Below are positions 1-64,000 of a stretch of DNA of 64,000 bases, one piece after another. This DNA is from Vairimorpha necatrix (Eukaryota), in NCBI GenBank assembly GCA_036630325.1, contig CP142735.1, positions 558,001 through 622,000 of the forward strand, in the 5' to 3' direction. The translations under genes were made by a program, and so were the position numbers. Position 1 is the stretch's first letter. Every line of letters starts with the position of its first letter. The notes under the pieces were generated by a model. It made no database searches, was not told the DNA's origin, and saw only the letters and a program-made list of their open reading frames with translations.

Positions 1-2879
1 AAGTTGGAGCAATTGATGTGCATAGATATACTAGAAAAGAAGTTGCAGGGAGGAACTCAACATGTGAAACTTACAGCTTCGCCATTTTTTGGCGGAAACG
101 CCACAGAAATGTTTTCGATATTTAGTCAAATGAAAAGCCAGATATTTACTAGAGAATTTATCTATTTGAATACTGAATTTATTTGATTTAATTTAGATTC
201 TAAAATGGAGAGATAAAATGTGGAGACAAAATAAAATAATTCTTTTTTACTTTATTTTTAATCATCTCAATTTATTTGTTTGACAATTCTTTACTATACA
301 TGGAAATGTGTAACCAATATTAGCCTCGATCAATCCTTATGCAAATTTGTTGTATTAGTTTTTTAGATTGTTGTCATATGTAAAGAATATAGTAATATAT
401 AAATAAATGAAATTTTAATATGAAAGTGAGATATCTCATACTGTACAAAATTTGTTTCTCTATGAAATAACACAAACATGATATATCTTTCTCGGGTGAA
501 TATAAAAGCCAATGAATTACTTTAGACAAAGAATATAAATTTCATGTAAATTGTACTTATTAGATCTAAAACTGTTTTTAACTTCATAAAAAATACAATA
601 TTATTGTCGCTACTTAAATTCAAAATCATGGAGACTAAAAAATTAAACATTAATTTTAACAAGAGTATTTTTATAGAGTCTCTGCAAAGTATCAATGATC
701 TTTGGATATTTTTATATGAATCTGAACTCATATTATCTTCCATGTTTACTTTCATGATTCCTCATATTGTTCTCAATTCAATCTTCAATGACTCTCTATA
801 TATATGTAACTTGTTTTCCCCAATAGTTGAAGCCAATTCTATGATTAACAACTTAATGAACAGATCTGATGCCAGTAACAGGAGAATGGTTAGGTGCATA
901 GCCATAGATTCATATTTTCCATATAAGTACATACTCCAAAATAGCTCTGGTATTACAGGTGCACTTTATTAAAAACAATTTTTAATAAACAGTCGTTGAC
1001 TTCATTTTCTATGCCTCAAACAAAAAAAGTCGTGCCAGATATTTCCTTTCTTCAATAGGATTTGAAATAAAACGACCTCTAAGGATTGTTGTCTCGTCGA
1101 TTTATAAAGTTTCCCCTTATTTCTACAAAAATTGTAAAAATTTATTTCTTTGAAGAAATAGGCCTTTGAGAGAAGTAAATGTGTGCTCCAAGACCCCCAA
1201 ATTACCCAGACAATTAAGTTGTTCATTGTAAAAAGTAACATTTTTGAGACTTTTTATTTTTTTAAAGCTATATGTACAATAAAAGCATATTCCTTCCATG
1301 AAGTTTTTAGATTAGACGTAGTAATTAACCAACCCCGCACACTTTTTAGTGTATCTGTAAATTCTTAGAGCTAGAAGCACTTTATAGCTGCTTCTTCAAC
1401 AAATATTATGCTGTAGACTTTTCTAGTTTGCATTGAGAGCAAAGAATCAAAATTATAAATTACAGAGACATTTGGGATTTTTTTGAAGTATGTTTACAAT
1501 GATGATCGCGGTTTTTTAGCCATTTTGATTTTGAATTTAAAGAGCGCCAAAACAAGATTTACAACAACAAAAAATTATTATAAGGGCACAAGAATAAAAC
1601 AAATAATATATAGTCACAAATTAGAAATTAAAGAAGTTAAAAATAAAAAAAGTTCATATTATGAACTTTGATTTATAATTTGAGTTGTCAACTTAAACCT
1701 TTAAAAAATTATTTTTTTATACAGCCTAATATTTCAGTTCTTTTCCCGTGCTGACCACCTCGTCGTTCAAAAAACAACGCTAACAAAAAAAATTATCATT
1801 TGTTGGTAGAGGGCCAATGTATAAATGTATCATTTTTAAGTTTAATTTTTTTGCCAAATAGAATATTGACATAGATAACGTAATTTTTAGCAAGATGGTG
1901 ATCTAATTAAACGTGAAAATTGCAAAATTAAAGGAATAAATTTTTGACAAATACAAACACATATTTATAGAAAATTTAAACTACTGATCATTTATGTGTG
2001 ATGTTTAAAAACATTTGTCAAGTTTTCCTATGTCCAATTATACTCAAGGAAATAGTTGTTTCAGATCAATGTTTTAATTTGTACACTGGTAACCAAAGAT
2101 TTGATTTGTTTCGGAAAAAACTTTATTAAATTTATTTTTTTCAAATATGAATTACTTTTTAACTTGTAAATCTCTTTTTTAAAAACTAACAAGGTGCCAA
2201 GACATGGCAACATTTTTTAATGTGTTGGTCCACGTATAAATATATTAAATGTTCGTTGTTATTCTTGAAAGAAGTCTCTTTTGTCTTTAGCGTTCAAAAA
2301 ATTAGTATATAAGTTTGCTTCAATGATGTCAAAAAAATCATTTTAAAACACGTTAAAAACTATAAGAATGTATGATCTTATTTTATAACAAATACATGCT
2401 TATACAGTTTGTTTATTTAGCAAATGTTTCAATAATTATATATTTGTTTTAAAAAGGAATAAAGTTGATAAGAAATTACAAAAAAAATATTAGTATTAAT
2501 ATTTCAAAGCATCATTTGTCTTTATCATATTTTGATCATATCTCATATATTATTATTGTCGAAAGAGTTTCAGGACAAAGATTTGTATGGATTTAGAACA
2601 TAACTTTTCATTATTAAATTGTTTATAACTCATGATATACTTCATAGAGCAATTTGCTTGAATACTTTTTGAAAATCTTTGGCTAATATCAGCATCAGTG
2701 TGAAAAAATAGAAAATAAAAAAATTTTAAAAATTCTTTTTTTTTTAAAAAAAAATAAGAGAAATTCGGAAAACCTCTAAAATGTAATTAAAATTTAAAAT
2801 GTAATAAAATACATTAAATTAACTAAAATATATCAAAAATCATTAATAATGATTTGAAGATGCCTTAGAACTCATTTCT

Positions 2880-3560
2880 TATATACATGCAAGGAGTTAA
2901 ATAAATTTCAGCGAGTCCATATGTCAACACATATTAGATATAGGGACTTTTAAAGACTTCCAATTCCCTTCGATAGTATTATGTATGGACTTTTGTCTCT
3001 CTGTCCCTGAATGCTTGACTGTGATTCAGTTTCTATGGGCCGTATAATGATTTTTTAAAGTTAAATACCCTTTAAATAATCGAATGGATAACGTATTTTT
3101 AATTTACATGCTTAAACATGATTGGAAGCAATGTCTCCTTGTTTCTTTTTGTTTCAAGTTTTAATACCACAAAACACCCCCTTAACAAGCCTTCCCCTAT
3201 GATATTTATTTTTTCCAATTTTGCTCTCATCATTCTCTACTAAAATATCTTCACCTACTATCCGTTCATCTCAATTTGTACCTCTCATAAATTTTTAATT
3301 TGTAAAATTTTTCGAGAATGTACTGGATTTTGTATGTTGAATCCCAAAAGTTTTAAAATATAAATTACTTTAATTCCTAAAAACAACTAATGTACTATTT
3401 TAAACATGAGTAAATGTTCTATTATAGTGTTTGCAAATGACAACGCATGCCAAATTGAAAATCTATGTTTACACTTTGAAGACTTAACCCTCAAGTAAGA
3501 AGTTCTATTCAATACTATGGCTGTATCTCACCATATTTTATACATTTCTGATTGTATTTC
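2880..3560 (-). mobile_element. Degenerate Merlin/IS1595-family DDE transposase relic
   Basis: Manual minus-strand translation gives DESKIGKNKYHRGR (~3190-3231) and VHT/NTIEGNWKSLK (~2950-2990), matching the Merlin motifs DESxFxxRKYHRGR and HTNTIEGxW. Frameshifted; no TIRs found; boundaries approximate. Confidence 0.75.
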
Positions 3561-4046
3561 TTGTTTGCTAAAGATATATAAGAATTTACAATTTTCAAAT
3601 TACTTAGCATCCTTTAGTTTTTTTAAAAAGGGGCAATTTTTATAAAATTTTGTGCCCCAATTTTTTTACACTAATGCTGATATTAGCTGAATCTTTTCTC
3701 AAATTGCATTTATTTGGAAGTAAATACAATGAGGTAAACTTATAAAATTTTGTATAAAAACATATATACATCATAATTGTTTGTATAGAAAATGTCAAAC
3801 TTCTCATTTGTATCTAAACAAATGTCATGTTTGTTTGCGGTTAGAAATTCTGAGCGTCAGCATAGCCTCCCCGCAAGAGAATCATCAATGTGTTATATTA
3901 AAATAATAAATTAAAAAGTAGTAAATTTAATATTTTAAGAATTGTAATTTATAAATTCAATAATTCTTTTAAAATATTTGTGACAAAAAAAAATTTAAAT
4001 TGTTTTTATTAAAAACTACAAATAAAAAAAATAAAATTACCCCCTT

Positions 4047-5204
4047 ATGTTTGAATTAATTTTTAGTAGAAAATATCTTAAAAGAAAAATCATTCTAATA
4101 ACTCCAGTTGTTACTGTTCTTGTTCATTTTTATTGGACCAAAAAGCATGCGAGTAAACCTATATATTCGTATGTCGAGACACCAAGCATAACTTATAGCC
4201 AAACGCCTTGGACATGGAATCCCACGCCAAAACACGAAAGTCTGCCTCTTCAAAGCAATAAATGCGATAAATCCCAAATCAGACTTAACACATCTGATTT
4301 TTGGCCTTTTGTTGAATATCATAGAAAAAGAAGCAGGAAGGTCTATGTTCCCCAAATTTCAGAAGAACATAAGCAGTTTATGATAAATGAATACGCTCGT
4401 ATACGAAAAAATATGATGCCTAAAATACACAATGTCAACAAGGAGGCCGTATCTTGGTTGGAGAAAGGCAAAAGGGTCCTGGATAACATTTCTAGAGCAA
4501 TATGGGGTTTTAGGGGAATTAATTATTGCAAAAAATGTATTTTGACATGTTTTGATGTTCCTAAACGGATGTTTATAAAAGCTGCAAATTTCGCCTCTTA
4601 TATCGGAAGCCCCTTTTATAAAGGGGCAAATGTAGTTGTAAATTTAGCATACAAGGCCCTTCCAATTGCAAAAGAATGTTATGATTACATGAAGATAGTT
4701 GGAGAAAATTGCTATAATAATGTGATAAAAATATCATCAATTGTTACGGATGTAGTTTCTAGTGGGGTAATTGCCAGTACAAAAACAATAAAAAACGGAT
4801 CTTCAATAATTGCCAACATTGCCATTGGCTTGACTAGAAAAGGAGTTAATAGCTTACAAATTATAAACGTAGCAATTTGCAATGGCTTTGTTTTTTTATA
4901 TGAACAAATTACAAATTGGGATACAAGGGGTACTTTACAAAATCTAAGAAGAGGAGTATTTTATGCGTTTGAAAAACCAATTAATTTGTTCATAAGAGCA
5001 CTTGGTTTTAGTAATAATCAAATAACAACAATTGAAGATATACAATCTGAAGTAATTCTTAATGGTAGCAATAATCAGAACAATCAACTCAGTAGTGCCT
5101 ACAATTTTGAGTCAGAAACTCAAAATACACCATTCAGTCTCAGGAGGGCTATGTGGAATTGTCTTTATAATTGTTATAGCTATATTTATAGTTATTTCGG
5201 GTAA
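4047..5204 (+). CDS. Hypothetical protein (385 aa) with a short N-terminal hydrophobic segment
   Basis: Long ORF in very AT-rich DNA, with CCCCTT directly before the ATG. No domain recognised. Confidence 0.8.
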   Translation: MFELIFSRKYLKRKIILITPVVTVLVHFYWTKKHASKPIYSYVETPSITYSQTPWTWNPTPKHESLPLQSNKCDKSQIRLNTSDFWPFVEYHRKRSRKVYVPQISEEHKQFMINEYARIRKNMMPKIHNVNKEAVSWLEKGKRVLDNISRAIWGFRGINYCKKCILTCFDVPKRMFIKAANFASYIGSPFYKGANVVVNLAYKALPIAKECYDYMKIVGENCYNNVIKISSIVTDVVSSGVIASTKTIKNGSSIIANIAIGLTRKGVNSLQIINVAICNGFVFLYEQITNWDTRGTLQNLRRGVFYAFEKPINLFIRALGFSNNQITTIEDIQSEVILNGSNNQNNQLSSAYNFESETQNTPFSLRRAMWNCLYNCYSYIYSYFG

Positions 5205-7171
5205 TAATTAATGATATTAATATTTCAGAAAACAATCAATCATTCAATTTAAAGCTGTTAAATTAGCAAACATATTTATTTATTCAAAAGGATTCTCTTT
5301 TATAGTTAAATACTTGATATACCAAATTTATTATTAATCCCTTCGTTCATCTTCCTGTTTTGGCGACTAATTAATCAAGTCTCACAATACCACTTCCAAA
5401 ATTATATCACATAAAAATTATATACAGACCTTTTATAAAAAACTTGAAACCTCCCTATGATGATTCATAGATTTTCATATGAATAACAATGTATTTTTGA
5501 CTGATTAAAAAATTTACACATGTTTTAACTTTGTTTTGGGTTTATATATTTTTAATAAAATTTCTAAAATATTAGAATAGGATTGAAATAATTTTTGTCT
5601 CTGTTCCATGCTCAGTGTGTGTATAATCTACCAATATAGATAATTTTTATCTGTATCATTCATTTCTGGTTAAGATTAGCAAATTCCATTTCGGCATTTA
5701 CGTTTTGTCGTTATGTTATACACATTCAAATCCTCATATAACACCTCGATGTTTATTTTTTTTTGAGGCCATTAAAATTGTCACAGTTAATTTTTTATAT
5801 GTTATATGTAGACTGCTATTTATTGAAAGGATACATTATACAAATATTTTTATTTGGTTTTGTGATGTATAAATATTTTTAAAAGAAATTTCCATTTAAT
5901 TTTTTATACCTACTTTTCCACGCACTTAAATCAGTACAATCAATATAAAAACGATTCGATGGCAATGTTTCGATGCATAAAAAAGTTTAATAATATCTAG
6001 TGGACATTTTTCCACTGAAAAATACTGCCTCATGTGACCTTAAAAATTTTGACCGCTGTCAAGAGCAATAAAATATTTGAAATATAAATATTAGTTGAAA
6101 TGTAATAAACTTATAAAACATATATTGGGGCTTAATTAAAAAATTGTTCAAAATTATGACTTTTAGATATACCTCTGTAAAACATTTCTCCACTTTACGG
6201 TGCGAACCCGGATTCAGAACATAAAAAAATTTAAAGTCTGTGCTTAGGCTATTGCGTGTTAATTTATAAAATCTAAAAAATGTCTGCAAATGCAAGATTA
6301 AATGTTTTATATTAAATACATAGTATTTTATAGTCTATTAAACGTAAAAATCATCTCGTTTAATTTTTTAGTCTTGATGTTTATTAGAATACAGGAAATA
6401 ATTTAGTTTGCAAGTTTATGGATATATTATCTTATGTAAGTCAGCAGAAAAATAGATTCTAGTTTTGGCACATAAACTTATTTTTCAATCTATAAATTAT
6501 TATTATATAGAACTATATAAAGTATATAAAAATTAGTTAGCTTTGAATTCTTAATTAAAATCAATAAACGTTTATTAATTTAGCAGGTACTGGAATAAAA
6601 CGGTTAGACGTCGTAATGTATATTATTTTTCTATAGCATAGACCAAATGTATTAATACAAATAAGCAATGAGAAATTTTTTTCAATCAAATTTACCGACT
6701 TGTCTAGATATTTATATCATTAATTTCTTTTATTTATCTACAAAATGCATTTTTGTGAGATAATCAAAATAATTAGCAAAAGAAAGTCGAAAAATATAAG
6801 AATTTTGATTCTTAACTACGATAAAATTGAATTTAAACATTTTTGAAGCGTACTTTATAATTTTGACTTAGATTTGAGTGAATTAAGTAAGAAAAAAAGT
6901 CGCATTGGCCGATATTTAAAATTCATCATATGTTCAAATGTTAAATTGCAACGCTTTGTTTTATGTTAAAAAAATTAAAAGTGCCTATTTTAAAAGTCAA
7001 ATTGATAATATTATCTGTACTTATGTATAAAAATTAGAATACAAGTTGAAAGGCTTATTATTTTTGAAATTTATTAATGCTTACTTTAGTTTAGAAAATT
7101 ATATTTGATTGACAAAAAATTTTTAAGCTTCTTTTCTTATTATTTAAAAATTTTTTCTTTTATCAAAAAAT

Positions 7172-7361
7172 GAATTTAATTGGGGTATGCTTATTGTAGT
7201 TTATATTTATAGTTTAACAAGTGTAGGTTCCCAGTTAGCGTCTCCTGCTTGTAGGTAGCTTTGTGGCTCCATAGCCCTTTCCACATCGGCTTCGTCTCCT
7301 CTCCTTCGGTAGTCCAGATAAATGCTTTCTAGCGTCTTCTTTAGCGTGATCATCTGGATGG
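7172..7361 (-). mobile_element. 5'-truncated 3' end of an RLE-type (R4/Dong-like) non-LTR retrotransposon
   Basis: Encodes IQMITLKKTLESIYLDYRRRG, similar to the C-terminus of the 11-12 kb relic. Closely similar copy at 52414-52638 with the same 3' end. Possible degenerate TSD TTATCAAAAAAT/TTATATAAAAAT (10/12). Confidence 0.75.
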
Positions 7362-7511
7362 TTATATAAAAATAAATGTTTTTTTTAAGTATGCTAAAAT
7401 AATTCAATGAAATCATTTCAATTTGAAATGCATACAATCATATAATTAGACCATCTTAAAAATACATCACAAATTGTAATTACACTAGAAAAATAAATCA
7501 AATAAACTTTC

Positions 7512-9209
7512 TTATTTAATGTTGTAAATTACCCAAGATAATATTAAAGTAAATGCTCCTACAATGCCCAGAAACACAGTAGATTTCGACACCAGCCTCT
7601 CTTCATTGGAATTATCAACAACAATCGCATTCTGTAATTCCTCTGAGTCGAATTTTTCTTCATCATCTCCCTTGATATTTATTTTATTTTCGTTTTTATT
7701 GGGAGCAAATTGTAGAGTGGAATTAGGAACAAGTTTTAAATTATTGTCCGGTGTCGCATCAGATTCTTCCTTGTCTTCAAAATGTACAATCTTTTTGGAA
7801 TTTTTCTCATTTAACGCACATGTAGAAGTATGTTCGGCGACATCTGTAAGATGTTTTTTTGATACAGGACTTGAATGATTATTCTCTGATAAATACTTTT
7901 CAAAACTATTGGCTGTTTCTGAGGCAACATCTACAATACCGTCTGCTTCATCTTTCGAAGTTAACAAATCGCTCATAGATAATCGTGCAGAAGATGCCTT
8001 AAGAAAAGCAACTGATTTTTCTTTGGAATTTTGTCGCAATAACTTCAGTCTTATTTCGCGTTTATTCAAATTCGAAGTTATTGAATGATTATCGACCTCA
8101 GGAACTGGAACATTTCGTGATTTTTTCGATTCAAATTTTGAAGAGCTTTCAATATCCGGAACTACATTCGCCTCATTAATTAGACTTTCTTGAGATCTTT
8201 TAACACTTGACTGATGAGTTTTATCGTCTTCAGGAACTTTTGCTGCATCACTTTTAGATATTCGTCCAGAAATTTCAAATTTAGGAACGACCTGATCATC
8301 AATTACTTGGATTTTTTTATATTCAATACTTGATTCATCTTGAAAATTTACATATCCAGGATATAAAGTTTTATCAACGGATAAATCTACAGCATCTTCA
8401 TTAATCAGTAAATTTTCAATTTCTACAGGCTTGACATCGATTTGATCAATATCGACACTTTTTCCATTATTATTTGCAAATAAAGCCTCTTGAGCTTCTT
8501 CAATTTGATTATTGGGATGATCATAAGTTAGCACATCATTTCCTTGTTCGAAAATTAAATTATTTTGATAATCATTAAAAACAGTAGGGTAAGCTTTATC
8601 GACTGATAAATCTATACCAGAATCATTAGTATGAAATTCTTGTGCTTCTTTTATAGTAGGATTTTCTTGATTAGCAGAGGACAAATTTTTTTCGTGGGTA
8701 GTAAGCAGAGTATCCTGATCTTTTTTCACTACTGAAATTGATGAACCAAGAGTCAAATCTTTTATTGGATCACTATTTGCATCTTCTACTAGAAACGAGG
8801 ATTTATCAAGTGATAAATTTGCAGCTTTATCGTAATTGACTTTTTCCTGTAATCTTGCTGGTTCATGAGTTAATTTTTCCATGACTGCTGAATTACCTAA
8901 TGAATATTTAGAAAAATCCCACTTAGTTGGTTCAGACTTAGTATAGTCGCTTTCATATGCTGGATTATAATAAGGACAGCTAGAAACTTTAGGATGTAAA
9001 TTTTCTTCTGCGTTTGTTTTGTTATCCAAGGCCGAGTCTTTTTTGCAAACATCTGAAGGAATTTTTTCAGCGAGGAATTCTGATGTACACTTAGTTATCT
9101 TAGAGTTGTCTTCGTTAAGTTTCTTATTTTTATCTGTTTTTCTCGGACTTCCTTTACAAGCTTTTTGTTTTGCTGCCATAGATAGACTTAATAAATACAA
9201 AATATTCAT
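7512..9209 (-). CDS. Orphan putative surface protein (565 aa): signal peptide, acidic low-complexity body, C-terminal TM anchor
   Basis: N-terminal MNILYLLSLSMAA, C-terminal VFLGIVGAFTLILSWVIY, internal degenerate repeats (DLSVDK x2, EAQE x2). Confidence 0.85.
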   Translation of the reverse strand: MNILYLLSLSMAAKQKACKGSPRKTDKNKKLNEDNSKITKCTSEFLAEKIPSDVCKKDSALDNKTNAEENLHPKVSSCPYYNPAYESDYTKSEPTKWDFSKYSLGNSAVMEKLTHEPARLQEKVNYDKAANLSLDKSSFLVEDANSDPIKDLTLGSSISVVKKDQDTLLTTHEKNLSSANQENPTIKEAQEFHTNDSGIDLSVDKAYPTVFNDYQNNLIFEQGNDVLTYDHPNNQIEEAQEALFANNNGKSVDIDQIDVKPVEIENLLINEDAVDLSVDKTLYPGYVNFQDESSIEYKKIQVIDDQVVPKFEISGRISKSDAAKVPEDDKTHQSSVKRSQESLINEANVVPDIESSSKFESKKSRNVPVPEVDNHSITSNLNKREIRLKLLRQNSKEKSVAFLKASSARLSMSDLLTSKDEADGIVDVASETANSFEKYLSENNHSSPVSKKHLTDVAEHTSTCALNEKNSKKIVHFEDKEESDATPDNNLKLVPNSTLQFAPNKNENKINIKGDDEEKFDSEELQNAIVVDNSNEERLVSKSTVFLGIVGAFTLILSWVIYNIK

Positions 9210-10989
9210 AGAAGAGGTTAGTTTTTTTTTATTTATATTTTTTCATATAAATATTGAATTCGACATTAAATTAATTTATGTACGGAATTTTATACAATCA
9301 TTTAGTTCTATTTCCGAAGAGATTTGTTTTGTTTAACGATTGACGTCATATTTTAATTAATAATTCATTATAGTTTGGAATATGGAGTCGAAATTATATT
9401 GTTTAATATTTGGTTTTATTAGTTTTATAATCAATATGATTTGGTATACAGTTTTAAATTCAAAAATCCAATCGGGATTCGTCGAATATATTAATGTTTA
9501 ATTTTTATGTACAGAAATATTAAAATATGAAATGATGAATAAGCAATTAAATTTTTATTAAAGATTTTTCTGATCAATTGAATTTTTCTCAGGCAAAAAA
9601 TAGATAGACAGCAATAATATTTTTTAAAATACTGATTTTTTAACATTAGACATTGTATAAAATGAGAATTTAAAGTATTTTGTCATTATAGCAATGTTTT
9701 TTTTGCCTATAGATTGTTCCTCATATGCCGGACGTCGCAAATTTAACTTCCAAAAAATCAATTCGCTTAGTAAAAACGTATCCATGACACAGAATAGTCA
9801 TAAAAGATTTGACGCTATAATCTAAATTTACTTGTAATAATTTGAAAAATACATCTATGATTCTTATGACGATAAAATCATTTTTTTTGATTGAAGATTC
9901 AGACAACGTTGATAGTATCTTGTATGACTTTACAATCTAGATAATATATTTTTATGAATCAACACAAGATAGCCGAGCACAAAAAATTAAGGTTCTGAAT
10001 ATATCATACGTTTATACCATAAAACCAATGATTAAATATTAAAATCTGCTGGTATATCGAAGCACAATAATGTACAATATCCAATAAGATTCTACGAAAA
10101 TATAACTATGTTATGGTCTAAAATCTCCTAATTATTATTTTCTCTATTGATTTAAAATTGATGAGATGCGAAATAAATCCATCTCGAAATATATATCAAT
10201 AAATTGTATAAACATCGAAATTTAGTTAAAAATATAAAAATGTGTAAAGATTAGAAAGTTTAAATTCAAATTTATTTCTTATTATTGAATCAATTTATAT
10301 GTTGCTACAGTCATTATTTTTTTCATCCTTAGAAATATCCAATTCTATATTTTTTGTTCAAAATCAATACATGTATTGTTTTTTAAGTGAAATGACATTT
10401 TCTATTAACACGTGAATCGTACGAAATGCGGACATAATGGTCGAACATATTTACAATCATAAAGAAATTAAAATATAGAGTGTGTTCTGACACCACAAGG
10501 CTGTTACATTTATTAAATAAAATATAAAAATATTATGACATCAAAAAAAATAATAAACAAGCAAAATGTTAGTATTTATAAATAAAGAAATGTTCAATGT
10601 ACATTTAATTACAACAAAGACAAAAGGTATATATCATAAGATAATATATATCTAAATTAGTAACGTATACTTTTTATATGAATTTATGTATAGACAAAAT
10701 ACATAAGTTGTATTAATCTTTTTCAAATATTAGAAAGGTATAAGATTATAAAAATCTTAGATTTTAAAATGCACATAAATTTATATTTGTATTTACTAAA
10801 CATTAATATTACAAACATGCCTTACTACCAATATCTCTATAATTAAATTTAAACGGAGATGTAAAAAAATTTAGCATATAATTACAAAGAATTGTGAGAT
10901 CATGCGATATTGCATAAAGACTATACATAATTCTCAGTCTTAAAAATCATCTGAAAAGATAAAAATTTATATATAAAAAGCTTTTAAAA

Positions 10990-12130
10990 TAAAAAAATTA
11001 AGTATTAGGCTCATCTACGGCTATACTGCAAGGAAAGGCTTTACCTATCTAAATCCAAAATTATAAGAAGCCTTATAAGTATTGCTGATAAAATCAAACG
11101 TCTGCTCCTGAATAAAATATAACACATTAATTGAATCTAAAAATAGCTCACTGAGACGGACAGCGACACCTTGGGCAAATCCCACTTGTTTACAATTAAC
11201 GAGTATCTAAGGATAAAATATAGCTTTGTAGAAGAGATAACGAAAGATGCTAAAAGAATTCCAAAAAGACACGTTTTACAACAAAATTAATATAAGGACA
11301 ACACGTAAAAAGTTGTTTTAATCTGGGGGCAATGATTTTGTAAGCATTGAGACTCTTTTACTTGGCTGGTTTATAGAAACAATCAGGCTAGATTCAGTGC
11401 AAATTTTCTATTACTACAGACTAGAAATATTTTCTGTGGACAAGAGGCACAATTTCCTCATCGTGAATCTCATAGGAAGACCGTAGATTATTTAGCTACC
11501 AAGTGTGATCGAATAAGGGGTTTGATTGTATAAAAATACACAACGAGGTAGTTAGATGCCTCCATCTCTTGCTATGTATTGATATGGGGTTAAGAATACA
11601 AAAAAAATACCTGGACACTCAGTACGAGAGATCTTTAAATGTTCGTGGGGAAATAAGAGTACATACGTTTGTATTCAATAATATAAAGGTGATCCATAAT
11701 AAGCTTGATATTCTTGTGTTTGGCAAGAAGAAGCAAGAAATTTTAATTGTTAAAGTTGGTATAACCAACTAGGATTGACTTTTTATGGTAGAGAATGAAA
11801 AACTAATAAAATTGACTTTTTGCAAAAGAACTGAGACTAATATATAAATCCGGATAAAATAAGTTCCTTATGTAATTATTTAAAGTGTTTTTGTGATTAA
11901 TATTACAGAAAGTACATCAAGAAGCTGGAAATCCTGCTCTACCTTGAAGCATCTCTCCAGTCTATTGTTCTATGGAAGACTTTAAAAAAGTTCATCCATT
12001 CGAGATCAAGATAAATATATGGAGTCTATACGAAATAGTGAAGGCCAAAAGAATATCATAACAGAATTAAATTTCTATGACTCAATGCTGATAAATAAGG
12101 AAGCTAGCTACTCAAGATAAACTTAAAACC
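10990..12130 (+). mobile_element. Degenerate RLE-type non-LTR retrotransposon (post-RT region, zinc knuckle, restriction-like endonuclease)
   Basis: Fragmented translation gives CKERLYLS, KTVDYLATKCD, HNEVVRCLHLLLC, HNKLDILVFGKKKQEILIVKVGITN (PD-(D/E)xK-type RLE region) and LEASLQSIVL. Many stops and frameshifts. Confidence 0.85.
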
Positions 12131-12252
12131 GAATAGACTCTTGGTTATAATATCGTTTCAAAGTCGGCCTGTTGCTCATTGTAGAGTCAAAAGAATAGAC
12201 AGTCCCGTAAATCAAAACACATTTTTAACACGATATGAGTCTTACACTTAGC

Positions 12253-12431
12253 AAGGGGGTGTTGTAACTCTAGTTACCAATCATTGGTTGTAATCATATA
12301 CCAAACTGTTTTAGCACAAGTTTGACCAATCCAACATGGTTATCACAAACCATTGTTTCAAACACAATATAAAAGATAAAGTTTTTAAATAAATATGCAA
12401 TTTCGTTCAGACTCATTTACTCTTTTCAACA
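12253..12431 (+). mobile_element. Isolated 3' LTR-like remnant with polypurine tract
   Basis: AAGGGGG immediately followed by TGTTG...(172 bp)...CAACA, with internal TATAAAA and AATAAA. No partner LTR in the window. Confidence 0.5.
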
Positions 12432-12828
12432 ATTATATTTAAATTTATACATCATATAATCATTTGTCTTAAATTATGAATTTCAGTTTTGACAAAACAT
12501 AAGTCAAAATTTTCTTATGTGTTTACATATTAGGATATTTTTTACATGTTTAATTTGTCTTACATTATATTCGTGCTTGTAAAAAAAATGCTAGCTTTTT
12601 GATTATTTTTCCATAAACAAAGAATCCTCCTTTTGATATTATAAAAAGGAGGAATCAATATAATTGAACTGTAAAGTTAAATGAAAAAAAAAATTTAAAA
12701 AATGTAATTTTTATAGTTTTTACTTCTATTTCGAGTGCACTCTTTGATCTTTTTTAATAGTCTACCAATAATCTATCTGCCTCCTTTTTTTTTATTTAAA
12801 TATATATTGAAAAAAAAACTACACCTCT

Positions 12829-13131
12829 ATGAATGTTTTATATATTTTAAGTATATTATTGTCAGTAAAAGCACTTGGCGAAGAAACTAAGGTTGGTATG
12901 AGTACGTCCGGAGGAACTGATGGAAACGGAACTGCAGCAAATCCCGCTACTACCCCTGTAGATGGACCAGAAAAGTCCACTGGTGGTGACGATAATCCAG
13001 TTGAAAATTTATCTCCTAACCCTACTTCATCAGCCTATATTATTGATTTTCAAAATTCTTTATATATTGCATGTTTCTTATCTGTTTTAAACTTTCTACT
13101 ATTGATTTTGATACTTTTCAAAATATATTAA
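12829..13131 (+). CDS. Small putative surface protein (100 aa): signal peptide, G/T/P/S-rich linker, C-terminal TM
   Basis: Starts MNVLYILSILLSVKA and ends LYIACFLSVLNFLLLILILF. CACCTCT precedes the ATG. Confidence 0.8.
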   Translation: MNVLYILSILLSVKALGEETKVGMSTSGGTDGNGTAANPATTPVDGPEKSTGGDDNPVENLSPNPTSSAYIIDFQNSLYIACFLSVLNFLLLILILFKIY

Positions 13132-13337
13132 AAACACCAATTAAACAATTTCTTTACGGAAAATGCTTTTTAATACTTTAATATAAATCAATATTCCGTA
13201 TGTTTTACGATTCGTTCTATTAATAATTATTTAACAGTTAATATACCAGACCATGTTTCAATATCAATAAAATATCTAGTTATGAAATATAACAATTTTT
13301 TAATAAGTCAAATAGAATGTGTTATTGAAATTACTAA

Positions 13338-13563
13338 TGTAGACTACTGGTTGCCCAGCAGTCCGAGAAGAGTTAGTTTTACTTAATGTTTTATTTAACT
13401 TCTTCATACCCTTATGGGTATGATTTTCTTTTATGTTTGTGGGAGGGAAAATAAAGTATTTCCCTCCAAAACATAATTGGAGAGAAGAAGAATAATACCT
13501 ACAGCATGGTATTCTCTGGTCTCCAGGGCAATCTTAGAACCACTGGAGATCTGTCCCTTGACA
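13338..13563 (-). repeat. 3' LTR (226 bp) of Ty3/gypsy element 1
   Basis: Direct repeat of 17116-17341. Confidence 0.95.
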
Positions 13564-14619
13564 CTCCCCCTTCCTTATCGGCTCCCAAGTTTCCTTTTCA
13601 AAATCCATTTTTTTTAAATCTTTCTGATTCACCGAGAAAACAACATTATTTGGACTAGTTATTTCATACGCACCCCTTTTTCCTATCTTAGTTATAGTGT
13701 AAAGTCCTTCAAATTTACTGTCCAGTTTATTTTTTATATTGATTGGAGGTTTTCTCCTCAGTACTATATCCCCTACTTTAAAAGCCTGTTCTTTCACATT
13801 TCCTATTTCTCTTTCCCGTGCTTCTCTCTCTGCTTGAAGCATTATTTCTCGAGTTTGGTTTAATCTTTCAAATATCAATAGATTAGGTTCCATGGGTACT
13901 ATCTCTTGGTTAGTCTGATCCCATTCTTGTGGCTTACGTCCATACAATAATTCAAATGGGGAAAATCCCGTTTTCTTCCTTGGAGAAATACGATAAGCAT
14001 ATAGTGCTAGTTCTAAATATTCGTCCCATTCTTTCCATCTTTCATTAGTTATTTTGGCCAGTTTAGCTACCAGCGATTGATTGGTTCTTTCAACTGTACC
14101 ATTACATTGAGGATGGTAAGACGAAGTAAAAGATTTTCGCACATGAAAAATTCTACATAATTCTTTTACTGTAGAGTTCAAAAATTCGAGTCCCCTATCT
14201 GAAAGTAGTTCGTTCGGTGGACCATGTCTGCATATGATCTCTTCAAAAATAAATTTGGCTACTGTTTTGGCTGTTTTATTCTTCACGGCCTTAGCTTCAC
14301 ACCATCTAGTTATGTAATCGGTAGCTACAATTATATAAATCTTTCCATTTTCTGACTTAGGCAATGGGCCTACTATGTCGATACCAACTAGAGAAAATGG
14401 TTCTTTCAGTTGAATCCTATGATACTCTTTGGGTATTCTTTTAAGATTAAATTTCAGACATACTTGGCAATTTTCTATTTCTTTTCTTATATCTGCGTAA
14501 ATACCTTTCCATTGCGCTTTCTGGAGGATTAGCGTGTATGTTGGAAATATACTCCCATGCCCACATTCTTCGTGACACTTTAGAATAAGTTCTTTTTTTT
14601 TCTGAAACGGATAGTTCAT
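13534..14619 (-). CDS. Integrase portion of Pol (HHCC zinc finger, DDE core, GPY/F-like tail), separated from RT-RH by a frameshift in an A9 run
   Basis: CHEECGH...CQVC, VGIDIVGP, LSDRGLEF, NGTVERTN, KFEGLYTI. An A8 run at 14593-14601 would restore the frame (SEKKELILKCH). Confidence 0.9.
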   Translation of the reverse strand: MNYPFQKKKELILKCHEECGHGSIFPTYTLILQKAQWKGIYADIRKEIENCQVCLKFNLKRIPKEYHRIQLKEPFSLVGIDIVGPLPKSENGKIYIIVATDYITRWCEAKAVKNKTAKTVAKFIFEEIICRHGPPNELLSDRGLEFLNSTVKELCRIFHVRKSFTSSYHPQCNGTVERTNQSLVAKLAKITNERWKEWDEYLELALYAYRISPRKKTGFSPFELLYGRKPQEWDQTNQEIVPMEPNLLIFERLNQTREIMLQAEREAREREIGNVKEQAFKVGDIVLRRKPPINIKNKLDSKFEGLYTITKIGKRGAYEITSPNNVVFSVNQKDLKKMDFEKETWEPIRKGECQGTDLQWF

Positions 14620-17185
14620 CAGCCTGGTCCTTATTTACTGTATGGACAAATCTGGTTAATCCATCTGCAATAACATTATCTTTTCCTTTAATATACTCAA
14701 TTTCGTAAGAGTAATTTTCCAAAGTTAGAATCCATCTCATTAATCTCCCTGTACTCTCTTTAAAACTCAGTAGCCATTTAAGCGCTTGGTGATCTGTACG
14801 GATTATAAATGTATTGGTAAGATATATTCTGAATTGTGTTATGCTCCATATTATAGCAAGACACTCTTTTTCGGTTACTGTATAGTTGATTTCTGCCGTA
14901 TTTAATTTCCTTGATATAAAATATACTGGCATTTCTATTCCCTCGTATTCCTGCATTAGTGTTGCTCCTATGTATAAATTAGATGCATCTGTATATAAAA
15001 TAAACTTTCTGTTAAAATCTGGTAGTTTAAGGACTGGAGAGCTCGTGATAATCTCTTTTATTTTGATTACACTTTGTTTAGCACTTTCAGAAAACTCAAA
15101 TTTTCCTTTTTTCAAGCATTCATAAATCGGGGCCATTATATCTGTGTAGTTTTTTATAAATTTCCTAAAGTAATTAATAAATCCGATAAAAGCCCTAGTT
15201 TCTTTGAGAGTTTTCGGAACTTTAAGTCGTAAACATTTGGTTTGTTGTTCTAATGGTATGCTTATTCCATCTTTGTTTATCATATAACCTAAGAATTTTA
15301 CTGAATTTTTAGCAATCTTGCATTTTTTTTGATTGACTTTCAGTTTTAATTTGTCTAATCTTTTAAACACTGCTTCCGTGTGTTCTAGATGTTCTTTAAC
15401 CGATCTTGAATATATCATTATATCATCTAAGTATACTTGTACAAATTTATGTAAATGAGGAGATAGTATTGAATTCATTATCTTTTGAAAAGTAAAGGGC
15501 GCATTTACAAGCCCGAATGGCATCCTAACCCACTGAAAAGCCCCTGATCTGCTTCTAAAAGCTGTAAGATATCTATCTTTTTGTCGGATTCTTATTTGAT
15601 GATATCCCGATTCTAAATCTAATACAGTGAATATAGACGCTCCTTGTAGCTCTTCAATAGTTTCTTCTATAAGAGGTATTGGGTAAATCATTTTCTTAGT
15701 GATTTTGTTCAGTCTCCTATAACCAATGCAAAATCTTAGGTCGCCGTCTGGTTTCTTGACTAATACAACTGGGGATGTATAATCTGAATCGCTGCTTTCG
15801 ATAACTCCTTTCTTCAAAAACTCCTGAACTTTTTCTTCTATGATCATATTTTGGTCCGGAGACCTTCTATATTGAATATTTTTTATTTCAGAGACGTCAT
15901 TTGTTATTTCTATAGCATGTTCAATGTCTAGACTTGATTGTTGATCTCCATTTAAAAAAATTTCTGAATACTCCGTAATAAGTTTATTGAACTTTTCTTT
16001 TTCAACTTGTAGTAATGTTTCATCTCCGACATCAGTTATAAGTGTTTCATTATTACCTGACGTTGTTGTACATACTGATTTCGTTATAACGGCGCTTTCC
16101 ATTTTATCAAGCATCTTTAACAAGTTTAGTGAAACGGCATCTCCAATACCTATAATGAGGTCTTCTGGCAAGTTCTCAACTACATAAGCCTCCACTCTGT
16201 TGCTCTTCTTGTTTTTAGGTTTTTTAATCATGAATTCCACCTTTTTTTCTGATCTTACACTTCCTCCTACTCCTTCAATGTTTAGACTGACATTTGTTGT
16301 TTCTAGGCCCAGGCGTTGGATAGTGTTTTTACTAATCAGGTTAATTTGGGCACCTGTGTCGATTAGTGCGGAAATAATTTCTTTTTCGGAATATAGTTTA
16401 ATTCTTGGTCGCATGTCTTTAGTTTTCGATTTATCCACTCTTCCTACCTTCAGGAGTAATGCAGTATTTCCTTCTTCTGCCTTCTTTGTAAAAGTTTTAA
16501 TCACTTTCTTTTTCTGCAAGGGTGCTTCGTTACGTGGAATTTTGGGCCACTTGGTTTTCTTTTTTAGATAATTATTCATAAAAGTTTCCTTTTCTTCTAC
16601 CAGATCTAATAACTCTATCCAGTCCTTGGTGTCCAATATAGATTCCTTCAACGTATCTGGGGAGTTTCTTCCTATCGCAATCTTTAATCGGTTAAAGTAT
16701 TCAGTGCTTTTCTTTGCACAACTCTTGAGGTCGTAAGCGTAACTCATGATATCGCTTTCCTTTGGACCTTGTACGTACAAGTGCATAAACTTATCAGTTA
16801 CATCTTCAAGTAGTTTTTCTTTTATGTATTTCTTATGAAATTGGAATTTGAATGTATCGAAATCTGTTATCTCCTCACCTTCGAAGGCCTTATACCATCG
16901 CAACGCTTTTCCTTTTAGTTTGGACTTTACGATATCCAGCGTCTTGGCTTGTTCATAGATATCTTCTACTTCTCTAAACTGGGAGAGAAAGTCTTCGGCT
17001 TTACTTAGATCTTCGCCGGTAAATTCTGTCCATCTGTTTTGTAGACTCAGTTTTTTCACATAGGAACAGATTTCATCGATTTCATCTTTCATATCCTCTT
17101 CACCGTTACCACCATTGTGGACTACTGGTTGCCCAGCAGTCCGAGAAGAGTTAGTTTTACTTAATGTTTTATTTAACTTCTTCAT
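14447..17185 (-). CDS. Gag-protease-RT-RNase H polyprotein
   Basis: ALIDTGA (aspartic protease), RMPFGLVNAP, YLDD (RT), LYTDAS...EKECLAI...TDHQAL (RNase H). The ATG lies inside the 5' LTR. Confidence 0.93.
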   Translation of the reverse strand: MKKLNKTLSKTNSSRTAGQPVVHNGGNGEEDMKDEIDEICSYVKKLSLQNRWTEFTGEDLSKAEDFLSQFREVEDIYEQAKTLDIVKSKLKGKALRWYKAFEGEEITDFDTFKFQFHKKYIKEKLLEDVTDKFMHLYVQGPKESDIMSYAYDLKSCAKKSTEYFNRLKIAIGRNSPDTLKESILDTKDWIELLDLVEEKETFMNNYLKKKTKWPKIPRNEAPLQKKKVIKTFTKKAEEGNTALLLKVGRVDKSKTKDMRPRIKLYSEKEIISALIDTGAQINLISKNTIQRLGLETTNVSLNIEGVGGSVRSEKKVEFMIKKPKNKKSNRVEAYVVENLPEDLIIGIGDAVSLNLLKMLDKMESAVITKSVCTTTSGNNETLITDVGDETLLQVEKEKFNKLITEYSEIFLNGDQQSSLDIEHAIEITNDVSEIKNIQYRRSPDQNMIIEEKVQEFLKKGVIESSDSDYTSPVVLVKKPDGDLRFCIGYRRLNKITKKMIYPIPLIEETIEELQGASIFTVLDLESGYHQIRIRQKDRYLTAFRSRSGAFQWVRMPFGLVNAPFTFQKIMNSILSPHLHKFVQVYLDDIMIYSRSVKEHLEHTEAVFKRLDKLKLKVNQKKCKIAKNSVKFLGYMINKDGISIPLEQQTKCLRLKVPKTLKETRAFIGFINYFRKFIKNYTDIMAPIYECLKKGKFEFSESAKQSVIKIKEIITSSPVLKLPDFNRKFILYTDASNLYIGATLMQEYEGIEMPVYFISRKLNTAEINYTVTEKECLAIIWSITQFRIYLTNTFIIRTDHQALKWLLSFKESTGRLMRWILTLENYSYEIEYIKGKDNVIADGLTRFVHTVNKDQADELSVSEKKRTYSKVSRRMWAWEYISNIHANPPESAMERYLRRYKKRNRKLPSMSEI
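17102..17115 (-). promoter_or_regulatory. Primer-binding site of element 1, possibly tRNA-Leu
   Basis: TGGTGGTAACGGTG lies 1 nt after the 5' LTR. Its complement CACCGTTACCACCA resembles eukaryotic tRNA-Leu 3' ends (CACCGCTGCCACCA). Confidence 0.65.
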
Positions 17186-17341
17186 ACCCTTATGGGTATG
17201 ATTTTCTTTTATGTTTGTGGGAGGGTAAATAAAGTATTTCCCTCCAAAACATAATTGGAGAGAAGAAGAATAATACCTACAGCATGGTATTCTCTGGTCT
17301 CCAGGGCAATCTTAGAACCACTGGAGATCTGTCCCTTGACA
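17116..17341 (-). repeat. 5' LTR (226 bp) of Ty3/gypsy element 1
   Basis: Direct repeat of 13338-13563, followed by the PBS. Confidence 0.95.
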
Positions 17342-19072
17342 ACTAACACTGTAGATAAATCATATAATGTTGTTTCTAGCATGTTTTACATTTTATAACA
17401 CTTGAAATACTTAAACTATATTATCATGCTAAATAATTCTTGATTTACTGCAATATGTCTCTTGGAATATTTGATATACCATATAACACTATGCTTTTTG
17501 GTAGAAATGACTGAATTGAACCAAAGTGAGTTAATTACTTATTACAAAATCATATTTTTAAGATATATGTATTAAGAAGTTTATACATAAAACTTGCATT
17601 AGTCCATATATATATAAGAGGCTCTAAAAGCCGTAAATTTTCTATATAAGCCACAAGAGAGGAAGATCTTAAGATCATTCTGGACTTTTCTGATAATTAG
17701 TAAATAAAACAATAAATTACATGAGATTTTAATTTTTTTTATTCTATTCAAAATACGCAGATAGATACTCAAGACTGCAAACAAAAAATATTTAAGGAGG
17801 TCTTTATAGTGTGTATTTCACATGCAAGGTTCAGTTAATTTTATCCTCGATGTACTTTAAAATTTTGAAAGTTGTTATTTTCAGGACAACTACGACGAAT
17901 ATAGCTATGAATACACAAAAAACCAGGTCCCGATTTGCAGGACATTGTAGTATTTTTATATGTGCGCCAATAAAGAGTATTTTTACACAATACATTGACC
18001 CAGATTAACTCCCAATCTTCTTATTATATATGATGAAAATGGAAAAAAGATATCATTTTTCTTTGCCGATGTGCAGCAATATTTATTGAATATATGCCTT
18101 TAGTTATCAATAAGAATTATTTTGAATTTTTCATTATGATTTGAAGATTTTGTTTTCTAATTGAGTACAATGGGGTGTTCTCTTTCAATGTCATCAAACT
18201 CATATTCACTATTTTTAGTTTTGATATTAAATTGAATAAATATCATACAAAGACTAAATTTTGCCAAGGAAATATCATAGATAAACACAATTTTGTGATC
18301 GACCATAATAATTCACTCTTTTAGGTAATAATAAATAGTTTTATATGGTTTTTTATATTCTGCCATGTCTTTTAATATTGAAATTTCAGAAGTAAGGTAA
18401 AAAATTAATCGTGGTACGAGAATGATTTTTTTGCAAAAAGTATGCGTAGAAAGGATTTATATGCCCTATTGAAGTTTAGCACTAAAGATACAAACGTATT
18501 TTAATGAGCTAAATATCATCATTAAAATAAATTTAATATCTCTAATGTGTTGACGTAAGATTTTTTTGTACAATATGATTTTTACACGGGCATTTTATCA
18601 TTTCATCTATAAACTTCTTGGAGAATTTTTAATACTTTCACTGATGATAAGAATATAATTATTTTTCATAATATTTTATAAATGCCGAAAAATATTGCAA
18701 TGAAAAGTGTTTGAAAATCATAATATAATATTGTATATTATGTTGTTGTCTAAATTTATTTTGTAACATCTTTTAAATGTTTATCATCTCAAATATTTTA
18801 TACTTATATACTTTGCTATAATAAAATCTATTTGTTTTAATCTGAAATTTCTTTGTAATTTTTTTACATAAAATAATCAAGACATAACACTTATTCGATC
18901 ATATTACACGAATAGTTAAGTAATTTATATTGAAGACCAATTTAATAGACTAAACCGTTTTCGTAACTCAAATTGACTTTAATTAATTTTGTCCTTATCA
19001 AAAGACTTTTATTATAAGCTTGAAACATTAATAATAATTTAACCATAATATATTGTATATTTCAAAGTAGCT

Positions 19073-21187
19073 TTAATACCTCCGCAAATGTTTACTCTTT
19101 ATGTCTCTTACAATTTTTTCTTCATCTTCTTTCGATCTACACTGCTTAATATCGAAAGCTAATTTTGAAACGTTTTTTATATTCGTATTTTCCTCATCTG
19201 GTAAATCACAACTCAGTGAAATATTTAGATTACCTGTTATTTCTCTTATATCCGATAATCTAGTATTGTAAAACCCATGTGATATTTTATATTCTACACT
19301 CTTAATTGTATTAAATCCCGCTTGATTATAAATATATTGTATAAAAGATATGTGGTGAGTAATAATCACAGAATAACATCTTGATATTAAAATAAATCGA
19401 GAAATTGTCAAATATGTCGGCAGTACATTGGAAAAATGTATTCCTTTGCCAATTTCATCGATTATAATTAAGGAATCTTCATTTAAATTTAACTTGTCTA
19501 TGAAATTAAATAATTCTTCAGGGGACGAAGTCTTATTCGACTTGTATACGATTTTTCTAAATATCTTGATAATACCATTTTTAGCTGGTATTGGATATCC
19601 TATTTGATATAAAAGAGAATTATAAAAGATCTGTTTTGTATACGCGGATTTACCACTCATGTTAGAACCAGTCAGTACATTTAATCTTGTAATTTCTGAA
19701 ATATAAATATCATTGTAAATGACACGATCTTTCTTAAGAAATATATGGTATGAGGATGAGACACATAGCCTGTCGCCTATGTTCGGGATACAACAATCAA
19801 ATTTCAAAGAAAATTTGTATCCACTAAGACACAAGTCGATCTCTGATATTTCTTCAAATAAATCATTAAAATATTTTCTCTTTGTTTTACATTCTATTAT
19901 AAGATCATTACATAAATTACCTCCTATTTCTAATATTTGATCATAAACTTCTTTGAGTCTGTAATTCAATTTCTGCAATTCTAAAGTAGAGCCTATGAGG
20001 AAATTATCCTTGTAAGTTAAAATTATAAAATCCGGCGGAAGATTAGATGAACATGTTTGATGTACTTTGCTTGTATTCTTTATATGAGCAGTTGAATCAA
20101 AATTACTTGTACTCTTTACTGATAAATCTTTAATTGTTGTTTCTTCATTTTCAGATAAAAAACAAAAACTTTTCATTTCATCGGCGAACTGACTTGGAAA
20201 TTTGGCCAATTCATTGGTTGGTAGGTCTATCGAAGGATCTATCTTAACCTTTATGAAAAATTCATTGTCACTATTCTTCATGATTTTATAATCAAAATTA
20301 ACATCTAAAAATGTTAAATAGTCGTCAATACTCTCGAGAGTCTCTTGATAAATTTTTTTTGCTAATTTCAGATAATCATTATTTTCAGAATTAAATAAAA
20401 GATGAACTTGTGTTTGATCGTAAACCTCCTTAATGAAAATATTCTCGAATTTCTCAATCAAATACTTTGTATCTGATTTAAAAAAATCACTGGCGTTTTG
20501 TAGATGTTTGTATGAACTTAAAAAATTATAAATTCTAGTCGTATGATAAATGATCTTTTTATATCCTTTAAGATCTTCATTATTATTACAATCTGAATTA
20601 ATAAATCTTTCTATATCTGGTAGAGATTTTAATAATTTCTCAATGTTTAACGCCAAAACTTTATTATTTCTAAAGAATAGTATCTTTTCATGTCTAGAAA
20701 CAATTTCGTTCTTTTCAACCAAAGGCTGCATCAAATCCAATTTGAGTTTTCTTCGTCCATAACATGTCGATGTAAAATTAATAACATCATACAATTTATC
20801 TTGACTTTCATCTATAACGAAAGATCTATTATCTAAATATTTCTGCTTGATTGTTACATTTTGTTTATTAAGAAAATACATCAATGCACCAATACTACAA
20901 CTAGAAAAATAATCTTGATTTAAATTTTTGTTTTCTTTAAACCCACTTCGTTCTAATAATTGTATATTGACATCAGTACATCCTTCAATTATTAAATAAT
21001 GCTCTTTTTGAACTAATAACAAATCTACTGAATATTTTTTTATAAGTTGATTTAAGTTTAAAAAACTAATAGCATCATAGAAAGTGATATATCCTATTTC
21101 ATTTTCTCCAGATGTAAAGGAGAAACACAATTTTATTGGTATTTCACGGTTACAAGTGATACAACCAATTGTTTTGTAATTTTGCAT
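19073..21187 (-). CDS. MSH4: MutS homologue, most likely meiotic MSH4
   Basis: TSTCYGRRKLKLDLMQPL and LKSLPDIER (MutS III), Walker A LTGSNMSGKS (NMSGKS is typical of MSH4), Walker B IIIDEIGKG, ITH. No recognisable mismatch-binding domain I. First ATG is at 21187. Confidence 0.75.
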   Translation of the reverse strand: MQNYKTIGCITCNREIPIKLCFSFTSGENEIGYITFYDAISFLNLNQLIKKYSVDLLLVQKEHYLIIEGCTDVNIQLLERSGFKENKNLNQDYFSSCSIGALMYFLNKQNVTIKQKYLDNRSFVIDESQDKLYDVINFTSTCYGRRKLKLDLMQPLVEKNEIVSRHEKILFFRNNKVLALNIEKLLKSLPDIERFINSDCNNNEDLKGYKKIIYHTTRIYNFLSSYKHLQNASDFFKSDTKYLIEKFENIFIKEVYDQTQVHLLFNSENNDYLKLAKKIYQETLESIDDYLTFLDVNFDYKIMKNSDNEFFIKVKIDPSIDLPTNELAKFPSQFADEMKSFCFLSENEETTIKDLSVKSTSNFDSTAHIKNTSKVHQTCSSNLPPDFIILTYKDNFLIGSTLELQKLNYRLKEVYDQILEIGGNLCNDLIIECKTKRKYFNDLFEEISEIDLCLSGYKFSLKFDCCIPNIGDRLCVSSSYHIFLKKDRVIYNDIYISEITRLNVLTGSNMSGKSAYTKQIFYNSLLYQIGYPIPAKNGIIKIFRKIVYKSNKTSSPEELFNFIDKLNLNEDSLIIIDEIGKGIHFSNVLPTYLTISRFILISRCYSVIITHHISFIQYIYNQAGFNTIKSVEYKISHGFYNTRLSDIREITGNLNISLSCDLPDEENTNIKNVSKLAFDIKQCRSKEDEEKIVRDIKSKHLRRY

Positions 21188-22129
21188 TTTTTTTTTAATT
21201 TTTTCAGGCTTATATGCATGAAAAAAATTATTTGTTGTTAAAGACAACAAACTAATTTGCAGATATATGTAAAAATAAAATTAGGAAATATGACGTAATA
21301 TTTTTTCATGCAATTTCCACTATATAATTATAATCTAAACTTATTTTTTTGAAGTTTAGATAGAATAAATAACGTTATCAATTGAATACTTCATGTATTC
21401 TTGCGACATGGCCTTTTTATAATAAAACTCTAAGTAGTTTTTGAAAAAAATATTTTTTATTGATAGTTATTTGTTTTCTCTTCTATTCCCGTCCTTCAAA
21501 GGAAAACTTTCTTTTGTATATTTTATTCTTAGCCTATCTATTTGCTGTTAACATGAAACACAAACAATGGCTTAGTTACAAATGTAGTAACAATCATACA
21601 ACTCAGTTTGTTTGTGTGTCTCGTCTTGACGGGCCACTTTGAGATGGCTAACGTGTCTTTGAACAAATGCGACAGATGATGTTTGTAACATTTGCCCTTG
21701 TGATGTAGTAATGTACATCACAAAAGAGTTTTTCGAATTAGATATATAGTATTTGAGTTATTTCTTCTGTTTTGCCGTATTGATATGTACCAAGCATAAA
21801 TTTGTAATCAGTCATTAAGAGCACTCGGCCACATTGTTTATGATATTTATAATCGTCGGAGCTGAGAATTTATAAATTTATCATAAGGAATTGGTTGACT
21901 TTTTAATCTCTCAGGTTATTATGAATTGATAATCAAATACAAATTATTAAGGCTGAAACTTAATCTATGATTTAAACAGTTCATTGATAAAATTTTTCAA
22001 AAGATTTTATTTTCGTGTAACTTAACAGTAAAATTGTTTTCACTAAAATAAGATTAAATATTTTTTCCAATTTTATTTTGAAATTATTAATTTGTAATAT
22101 CATTAACAATTAGAAAAATAATCATATTT

Positions 22130-22350
22130 AGATAGATAAAGTGCTCAGATTAGAACCCAGAACGGAAGCATATATACAGTCATGAGTCCTTAAAATGACT
22201 TTAGAAAGCCTAACTATGTCAGCCAGACATGGGCTTGATACAGATCAGGAAGGGGTCTTCGAGAGCCAATGAGTGAATCTCAGAAGGAAGTCCTGGAACT
22301 GCCAGATGAGACTGTAAGCGTATCTTGTGAAAAGTAATTAATAAGCCGAA
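22130..22350 (+). mobile_element. 3' fragment of an RLE non-LTR retrotransposon
   Basis: LRLEPRTEAYIQS*VLKMTLESL, the same C-terminal motif as the other RLE fragments. Confidence 0.65.
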
Positions 22351-24003
22351 TATTATATCCAAATAAATTATATATTTTAGATAGATATATTTTCGATATT
22401 GATTTACAATATAATATAATCAAAAGAATTTTTAGAAATAATTTTGTCAATGCTTTTAATCAATAAATATATTCATGTTATTAATTTTTTTCTTTAACTA
22501 GATGGATTTGACTTACAGGGTTTTTACTAAAAAAAAAACTTCCATGGATGTATACTTTTGTAAAAACCCCAAATAGCAAGGCCATGGCATTGTATGGAAA
22601 AGTCTAATAAAAAGCTTTTTGATGCTACTACTGAGATAATATCATGATGACATCTGAAAAATACACACAACATATGACTTATAAGTATTATTGCCCCACT
22701 TATATTTTTTAACCACCCGTTCTATTATAGGCTGCTTTTTATATGAAAGTTCAAGATTTATTTTATTTAGAAATTAAAATAGCCAGACCTTTTCCTTGAT
22801 TCATACCTAAAATATTTTTATAAAATTTTTTCAAAAAATTGTTATTTGCAACTAAAGATAAAAAACACCTATTTCTGATGTGTAAAATTTTTAATGACTT
22901 TACAAAGGTATGTTATGATTTTCCGACTAGAAAAAAAGCAAAAAAAGCAGCAAGTTTATTTTCTAATTTTATGTTTAGCATAAGCAAAATGATTACAATT
23001 GACAATTTTAGTATAACTACAAAATATTGTTATTTTTCTAGATAAGATTTGTATTATACAACGCTGTGGGCATTAGTTTCGTCATGAAAGCAGTTAAAAC
23101 CAACTGATGTCAGTATAAAAGATGCTCGAATTATATAATAGAAATCATCAAAAAAAATGTTTAAAGTAAAAAGTGCTACAATATTGAAGATTATAGCAAT
23201 ATATATCTTAGTTTCAAATATGACTAAAACTAGTAAACTGTCTTGGATTGAAGAATGATGTGCTAACTGCAATTCAATACGATAGTTATCATAGGTGCAA
23301 TCAAATATAAATAAATTGCAACTGTAGATCCACATCGTGTGCATTTTCTTAAAAACTTTTGGATGACGAATAGAGTTTGCAAAAAAAATTGTGCTTTGCA
23401 AAATATCAGATCTTACAATTTAATAGGTAACTATAAATTTAAAATTTTTAATGTTTAAACTTTCGGAGTTCATATTCATAAGGAGAAAATATAACACGAC
23501 TGTGTAAATATTAAGATAAGGATATATTTGAAAATGATATATAGAGATATTGGTAGCAGGTTTTTGCCTCACGAGGTTATATTGTTATTAGTTTCTTGAT
23601 TTTTCGAGCCGTCAAGTCTATTGTTCTTGATAACTTAGCGACCCAGGGCGTATTTGTTTATATAGTCGCTGATGAAACATTGAGATGTTTGACATCTCCG
23701 CGAGAGTTCTAAAAAAGGGGTTATCTATTCGAAATTACATAGCCGTGCTCGTGCCAGTGCCTTGTCAAAACTCAATTATTTTTGGTCTTTCAAATATCCT
23801 GTCACCTCGTGACTCATTCCTTAGAAAAAAAAATTTTAGTGTGCACCTGGCTTTTCTCCTACAGATATCTTTAGGGTTTGAGCAAGCAGCTGATAATATG
23901 ATAATATTTTATTGATGGATGTGGGTTTTATATAAATTACTGTATTGAATATCAAAAATTGACATTTTCAATTTTCTTTTTTATAAATGCTATTGGTCTT
24001 GAA

Positions 24004-24841
24004 GGGTGAAGGATACTTTAGACCCCCCCCCTTTGAAGCGCTTCAATTTTTTTTTCGAACCCCAAAATTGAAGTGCAAAAAAAAAGAGGAGCAGGAAGGG
24101 GACAAAAATTACTATGCACTTATGACATTAAAAACAATAAATAAATATATATTTATGTACACAATTATATTTTAATACAAGTTTTTACAATTATATAAAC
24201 CAATAAGCATTTTTTGCCCTTCCGATTTTTTAGAATTGGGGACAAAAACGCTCCCCTCTGAGAGTGTTCACTTTATAATTTTGAACCCCAAAAACGAAGT
24301 GCAAAATAAAGGAGAAGCAATCATTAGTACTCAAATTACTTGCATCTTCAAACAGTAAAAATACCAAATAATAATATATTTGTATACGAAATTTAATTTA
24401 AAAAAAGAATATAACCATAAAACTATATAATTCTAAATAACTTAACATATTTTAAATTAAATTTTTTGATTTAACAATCTGTAAAGATCGTTGAACATTT
24501 ATTTAAATTTTCTTATATAAATAATATTTATAATTTTAATTGTTGGTTTATTATCAAAGTAGATTTTTGAAGAAAATCTACTTTAATAATAAACCAACAA
24601 TTAAAAAAAATTAAAAAAATAAGAAGGGCGAAAAAGACACAATACTACAAATGATTATTATAACTAAATCTAAAATTAATTTTTGTATAAAAGTATATAT
24701 TTATTTATTGTTTTTAATGTCATAAGTGCTTAGTAATTTTTGTCCCCTTCCTGCTCCTCTTTTTTTTTGCACTTCAATTTTGGGGTTCGAAAAAAAAATT
24801 GAAGCGCTTCAAAGGGGGGGGGTCTAAAGTACCCCACCTCC
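24004..24841. mobile_element. Non-autonomous MITE with long (~160 bp) TIRs and 9-bp TSD (Mutator-like; Merlin not excluded)
   Basis: TSD GGTCTTGAA at 23995-24003 and 24842-24850. Near-perfect inverted repeats TACTTTAGACCCCCCCCCTTTGAAGCGCTTCAA... at both ends; termini GG..CC; no coding capacity. Confidence 0.9.
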
Positions 24842-25354
24842 GGTCTTGAATGTTTTTATTTTGAAATTGACAAACATTTATTAGTAAAATATATTTCATA
24901 ATAATTTTGATTTTTTTTAAAAATTTTATAAAGATTAAATAAATTTTTGTTTTTAAATGTTGTATGCAAATGTTATCTCTTTTATTTACGTATTCATTAT
25001 TGCATATTATATATAGTAATCTTATTAGTATCTTCTTGTAATATTTCAAAAAATCACGGCCTTTTTTTGCTTTTTTAAGGGGTAAAAATTGAGTAAAGTT
25101 CTCAATTTACGAGGAAGCTATAAAATATACACAAATTTGTCTTATTAGATTAGTTTACCAAAAAACTAAATTTTATTTTATTATGCAAATATCATGAAAT
25201 TTTGTTTTATATTTGTTTTCAAGTTATAATATTATGGTTCTTATCCAGTTTTCTAGTATTTATGTTATAATGTTATATGTTTTGAAGCTGTAAATGTTGC
25301 CCTTTTCTTTTTTTCAAATTTCTCTTTTTTAAAATTTCGAATATTTCCCCTTAG

Positions 25355-27025
25355 ATGAAGATCGAGATATTTAAGCAAATAGATTACAAACCCCAATCAA
25401 TCACATCTTTATCATCTACTGACTCATATATCTATTTGTTTAGATCTAATAAATCTTGTAATATTCTTAATTCTATGACTTTACGGCCAGTTTTCTCCTT
25501 TTATACTGGTCTCATTATTAAAAAATCTATAACTTATAAAAATTTTATAATTTGCATTTCTGCAATGGACGAACTTATTTGGATAAATTTACAAGACTTT
25601 ACTGTAACAAAAAAAAATATTGGCTATAAAATTACAGATTTTATAATTCATAATGAGAAATTTTTAGTATCTACATATAATGGATTTATACTAGAAATAG
25701 AAGAGGAAAATATTACTATCAAGTATAAAACATCTGTTTTATTATCTTGTATTTATCATTTTGGAGATTATTTTCTGATTGGCGGAAAAGATAAAATTTT
25801 TATTTTTGATGAAAATTTTATTTTAAAAAATGAATTTGAGTTTGACGAAGGTCTGATCAATAAAATAGAACATTTTAGTGATAATAAATTTGGATTTGTA
25901 ACTAACACAGGGTATTTTATATTATTAGATATTGGTCTATTACATGTAATACAAAAAACTAAAGTTAGAAACTCCTCATTAAATACTTTATTAATAATTT
26001 CTGATGTATTTTATACATCAGGAAGTGACAGTAGATTAATTTCATATAAATTTACAAAGAATTTGTTTGTAAAAGCCTACCAAGTAGATTTACATGATGG
26101 AATTAGTAATTGTTCAATTTACGATAATAATAGAATATTAGTAGGGAATACAGATGGCACACTGAGTGTATTAATTCCACAAAAAGATAAATTCAAGTAT
26201 TTGAAGATTTATGATACAAATGTACAAGTGGTTTCCAGTAAAGAAAAATTACTTATTAATAATAGAACTAATTTAGAGATATTTAGTCTAAGTAAAGTTA
26301 AAATGTATGAGTTGGAAAAATTTACTACTAATAAGATATCAGAATCATGTACTTTCAAATTACCAAAGGCAATAATCAATGATCTGTCAGTTAGAAATAT
26401 TCCATATAAAAATTTATTAAGAATTTATAGTAAATTTATAACATCAGCATATTTAGAAAACAACTTGATAATTTATAGTGACGAAAAAGATACTAAAATA
26501 TTAGAAATGAACAAATCAAATGTCTCAAAAATAGAAGTGGAAATTTTAAAAAATTTTAAGAGCAAAAAAATTTTTAGTACTAAAAAAAATTTTCATTTTA
26601 TTGATTATTTTGATAATATGAAAAGTATAGACAAGAAAACATACGAACTTAAGCAAGAATGTAGTAAAAAAGACAATGAAGAAGAAAATGAAGTTTTTAT
26701 AAATCAAATCGGGGAATATAAACTTGTAGAAATAAAGTCTTACGATACACTAAAGAAGTATAAAATTTATTTTGGGGACAAAGAAAAAAAGAGCGTAGAA
26801 ATATTTGATATAATACAAAATATATTTTTATTTGAGGAAGAGGTATGGTACTTTACACAATCTTATATTTATAATATTGAAAGAGATTTTAAATATGAAC
26901 TTGGTTATATTATTTATGACATCAAAATCATCAACGAAAAGATAGTCGTCGTTATGAATGATTGGAAATATCTAAAGAAATATGTAGAACAAGGAAGTTA
27001 TAAGAAAAAATATTCTACTAAATAA
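25355..27025 (+). CDS. UTP4: WD40/beta-propeller protein, probable U3 snoRNP subunit UTP4 (cirhin)
   Basis: N-terminus FKQIDYKPQSITSLS resembles the Utp4 N-terminal motif (RFxDYxPxxITSLA). WD-like repeats FYTSGSDSRLISY and LVGNTDGTLSV. CCCC before the ATG. Confidence 0.6.
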   Translation: MKIEIFKQIDYKPQSITSLSSTDSYIYLFRSNKSCNILNSMTLRPVFSFYTGLIIKKSITYKNFIICISAMDELIWINLQDFTVTKKNIGYKITDFIIHNEKFLVSTYNGFILEIEEENITIKYKTSVLLSCIYHFGDYFLIGGKDKIFIFDENFILKNEFEFDEGLINKIEHFSDNKFGFVTNTGYFILLDIGLLHVIQKTKVRNSSLNTLLIISDVFYTSGSDSRLISYKFTKNLFVKAYQVDLHDGISNCSIYDNNRILVGNTDGTLSVLIPQKDKFKYLKIYDTNVQVVSSKEKLLINNRTNLEIFSLSKVKMYELEKFTTNKISESCTFKLPKAIINDLSVRNIPYKNLLRIYSKFITSAYLENNLIIYSDEKDTKILEMNKSNVSKIEVEILKNFKSKKIFSTKKNFHFIDYFDNMKSIDKKTYELKQECSKKDNEEENEVFINQIGEYKLVEIKSYDTLKKYKIYFGDKEKKSVEIFDIIQNIFLFEEEVWYFTQSYIYNIERDFKYELGYIIYDIKIINEKIVVVMNDWKYLKKYVEQGSYKKKYSTK

Positions 27026-27106
27026 AAATTTTTATTAGATTTATTCATGTTTTTATAAGAATTTGTTTTGTACGCAATGTGGGCTAAAATAACCAAACAT
27101 AATCAT

Positions 27107-27769
27107 TTATTTAGTAAGTTCGGAATAATCATATATTATTTCATCGACCCGAGCTCTTTCTGCCCCATACACTGGTTTTCCTATGTACTCGATTTTCACA
27201 TCATCCAGTACATGTTCACTAGAAGTCTTCTTGTGAGTATAAATTGGAACATATCTTCGTTTTCTTACATTGAATATCTTATCGTATTTTTCTTCTTTAA
27301 ACAATTTCAAAATTTTATTATTATCATTTTCATCCATTTTTAAGTCTATAGACTCGATTATCCTTTTTTTAAATTTTTTATTGATTAATTTCAATATTAA
27401 TTTATAACTATGGAAAGCCAATGAATCAATAAAAGTCGAATCATACAAATATTTAGTGTTATATTTCTTATTTAAAAAATACTCCAGTAAAAAATGTTTA
27501 AAATCAACTAATAGAACATTTCTGTTGATAAAAAGATTCTCAGATGATATTTTTTTTATCATCTTTTTTATTTCTGGGTGTTTACAGATACTTAAGAAAT
27601 AATCAGTGACCAATTTATTATAGCGTTTTAAATTAGTAGTCTTGGCTATATTGTCAAAATTAATATCTAGAAATTTATCTTCTACAGAATTAATTTGTTC
27701 ATCTGTCTTGAATATATCAGGAGAGGAAGTGGACAAGACATGACAGGCGAAGAAGAAAAGAAAATACAT
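27107..27769 (-). CDS. Hypothetical secreted protein (220 aa)
   Basis: Signal peptide MYFLFFFACHVLS; CCCCCTTT before the ATG; convergent with UTP4. Confidence 0.8.
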   Translation of the reverse strand: MYFLFFFACHVLSTSSPDIFKTDEQINSVEDKFLDINFDNIAKTTNLKRYNKLVTDYFLSICKHPEIKKMIKKISSENLFINRNVLLVDFKHFLLEYFLNKKYNTKYLYDSTFIDSLAFHSYKLILKLINKKFKKRIIESIDLKMDENDNNKILKLFKEEKYDKIFNVRKRRYVPIYTHKKTSSEHVLDDVKIEYIGKPVYGAERARVDEIIYDYSELTK

Positions 27770-30700
27770 AAAGGGGGATGGTAAATTAATTTATAGTGAT
27801 TATGGTAGATTAAATTTATTGCATATTTAAATAAAAGATAATGTAATAGAAGAGGATAACTAAAAAACAAAAATTTTTAATTAAAACGCAAAATTTAATT
27901 AAAAATAGAGTTTATTGTAAATTTTTTTTTACATCTTTGATAATTTGTAAAGTTATAGACTAAGACGCTTTCTCAATCGAATTAACTGTTAATTAGAAAC
28001 TTCAATTTGACACCAGAGCGTAAACCACGATCATTTATCATTTTTCGGAGTAAATCGCTAACTTGAACATAACAAGCAGAATGTGAAAGAAAATATTACA
28101 CTAGACTGTATGAAGCATTTTTAAAATTTTTAACCTCAATGTAACATGAAATGTACCTAAAAACTATTAAACTCCCCAATGTGAGACTAAAAAAAAACAA
28201 ACTTCTTTTGAAAAAAATTATTACGTCAAAACACTCGAATCACGCGTCAAATATCTTTACACCTTGTAGTAATAGCATGTGCAAGATATATTTATTATAA
28301 GTTTAACCAAAATAAAAAACGAGGCTTTTAAGATGTGCGGCTGTAGTGCGCAAAAATTAAAATTTACTAAATCAACATTTATGAGCAAAGTATATATCTA
28401 GAAAATTCAGTGTTAAACATCTTCTTTAATTATGTGGCTCATAGTTAGCAAACAAGAACTTTGCTTAAAAAGACACGAGTTCCACCAAAAAAAGACTTAA
28501 TTTTTTTTGCATAAATCTTCATATAAATCAATAAAAAATTCTATTTTAAAAGTAATTTTAGCATAATGAACTAATATTTTATACAAAATCCAATTCTTTT
28601 GCAGTGTAAAATTGAAGTTTTTACGGAATTTTTACAGTTCCCACGCATTAAGTTTGTAAAAGCTATGTTTGGTCGCAATACCGAGATTATAAAAATACTA
28701 ATTAAATAGTATAATTAATAAAAACTAGATTTCTTATATTGGAACCCAAAAGATATAAATATATTAGTCCTGAATTGCAACGAAAAATCCGTGTATCAAC
28801 ATTTTTTATATAAAAGTTAATATAAAGAACGATGTTGTCATACAAGTTAAAATTTAGTGTCCAAGATGTCATTTCGGGCATTTCCATCACTAGGCATAGT
28901 TTTTTGATCATCAGAAAGACTTTTTCGTCGTTTGACTTTGAGCTAACGTATTCAATATTTAGGTTTTAATAATATCAAGACTTTCATCAAGAGTGAACCC
29001 GATGAGTTGTATTTATACCTTTAGCAAATCAAAACATATCTCTATAATTTGATAGCAGTTCTGCATTATTTTTATATATTTTGGCTTGTCCAAATAATTA
29101 CGATATCATGTAACTTGCCTTGCTTTCCCTACTTACTTTTTTTTATCCCAAAATCTTTTAACTGAGGAAATTTCGAGGCAATTATATTAATTAGCATTGA
29201 TTTCAGAGATCTCTCCAGTATCTGGTGCATTGGTGTTATTAAAATTGTCTTATAGTCTTTTTTAGCTTATCCATTAGAATTAAATTTATTCTTTATTTTA
29301 AATGTAGTAAATTCCTCTCTGTGTCGCTAATAAGAGCTATTGGTTTTTTTGATCGAATATCGCCTTATAACCTGTCTTCAAATTCATAGGCCTGAAAAAA
29401 TAGTCTCCTCTATCGTATTAAGCTATTCTTTGTTCTAACAAATTTCATCATTTTTATGATCTTGAAGCCTATTCTCGAGGAAAATACATATCATTATTTT
29501 AACCGTTTCTGCACCTTATATATATTAATTTTTTCTAGTACCAATGACATTTGACATAGACAAGCACAAATGTATAATTAGTTATATTGGTGAAGCTAAA
29601 GTTTCTGATTTATACTTTTCCATATGAGAAAAAAAAATTAACATGTGCCTCGGCCATGCTGAATATTTTATAATATTTTTGACAAAGTTGATATCATTTG
29701 TGATGATTTCTTTTATATAAATTTTTTTTTAAATTTAAATCTTAAAATTTCCGTCAGTTTAAATCTGATTTTCCTAAGAAAAAAATGTTCTTATTTTCTG
29801 TCTTACCTCTGCAAAAAAAATAAATTACTTCTAATATACTTGTCTAGTAAGTTGTTTTCTATAAAGAGGATGAATATTTAATTTTTTATACATAATAAAC
29901 ACAAATTAGAAATATTATGATTAAATTTTGAGCAAGTTGATTTTTTTGAAAGTAATTTAATTTTAATACTAAAAATAAAAAAAAATTAGTGGTATTCTAT
30001 CAGTTATAGTAAAAAGAATGTAAAGTTCTTAAAACTATTACTGTTTGCTAATTTTGTTATAAATAGTTTGTGAAAAGTACACAAAGTATTTGATACTTTT
30101 TATCCTATACATTTTAAACCTTTTGTATACAACAATACTTACCGTCAGATCAAATTACTTGATATTTTTGAGCTATAATAGGTTTACAATAATTAACTTA
30201 CATTATTAGGTCCGTTAATAAACATTTAAAATATATGTATGACAGGTCATAATCAGAAATTTTAAACACAGAATTAAATTGTATCAACCATAATAAATAA
30301 TTGAATTATATAATACCACGGGGATACTTGGAACTAAAGTCGTTGGTTAAAACAATCTATAAGTTTATCTCGAATCTTTGCATCCCTTTCCGCCTCATTT
30401 AGTCGTATAAAATGTTTTGTCATTGTTGTTTTAAAATGTAAGCATCAATGGCAATTATTTTATAATGTAATTGTGATATTTTACTATGTTCTTTGATAAT
30501 CTGCAATTCATATACAACGTAAAGATTTGCCGCAACTAACTACATATAAAATAAGTTTATGAATAAACAGAAAAAAAATATTTAAATGAATCTAATTAAT
30601 TCTTCTAATATAGCATATATTATCGATATCAACAAAACATATAAGTTTTTGTTTAATAAAATAGTAATTGATATGATAATTCGTGTGATATTATTGTTGT

Positions 30701-31764
30701 CATAATCCCCAAGATGGATTAGGATTATCAACTAGTGCTATTAGACTGTGAAAAAATCATTTGACCTGAATTTTTTCATAGGCTGTTAAATGAAAATCGT
30801 ATGTAATTCTCGATACTAGTTTATTTTTTTTTCTTAAATTTCCAAATCTTCAAATAACCATAAAAATAAAAGTAGTTTAGAGAGCGAATTAACTCTTATC
30901 TAGAGATGTTACGCAAAAGGTCTACATGAATACTTACATATCATGAGGAGACATGCAATTTATTGTAAACAATGAAAATTAAAATATTGATTGACAATAT
31001 TTAAATTTTAGTCTTAATAAGACCCAAGGACTGTAAGGATGCATGTTTTAACGGATCCTCTCAAGAGTATCTTTTACAAAATTTTGATAAATTTTGTCCG
31101 CTGTCCAATCAATACTCACATGTTGATACTGACAAATAAGAATGTTATAGGATAAATACGCTAGAAGTATGCGATTTGTTTATTTTGACATGGAACCGCC
31201 AAACCTTCGAACTTTTTATTTTGTTTTTTTTACAAACAATCACGACAAATCTTGAAAAAGGTGGCATTTCCACTAAAACATTTTATTTTGTGACAAGTAC
31301 AAAATAAAAATATTTTTTATGAAATTCTTTAATTTTGTTAAAAATTATATCGATTTTTTGCTTAGAAAATTGAAAAACTTGTATTCCGTTGTTGGTTCAA
31401 AATATAACAAACAGAAGATTAAATTGTATATATACGATTTCTTTTTAAAAAATTGTCGTAACCTCGACGGAGGTGTCCAAAACGAAGTTGTCGTTCCAAA
31501 AGTGAACAAATAAATGATTAATTTAAAATTAAAGTTTTATTGTGCTGATCTCGCTGTGGAGTCATGTAAGTTAATCGTCTGTTTGTTTGATCTTTTCTAT
31601 TCATTTTGTATGCCTTTCTTTAAATATTTTTTGTTTATAAAAAATATTTTCTAAAAATTCACTTTTTCTAAAAATTGAAAGAGAAATATTAAAGAATTAA
31701 TTGTGGTGGATACTACAAAGTAGACTTAATATGTACTAAAAGAACGATAACCTAATTATTTTAA

Positions 31765-32511
31765 TTAAATACTAAATGAAACAAAGTCGCTATTAATATA
31801 CTTATAACAGACAGACTGCACTACAAGACAGATTCCGTTGTAAAAAATATATTCTCATCATTATTTATATGAGAATTTTCTGCTCAGATGAATTGCTTTT
31901 CTTTTCATCACCTATGGCAGTTAATTATATCATCGCCTTAATCTTTGTAATCCACGTTCTCGTCTTTAATTTCTTTCGCAAAAGATTGTGAAGATGAATC
32001 ACTACCTTCCAATGATTGATATGTCGTATTTTCAGTTATAATGTCATTAGATTTTTCATTTTCCGTTGGTCATTCAACATTCTTTGAGGTGTTTGCAATG
32101 TCAGAAGCATCGGAATTTTTATTTTCACCCGATTGATCAACAGTTAAGTTGTAATTTGTTTCATGGCTTGTTGATTGTTTAGTAAATTTATGGAATGTCA
32201 CGCTCTTCTTATTTTTTTGATGTGCTACTTTTTTGTTTTGTGATTGTTCTTTTAATATTGATTTAAGCTCCGCATTATTTTTGTCCGAATCCGTATTTTT
32301 AAACTGCTGGGCGTTAGTCTGCGTATTTCTTTCAATTCCATTATTAAAACTTGCATTTGTTTTTTCATTTGATTCATTAGTTATTATGTGTACATGTTTC
32401 TCCTTGTTTGCATGTCTCAGAATTCTGTTCTTTACTACTTATATTGTTTTTGTCTACTCCACTTCCTTCAGTTATTTTTATGTAATAAGCAAAAATATCT
32501 AAAAGATTCAT
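31765..32511 (-). pseudogene. Pseudogene of an orphan surface protein (N/S/E/K-rich body, C-terminal TM)
   Basis: CCCCAAT-ATG MNLLDIFAYYIK..., then frameshifted hydrophilic coding (KSVTFHKF, DSSSQSFAKE) ending in SLSVISILIATLFHLVFN. Several stops. Confidence 0.6.
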
Positions 32512-34556
32512 ATTGGGGCTAAATAAATTTTTTATTTAATTCTCATAAGAATAGCAAAAACGATACATTTGAACTTTCGATTTCTTAGTAAAACCTGATA
32601 TGTATTTTGGCTTGTAATTTTCAATTGTATATTGATTTTGCTGTTTGACATTCCCATCAGATTGTGCAACTACCAAATAAAAATTTTACATGTGTTATTA
32701 TTTTATAAACAGAAATTATTACAAAGCAGTAAAAACTATAAATTTCTTGGGTTATAAAAAAACATTAACAATATTATATTCTTTAAACCAATGTGTCATA
32801 TAGATAAGTAAAAAACACACATGGATGAATGAGAAGGACGAATAAAAAATTTTTTTAAAAAGCTACATGTGAATCGTAAACAAAGAACCAAAATAAAAGA
32901 TAAATTTTGTAGAAAATCTCTTTCTAAAAGAAAGCTCATTCTACAAATTAATTTATTGTTTCATATAAAAATTAGATATTAGTCGTCTGAATAAATATAA
33001 AAGTAAAGACGAAGAGTTAGTATAATTACATTATCGTTTTTTATAAAAAAATGTAATTTGTTAATTCTATCTAAAATTAACCACTCGATAGAAATATATC
33101 TTCACTGTTCATAAGTTAATATTGGAACTGTTCTGTTGATAGAATAATATTCTTTTTTTAATGTATTGAACTTGTGAATTTTAAAGAATGAATTCTTAGA
33201 AATAAAAAGAAACCCAATAAGTAAGAATTTAAAATTGTACATTAACAAATATGAAAAAATTTTAAAAATTTTTAAGTTGAATTTACAAAATATATTTTTA
33301 AAAAGTTGAGCGAAAAAATATCATTTTCTTCTTTTTAATTAATGAGAAGTAGATATTAGTATTAGATGCATAAAGTGTTGAATAGATAGAAATGAAAATT
33401 ATTTTTAGAAGTAAAAACCATCTAATATTAATATAAAGATACTATCAGGTGCTAAATAATTTTTGAAATCAAGATAATAAATTACAAAATAAATATTTTT
33501 TAATGTATAATATTTACTAGAGCCGAAAATAAGCGCATCGAGGAATTTTTACTGCAGCAAATGGTTTTGCTTCTTATTCAAGAAATTTTTATATCTTGAT
33601 TCGTATTTTATGCTATTTTCTACTTTCTTCTCGATCTCATTAAAACTTTTATCTCTCGGTGGTTTGAAGTAGGACCTCTAGCCGCTAATGATTGAGGTAT
33701 TGTTTATCGTCCCGATTTTCTTATATACTGTTTAATTACTATTTTCTAGTGAAAAGTCGTTATTACAAGCCCAAAACACTACACCTATATACCCGCGCTA
33801 TTAATATAAATAGTATTGTATTTTGGCCCTATCCTTGTTAAGCTTCAGGTTTTCATAGATATTACTTTCGTTTTATTCTTATAATGTACTATTCACATTC
33901 CTTGTACGTTTTTAGGCTTTTGCTTAATTCTTAGTGTCTTTTTTCTAAAATTAGTATTTTATTTTGATTGGGTGTCATTGGTAAAATTTCTATGTCTCTT
34001 TTATAGTTTCTCATTTTTCCGATTAATCGACAGTTGAAAAACTTCTTGTATCTCTTTGATTAAAAAAGTTTTACATTTGATGTTGCTATAAATTCTTTTT
34101 TAACCGTATGATTCATTCTTTTGGCCTTTCGTATTTTTTTCTTGATCCTTCGACTATTAATATACAAAACAAATAAGTATAAGATTATCTTATTGGGATA
34201 GGGTAGCTTTATATGGATAACGTAATGAGATAACAAAAACGGTACATTGAATATCTTAAAACTCGTACTTAACATAAATTGATTATTTTGAAACATATTT
34301 TATACTAAAAAATGCTTTTCAAAAATTTTGGGCAGTAAAATTTAACTCTAAGAGTCTTATTAATTGCAGGAAAAATCTAGACGATTTACGTTTTTGGTAA
34401 AATATTGTTTTATATTTATAAAAGCATTTTTAAAATTATAAATAAGTAATTGCGTAAAAAGAAAACTTTTAATATTAAAATTTTTTTTATAAAAATTCCA
34501 TTTATTTTGTATAAAGTAATCTTATGGCACGAAATAGTAATAAAGGCAAGCAAAGT

Positions 34557-35415
34557 GGAGCATTTTCACTTTATCCCCCCCCTTACCAATATAAATTGAG
34601 AATTTTTAAAAAATATCCCCTTTTTTCGAAATTCGAAGCGGAAAAAATGTGAAGGAGCAAAAGTCAAAAAAATAAAGTTGTAATAAAATAGCATATTTAC
34701 CAAAAATAAAACAATTGTTTTTTCGTTTTTTTTTTTCAATTTTTTAAAAATTTCCTTCTTCCAATTATTGATCAAGATTTATCTTTATTGTACATTGCAA
34801 TGTATAACAACGAAATCTCTATATAAATAATATTTATAAGGTTCATTTGCTGTTATAAATGAATATTTTTCAAGAATTAAAGAATTTTCCAAACATGTAA
34901 TATTTTACTTTTGGAGCTAAAATATAACATATCTTATTAAATTGACATTATATACGATTCAATAATTCTTTAAAGAGCATAAATATAACATAATTATTCT
35001 CTGTTTGTCTAAAAAACCATTTTAACCCTAAAAAACAAGACTAATAAATATACTACCAAACTAAGAATAACCAAACCTAGAATCTGTTTTAAACAACATA
35101 AACTGTGTATAAACATGTTTATCTTTAGCAAAAATTAAATGTAATGACAAAAGAAAGCAATGTGTTAAAACATATTTTTACAAATTTAGACTTCTATTTA
35201 ACTCATAGTTTATTAGAAAACATTATTAAATTGGTTTAAATAATATATTTTTCATAAACATGTTCAAATTAGATATTTCTAAGACCTTTTTTTTTACTTA
35301 TGTAAATTTTTCTCTGTTCCTTTCCGCTCTGGACGCTTCGACTTTTAAAAAACAGGGCTAAAAATAAAAAATTCTGTATTTATATTGGTAAGGGGGGATA
35401 AAGTGAAAATTAGCC
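34557..35415. mobile_element. Non-autonomous MITE with GG termini and 8-bp TSD (Merlin-like)
   Basis: TSD AGCAAAGT at 34549-34556 and 35416-35423. TIR GGNNNATTTTCACTTTATCCCCCCCTTACCAATATAAAT at both ends; AT-rich non-coding interior. Confidence 0.85.
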
Positions 35416-37452
35416 AGCAAAGTATATTATTTTGATACAATAACAGTTCTAATATATTACCTATCTGTATCAAATAAGCCGTTATTTCGGGATTATTGCT
35501 AAGTTTTACCAAGAATAGCTTTAGACATATAAATTAAATTTAATTGTATTTTATATTATAAAAATGTTGTAAATAAAATAATATATAATTTATCTGTTTT
35601 TTAAAACTAGACTCAACAGAAATATTTCTAAATTGCCTTCATGTAATAGAAGATATAACACCAACTAAAGTCCAGATATCAAAATGATTTCTTTGGTATT
35701 ATGAGCAAATATTTGTTAATTGTATTAATAAAATATATTCATAATGTTTAAATAGATTTATGATATTGGAGAAAAGCGTGATACAGACTATTTCATTTGT
35801 TTGCATGAAAAAAATGAATAATAAAACAGTATCAAATCTATGTCGTCATTCCATCTTTGAAGTTTCCCCATGGCCGTTATCAAGATCGTAAATTGATGAT
35901 TACTAGAAAACTGTTCGATATTTTCTTTATTGAGCCTTTTTTATTGTAAATTATACTTTTTTTTACTATGCTGCCTAAAAAAATTTTAGCGAAATTTAGG
36001 ATATATTTACTATGAAGATAAATAAAAGCTCAAGTATACGTTGTCCAATTAAGCACATAACAGAGAAATGGCACAAGAATTAAAAATAAAATCTTACTTC
36101 TGAAGAAAACCAAGAAATCTTTATAGATAAACTTTTGATGGACAGAGTTTGTTTGCCATATGCTGAAAACAAAATGAAGCAATACCTAAAAAACACCAGG
36201 CACTCATAAAAGAGATTTAAACAGAATAATATTTTCAATATGAAGATTCTGTTTCGATTCTAAGCATTCGCGAGGAGTAGACGTAACAAATTTAAATTAA
36301 CTGTCAAACTGAAATAAATATTTTAATTCTACTAAAACGTAATACAAAACGTCTCTTTACATATAATATGTCTCCTATGCCTCAAAACAAGTCAAAAACT
36401 GCTGTATGTAATCATAATGAAATATAGCATTAATCACTTATACTATTAATACAATCTAAAGTAAAAGAAGATTTGATTCTAATAATACTGTATGGTATAT
36501 TTGGTTTTAGACTGACTACACAAAACTGTCAGAATGTTTGAGTTGATTAAAAACATTATTTTTAGCACTATTATTCTATCATATATAATCAACTGAACAA
36601 TTCAGGTAAATATCTCAGGCAAATTTGGCCATAAGTAGCATTTTTTCAATAATCAAAGTTACTTATTATTTTACGCATCATATAAATTCTAATAATCAGT
36701 TGTAGTCAAATTTTCCTATTGTTGTAAAGCACATTTGTAACTGTGTAGTACAATATACCAAATACCTGTTCAGCTATATCACAGAAATTAGTAAGGTTAT
36801 TACAATCAAGCGCATTTCTAATTCAAATGTTGTTTCTTCTATGAGTTTATTAAATTCATAGTTATGTATATTGAAGCAATTTTTGACAGCATTCGTAGTT
36901 CAAATTTGCAAAAATTAATAATAATTACACATGAAGGATTAATGCGAATCAAATCTTGAGATTTAGAATATTCAACGAGAGAACACGCCTTATGAAACAT
37001 GATGCGAACGTAGTTATTACGAATTTCTGTTTTAGAAGCAATATGACAATTTCCTTTGTAAAAATGTTCTCGCAAATATGATGCTCTTTTGACATTTTTT
37101 AAAATTTTACGGTGTAATAAATATATTTAAGTTTTCTAATGTTCAAATAATTCATAAATGGTGTTATAATCTAATATGTTTCATTATAATTTCATAATCG
37201 TTCCTTTTCTAATGAATAAATTATAAACTATTAAATTATTAGTAATTTAAATCAATGTCACACATCTTTGGATACTAAGAATAGACAAATTAGATATCAC
37301 AAAATTTAATAAGTTATTAATTAAAATTACAAATAATTTTATTTTAAAATTCAAATTTCGTTTATTTATACAAAAACAGACAAATTTATTTGTCATAATT
37401 TTTTAAAATTTTTCAATAAATCTTATTTGTCCGTTATTTATTTCCCCCTTTA

Positions 37453-38652
37453 ATGAATAATTTGTTTAAAATTCAAGAAACTCTTGCCAGTGGCAGCACA
37501 TCAAAAGTAAAGAAAATTCTCACTATAGATAATAAAGAATATGCTCTTAAAATCATGCCTAAATGTATAAAAGATTCCAAATCTTTTATTAAAGAGATTT
37601 CTATTCATAAATCTTTAATTAATACTAATATAATAAAGTATATAGATTCATATGAAGACTTAGAGAATTATTATTTAGTAATGGAACTTGCTAAATTCGA
37701 GTTACATGGGTTTATAGAATGCGATATTGGTATTAATCCATCAGTAGTACATTTTTTAATTAAACAACTTATTTCTGGTATAGAATATTTACACAATAAA
37801 GGAATATGTCATAGAGATATAAAACCAGAAAATCTACTTATTGATTCTAATGGTACACTTTTAATATCTGATTTCGGATATTCTACATTTTTCCGTTATA
37901 AAGGGAAATATAGAAGATTAAAAGCTTTAGCTGGTAGTAAAGAATACATTTCGCCAGAGGTGGCGAATGAAAATTATGATGGCGAATTATGTGACATTTG
38001 GAGTATTGGTGTTTTACTTATTGTTTTATTGACAGGAACACTCCCATGGGAGTGTCCCGTCTTAGAAGACCAAAGATTTAAGACTTACATATCAATGAAA
38101 TATCATTATTATCCGCCATTTACTAAAATTAGAGGCAAAATTTTACATTTAATTAGAAATATTTTAGTAGCAGAAAAAAAAAGATTTAATATTAATAAAT
38201 TAAAAAATCATCCATGGGTACTTGAAGAGACTACAGTAAACAAATCCAATATTTTCAGATTGATGCCTATCAAAGAGAATTTTGATATTTTATTTACTCA
38301 ACCAAACAATATAAATAAGACTAGTTTTAAGACAGAATTAAAATTAAGCCAACCAATTGACAATTGTAATCAAATTTCTGAACAACATAGATTTTATAAA
38401 AACGGGAAGATTGAAGAAGTAAAAAGAGAAATTGTCGATTTATTAAAATATATGGTAGTACCACATGATATAATAGACGATGTTATAACATTTAATACTA
38501 CTGATACGAAAAGAGGAATATTAAGAGGAAAAGTGTTTTTTACTAAAGTCGAAGATTGTTGTTATATAACTATAAGGAAACTTAAAGGAGATTATAATGA
38601 ATTTAAAAAATTTTTAGGAATTTTTGGAGAAAATTATGATGAAGATTGTTAA
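37453..38652 (+). CDS. CHK1: Checkpoint kinase Chk1-like Ser/Thr kinase
   Basis: HRDIKPENLL, DFG, SPE and DIWSIG..LLTGTLPWE. The C-terminal KA1-like region TTDTKRGILRGKV...KLKGDYNEFKKF is characteristic of Chk1. Confidence 0.85.
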   Translation: MNNLFKIQETLASGSTSKVKKILTIDNKEYALKIMPKCIKDSKSFIKEISIHKSLINTNIIKYIDSYEDLENYYLVMELAKFELHGFIECDIGINPSVVHFLIKQLISGIEYLHNKGICHRDIKPENLLIDSNGTLLISDFGYSTFFRYKGKYRRLKALAGSKEYISPEVANENYDGELCDIWSIGVLLIVLLTGTLPWECPVLEDQRFKTYISMKYHYYPPFTKIRGKILHLIRNILVAEKKRFNINKLKNHPWVLEETTVNKSNIFRLMPIKENFDILFTQPNNINKTSFKTELKLSQPIDNCNQISEQHRFYKNGKIEEVKREIVDLLKYMVVPHDIIDDVITFNTTDTKRGILRGKVFFTKVEDCCYITIRKLKGDYNEFKKFLGIFGENYDEDC

Positions 38653-39477
38653 ATAAAAATTTAGTAAAAGCAATATATTTCATTATGACAAAAAGACATT
38701 TAGAACTCTAAACGAAACCATGGGCCAGGTCATACAAAAAAAACTGATGAAATAAAGAAACAAACATGAGACCAACCAAAAGGGTCATATGATAAAATTG
38801 ATTAATATCGTGGGAATTATTTGAAAAATCAATGCACTTACGGGCCTCAATAAAGTTGTATTAGCTTAAAAATGTTTATAAACAAAAATAAAAGAAGAAT
38901 TTTATACCGAAAAGGCAATTTTTATGCAAGTTAAAAAAATTGCAAAAATGTTTCATTGTATGTTTTAAATGGGACGTTAAGGCGACTAAAAAGAAGGAAT
39001 AAATTTTAAGCGAAGGAAATGTCAAAAATATCATATTTTTTTTGCATGGATGTAATGTTTTTAATAAATGATACAAAAAAGATACCATAAAAAGTAAATG
39101 TAATAACTCTTATAGATTCAAACTCTTTTCGTCTATTATTTTTGTCTAAGAACATAATTATATTTATATACTTCTATGACTTCCCAAAATATTCACTTAT
39201 AAATTTAATGAATTATTTTAAATTAAGAAAAACATTCCTTGTCTCGTTTATGCAAGATATTTTAGTACAACTCTAAATTATTTTAAATTAGTCCTATGTG
39301 ACTTATTATATCATTTCGCATACATTTTTATTTATAAATTATTTAAAATTCTCCTTATTTTATTTGTTTAATTTTTAGTATTTTTTGTTGTTTTCAATTT
39401 TGTTTACAAATCAACAAATTCCTTTTCCAGCATAAACATTTTTTCGTATTTATTTCTCCTCCTCAGCATAAACAGAG

Positions 39478-40650
39478 ATGAACAAACTTTCCAAATTTAT
39501 GAAATTTTGCTACACATGCCGACTTGAGATTCTGACCTATACCAAGCACAACAAGAAGAGGTTAATAATTTCCATTTTCTTTTCTTTTTTATTTTTCTTT
39601 TTTCTTAAAATTATTTTTTTTAATATTTTTGGGGATATGAAAGATAAACAGGAGAGTTACATGAAAAATAAACAAGATGAAAAAGAAGAAATTTATGATT
39701 TTATTAATAAATCGGTAGATTTATGTTTAAAGAAGAAGACTAGATATGAACAAAATAAGAAATTTAATGAAATAATTTCTTCCTTGCCAATTAAGCCTAT
39801 TAAGATGACTTTGACCACTTCTGTTTTTTTATTAAATAATGATAAATTTACAGTTTTAAAAAGAATTATAGTAAATAAAAAGACACCAATTTTTGAAGAT
39901 AAGATTGCTTTAAGACTTGATCATTTCAATATAGTGAAATCTTATAAGTCTGAGATAAGAAGTTATAGAGACATGAATAATGAGACACAGACTATTATTT
40001 GGTTATATATGGAATATTTACCCTTTAAGATATCTCAAGGGTATGTAAAGAAGAACGAAGAAATAATTAAGGAAATAGCCTATGATCTGCTTCTTGGGCT
40101 AGAATATCTCCATAAGAATAATATAGCCCATTTAGATCTTAAGATAGCGAATATTATGGGGTTTAAAGAAAATGACAAAATGAGATATAAAATTATAGAT
40201 TTTGGATATTCCAGGGTAGTCGACAAAGAGGTGTTTATTCCTGGGAAGCAGTATGGGACTTTTCCTTATAAGCCGCCAGAAGTGGTATTTGAAAGTATCC
40301 ACGGGCTCAAAGGCGACATTTGGTGCGTCGGGGCGATTCTTCTTTTTTTAAGATTAGAAGAGACGCCTTTTTATGATTCAAGTAATAAAAAAGACAAGCC
40401 GCTTTATGACAAGTTTCTAAGTGGAAGGTATAAAATCAAGTACCCCCAAGGGATTTCTCCCGTTTTAAAGGACTTTATTAAGGCGTGCATGCGGCTTGAC
40501 AGGAACAAGAGGCCTAGCGTGGAAGAACTTTTAACTCATAAATTATTTAGAGAAAAGGGTGTTTTATTTGGGGACGAGGAAGTATCTTCAGACTATTATT
40601 CTGATAGTGAATATGATGAAACAGATGAATCTATAGACATTGACCTATAA
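39478..40650 (+). CDS. Ser/Thr protein kinase with an N-terminal transmembrane segment (non-RD)
   Basis: TM LIISIFFSFLFFFFLKIIFFNIF; VLKR, HLDLKIAN, DFG, PPE, DIWCVG; acidic tail. Confidence 0.85.
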   Translation: MNKLSKFMKFCYTCRLEILTYTKHNKKRLIISIFFSFLFFFFLKIIFFNIFGDMKDKQESYMKNKQDEKEEIYDFINKSVDLCLKKKTRYEQNKKFNEIISSLPIKPIKMTLTTSVFLLNNDKFTVLKRIIVNKKTPIFEDKIALRLDHFNIVKSYKSEIRSYRDMNNETQTIIWLYMEYLPFKISQGYVKKNEEIIKEIAYDLLLGLEYLHKNNIAHLDLKIANIMGFKENDKMRYKIIDFGYSRVVDKEVFIPGKQYGTFPYKPPEVVFESIHGLKGDIWCVGAILLFLRLEETPFYDSSNKKDKPLYDKFLSGRYKIKYPQGISPVLKDFIKACMRLDRNKRPSVEELLTHKLFREKGVLFGDEEVSSDYYSDSEYDETDESIDIDL

Positions 40651-40702
40651 ACAAAAAATAAATAATATAAAAATAAATAATATAAAAAGAATATTTATTT
40701 TA

Positions 40703-40927
40703 TTATTGTATAATTCTTATGGTTGTTATTTCTTTACACCCTTTACATTCAATTATGAAATACTCCCCATTTATAGAAGTCTGACAATTTACACTGGAAA
40801 TATAAAAATGCTCACAGGTCTGGCAGGCCACTTTGCTACTTCCTTCCTCTAGAAGAAGTTTACTGACGACATAAGGACTAAATTTATAAACAGGAAACAA
40901 TCTCAACAAATAAAAAATATTCTGCAT
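40703..40927 (-). CDS. RPR2: Small zinc-ribbon protein, probable RNase P/MRP subunit Rpr2/Rpp21/Snm1 family
   Basis: CQTC...VNC..I...IIECKGC spacing resembles the Rpr2 CxxC..CxxC ribbon. CCCCC before the ATG; sits in a tightly packed gene cluster. Confidence 0.55.
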   Translation of the reverse strand: MQNIFYLLRLFPVYKFSPYVVSKLLLEEGSSKVACQTCEHFYISSVNCQTSINGEYFIIECKGCKEITTIRIIQ

Positions 40928-40960
40928 TTTAAAAAGGGGGCTAGAAATAAAAATATTTAT

Positions 40961-41368
40961 TTAGACTCTTCTTCCTCTATGTCCACCCTTCATTCTTACT
41001 TTATCTGTCGGCTCAGGGGTCACATCTTCTATTCTACCCATCTTTATTCCACTTCTAATTATCGACCTCACTGCCACTTGCGCACCAGCCCCAAGGGCCT
41101 TGGGCTTGACGCCGCCTGCTCCTCTGAGCATAAAATGCACTGTCTTGACTCCCCTCTTGGCAATAATAGCAGCCACATCTTGAGCTGCAATCATAGCAGC
41201 ATACGGCGAACCCTCATCTCTCTTGGACTTCACTCTCATACCACCAGATATTCTACAGATAGTCTCACTGCCTGTAATATCAGTGACATGGATAATTGTA
41301 TTATTCTTAGTGGCCTTTATGTGGCAAATAGCAGTGTACTCATTACTGGTCTCTATGGCTTCAGTCAT
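40961..41368 (-). CDS. RPS14: 40S ribosomal protein S14 (uS11)
   Basis: [49 protein letters not shown]; intronless. Confidence 0.98.
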
Positions 41369-41439
41369 TTGGGGTATAAAAAAAGAAAGAAAAAAAGCAA
41401 AAGCATTTTAAATGAACAAAATATAAATCATAATATTTA

Positions 41440-41515
41440 TACTAGAAATATATGTATTATTTTTATTATAATATTTCTACTAGAAATATATGTATTATTT
41501 TTATTATAATATTTC
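41440..41515. repeat. Perfect 38-bp tandem duplication in the RPS14/PFK divergent promoter region
   Basis: TACTAGAAATATATGTATTATTTTTATTATAATATTTC x2. Confidence 0.9.
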
Positions 41516-41665
41516 TACTATTAATAAATATCTGCAAATAGTATTTTTATTTATCATTTTTTTTTATTAATTTACTGTTTTATATATTAATTTTTTATTG
41601 GTAATTTATTACTATAAATCTCATTGGTAAACAACAATATATAAAATTTTATATTCCCCATACAC

Positions 41666-44344
41666 ATGAAATCATACATAGAAGAAGTAAAATTGACCTT
41701 CGACTCTGTCTCAGAAGATGTCGGCATCTTATACGAAGAACTAGGACTGGATGTCATATATGACACCCACTGTATAAAAATATACAGCTCGCCTATAGCA
41801 AAAATAATCTCTATAGACGGAGGAATACATGTAAACACAATAATATCTAACGACCTAGACAAAGAAATATATGACTCGATGGGTAATAAAGTAATAGTAA
41901 AATATATAGGATCTCATTCTAAACTATCAGTAGGAATAATAACAAGCGGAGGAGATGCGCCCGGTATGAATAGTGCTATAAGATCAATAATAAGAACAGG
42001 CATAAAAGCAGGCGGGTCTGTATACGGAGTATATAGAGGATTCGACGGACTAATAAATAATTACATATGTAAATTAGGTTGGGATACAGAAACACATAAC
42101 AGTAGTGAAGGTGGAACAGTCTTACTAAGCTTCAGAAGTAAAGATTTCTTTAATAGAGAAGGTAGGAAAAAAGCAGCACTAAATTTAATAATAAGAAATA
42201 TTAATAGTCTAATAATACTAGGAGGAGACGGGAGTCTAAAAGGAGCACATGTTTTAAAACAAGAATGGAGAGAATTATTTAAAGAATTAATCGACGAAGG
42301 GAAACTAGACATCTTAGCGAAAAAAAGTAAAAAAAAAATTAATGATGAAAGTAAAAATTTTTACAAAGATTTTTATGGTGAACCAGAGTGTTACAAAGAA
42401 ACACCAAAAAAACGAGTAACAGAGAAATATGAAAAAGATCAAAAATCTAATGAATCTTTTACTAACCCGAAAAATCTATATAAATATATATACGATCTTG
42501 TAATAATAGGCATACCAGCTTCTATTGATAATGACATACCTCTTTGCGATTTTACTCTGGGATGCGATACAGCTCTAAATCGTGTAGTAGAATCAATAGA
42601 TCATATTTCAAGTACAATGAAATCACATCAAAGAGTATTCGTCATGGAGGTTATGGGCAGGAATTGTGGATGGTTAGCGCTTATGTCAGCATATTCATGT
42701 CTAGCGGATTATCTTCTAATACCAGAAAATCCGCCATATAATTGGAAAAATGAAGTAATGGAACATATTGATTATGGTAGAAAACATGGTAAACCAGGAA
42801 TGTTTATAATTGTATCAGAAGGAGCAGTAGATCGAGAAGGAAATCTTATAGACGCCGCAGACATGGTAAAATACATAAAAACTAAAGATATCGACGTAAG
42901 ACTTCTTAAACTCGGTCATGTACAAAGAGGCGGACCAACTTCAGCATCAGATAGAATTTTTGGTACATTAGCAGGAATAAAAGCTTATGAAGAAGTCGAA
43001 AAAAGTTTTAGTGAAGAAAACTATACTTCTAAAATCATCGTATCATCAAACGGAGAAGTTGTTGCTAAAAATTTGGAAGATGTAATTACAACTAATGAGC
43101 TTATTAAAACATATCAAACGAAATTTGATTTTGATTCTATTCTTACAAACAGAGGAAATCTTTTTAAATCAGCTTTATCTTTTTATCTGTACATTTTACA
43201 GAACAAAAAAATGTCTCGGGCAATGTATGTGGAAGATCTCAATCTCAAAGTACTAGTCAATAACAATGAAGAATTACAAAATAAATATAACAAAGAAAAC
43301 AGTGGTATTAAAAATAGTACTGTTTTTAATACAAGAATAGGTATAATGCAATTTGGCGAAAGATCGTCAGGAATGAACACGGCACTAAATAGTATTGTAC
43401 AATATTGCTACGCTAGTAATATCGAGCCACTGTGTATTCTAAATGGACTAGAAGGATTTAAAAATGATCAAGTAATTAAACCAGAATTATATGAATTCGG
43501 AAATGATTTCAATAACGGCGGGTCTATTTTAGGTTTGGGAGAAACAGGAGTAGAATGCGATGTATTGCAACAAATGAAGAAACATGAATTAAAAGGACTT
43601 ATCATAATTGGTGATACTGTGTCGCTTGATGTTTTATATAAAATAAAATTAGAAAGATTGAAATTTTCTGCATCTGAAAACGAAGCCGTCTCTATAATCT
43701 TGATACCTGCTTCATCTACTAATAATATTCCTTGTACAGACATTTCTATAGGGACTGATACAGCACTTAATACAATTTTAAAAGTATCAGATTGTTCAAA
43801 ACTCAGTTCTTTGTCACTTAAAAAGAGTGTCTTTGTGCTAGAAATAGCAGGTATATGTGGATATCTCACATGCATGGGTGGCTTGGCTGCTGGTGCATTT
43901 GACTGTTTTATACCAGAACGAAAATATCTCATAAGTCATCTATCTGAAACCGCACATAGATTAAGACGGAAGTTTAAAGAAGAGAAAAGATCTGGTACGG
44001 TAATTTTTAGAAACGAAAAAACTTTTCGCTCTATTTCCACAGAATCCTTTTGTAAAGTATTAGAGACAGATGGTATGTTTTTATTTGGTACTGATTACGG
44101 TGTTCTAGGCAGACTTCAATCTGGATTAAATCCAAGTCCAATCGACAGGATAAACGCTTCACTATTAGGATTTAAAGCAGTCGATTATTGTACTAATAAT
44201 AATATAGGAGTAATAGGGATAATAGGCAATCAAGTACATTTTACGGATATTGCAGATTGTATAAATGAATATGACGAGGAAACCAAGAGAGTTAAAAATC
44301 CTAAATGGTTAATACACAGTAAAGTGTGCAAATCTCTCGAATAA
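41666..44344 (+). CDS. PFK: ATP-dependent 6-phosphofructokinase (eukaryotic duplicated type)
   Basis: TSGGDAPGMN, GGDGSL, SIDND, EVMGRNCGWLAL and LGHVQRGG. Degenerate C-terminal regulatory half (GMNTAL, PASSTNN). Confidence 0.97.
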   Translation: MKSYIEEVKLTFDSVSEDVGILYEELGLDVIYDTHCIKIYSSPIAKIISIDGGIHVNTIISNDLDKEIYDSMGNKVIVKYIGSHSKLSVGIITSGGDAPGMNSAIRSIIRTGIKAGGSVYGVYRGFDGLINNYICKLGWDTETHNSSEGGTVLLSFRSKDFFNREGRKKAALNLIIRNINSLIILGGDGSLKGAHVLKQEWRELFKELIDEGKLDILAKKSKKKINDESKNFYKDFYGEPECYKETPKKRVTEKYEKDQKSNESFTNPKNLYKYIYDLVIIGIPASIDNDIPLCDFTLGCDTALNRVVESIDHISSTMKSHQRVFVMEVMGRNCGWLALMSAYSCLADYLLIPENPPYNWKNEVMEHIDYGRKHGKPGMFIIVSEGAVDREGNLIDAADMVKYIKTKDIDVRLLKLGHVQRGGPTSASDRIFGTLAGIKAYEEVEKSFSEENYTSKIIVSSNGEVVAKNLEDVITTNELIKTYQTKFDFDSILTNRGNLFKSALSFYLYILQNKKMSRAMYVEDLNLKVLVNNNEELQNKYNKENSGIKNSTVFNTRIGIMQFGERSSGMNTALNSIVQYCYASNIEPLCILNGLEGFKNDQVIKPELYEFGNDFNNGGSILGLGETGVECDVLQQMKKHELKGLIIIGDTVSLDVLYKIKLERLKFSASENEAVSIILIPASSTNNIPCTDISIGTDTALNTILKVSDCSKLSSLSLKKSVFVLEIAGICGYLTCMGGLAAGAFDCFIPERKYLISHLSETAHRLRRKFKEEKRSGTVIFRNEKTFRSISTESFCKVLETDGMFLFGTDYGVLGRLQSGLNPSPIDRINASLLGFKAVDYCTNNNIGVIGIIGNQVHFTDIADCINEYDEETKRVKNPKWLIHSKVCKSLE

Positions 44345-45115
44345 AAAATTTCGAACATACAATATATTCTTGTACTGTAAATATAAATATTATATAATAT
44401 AATTTTTTTATTGTTTTTTTTAACCATGATTAAAATTTCAGTCTCATTTTTCTAATATTTATATGTAAATTTTTTTAGATTCGTAGTTTAATTTGATAAG
44501 TGGGTTAAACCATTTTTTTAAATATTAATAGTGTTTGTAAAAATCCAGAAGATTTATAATTGGTCAACTATAAAAATTAAACAACTTGTTTGTTTTTCTA
44601 TGAAACCGGAGTTATTGTTTACTGACTTTATTGTTCTAAAACATATATAAAAAATTTAAATAGAGGATCGTATCGAAAAAAAAAATAAATAAAAATAAGT
44701 AAAAAAAGTTCTTGTTTTTTGTAAATAAAAGCGACACCGCAAATGAATAAAAAACTTTTTAGTAAAATGTAAAATTCGATTAAATGACAAATAAATACAT
44801 AACGCTCTATATAAAAAATATGTATAAAAATCATGAATATGGTGGGTGCTGAAAGTATTAGATTAATTTAAGTGGACTCTATAGATTTAATTAACCAATA
44901 TAAATGTAACCCCATGAACAAAAACTAAATTCATTAACTTAAATTAATATAACTACAAATAATTTTGAATTTATGCAAATTTTTCGTTTTTTATTATTTG
45001 TTAGGCTTTAAAAACTATGAATTTTAGACACGATAATATGTAGAATAAAAAGTATGAGAGAATAACAGACTTCAGAGTGTTATTTAAGCAGATAAAAATC
45101 TAAAAATTGTTTTTA

Positions 45116-46721
45116 CAGTCCATTTCATTTTTATAGACACTTTATTTCATTTTTATAGACACCTTGTTTCATTTTTATATACACCTTATTTCATTTGTAT
45201 AGAACCCTCATTTCATTATTATAGAACCCTTTTTCTAAAATTAATTTTACTTTCCTTTAAAATTTTTAACCCTTAAAATATGAGAAACCTAAATGTCAGA
45301 GAAGAACTTGAGGAATACGTAAAGAAGAATCATTTGTTGAGATAGAATATGAAACGCAGTCTTATACCCCAAGAAAAATCAGGAAGATAATTACCAGGTA
45401 GATAATCGAAAGTTTTCTTTCATTACTCGACACTGGTATGAAACTTATTGATATGGAAGTTGATTTAAATCTCAGTAAGTCTAGCGTTAAACGCCTATAT
45501 AAAAGATATCTTACAGGAGAATTTACAAACTTTTAACTTTTAAAACGGCAGGACAAAAAAAGAGTGAATCTTTAAACGATATTTCCATGGTTTCAAATAT
45601 TATTGCAACGGAAATAACCCCGAATCCTTGTCTAGGTCTTTATAATTTATCCGATAAATTGCAAAATGTAAATTCCACGGGACATTACTCTAAGTCAACT
45701 GTTTGCAGCTCTGTATAAAAATTAGGGCATAGTTCTGAAACTCCGACCTTGATTCCACTAAGTAGAAACAGTCCTCAAAACAAGCTGTTAAGGTCTCAAT
45801 ATGCGAGAGTAATAGATATCATATCAAATGAAAATTATATATTTCTCGATGAAACTGGTTTAAATCTGCACCTTAACAATACCTTTGGTTATTCTTTAAG
45901 AAAATACTAAGTGTTGTGTAACGGTCCCGAATTCGAAAGGGATTAATGTTTCTTTAATGTGTTCTATAAGCGTTAATGGATTATATGCGCATAAAACTAA
46001 AGTCGGAAGTTTTAAATCTACAGATTTTGTCAAATTCATTAACAATAATTTAGCTATTTGTGAGCAAGAGATAAAAAAGAATTATAATATTGGATAACGC
46101 ATCTATACACAGAACAGCCGAAGTAGCTGCTGCTCTTAGAAACAAAGGATACAGTCTAAAACTTTTCCCTCCATGTTCTCCTTTACTCTTTCCCATCAAG
46201 GAGTTTTTTAACAGTTTCAAGTCCCGAGTAAAACAGAGACCTAGACCAACAACCACTCCTTTGTTAATTGATTGTATTGAGGACGTGTTGAACACAGAAG
46301 TATTCGTCATGTATGGTTACTTTTCCCATATGAGAGAATTTATTTAGAAAGCTCTTGTCAATGCGAATTTTTTTTCTGAATTAATGAAATTAAAAATTTT
46401 AATTTAAAAACTTCTAAGGTATTTTCATTGTTTGCCATGTAAATATTGATGTTTATATCTTTATCGTTATCTCGTCTTTACGATTCAACTATATAAATAA
46501 ATTATGAAAAAAATAAAAATAAATTTTATAACAAGGTGTCTATAAAAATGAAAGAAGGTTTTTATAAAAATAAAATGAGGTGTCTATAAAAATGAAACAA
46601 GGTTTCTATAAAAATAAAATCAGGTGTCTATAAAAATAAAAAAAAAAGGTTTCTATAAAAATGGAACAAGGTAGGTGTCTATTATTATGAAACAAGGTGT
46701 CCATAAAAATGAAATGGACTG
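45116..46721 (+). mobile_element. Tc1/mariner (IS630-Tc1, DD34E-type) DNA transposon, inactive
   Basis: TA TSDs; TIR CAGTCCATTTCATTTTTAT(A/G)GACAC; subterminal 22-bp arrays. Broken transposase from ~45280 with IFLDETG, IILDNASIH and PPCSPLLFPIK (third catalytic E changed to K, 34 residues after D). Confidence 0.93.
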
Positions 46722-48543
46722 TATCTAAATTAGATAATTTGGGAAACAAATTACTATTAAATCAGCCTATCAAATTTATGCATTAGTTGTATATGTACAT
46801 TTATTATTACCCATGCAGTAATGCACTCTCTTTAAGACCGACATTTGACTGCTTAGAGTTTTAGTTTAGAAAATTTTAGTGATAATGTCATATTGTAGTT
46901 TTAGGGTTATGACCTACTTTAGATTGCTTTCTTGTGTAATTTTTCTATAGAATACATTACGGCTACATATATTATATAAGCTGGGGATTCTTTTGTGATA
47001 TCGTGACAGTGGCGTCGAAATTAGAAAATGATGAAAGTTAAAGGCTTTTGCGAACAAATAAAAATTATAAACATTTGTTTTAACAAAAGTTATCTTATGC
47101 TGTATAAGTCTATTCCCAAGGCCCAATGATTTTTAACAGTCTATCTAGGATTGGGCAAAGTTATGTTTAAAGTTTTACAATTTTATCGAGAAAAATTAAT
47201 CAGTAAATGGTGGAATTAATTTACTGATTCATTTTGTAGAACTTGAAACATAGAAATTTAATCTTCCAAATGTCATAATACCACGCACATCAATCAGATT
47301 TGTGAATGTTGAAAATAAAAATGAGTTTTTGATGAAAATGTTTCTTTAGCTTAAATAAAAAAATAAAATCTATAATTGTACAAAGTAATAACTATTTGTC
47401 AATATATTCATGTACAATTTAAAATTATTAAATTAATGATAGTCCAATAAAAATATAAAATTTTAATTATCAACATCTTTCCGTACTCCTCTAATTCTGC
47501 AAAGTCATATAATCTACTTTTAAAATCGTTTTTAATGGTATGTTTTCTGTACTGTTTGAATACGGAAAAAAGAACTAACTATAAAAAAGAGAAGCGAAAA
47601 CAATACCTATAATGAATATAAACCAAATACATGATCTACTATAAGTATTTAAATATTTTTAAAACTATCAGTAATAATCGAGATGGGAGTTGTGAAAGTA
47701 GTAGGAGGGTTGCTAAAAAAGATTTTAGACCAGTATCTTTTCAATAAAACTCTATCTTTTTAGTTGTTTCCTTAGGAATGACACTTCAGGATCTATATGT
47801 TTGAAATAATAACAATCGTTGGTTCATTCATTACATACTATATTGATAATTATGTTTTAGTTAAGTAAGATAATGTTCTAGTTCTTTGTCGTCAAAACAT
47901 TCTTGTATGTTTGAAACATATCCTTCACATCCCTTATAATATACATAAGGTTAATTTTTAATACTATAGATTAAAACATAAGTTTTCATTTGGTATTTTT
48001 TTAGATTCTTTTTTTGTGAAAGATCTAATTAAAAAATCTTAAAAAACAAATTTTTAACCTTATAATATGAGCTGTTTTGCCGCTAATAAATGAGTAAAAA
48101 CAAAATCTCAGCTTTTTAAAGAATCTGAAACAATGTTAATTACACCTTTACCATAATTAATAATTGGGCCTTTTCGATAATCATTTCTTGAATCTTCATT
48201 TTTTCATAGAAGAAATTTGTTAGATTATCACTTTTCAAAACGTCTTTAGAGTTTGTATTACTAACCAGGTATCACAAATTACATTCCCATATCAAAAAAA
48301 GTAGTGTTTTCTGATTTAATTTCTGTTTATATAAATTAAATAGAAAGCTGTTATTCTCGCGTTATTTATAAGAATCATATTTATTTAATTTAGGTTAAAA
48401 TTAGTAGCTTGTTATTCAACAATCAATATTAATAATGTTATAGACTGTAGGGTTTAGAACCCTTAATAAATAAATGGTTAACATGGCGAACACAAGGATG
48501 AACAGGGAAACAAGAGAGTCCCGTAGTCAAGAGGCTAGAACAT

Positions 48544-50201
48544 TAGAGACTTTATTCCCAACTATGCGTATAGAACAGTAAGGCTTACTGAGGCTTTAAA
48601 GAAAGATGTTAAGTGGAATTGGACGGAGGATATGGAAAGAGCTTTTGAGGATATGAAGCAAGGCTTGAGAGATATGAAAAAGTTGAAGATTCCGGACGGA
48701 AAAAAGCTATTTAGAGTAAGAACTGATGCGTGTGATACGGGGATCGAGAGCAATTCTATTACAAGAAAATAAAGAGGGTGAGTGGATTCCGATACAATGG
48801 GCATCGAAAATGTTGACTCCTATCGAGCGAAGATATACGATAAGTGAGAAGGAGATGTTGGCGGTGTTTTTTGGAATAAAGAAGTTTGAAAGTGATTTGA
48901 GAGGAAGGAAATTTCATTTGATGACGGATCATAAAGCATTAGCAGAGATCAGAAATAAGCCATACTTCAATAATAACAGAATAAACAGATGGGTAGAACA
49001 GATACAAGAGTTTGACTTTACAATAGAGTATGTGAAAGGGGAGTTGATGACAGATGCAGATGCGTTAAGCAGGCAGTATGATCAGGTAGAAGTTTCGGAT
49101 GAACAAAAAGAAAAGGACAACAAGAGAAAAGAAGTGATCGAAAAACAAATTTTGGGAAAAAAGCAGAAACATATTAAAGAAAAGTACGGTAAACAGTATT
49201 GGGAATTTTCCACAGGTGAGGTGAAAGAGATATTGAGCCTAGATAGTAGAGAACATGAAATAACAAGAGTACATGAGGAGTTAAACCATAGAGGTGTCAA
49301 AGGCACTTATTATAACATTAAACAAAGATGGTATTGGCCTGGTATGAAAGATCATATTAATAAGGTAATTAAGAATTGTGAAATATGTGGGATTAACAAT
49401 AGGAAAAACACAGGAGGATGTGATTTCGTAGTAACTAGAAAGAAATTGGAGAAAGTGGCGTTGGATTTAATGGACATAGGTGGAGAGAATAGGTATGTGT
49501 TACTGGGTATTGATTACTTTACTAGAAGGTTGTGGGGTTCGAATTTGAGATGTAAAGAGAGTAGTGAAGTTATAGAGGTATTACAAAAGTGGATAAGGGA
49601 AGATGGATTTCCAGAGGAATATGTGACAGACAACGGAAAAGAGTTTGTAAGTAATAGATTTAAAGAATGGTGTAGTATTAATGATATTAAACATAGGAAA
49701 GTGGGCTTAGAAGCTCATAGGAGTAATGTTAGAATCGAGAGATGCATCAGAACTATAAGAGAGACATTGATAAAGCAAAATGATGGGAATATTTCTGAAA
49801 AGATAGAAAGAGCAATCAAAGGATATAATAATACACTACATACAGCAATAAAATGTACGCCGATGGAAGCGTGGAGAGATCAAACTGCTGAAGTTATAAT
49901 TGAAAATGATGAAAATGGAAAATATGCTGGTCGGTTCAAGAGAAGACACAGAGAGACATTTACAGTAGGCCAAGAGGTAAGAATCGCTAGGAGAGAAAAT
50001 TTAGGTATACGTGCGAAAACAGACAAGGGAAGATTCACGGGTCGCGGAAGGATCGTAGCTATAAGTGAAAATGATTCATATATTGTGAGACTACTGGATG
50101 GTAAAATTGTTAAAAAGAGGCATTATAATTTGAAAGAGATAAGGAAGAGTTGTTTAGAAGATGGAGAGACTACCCGTCTGGAGGGGGGATGTAGGGTTTA
50201 G
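48544..50201 (+). pseudogene. Remnant pol: RT thumb/tether, RNase H and integrase
   Basis: RDFIPNYA..WNWTEDMERAF..VRTDACDTGI, frameshift near 48745, then EKEMLAV, TDHKAL, HEELNH..CEIC, ALDLMD, VTDNGKEF, IERCIRT. The stop codon lies inside the 3' LTR. Confidence 0.9.
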
Positions 50202-50214
50202 AACCCTTAATAAA

Positions 50215-52032
50215 TGTCAAGCGCCCAGGGCGCACGTGCGCCCAGCCCGCACAAAAACGAAGTTTTTGCCGGGTTCGAGCGCAGTGAGAACAATTTTTTT
50301 TTTCCGAAGGAAAATTAAGGAATAAAAAATAATAGATTTGTTTTACTTTAAAAAGATAATTAAATTGTTTAGATTTACAGAAGTTTTTTATTGCATGGGA
50401 ATATTTTTGATATTGGAATCTTTTTAAACTCAAGATAATATGTTGGGTTCGGGAATCCTTATAAGTAAAAGTACTGACAAAATATATAAACTAATTTTTT
50501 ATTTTTTTAATCAAATTTAAATCTACTATAACTTCATTTCCTTCTAAATTTAACTTTACTCGATTGTTAGATAAAATTTCTATTACTATAGACTCTTTAT
50601 GATAGAAAGATTCAAGTTTTTTTTTCTTAGTTTTTTTATTATTATCAAAATCTTTTTTCAATAAAATAGTATCACTTACTTCAAAATCATAAATAGAATT
50701 GTGTACCGCGCGTCTATCCATTCGTGCAAAGTATTTTTTTTGGTAACTCGAAAATACACAGTCTTCTTTAGATTTTTCTTCCTTTTTAACACAATCGATT
50801 TCATTATCAACAGACACAGGACATATTTCTCTATCTAACTCTAAAGACACTTTATTCTCAGGTTCTAAATTTTTACGAACTACTGTGTTGTAACCAGCTC
50901 TGTTAAACATTTTCTCAAATGGAGTAAAAGAAGTCGCAGAATGAACTGCTTGATTATAAACACTAGTAACCTTTTTTAGACAATCAATCCACCTTTCACT
51001 TCGTTCTGATGTTTCTTCGTCCATTAATTTTTTTGATAATAACCTTGTGATTGTTTGGTTAAACCGTTCCACCTGACCCTGTGTCTGTGGATGTCTAGGT
51101 CTCCCGTTTATTAGAAGGATTTTATATTTTGATGCAAGATCATACATCAATTTGTTCCTAAACTCCTTACCATTATCACTTTGAATGATCCCAGGTACAC
51201 CATAATGTTCAAATAAATCCTCCAAACACTCTATAACACACTCAGCTGTCTTACCTTTTAATGGATATGTTCTGGCAAATTTTGAATATACATCCAAAAT
51301 AGATAATATCCAGCAATACCCATCGTTAAACTCCTTGTATGATCTCATATCAATAAGATCTATCATTAGGCGTTCCCATGGAAATTCTGCTGTAATATGT
51401 TTCATTTTTTCCTTTGTCTTCAAAGGCTGACATTGAGCGCAAATTTTACATTCACGTACAACATCACGTATCAATTCCCTTGGGATTGAAAAATATAAAC
51501 ATTTACTTTTTAGGTATAGGGCATTCTGACCTAAATGCCCATCTACGTGAAGTTTTTGCATTTCTAACTTCATCGCACAAATATCCGTTTGTGCAAAAAC
51601 CTTTAAATGTAGATTGTCGATACCTCTTAAGTAAAGATGATTATCTACAATTGTAAAGTGTTCAGCCTTTTTCCTTAATCTCGCCAAAGAAAACCTCGAA
51701 ATATCTTTTACGACTTTGTTTTCTACAATAATATCTAGAATATTTTTATATTCTTCCGAGTTTTTCACAGGTAAGACCATTTGAGGGATGTTATGAAATA
51801 TTTTTTAAAATGGTGTTGTTTTTAACTTATTTATATTTTTAAGGTTTTTTTATAACTGAGTTTAGCTCAGCGGTCAGAAATTCTGAATCGAACTGGTCAA
51901 ATTTAAGAGGAAGAATTCGATCCCCGCGCGAGCCATTTTTCATAAGCACCCTTAAAAAAATGAAAAATGGCTCAAAAAGCGGGAATTGGGCCGTGTGCGG
52001 GCTGGGCGCACGTGCGCCCCGCGCGCGCGACA
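50215..52032 (-). mobile_element. Ginger (Ginger2/TDD-like) DNA transposon encoding a gypsy-like integrase
   Basis: TGT..ACA termini, 39-bp GC-rich TIRs (35/39 identical), 5-bp TSD ATAAA, and a single integrase ORF with no gag, RT or LTR. Confidence 0.9.
50491..51780 (-). CDS. Ginger transposase/integrase (429 aa, intact)
   Basis: HVDGH...CKIC zinc finger; MIDLIDM, IQSDNGKEF, QGQVERFNQT DDE core; CCC before the ATG. Confidence 0.92.
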   Translation of the reverse strand: MVLPVKNSEEYKNILDIIVENKVVKDISRFSLARLRKKAEHFTIVDNHLYLRGIDNLHLKVFAQTDICAMKLEMQKLHVDGHLGQNALYLKSKCLYFSIPRELIRDVVRECKICAQCQPLKTKEKMKHITAEFPWERLMIDLIDMRSYKEFNDGYCWILSILDVYSKFARTYPLKGKTAECVIECLEDLFEHYGVPGIIQSDNGKEFRNKLMYDLASKYKILLINGRPRHPQTQGQVERFNQTITRLLSKKLMDEETSERSERWIDCLKKVTSVYNQAVHSATSFTPFEKMFNRAGYNTVVRKNLEPENKVSLELDREICPVSVDNEIDCVKKEEKSKEDCVFSSYQKKYFARMDRRAVHNSIYDFEVSDTILLKKDFDNNKKTKKKKLESFYHKESIVIEILSNNRVKLNLEGNEVIVDLNLIKKIKN

Positions 52033-52413
52033 ATAAATAAATGGTTAACATAGACTATAAAATACCGTAGATTGATAAAAAGGTAAAATTTTGAATTCAT
52101 AAAAAACATCAATAATAGAATTTGTCATTATATTATCTGATATTACAACATTTTAAATTTTGATTTGTTGGTTTAATATTTTTGATGTTTTTTTTCAAAT
52201 AAATTCATGTGACATATTAATTAGTGCCCATGAAGATATAATCTGACACAAAGAATCATATGTATTAATAAGCACTTAATTCTGCTTAATTTAACATTAA
52301 AGCCATCTCTTGACTATTGTTGCAAAATTAATATCCATATTTTAACGACTAAAAAATATTGATATTTTTTAATAATATAATAAATTTTATTACAACAATT
52401 GTTACAAATAAAT

Positions 52414-52638
52414 GAATTTAATTAGGGTATGCTTATTGTAATTTATATTTTTTGTTTAACAAAAATGAGTTCCGCGTTAGCGTCTCCTGCTTGTAGGTAA
52501 CTTCTCGTCGCCATAGCCTTTACACATCGGCTTCGTATCCTCTCCTTCGGTAGTCCAGAGAAATGCTTTCTGGCGTCTTCTTTGGCGTGATCATCTTGAT
52601 GTACGCTTCTACCTTATAAGAAATTCCAAGTCCTGTGG
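52414..52638 (-). mobile_element. 5'-truncated RLE non-LTR retrotransposon insertion with TSD
   Basis: GLGISYKVEAYIKMITPKKTPESISLDYRRRG, similar to 7172-7361. Flanked by CAATTGTTACAAATAAAT (52396-52413) and CAATTGTTACAAACAGAT (52639-52656). Confidence 0.8.
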
Positions 52639-54101
52639 CAATTGTTACAAACAGATATATAAAAATATCTTTGTCATAAAAACATTTATTCCAACAAATA
52701 TAACTAAATTTTTTTAGGCGTATCTTTTAATATAGGAAACATAAAATTGCATCTGCCAAAAACAGTAAGTCTAAAATTAGGAAGATAGTTCTGACCGTAT
52801 TAATAGAATAAACACGAGACTGATGAAGAGCATGTAATAGAATATCAAAACTAGATACTTTTGGTACGAATATCAAAAAAATTAATCTAATTTATAAAAT
52901 ATAATTAAAAGTTGATCCCCGATAATTATCTTATGCTGGGGTTGTCATAGATATGTAATCTTACAATTAGCTTTCTCTTGTGCACTTCTACTAGATGAAG
53001 TCCTCTTCTACTAAATTGTCTTCCCACACTCTTTAAAGATTCGCGACACACTTCAATTAGAAAAAATAGATGGGGCTGTTTCTTCAAGATTATTAATGCG
53101 AAAAAATACAATTTTTGTAGATTATAGCATATTCTGTAATTATATTGGCTAATATGTATATCACTACACTTCATCTCTTGCGTAGATTTATATAGAATTT
53201 ATACACCTTCTGAAAATATTATATTAATTCAGTAGCTTTGTAAATATTTAATAGTGTTTATTAGTTTAAAAGATCTTTGTTTGAGATGAAAAAAGTTATG
53301 TCTTAACATTGTCCGTCATTCGGCTTTCATCTATATTTTTTCCGCTTTTTACAAAATAAAATTCCACACAAATAATCGATTATTTTGTCATAAACAAACA
53401 TAACTTTACTTCTTTGTGTATTTACGTAAATATTTCTTCTTACCCTTTGCTCCAAAAAGAAGCTAAAATTTTATTATTTTTGAAGAAAGGAACAAAATAC
53501 ATATGTGTATTCATGATCCCTTGTCTTTATGTGATTTAACTTGCTTTAAGTCCTCAATAAATACTATCTTTTCTCGAAATTATATTTGCTACTACTTTAT
53601 AGATTTGAAGAATGTCTTGTTTTTTAATATAATTCGACCAATATAATATTCCCCTTATATATATTACCAGGGGTTTTGAATTATAATATCCACCCCAAGG
53701 GTTATTTTACTAATTTTTATACTAGTAGAAGAGATCCACCTTATAGCAAATGTTAAAACTTTTAAAAAAAAGAAACCCTTTAATTTAAAATACGCTTTAA
53801 TTTTCCTAGTAATCTGCAACTCGAAAGCAGTCATACTATGTTGCCATTGTTTTCACGCAATTTTTGTAATCCTCCTAATTTTTCTTTTAGCAAGTGAAAT
53901 TTTTTTTCATGAGGGCAAAGGTCGAAAAAATTTTAAAGAAATTTCAAATATTTAATATCAATAGAAATGATATATGCTCTTTTTATTGGTGGATCTTATA
54001 ACCCGGAAACCCAGTACAACTTTTTAATAATAAATAAATTTTTCAGCATTGTAATTAAAACTTTCAAATTTCTTAAAAAAAAATAAGTAATTATATTTCG
54101 T

Positions 54102-55198
54102 GGTGCTTCTTTGGTATGCGATCGGACACCAAGACTCCCCCCTTGTAAAGGAAAAAAATATGAAAAAACGTCAAAAAATACTTAAAATTTGATTTAATTG
54201 AGTAAATTATATAATAAATCATCATAGGAGTCGTAAAACTCCTCTAAATTGTCCTCTCTACTAAACTTTTCCTAAATATAAATTCATTGAGCCATGAACC
54301 AATTTCATTACGCTTAACTCCATGTTCTTTGGTCATTTCAAATTTGGGCTGCGACCATACATTCTCAATGTTATTGGTATGAGTACCATCTGCAGATTTA
54401 ACCCCGATAGAGTGGTTTAATACCTTATGTTCAAGACAAAGATTTTGTGCTACACTTAGATAACTCTGATGACCATTTCTATGTAAAATCGAACCAACGC
54501 CTATTTTACCTTCTAGAGCAACTGTTAAACACCCGACTTTCCTATTATCCACCACTGTAATGTAAAAGTTCGTAGGATTTGATGCTTCTACTATGCCTAG
54601 TATCCAAACAGTATCAGGGATTATATCATTACAACTGGATGCATTTCTTATTTTACCTCTTCTACAAATTACAGACTCATCAACTTGGACAATTTTTCCT
54701 GGTCCACAATAATAAGCCTCTTAGACATTTTGTTTTTAAAATTTCTCTAATTCTTTTTTTTGCATCGGAAACTGTCGATTAAGAAACTCCTAGTTTTACC
54801 TCTAAGGTAAAATAACTACTCCTACACAAAATTAAAAATATTAATTCACAAAAATTATATAAAGGTAAATTGCTTCATTTGTTAATTGATTCTTTAGCAC
54901 TGCATTTATATTTAGCACCCCTGTATTTCACTCTTTTAACCTCTTTCTCCTTAAATAATACAACATTTAAAATCTCATTGCATTTAAAGCACGTCTTTTA
55001 CTCTTTCGAGACTTCTAACTCAAGTAATGAGTTTAAACAGTCGTCAATACCATAGAAAAGCCTTTGTTTTGCCTTTATTTTGATTTTCGTGCTTTTCTTT
55101 GGTATGCGATCAGAAATTTTAAAGTCATTATTTTTCATTTTTAGGGGGTCTGAATTTTTTTTTAAAAAAAAATTCTGATCGCATACCAAAGAAGCACC
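54102..55198 (-). mobile_element. Merlin/IS1595-superfamily DNA transposon with disrupted transposase
   Basis: TIR GGTGCTTCTTTGGTATGCGATC; 8-bp TSD TATTTCGT (54094-54101, 55199-55206). Motifs GPGKIVQVDESVICRR and LNHS..DGTHTNNIENVWS. ATG at 55138 after CCCCC. Confidence 0.93.
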
Positions 55199-56199
55199 TA
55201 TTTCGTAGTGTGGTATCCCACATGTCAAACATATCATTTTTGACATTTCTTGATTTGTTTACCCTGTAAACAAACAATAAAAAATTATAAAAGAAAATTC
55301 CATACTTAGGGGTATGAAAGATATAAGAAATAAACATTATAGGTTTAACTTATCTTTATTGGAGTTGTACTTCCGCAGGAGGTACGACACGTAGTTATTT
55401 TTTGACAAGAATTCTCTTTATAATTTATTTTTTTTATCGTAGACATTTATTTAAAGCATCATAATACAGATTTCGCTTTTTATCTCAATTGGTTTTCTAT
55501 GATATACTTTAAACGTTTGTCAAAAAATTTGCTAATTGCTTATTCAATCCATTTATGATTTTTAACGCTAACAATAAACTGTAATCATTATCATCTTACA
55601 TGAAATTATGTAATATCTCATATATTTGGTTTGATTGTAAGAAAATCTTTATTTTATGAATATTTTATTGCTTATACTTAGTAATTCTTCATGCTAACTA
55701 TCTTTATTGAAATTGTTATCAAATTAAATTAATTTGATCATAATTAAAAGTATGAAAGATTATTGTATCTTATATACGAATTATATTTTTAAAATAATGT
55801 AGTAATTTCTGATAGAATGGTCTAAGATCATACATTTAACTCCTGATGGCTGCAAATAAATCGAGACTATATATTAATAATGATATGTCGGTTTTTTGCA
55901 ATAAGTTATAAGGTGTAATGACCAAATGTTACACGGAATACGACAGAGATACAAGAGTGATTCATTTTTCGAGCCGTAAATCTCTCTTTGTTACTATAGT
56001 GAACCAAAGTTTCTATCTAGTTGCAATACAAAAGGTGATTGACCAAGAATATACTTCATGATATAAGTAAGTATAAAAATAAGTACACCATAAGGTTTCT
56101 TTTTTAAAAAAGAGCATCATCAAAAGGAGAAGCTATTAACTATATAGAGCTATAAAATATAAAAAAACACACAGTATTCAAGAACAGTAATAATAAATC

Positions 56200-58170
56200 C
56201 AAAAAGACAAAGAGAATAATTGTTTTATTTTAAATTTAAATGATACGAAAACAAAAAATACAAATGAAAAGACCCTTGAATTTGTTTCTTTATTAGTAAA
56301 AAATTGATAATCAATATTAAGGTGAATATTCTAATCCGATGTCAATAGTATAGTCATTTGACATTTCTAAAAAATAAATTTTTTAAATTGCAAAATATAC
56401 AAAAAATTATTGATTTGATCTATTATGCCACTATAAATTTACAAAGTTATTTTCAAGGCCCAAAAAAAAGGTGTTAACCGCTTTTTTTATATTTTTGTGA
56501 TGTTATAGATGTTTATTCAAAAATAAATGGTAGATACGTAACAATTATTAGATCTTTATCTGGAAATATAGAATTCGGGAAACATATAACAACACTTGGC
56601 TTAGAGAATAGATAAAACACAATATCTGCGAAAGCTTATTAGGGATATTTATAAAAACGATGAAACTTTTGCCAAGATATTGTCCAATAAAAGAGAAAGA
56701 GATATAGAAGATTAATGATTAAAAATATATGTGTCTACATGATTATAAATATTATCCTAAGATGTATATTTATGAACACATGGATATTATATGTTACGTG
56801 GATAAACTTAAAGTATAAATTGGGCGCAGAAAAGATCGACAAAGTACTAACAAGCTGTATCTCATAAAAAATACATTTCGATGAAAAATTTACTTAAAAT
56901 GAGTGCAAAAAGCTTTATTCATATTAAATTCTTAATAATATAGAAATATCAATTTTAGATGAACCTGCAACAGGCCTAGATTTATATATAAATTTAGATA
57001 TTTCTTGTATGCTAAAAAATACGTCATAGATTAATTTAAAGGTTATATGCATAATTAATGACTTCAATTACAAACTATTTCGATATTCAGAAGACACAAT
57101 CGTCACTGTTTAATTAGGTGTATTGTTGTAGATTTATATAGTTAATTACAACCCTTTTAGATGGAAAACTGTATCGCGACCAAACCAAAATATTTGTTTT
57201 CAAATTTTTTTTGGGTTAATATACACACATTCTATTGATAAAACACCTAAAAAATAAAGCCAGAATGTACAAAATATAATTAAAAAACGCATGGTAATTT
57301 TGTACCTAAAGTATTCATAATTACATGCAATTTTTTTTCTACATAGAAAACGATAGAGCACAGAGTAAAAAATCCAACGACCCGGAAAAAAGCTGTCAAA
57401 TAGTGTTATAGGTTCTTAGTTAATATTTTAATACTTTTTCTTTCTTTTGTTAAAATATTTAAGCATAAACTTCTTGATAATTTGAAATTATACGCATGAA
57501 GATGCTTTTAGTAATAGTTTTAATATAGTTATCAAGTGTATTGTTGTACTTCGTATACAACGATGTTCTATTCATTTATTATTATACTAGCATTTTTTGA
57601 TTCATTTGCTTATGAATATTTAGAAGGTTGTTATACCTTTGGGACATATTTTTGGCTAGATCTATTATCCGATTAGAAATTATATATTTTATCGTTAGCT
57701 CTTATTTTGTATGGAATTCTTTGTTAAATTATGTATCAACCATTACTCATACTAGTTGTCAGTATTTCACTATCATAAATATACATTTGCTTACTTTTAT
57801 AGGCCAAAAATAGTAAATAATGTGTTTTTTGTCTTACATTCTTATTATATACTAATAGTTATATTTAACTGAATAAACTGGTTCACATCGATACCTATTA
57901 ATCAAAATTCACCATGTTTTTTTTTAGATTTTTGCATTAAAATGCTTATTTTAGCAGAAAAAATAAAAAACGAGTAGTACAATATGACATATTAAATATT
58001 AACAATGCAAAATTAATCTAAGGACTAGAATCACATAAAAGTATTTAAAAAGATCTCGCCAAATGTTCGGAATTAATTGCTATTTTAAATATGCGTGCGC
58101 CTTGTTTTTTATGCTAATATTGAAATTTTGTTCAAAGAAGATTTAGAATTCACAACATGAGTGTTTAATT
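56200..58170 (+). pseudogene. ABCG transporter pseudogene (paralog of 62534-64000)
   Basis: ISILDEPATGLDLYINLDISCMLKN, YEYLEGCYTFGTYF and RFRIHNM align by eye with the minus-strand ABCG. Many stops and frameshifts; 5' boundary approximate. Confidence 0.85.
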
Positions 58171-58479
58171 TTTATATAAATTATGAATTTATGAAGTTAA
58201 ACAGTATATATACAATTATAGTCTGAATTTCAAGTAAATTCGAAAATATTATTTATAAAATTGAGGTTATAATGATATAAAATATCTATGATAGAATAAG
58301 TGTACATTTCATAACATATATTATTTTAGTATCTGATCACAAGGAACCCACTTTGAAAAAATAAAGGAGTGTAAAAATAAAAAAATTACAAAAAAAGGAG
58401 ACTTTTGATTTATTCGAAAATATGAGAGAAGATTTTTTAAACTTAAATTTTTCGAAATTTTATATGTACATATGAACTG

Positions 58480-59260
58480 TTTTAGGTGCTATATAGTCAT
58501 AGTCAGCCTTATTCCTTGTCTAGATCAAACATCTCTCTTGGAAACAGACCACCCCCATTAAGTGAATGGGTATGTGTTTCGGGATCGATAAGACTCGAAG
58601 TTTATGGAGCAATTCTTAGCCCTGTGCTTCGTTTTTGGAAAATGTGAAATGCAGCATCATATACCTTCTATTGATTAGTATCACAAGTTAACCGAAAAAT
58701 ACAATATTTTGTATTGCCCTAAGGCGAGCAGTATTTATTCTAGCTAAAAAAAAAAGTCACTTTTAGAACCTCTTTTTATACCTCCTACATACCATTGACC
58801 TATGGTAGGATTGCCCTGACTATATTTGGAGCGGAAGAATAGACTTTCGTCGATATCGACTTTTTAGGGGTGCAAAACTCATCACGACCTCCTAATCGCT
58901 GACTATTATCAGTCACTTCCCCGATTATGTGATTTTTGTAGAGCAAAACATATGTAATTCGAGATTCTGTCTAGTACAAAATCATTTGCATTATCGAGGA
59001 AGGACCTTTTATTGATATACTTATATATAATCTTTTAATTTTCCAAAAACTTACTGTTTTCAATAAGAAGTCTCCTTTCAACAAAATTTTATTAACTATA
59101 AAAAGTTTTATAAAGTTCCAAACATAGTTGTATACTGGTCTTATTCTTCTAACTAACCTCATTGACCCTTAAAAGTTCCATGCATATGTAAAAAAGCTGT
59201 TTTTATCAAGGACTTGCGTGCCAGAAAGGTACATGCCGATTCAGTATCATTAGATGTTTC
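58480..59260 (-). mobile_element. Degenerate Merlin transposase relic
   Basis: RLGGRDE..KKVDIDESLFFRSKYSQG...GQWYVGGIKRGSK and DPETHTH. No TIR/TSD recognised. Confidence 0.75.
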
Positions 59261-62200
59261 TAATTCAAATTTAAACACTAAAAAGGTTTTTGTTATGACA
59301 AATTTTGTTTTTTTTTAATAAAGTAAGGTGATTTATTCGAGCATATGAATGAAAATAGAAGATTAGAACCTAAAATTGGGAAATTAAAACTTGGGAAAAA
59401 ATTATCAAATGATGAATTTTTTTTATCCCTATTGTTTTAGGTCTAAAATTTATACACTACTTGTTTTATGCATATTTTTTCAGTAGAGTGTCAAATCTAA
59501 ACATAATAAAAGGTATCGACTGCTATAAATGCGTATAGTATATGGTTATACATTTTACATGGTTGTTTTTGTAAAGCTTAGTTATAAAATCTGTCATAAG
59601 CGCTAGTTAGAATTTATTTAACACTAAATAAAATTTTACAAACATAACAATCTAAAAATAAAAAATTTGAACAACTTTAAATGCGAACAATATAACTTGA
59701 AAATTTCTGAAAATATGATGTTAAATTTGTTAGCTATTTTTATAAGAATAAAATATTTAATTACTTATAATGTGTTTTTTGTAATGTTTTTTCCTTCAAA
59801 TTCTTTCTTTTTTTGTCCAAAATATAAATTAAAAAGATAAAATGCAAACACAATCATATAAATTCTGTTTTAACGAAAAAACACATGGAATTTATTTATA
59901 AAAATAAAGGGATGGTAATTTAGAATAGAAGCAAAAGTTCAGCTACGCCGGTCAACACCAATAAAGACTCAAACAAGTCAAAGAGCCGAAAATAAAAAAA
60001 TGTGTGAAGCACATTTTAAAACTGTCAATTTATCTTAATAAGCATGAGCCTCTAAATGCACAGTCGAGTCTTTTATATCAATATGGTAATTGAAATAAAT
60101 ACTTTTTATTTATACCTTAATATTTAATAACTTTTTTACCTTGAAATGCCCATATACCTTCGTACGATTATTTATCAATTACAAGAACCTACGATTTAAA
60201 AGGTCTAAAGAAATTTTTTCTATCGTTTATGGATGATAAAACAATATACTAATTTTCATATTAAATTCTTTTACGTTGTAGTTCTGATTGCATTTCCTGG
60301 CGCAACGGCTCGAGTCTGAACCCTTTTCTTGTCATAATAGGACCTAAGATAGAAACAAAAAAATATAAAATCAGTTTTTTCATAAAAAAAATAGAATTGA
60401 ATTGAAAGATCAGTGTAGCTCGCGATATATTTAAAAATTGCACATTTTTTAGTCGTTTAAATTCTTCCAAAAAATCAGGGATCACATTTTGCTTACCTCA
60501 CTTTAAAAAACAATTTCAAATTTAAGATGTAACCAGATTTCTAATATAAACTTAGATATCTTTTCTGCTTCATTACTAAAGCCTTCATCAAAAATAAAAT
60601 TTTTATGTCTGCTTTTGATAGATTAGAATGCTTTTAGATGGGATTTTTGCCAATCATTACACAAGTTGTTTTATTTTTTGTTTACTTCATAAGAATCCTG
60701 TGATTGTAGATACAGAAACGTTCGTTCTTTTTAGATTCTTAGTTCTAATATTCTTCCACCTGGTGTCTTAATAAAATACAAAATTTGAACTTTGTCATAT
60801 TTTCCTATTGGTGATTTGACAAATTCCTTATAAAATTCCTGTTTTATCGGTCTGCTTTCATTTTCAAACTCTCTTGTTTTGTTTTGGTGCTAAGATTTTC
60901 CTTTCTTGGTGCTTAAATAAAATATTTTCCAACCCCTAAAGAAACTTATGCTGACAAACGAAATTTTTGTTTAGCTTTACTTTAGATTTTTTTTTCAGTA
61001 AATAAATCAAGAAAAACGAATAACTATTCATAAATACTCGTAAAAAAATAGAGCTTCTAACCCCCCCCCCGTATTGAATTTTCATATCCATCATATTTAA
61101 ACTGTAGAAGTCAATGTATGAGTTATCCAAATTTTATACCATGATTCCGAACATCTCCGACATTCTCTCGTTGTTTTAGTAGATTACAGTCACTAGCCTA
61201 CATATTGCCTCATGTGAATTTTGGAAAATTGTCGCTACTTTCGAAAGCCTAACCATGCTGCAAAAATAAAATCTTTTTTTTGAAAATCATCTAAAAGTAA
61301 AAATTTTAAGACACAAAAAAATTTTATTTTGAATGAATTTATAACAAATTTATAAAATTTCGATTTTTAAATATAATTGACCATTAATATTTACTCATTT
61401 TGAGGTCTGAGCCCGGAATCAATACGTGAAAAATAGGGAAAGCCGGGCTCGGCCCGTTACACCTGGCTCTTAAAAAATGATACTTTCTGATTTTTAATCA
61501 TTAAAACTTACGTAGTATGATTTCCGTACATTAAACTCCGCCATATTTAAATGACAAAGGCCACAAAAGATTTCCCATCTATATATAACCTGCAAAAAAG
61601 TGATCTACAAAGATATATTTTTTGGAAAGATTTTAAATAATCTGGAAAAGAAGATGATAACTAGGCAATGTCCCTACAATCATTCGTATCGCACGTACAG
61701 CCCATTACAATGCCCATACCAGCTCGGCATTTTATTGGACCGTGTTGCCCTCTACTTTTTTACCCGTTTCAGCAACTGTTTTATAAAATCCCTCAAGACA
61801 TGTTCACGTGACCTCTATCGCTCTACTTCCTTAAGTCTCTTAGGTAGGCCTAAGATCCCACCCTAAAGTGCATCGGCCATGGGTTACAAATGGGCTATAC
61901 CCAACAGATACTTTTATGTGCTATTAAGTCCACACAATTGAGATACTGTTTTATTTTCTTAAGATGTATTTTTTTAATAAATGCTAATTAAGTTTCGATG
62001 GACGCACATAAGTTTCTGTGGATTAACATGGTGATTATCGTGGGCATATTCATCATCTAAGTTGTTCAGACTGCATCATAGAAAGAAACTTTTTTTATGC
62101 ACCTAAGATTTAAATCAGCAATACCCAATCGTGAGCTCTGCCTTCGGCCACTGAGCCGAAAGCACCTTATATCTATAAGGCAGTGGTTGATCATCATGGA

Positions 62201-62533
62201 TACTACATAGTGTAATTTTGTTTTAGCCACTAGGCATTTATCATTTCTTATATGTATATAAAATCTTAATAAATTTAATATCTCTTCGTTACATTTGAAT
62301 ATTTGGTCTATCAACGTAAAAAAAAATAGTGAAAATAATATATAAAGACAATATCGATAACATTTTTTAAAATCGATACGAATAGATTGGCATGCTAAAT
62401 TGGTCATCATTGTAAAATAATCACAACCAATATGACACAATTTTTTTTGAAATAACAAAACTATTAAACAAATACTAATGATATGAATTATAAATAATTT
62501 AACATTATAAATCGCTAATGAAAAAAAGTTCTT

Positions 62534-64000
62534 TTATTTCGATAGTTTAAATCTCATGTTTGGTACTCTGAATCTTTTATAAAGTAAAATTACAAAACCT
62601 CCTAAACTTAAACAAGATACAAACATAGCGAAAATAATGATGGAGTCGGAATATTTTCCAAAATCTTTATAAATAATTGTTTTTTGTGCACCTTCTTCGT
62701 AAGAAATTTGAATAATTTTTCGAAAGAATGTTTTTTCTAAATATGTTGATATTTTTGTATTATTTTTGAATTTTTCTGTTAAACCAAAACATCTCATTTC
62801 TAAAAAAACTCTCAAATTGTATGTTGGAATAAACATTGAGAAATATCGAAATAGACTAATATTGTTTGATTTAAATGAATCGTAAGTAAAATTTATAAAG
62901 ATTAGATTACAAGTAAAAATGTATACGCTACAAAAAAATACATTGTATTCAAATATTAAGGACACGAATGTATATATAATAGTGTTTATGATAGTAAAAA
63001 TGCCGATAGACAATAATATAAGAGGCTGAAACATAATATTGTTGTAAAATAACAGACAAAAACTAAACTTGATAAAAAAAATATAAAATTTTTTACAAGA
63101 GAACAAAAAAATACAGCAATGAAATATGTACCAAAAGTATAACGACCGTCTAAATATTCAAATGAAAAATAAAAATTTTCTGAAGGTAAATTAGTTAATG
63201 ATTGAAGCATCCATGTAAAGGGAGTAAAAAAGAATATTTGATTGACAATAGCAAAACCAATACTTAAAATATTATTATATGAGCAAAATTTCAGTTCTTC
63301 ATATAATTTTTTACCCACAAGTGATCTAGATCCAATATAATCAATTATTGGATCGAAAAAAAGGGTAAAAATATATAACACAAAAATAAAAACATTTTTT
63401 ACAGACCCAAACTCGAATTTTCTAGATGTTTTTATTTTAAGCTTTATAATTTTCCATATATCAAGATAATTATGACAAAAATTTAATTTTTTGTAATTAT
63501 TACATGCTATAGTTGGATAATTAGCATTATTTATCTTGTTTTTCTCGACTATATTTTTGCAATGTTGTCTATACTTTTTAGGTAATGGTATGATAGAATG
63601 CGCAGATGATAAAACTAATAATAAATCCGACAGTGTTAAGGGTGTTTTTGTCTGGATACCGTTGTCTATCAAAAAAGATTCTACTCGACTATACGGCCCA
63701 ATATAAAAAACCCCTCTTATTACCAATACTATTAAATCATCAAAATACATAAATAATTCAGGAGCTGGATAATGTAATGTACATATCACCATACAATTAT
63801 TTTCCTGGGCATAATTTTTTAGTATACAAACAATATCTAATGCCATATATAAATCTAAGCCTGTTGTAGGCTCGTCTAAAAATAATATTTCTGGGTTATT
63901 GATCATAGAAATAGCAATTAATGCCTTTTTACATTCAAATTCAGATAGATCTTTCATCGAGCTGTGTTTTTTATGCAACATTCCACATCTTGTTAGTATT
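62534..64000 (-). CDS. ABCG (White-family) half transporter, 5' end beyond the window, split by one frameshift in 62986-63106
   Basis: ILFLDEPTTGLD (Walker B/D-loop), CTLHYP (H-loop), FDDLIVL, then an ABC2 membrane domain (EYLDGRY). The frame is open to the window end. Confidence 0.85.

Follow-up and report, generated by a model that had tools for sequence, protein, structure and literature searches.

The element at positions 48441–52055 of the window, a 64,000-nt stretch of the Vairimorpha necatrix contig CP142735.1 to which all coordinates refer, is very probably a defective microsporidian Ty3/gypsy-type LTR retrotransposon from a lineage with natively ultra-short LTRs, into whose 3′ LTR a Ginger-like DNA transposon later inserted. 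By direct reading and a script check, its 5′ repeat (TGTAG...TAACA; 48446–48483, + strand) is TGTAGGGTTTAGAACCCTTAATAAATAAATGGTTAACA, which is 38 nt long and has TG..CA ends. The 3′ repeat lies in two pieces, the first 25 nt at 50190–50214 (+; repeat finder and script check) and the last 13 nt at 52038–52050 (+; script check), which when joined match the 5′ LTR at 38 of 38 positions. The same five letters, TAGAC, flank the element at 48441–48445 and 52051–52055 as a target-site duplication (TSD). The repeat finder recovered both LTR halves without prompting (D7, 26 nt, 100%; D12, 20 nt, 100%). A single intact copy of the 38-mer is present in the window, compared to no matches in all 100 shuffles, and the leading 17 nt of the 38-mer occur twice, compared to a shuffle mean of 0.01. 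The initial annotation had described identical 38-bp TG..CA LTRs once a Ginger-like insert with an ATAAA duplication is removed, the TAGAC duplication, a primer-binding-site-like TGG after the 5′ LTR, and a polypurine tract before the 3′ LTR, and our analysis recovered each of these. The window copy combines direct TG..CA terminal repeats and a TSD with an LTR length far under the canonical range. Integration at this site involved DNA with the 38-bp repeats at its ends and produced the 5-bp duplication; a 38-bp repeat is a poor clock for dating the insertion.

A domain search of the element's interior found RNase H, an integrase zinc finger, and the integrase core. Translation places a start codon across the LTR end (A|TG), which together with the first 22 polyprotein codons (MANTRMNRETRESRSQEARTLE) occupies 48483–48549 (+). 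The primer-binding-site-like stretch TGGCGAACACAAGG (48484–48497, +) directly follows the 5′ LTR within the ORF, and the polypurine tract GGAGGGGGGA (50180–50189, +) adjoins the 3′ LTR, with equivalent tracts in the relatives L001, L004, and L005. The stop codon, TAG, lies at 50199–50201, inside the 3′ LTR and within its first 12 nt. The ORF overlaps all of the cis elements: the 5′ LTR supplies the A of the ATG as its final base, codons 1–5 come from the TGG-initiated stretch resembling a primer-binding site, the polypurine tract is coding, and translation stops within the 3′ LTR. This overlap of the coding sequence with both LTRs, the primer-binding-site-like stretch, and the polypurine tract was not mentioned in the initial annotation. 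Just 5′ of the polypurine tract is a conserved nucleotide box, AGACTACCCGTCT (50167–50179, +), which was also found in L001, L004 (as a variant), and L005 and is translated in differing frames within the C-termini of relatives. No tRNA gene was found within the 64-kb window, and a pattern search in G001 for the L015 partner found no primer tRNA near the pattern matches.

The window copy is defective, carrying an internal deletion from gag to RT and a frameshift, and it therefore says nothing about autonomy. The deletion, of ~1.3 kb, removes the rest of the gag/zinc-knuckle region and most of RT, and its junction (48543–48549, +) falls at a 7-nt microhomology, TTAGAGA. A 1411-nt contig from a public sequencing run (X1 record 4) tracks the window to 48549 and then departs from it, a loose end in run X3 enters the window sequence at 48543, and the match to the protein relative P0002 picks up again at 48548 (residues 473–538); P0002 and P0003 both begin MANTR. 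The end of RT and the start of RNase H are read in frame 1 (48539–48772, +; RT_RNaseH_2, E 9.8e-8), and RNase H, the integrase H2C2 finger, and the integrase core are read in frame 2 (48720–50201, +; domain search) after a shift near 48747, where contigs from runs X1, X2, and X3 show a 1-nt length difference. The initial annotation was silent on the deletion, the frameshift, and the absence of a detectable protease.

Short LTRs recur in relatives of this element. L004, at ~53% amino-acid identity, has 39-bp LTRs with one mismatch, a TTATA duplication, an A|TGG junction, and the polypurine tract AAGGCGGGGA. In L001, at 66% amino-acid identity, a homologous 3′ LTR of 38 bp is present, and the AT-rich DNA that comes after it is unrelated. 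The ORFs of L015 and L020 are complete (1095 and 1154 aa, respectively) and lie between perfect TG..CA repeats of 58 and 75 bp, respectively; 5-bp duplications matching at both ends are absent in these two. The A|TGG junction is common to L004, L015, and L020. Among the best protein relatives (865–1188 aa), 20 of 31 are on contigs of just 2.7–3.3 kb, and those that are named come from Vairimorpha necatrix, V. apis, Nosema granulosis, Enteropsectra, and Pancytospora. As predicted from a ..NACA|TGG junction, 19 of 28 aligned relatives start with M[AG] or show [HYND]M[AGV] within 12 residues. In 10 of 28, the reading frame runs via the polypurine tract into GG[CMD], which corresponds to GGGGA|TGT. 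These comparisons support the view that the short LTR (38 bp here, 38–75 bp in relatives) is native to the lineage rather than a product of deletion. The inference in the initial annotation that the element integrated with 38-bp LTRs is supported by the independent relatives L004 (short LTRs with a TSD), L001, L015, and L020.

Full-length relatives are ~3.1 kb long with a single ORF of ~1000 aa, in which a short N-terminal region and a CCHC knuckle precede RT, RNase H, and integrase. The order of Pol domains in full-length P0002, P0010, L015, and L020 is RVT_1, RT_RNaseH, and Integrase_H2C2/rve, which is the RT–RNase H–integrase order of Ty3/gypsy elements, and the window copy retains RNase H, H2C2, and rve. 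RT is conserved in 28 of 29 aligned members and RNase H in all 29; the CCHC knuckle is present in 13 of 29 relatives. Gag plus an aspartic protease upstream of RT, another Ty3/gypsy feature, was not found, and this region is deleted in the window copy. None of the 29 aligned members matched a protease family, just 2 of 28 have D[ST]G between the knuckle and RT, showing no conservation, and in P0002 only ~45 residues separate the knuckle from the first RT block.

An AACCCTTAA box occupies LTR positions 13–21, and two overlapping AATAAA signals occupy LTR positions 20–29. An AACCC(T)TAA box and AATAAA are kept in the LTRs of families that are 41–66% identical in protein. CCCC is found ≤13 nt upstream of the first ATG in 5 of 11 host ORFs in the window, in agreement with an upstream motif of Nosema ceranae in the available text of PMC2685015; the distance from the CCC box to the ATG is 18–34 nt in LTRs versus 2–8 nt in host genes. 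Compact microsporidian promoters may be the reason for the short LTRs, which carry a host-gene-like CCC box. None of the public sequencing runs recorded as RNA contains the element. A purely conjectural partition into U3, R, and U5 would run as follows. The 38 nt could accommodate two integrase-recognition ends, TGTAG and TAACA, with a core promoter box (AACCCTTAA, like the host CCCC motif) and AATAAA between them; transcription would start just past the CCC box, at approximately LTR position 18–25, polyadenylation would occur at the LTR end or beyond, and the two RNA ends would share ~15–20 nt as R(+U5), sufficient for first strand transfer. According to the portion of PMC3601003 available, R regions of 10–11 nt work (11 nt in MMTV, ~10 nt in plant Sire) and strand transfer works with ~10 nt of redundancy, as a 38-bp LTR would demand; unlike the LTR described here, those of MMTV and Sire have U3 and U5 of ordinary size.

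Short-LTR elements of this kind could be real without being self-sufficient, being transcribed from a flanking AT-rich promoter or by read-through and receiving protease, and perhaps capsid, in trans from a conventional family. The lack of a protease match fits this idea, as does the presence at 13338–17341 of the same window of a conventional element with gag, PR, RT, RH, IN, and 226-bp LTRs; moreover, any plausible start site in the short LTR has just ~17 nt of LTR before it, and both TSD-flanked insertions (the window copy and L004) lie in AT-rich DNA. However, dozens of relatives retain intact ~1000-aa ORFs that themselves encode RT, RNase H, and integrase, and conservation of the AACCC(T)TAA box and AATAAA at the protein identities given above suggests that the signals are inside the LTR. 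In the established model of reverse transcription, a transcript starting upstream of the LTR yields strong-stop DNA that cannot pair with the 3′ LTR. We consider this dependence on other elements unlikely.

It is far less probable that the 38-mers are stumps of longer LTRs, cut in this copy or its immediate parent, in a family whose LTRs are normally at least 100 bp. The other gypsy family of the window does have 226-bp LTRs, and the family reference profile gives far bigger U3 and U5 regions (PMC7879559). Both stumps, however, would need to have been cut to the same 38 nt while retaining TG..CA and abutting a perfect 5-bp duplication, and short LTRs are present in the independent lineages represented by L004 (39 bp, with a TSD), L001, L015, and L020. 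Siblings with long LTRs containing the 38-mer, which the initial annotation had named as evidence against its reading, were looked for among the relatives and none were found; the sequences compared also contained no near-identical full-length sibling with both LTRs. Contigs from public sequencing runs branch where a 38-bp repeat predicts: five contigs in two runs (X1 and X2) part from the window upstream exactly at 48446, the first LTR base, and an X2 contig starts at 48455, as expected of a 38-bp repeat if the Logan word length is 31, which we take it to be. Depth in X1 contigs was 65 over the element versus 3.2 over the flank. No contig in the runs examined joins across the Ginger-like insert, so that these runs give no direct view of an intact 3′ LTR of this exact family.

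Movement as DNA, with the integrase acting as a cut-and-paste transposase on TG..CA ends and the LTRs serving as mere recognition sites, is also highly improbable. There are Ginger elements whose origin lies in gypsy integrases, and these share TGTNR termini and 4–5-bp duplications (PMC2836005, in the part available); a Ginger-like element sits within this very retrotransposon. The terminal repeats here, however, are direct rather than inverted, every member examined has a purine tract adjoining the 3′ repeat and TGG adjoining the 5′ repeat, RT and RNase H are conserved at the frequencies given above, and template switching would account for the position of the internal deletion at a 7-nt microhomology. 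An assembly collapse or chimera that generated the short repeats, a concern also raised in the initial annotation, is scarcely credible. Repetitive DNA is easily misassembled, but contigs from four separate studies cover the element, differ from it at a few positions at most, and break at the expected branch points, and the same architecture appears in unrelated assemblies.

With canonical Ty3/gypsy elements (Metaviridae, e.g. Saccharomyces Ty3), the retrotransposon shares the RT–RNase H–integrase order, TG..CA direct repeats, a 5-bp TSD, a TGG-initiated site by the 5′ LTR, a purine tract by the 3′ LTR, and an integrase with H2C2 and DDE motifs. The ICTV profile of this family gives non-coding LTRs with a U3 of 200–1200 nt and a U5 of 75–250 nt, and an internal region of at least 3 kb (PMC7879559). 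Here, by comparison, the whole LTR is 38 bp, the full-length element is ~3.1 kb with a protease detected in 0 of 29 members, and the ORF starts at the final LTR base and stops within the 3′ LTR. Among microsporidia, Ty3/gypsy families have reportedly been described by Xu et al. in 2006 (the Nbr families of Nosema bombycis) and by Parisot et al. in 2014 (Anncaliia and others). These share the host phylum and, according to the accessible text of PMC13174016, citing Parisot, a polyprotein in a single ORF. The accessible portions of PMC4202319, PMC2387174, PMC3614468, and PMC2685015 give no LTR length for microsporidian Ty3/gypsy families, and a prior description is possible.

If our interpretation is true, the lower bound for a working LTR would be approximately halved, as the shortest that we found in print, within the portions of text available, are 76–85 bp. 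The LTR of Bombyx Mag is said to be 77 bp. The grass SMART FRetro129 has LTRs of 85 bp and the copia-type FRetro64 has LTRs of 76 and 90 bp; both share TGT..ACA termini, a 5-bp duplication, very short LTRs, and evident transposition with the window element, but their LTRs are twice as long, and FRetro129 is non-coding (292 bp) and FRetro64 a 5.2-kb copia element (PMC3281118, in the part available). Unlike the window element, none of FRetro129, FRetro64, and Mag has coding sequence running into the LTRs, as far as these partial sources describe them.

We give even weight for and against a broader proposal, that a lineage present across Nosema/Vairimorpha-type microsporidia comprises the smallest self-encoded LTR retrotransposons known (~3.1 kb), with LTRs of 38–39 bp close to the physical minimum (two integrase end-sites, one core promoter box, and one poly(A) signal) and a single protease-less ORF extending over the LTR end, primer-binding site, polypurine tract, and 3′ LTR, and in which the 13-nt box before the polypurine tract may be an extra cis signal offsetting a tiny R. 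On the main reading, the family illustrates the extent of LTR retrotransposon miniaturization, offers a natural minimal system for the fewest nucleotides that can hold a promoter, R, a poly(A) signal, and both integrase ends, and shows that an LTR element can set its start codon on the LTR/primer-binding-site junction and stop translation within the 3′ LTR. The minimum LTR length in LTR finders is usually set to 100 bp; thus, such elements would be missed or annotated just as 'pol' genes, biasing repeat and activity estimates for microsporidian genomes.

The 3′ LTR was split, after the retrotransposon inserted, by a Ginger2/Tdd-like DNA transposon of 1818 bp (50215–52032, − strand) with termini TGTCA..GACA. 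Its inverted repeats of ~39 nt (50215–50253 and 51994–52032; I1 in the repeat finder) are flanked by ATAAA duplications at 50210–50214 and 52033–52037, and an integrase-type transposase ORF lies at 50491–51804 (−; rve 3.1e-13, Integrase_H2C2 7.2e-4); the domain search found no RT domain in the insert. Inverted repeats with TGTNR ends, a short TSD, and an H2C2 plus DDE core without RT are the features of Ginger2/Tdd, with which the insert also shares an AT-rich target (PMC2836005, in the part available). According to the same partial source, TDD-4/5 share the 5-bp duplication, whereas metazoan Ginger2 makes 4-bp duplications and Ginger1 targets CCGG, compared to the 5-bp ATAAA of the insert. 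Further copies of the insert, with different flanks, are present in the sequencing runs.

The element at window positions 48441–52055 is bounded by a short repeat whose 5' copy, 38 nt long and of TG..CA form, lies at 48446–48483 (TGTAGGGTTTAGAACCCTTAATAAATAAATGGTTAACA). The second copy is in two pieces (50190–50214 and 52038–52050) that, when rejoined, match the first at 38 of 38 positions, and the target duplication TAGAC is present on both sides of the element, at 48441–48445 and 52051–52055; the repeats and duplication proposed in the initial annotation are therefore borne out base for base. The intact 38-mer occurred once in the 64-kb window and in none of 100 shuffles. A primer-binding-site (PBS)-like stretch, TGGCGAACACAAGG, immediately follows the 5' repeat and a polypurine tract (PPT), GGAGGGGGGA, immediately precedes the 3' repeat, both directly adjoining the repeats as originally described. 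The sequence splitting the 3' repeat (50215–52032, 1818 bp) has TGTCA..GACA termini with inverted repeats of ~39 nt, is flanked on either side by ATAAA, and carries a minus-strand ORF encoding an integrase core (rve, 3.1e-13) and an H2C2 finger without a reverse transcriptase (RT), in agreement with its earlier description as a Ginger insert with an ATAAA duplication. In the excerpted criteria of Bao et al. (PMC2836005), Ginger2/Tdd elements are recognised by TGTNR termini, inverted repeats at both ends, and the 5-bp duplication seen in TDD-4/5; judged on those criteria, the insert is Ginger2/Tdd-like. Its inverted repeats are GC-rich, and its 428-aa integrase-like ORF, counted from the first ATG, is apparently intact. 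Further copies of this transposon with other flanks were observed among contigs assembled from public sequencing runs, with very high contig depth in run X2.

The coding content of the 1706-bp interior of the window copy, spread over two frames, is limited to the tail of RT, RNase H, and the zinc finger and core of integrase. An ATG takes its A from the final base of the 5' LTR, and that frame translates to MANTRMNRETRESRSQEARTLE; the full-length relatives P0002 (1002 aa) and P0003 begin MANTR. After this reading, homology resumes at residue 473 of P0002, indicating that ~1.3 kb is missing, which covers what was left of the N-terminal region along with the zinc knuckle and the greater part of RT. 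A 1411-nt run contig agrees with the window up to 48549 and then diverges, and another enters the window at 48543, which places the deletion in the 7-nt microhomology TTAGAGA. Contigs from three runs also show a one-base length difference at 48747, the site of the frame shift in the window copy. Because of the deletion and the frame shift, the window copy, 1782 bp long without the insert, is a dead, non-autonomous derivative.

The earlier reading that the element integrated with 38-bp LTRs is supported both by relatives with short LTRs and by breakpoints in run contigs. Siblings with long LTRs containing the 38-mer would mark it as a deletion product, and no sign of any such sibling was found among the relatives and run contigs examined; the relatives show LTRs of 38–75 bp. 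The best protein relatives are 865–1188 aa long with 45–66% identity, and 20 of 31 lie on contigs of only 2.7–3.3 kb, leaving almost no room outside the ORF; those with names come from Vairimorpha necatrix, V. apis, Enteropsectra breve, Nosema granulosis, and Pancytospora. DNA was obtained for four loci. The first, L001 (66% amino-acid identity to the window element), ends in GGAGGAGGGGA, followed by a 38-nt homologue of the LTR and then by unrelated AT-rich DNA. A metagenome contig, L004 (~53% identity to the window element), retains both LTRs, which are 39 bp long with one mismatch, together with TTATA on either side, the PPT AAGGCGGGGA, and the same A–TGG junction as in the window (the dash marking the LTR boundary). 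Two loci from genome G001, which is also the source of L001, are L015 and L020 (41% and 33% identity, respectively, to relative P0001 over RT); they have intact ORFs of 1095 and 1154 aa between perfect TG..CA repeats of 58 and 75 bp, respectively. In both, the ATG begins on the final base of the LTR, and the flanks show no matching target duplication. The protein alignment agrees with this arrangement, as 19 of 28 aligned relatives start with M[AG] or have [HYND]M[AGV] within 12 residues, as ..NACA–TGG predicts, and 10 of 28 translate the purine tract and run on into GG[C/M/D], corresponding to GGGGA–TGT. LTR lengths were not taken from L002, L003, or L005, whose 5' ends are chimeric or truncated, and viral contigs, which yielded only distant integrases (29–35% identity), were excluded from the analysis. 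It is thus very probable that this lineage natively carries LTRs of 38–75 bp.

Among the run contigs, three from X1 and two from X2 diverge from the window exactly before 48446, and one 774-nt contig joins the LTR and PBS to a different upstream flank. If Logan assemblies use a word length of 31, the start of one X2 contig at 48455 fits the branch point of a 38-bp repeat. Contig depth in X1 was 65 over the element compared to 3.2 over the flank, a difference compatible with many element copies, although depth is not equal to copy number. No run contig spans the Ginger insert or a possible empty site, and none of the runs catalogued as RNA contained the element. One low-depth X1 flank contig aligns to window 48300–48446 with one mismatch and five gap letters and stops six letters beyond 48446, those letters being unlike the LTR; from this six-letter overhang only, the insertion may be absent from the site in X1's organism.

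Cis elements and coding sequence overlap completely in this element: the start codon lies on the LTR/PBS junction, the PBS-like stretch constitutes codons 1–5, the PPT is coding, and the TAG stop of the long ORF (50199–50201) falls within the 3' LTR. Alignment of the LTRs revealed invariant TGT.G at the 5' end, ACA at the 3' end, and an A/T-rich block with ATAAA, which is TAAATAAAT in the window copy. All aligned LTRs also contain a CCC box, (A/G)CCC, 18–34 nt before the ATG, which reads AACCCTTAA in the window, L004, and L015. CCCC occurs within 13 nt of the first ATG in 5 of 11 host ORFs in the window and is the CCC motif that the consulted portion of PMC2685015 describes upstream of genes in N. 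ceranae and E. cuniculi. A T run followed by CCCC(C)TT was observed 2–8 nt before the ATGs at 4047, 25355, 27769, 37453, and 41666 (5 of 11 host ORFs).

From these features we infer a model of the 38-bp LTR. U3 would correspond approximately to LTR positions 1–17, comprising the integrase end and the CCC box, with transcription starting just downstream of that box; the remaining ~20 nt, AATAAA included, would serve as R. With cleavage predicted at the LTR end or past it, U5 would be nearly or wholly merged into R. An R of this size would be feasible, as R regions of 10–11 nt function in MMTV and Sire according to the part of PMC3601003 consulted. In L004 and L015 the order is reversed, with AATAAA preceding the CCC box, and the U3–R–U5 partition may therefore differ between families.

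A 13-nt box, AGACTACCCGTCT (50167–50179), is conserved just 5' of the PPT in the window, L001, L004 (as a variant), and L005. In these elements AGACT(A)CC(C)GTCT stands 2–5 nt upstream of the purine tract (L001, 2700–2712; L004, 3642–3652; L005, 3197–3209) and is kept across families with ~50% protein identity. The box is translated in different frames in the relatives' C-termini (ETTRL, ETPS, MRLPS), and this conservation across frames indicates a nucleotide signal. RNA circularisation by direct pairing of the box with the leader was dropped, as in four of four elements the 5' leader paired no better with the 40 nt preceding the 3' LTR than shuffled sequences did (z from +0.65 to +2.05). Tf1-like self-priming was also rejected, the LTR, inspected by eye, having no complementarity to the PBS beyond CCTT. 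No tRNA genes were found within the 64-kb window, and a pattern search of G001 for a primer partner of L015 returned only the element itself and four one-mismatch sites without tRNA genes.

The window element has the structural features of a Ty3/gypsy retrotransposon, except that gag and protease are absent, and its primer-binding site and U3–R–U5 partition are putative; it is best called an extreme miniaturisation of such an element. The LTR of Mag is 77 bp long. The ICTV profile of Metaviridae gives non-coding LTRs with a U3 of 200–1200 nt and a U5 of 75–250 nt (PMC7879559). A literature search found no LTR shorter than 76 bp in print, the shortest, in the consulted portion of PMC3281118, being those of FRetro129 (85 bp) and FRetro64 (76/90 bp), compared to 38 bp in the window element. 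Microsporidian LTR lengths were not found in the literature searched; Xu et al. 2006 and a supplement to Parisot et al. 2014 (PMC4202319), which lay outside that search, may bear on priority.

Before RT, the ~1000-aa polyproteins of the relatives P0001–P0031 have only a short N-terminal region and a CCHC knuckle, the latter matched in 13 of 29 aligned members. Aspartic-protease families matched none of the 29, the interval from knuckle to RT contains D[ST]G in just 2 of 28, and in P0002 that interval spans only ~45 residues. An ESM Atlas search with the N-terminal 272 aa of P0002 gave a best score of 0.80, to gag/protease clusters, which we treat as a lead only. Protease is present in the 75-bp-LTR relative L020 and in the other gypsy element of the window. 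A gypsy lineage without protease would, if true, itself be unusual.

That other element (13338–17341 within 13333–17346, minus strand) provides a contrast within the same window: it is conventional, with 226-bp LTRs (98% identical), a TTAGT duplication, and TGGTGGTAACGG starting one base after the 5' LTR, and it encodes gag, protease, RT, and RNase H in one ORF, which is overlapped by a second frame coding for integrase. The integrases of this and the 38-bp-LTR element share only 22% identity. The window DNA is microsporidian; the phosphofructokinase encoded there shares 60% identity with the Vairimorpha bombi enzyme and 53% with the Nosema granulosis enzyme. An ORF fragment at 54244–54720 (minus strand) matches an IS1595/ISXO2-like DDE transposase of Merlin type, a class common in microsporidia. 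In G001, by title a Clostridium sp. MAG, dozens of contigs encode gypsy polyproteins (48 matches), and the named proteins most closely related to its P0001 family come from Nosema granulosis; this bacterial bin thus appears to include eukaryotic, microsporidian-like contigs.
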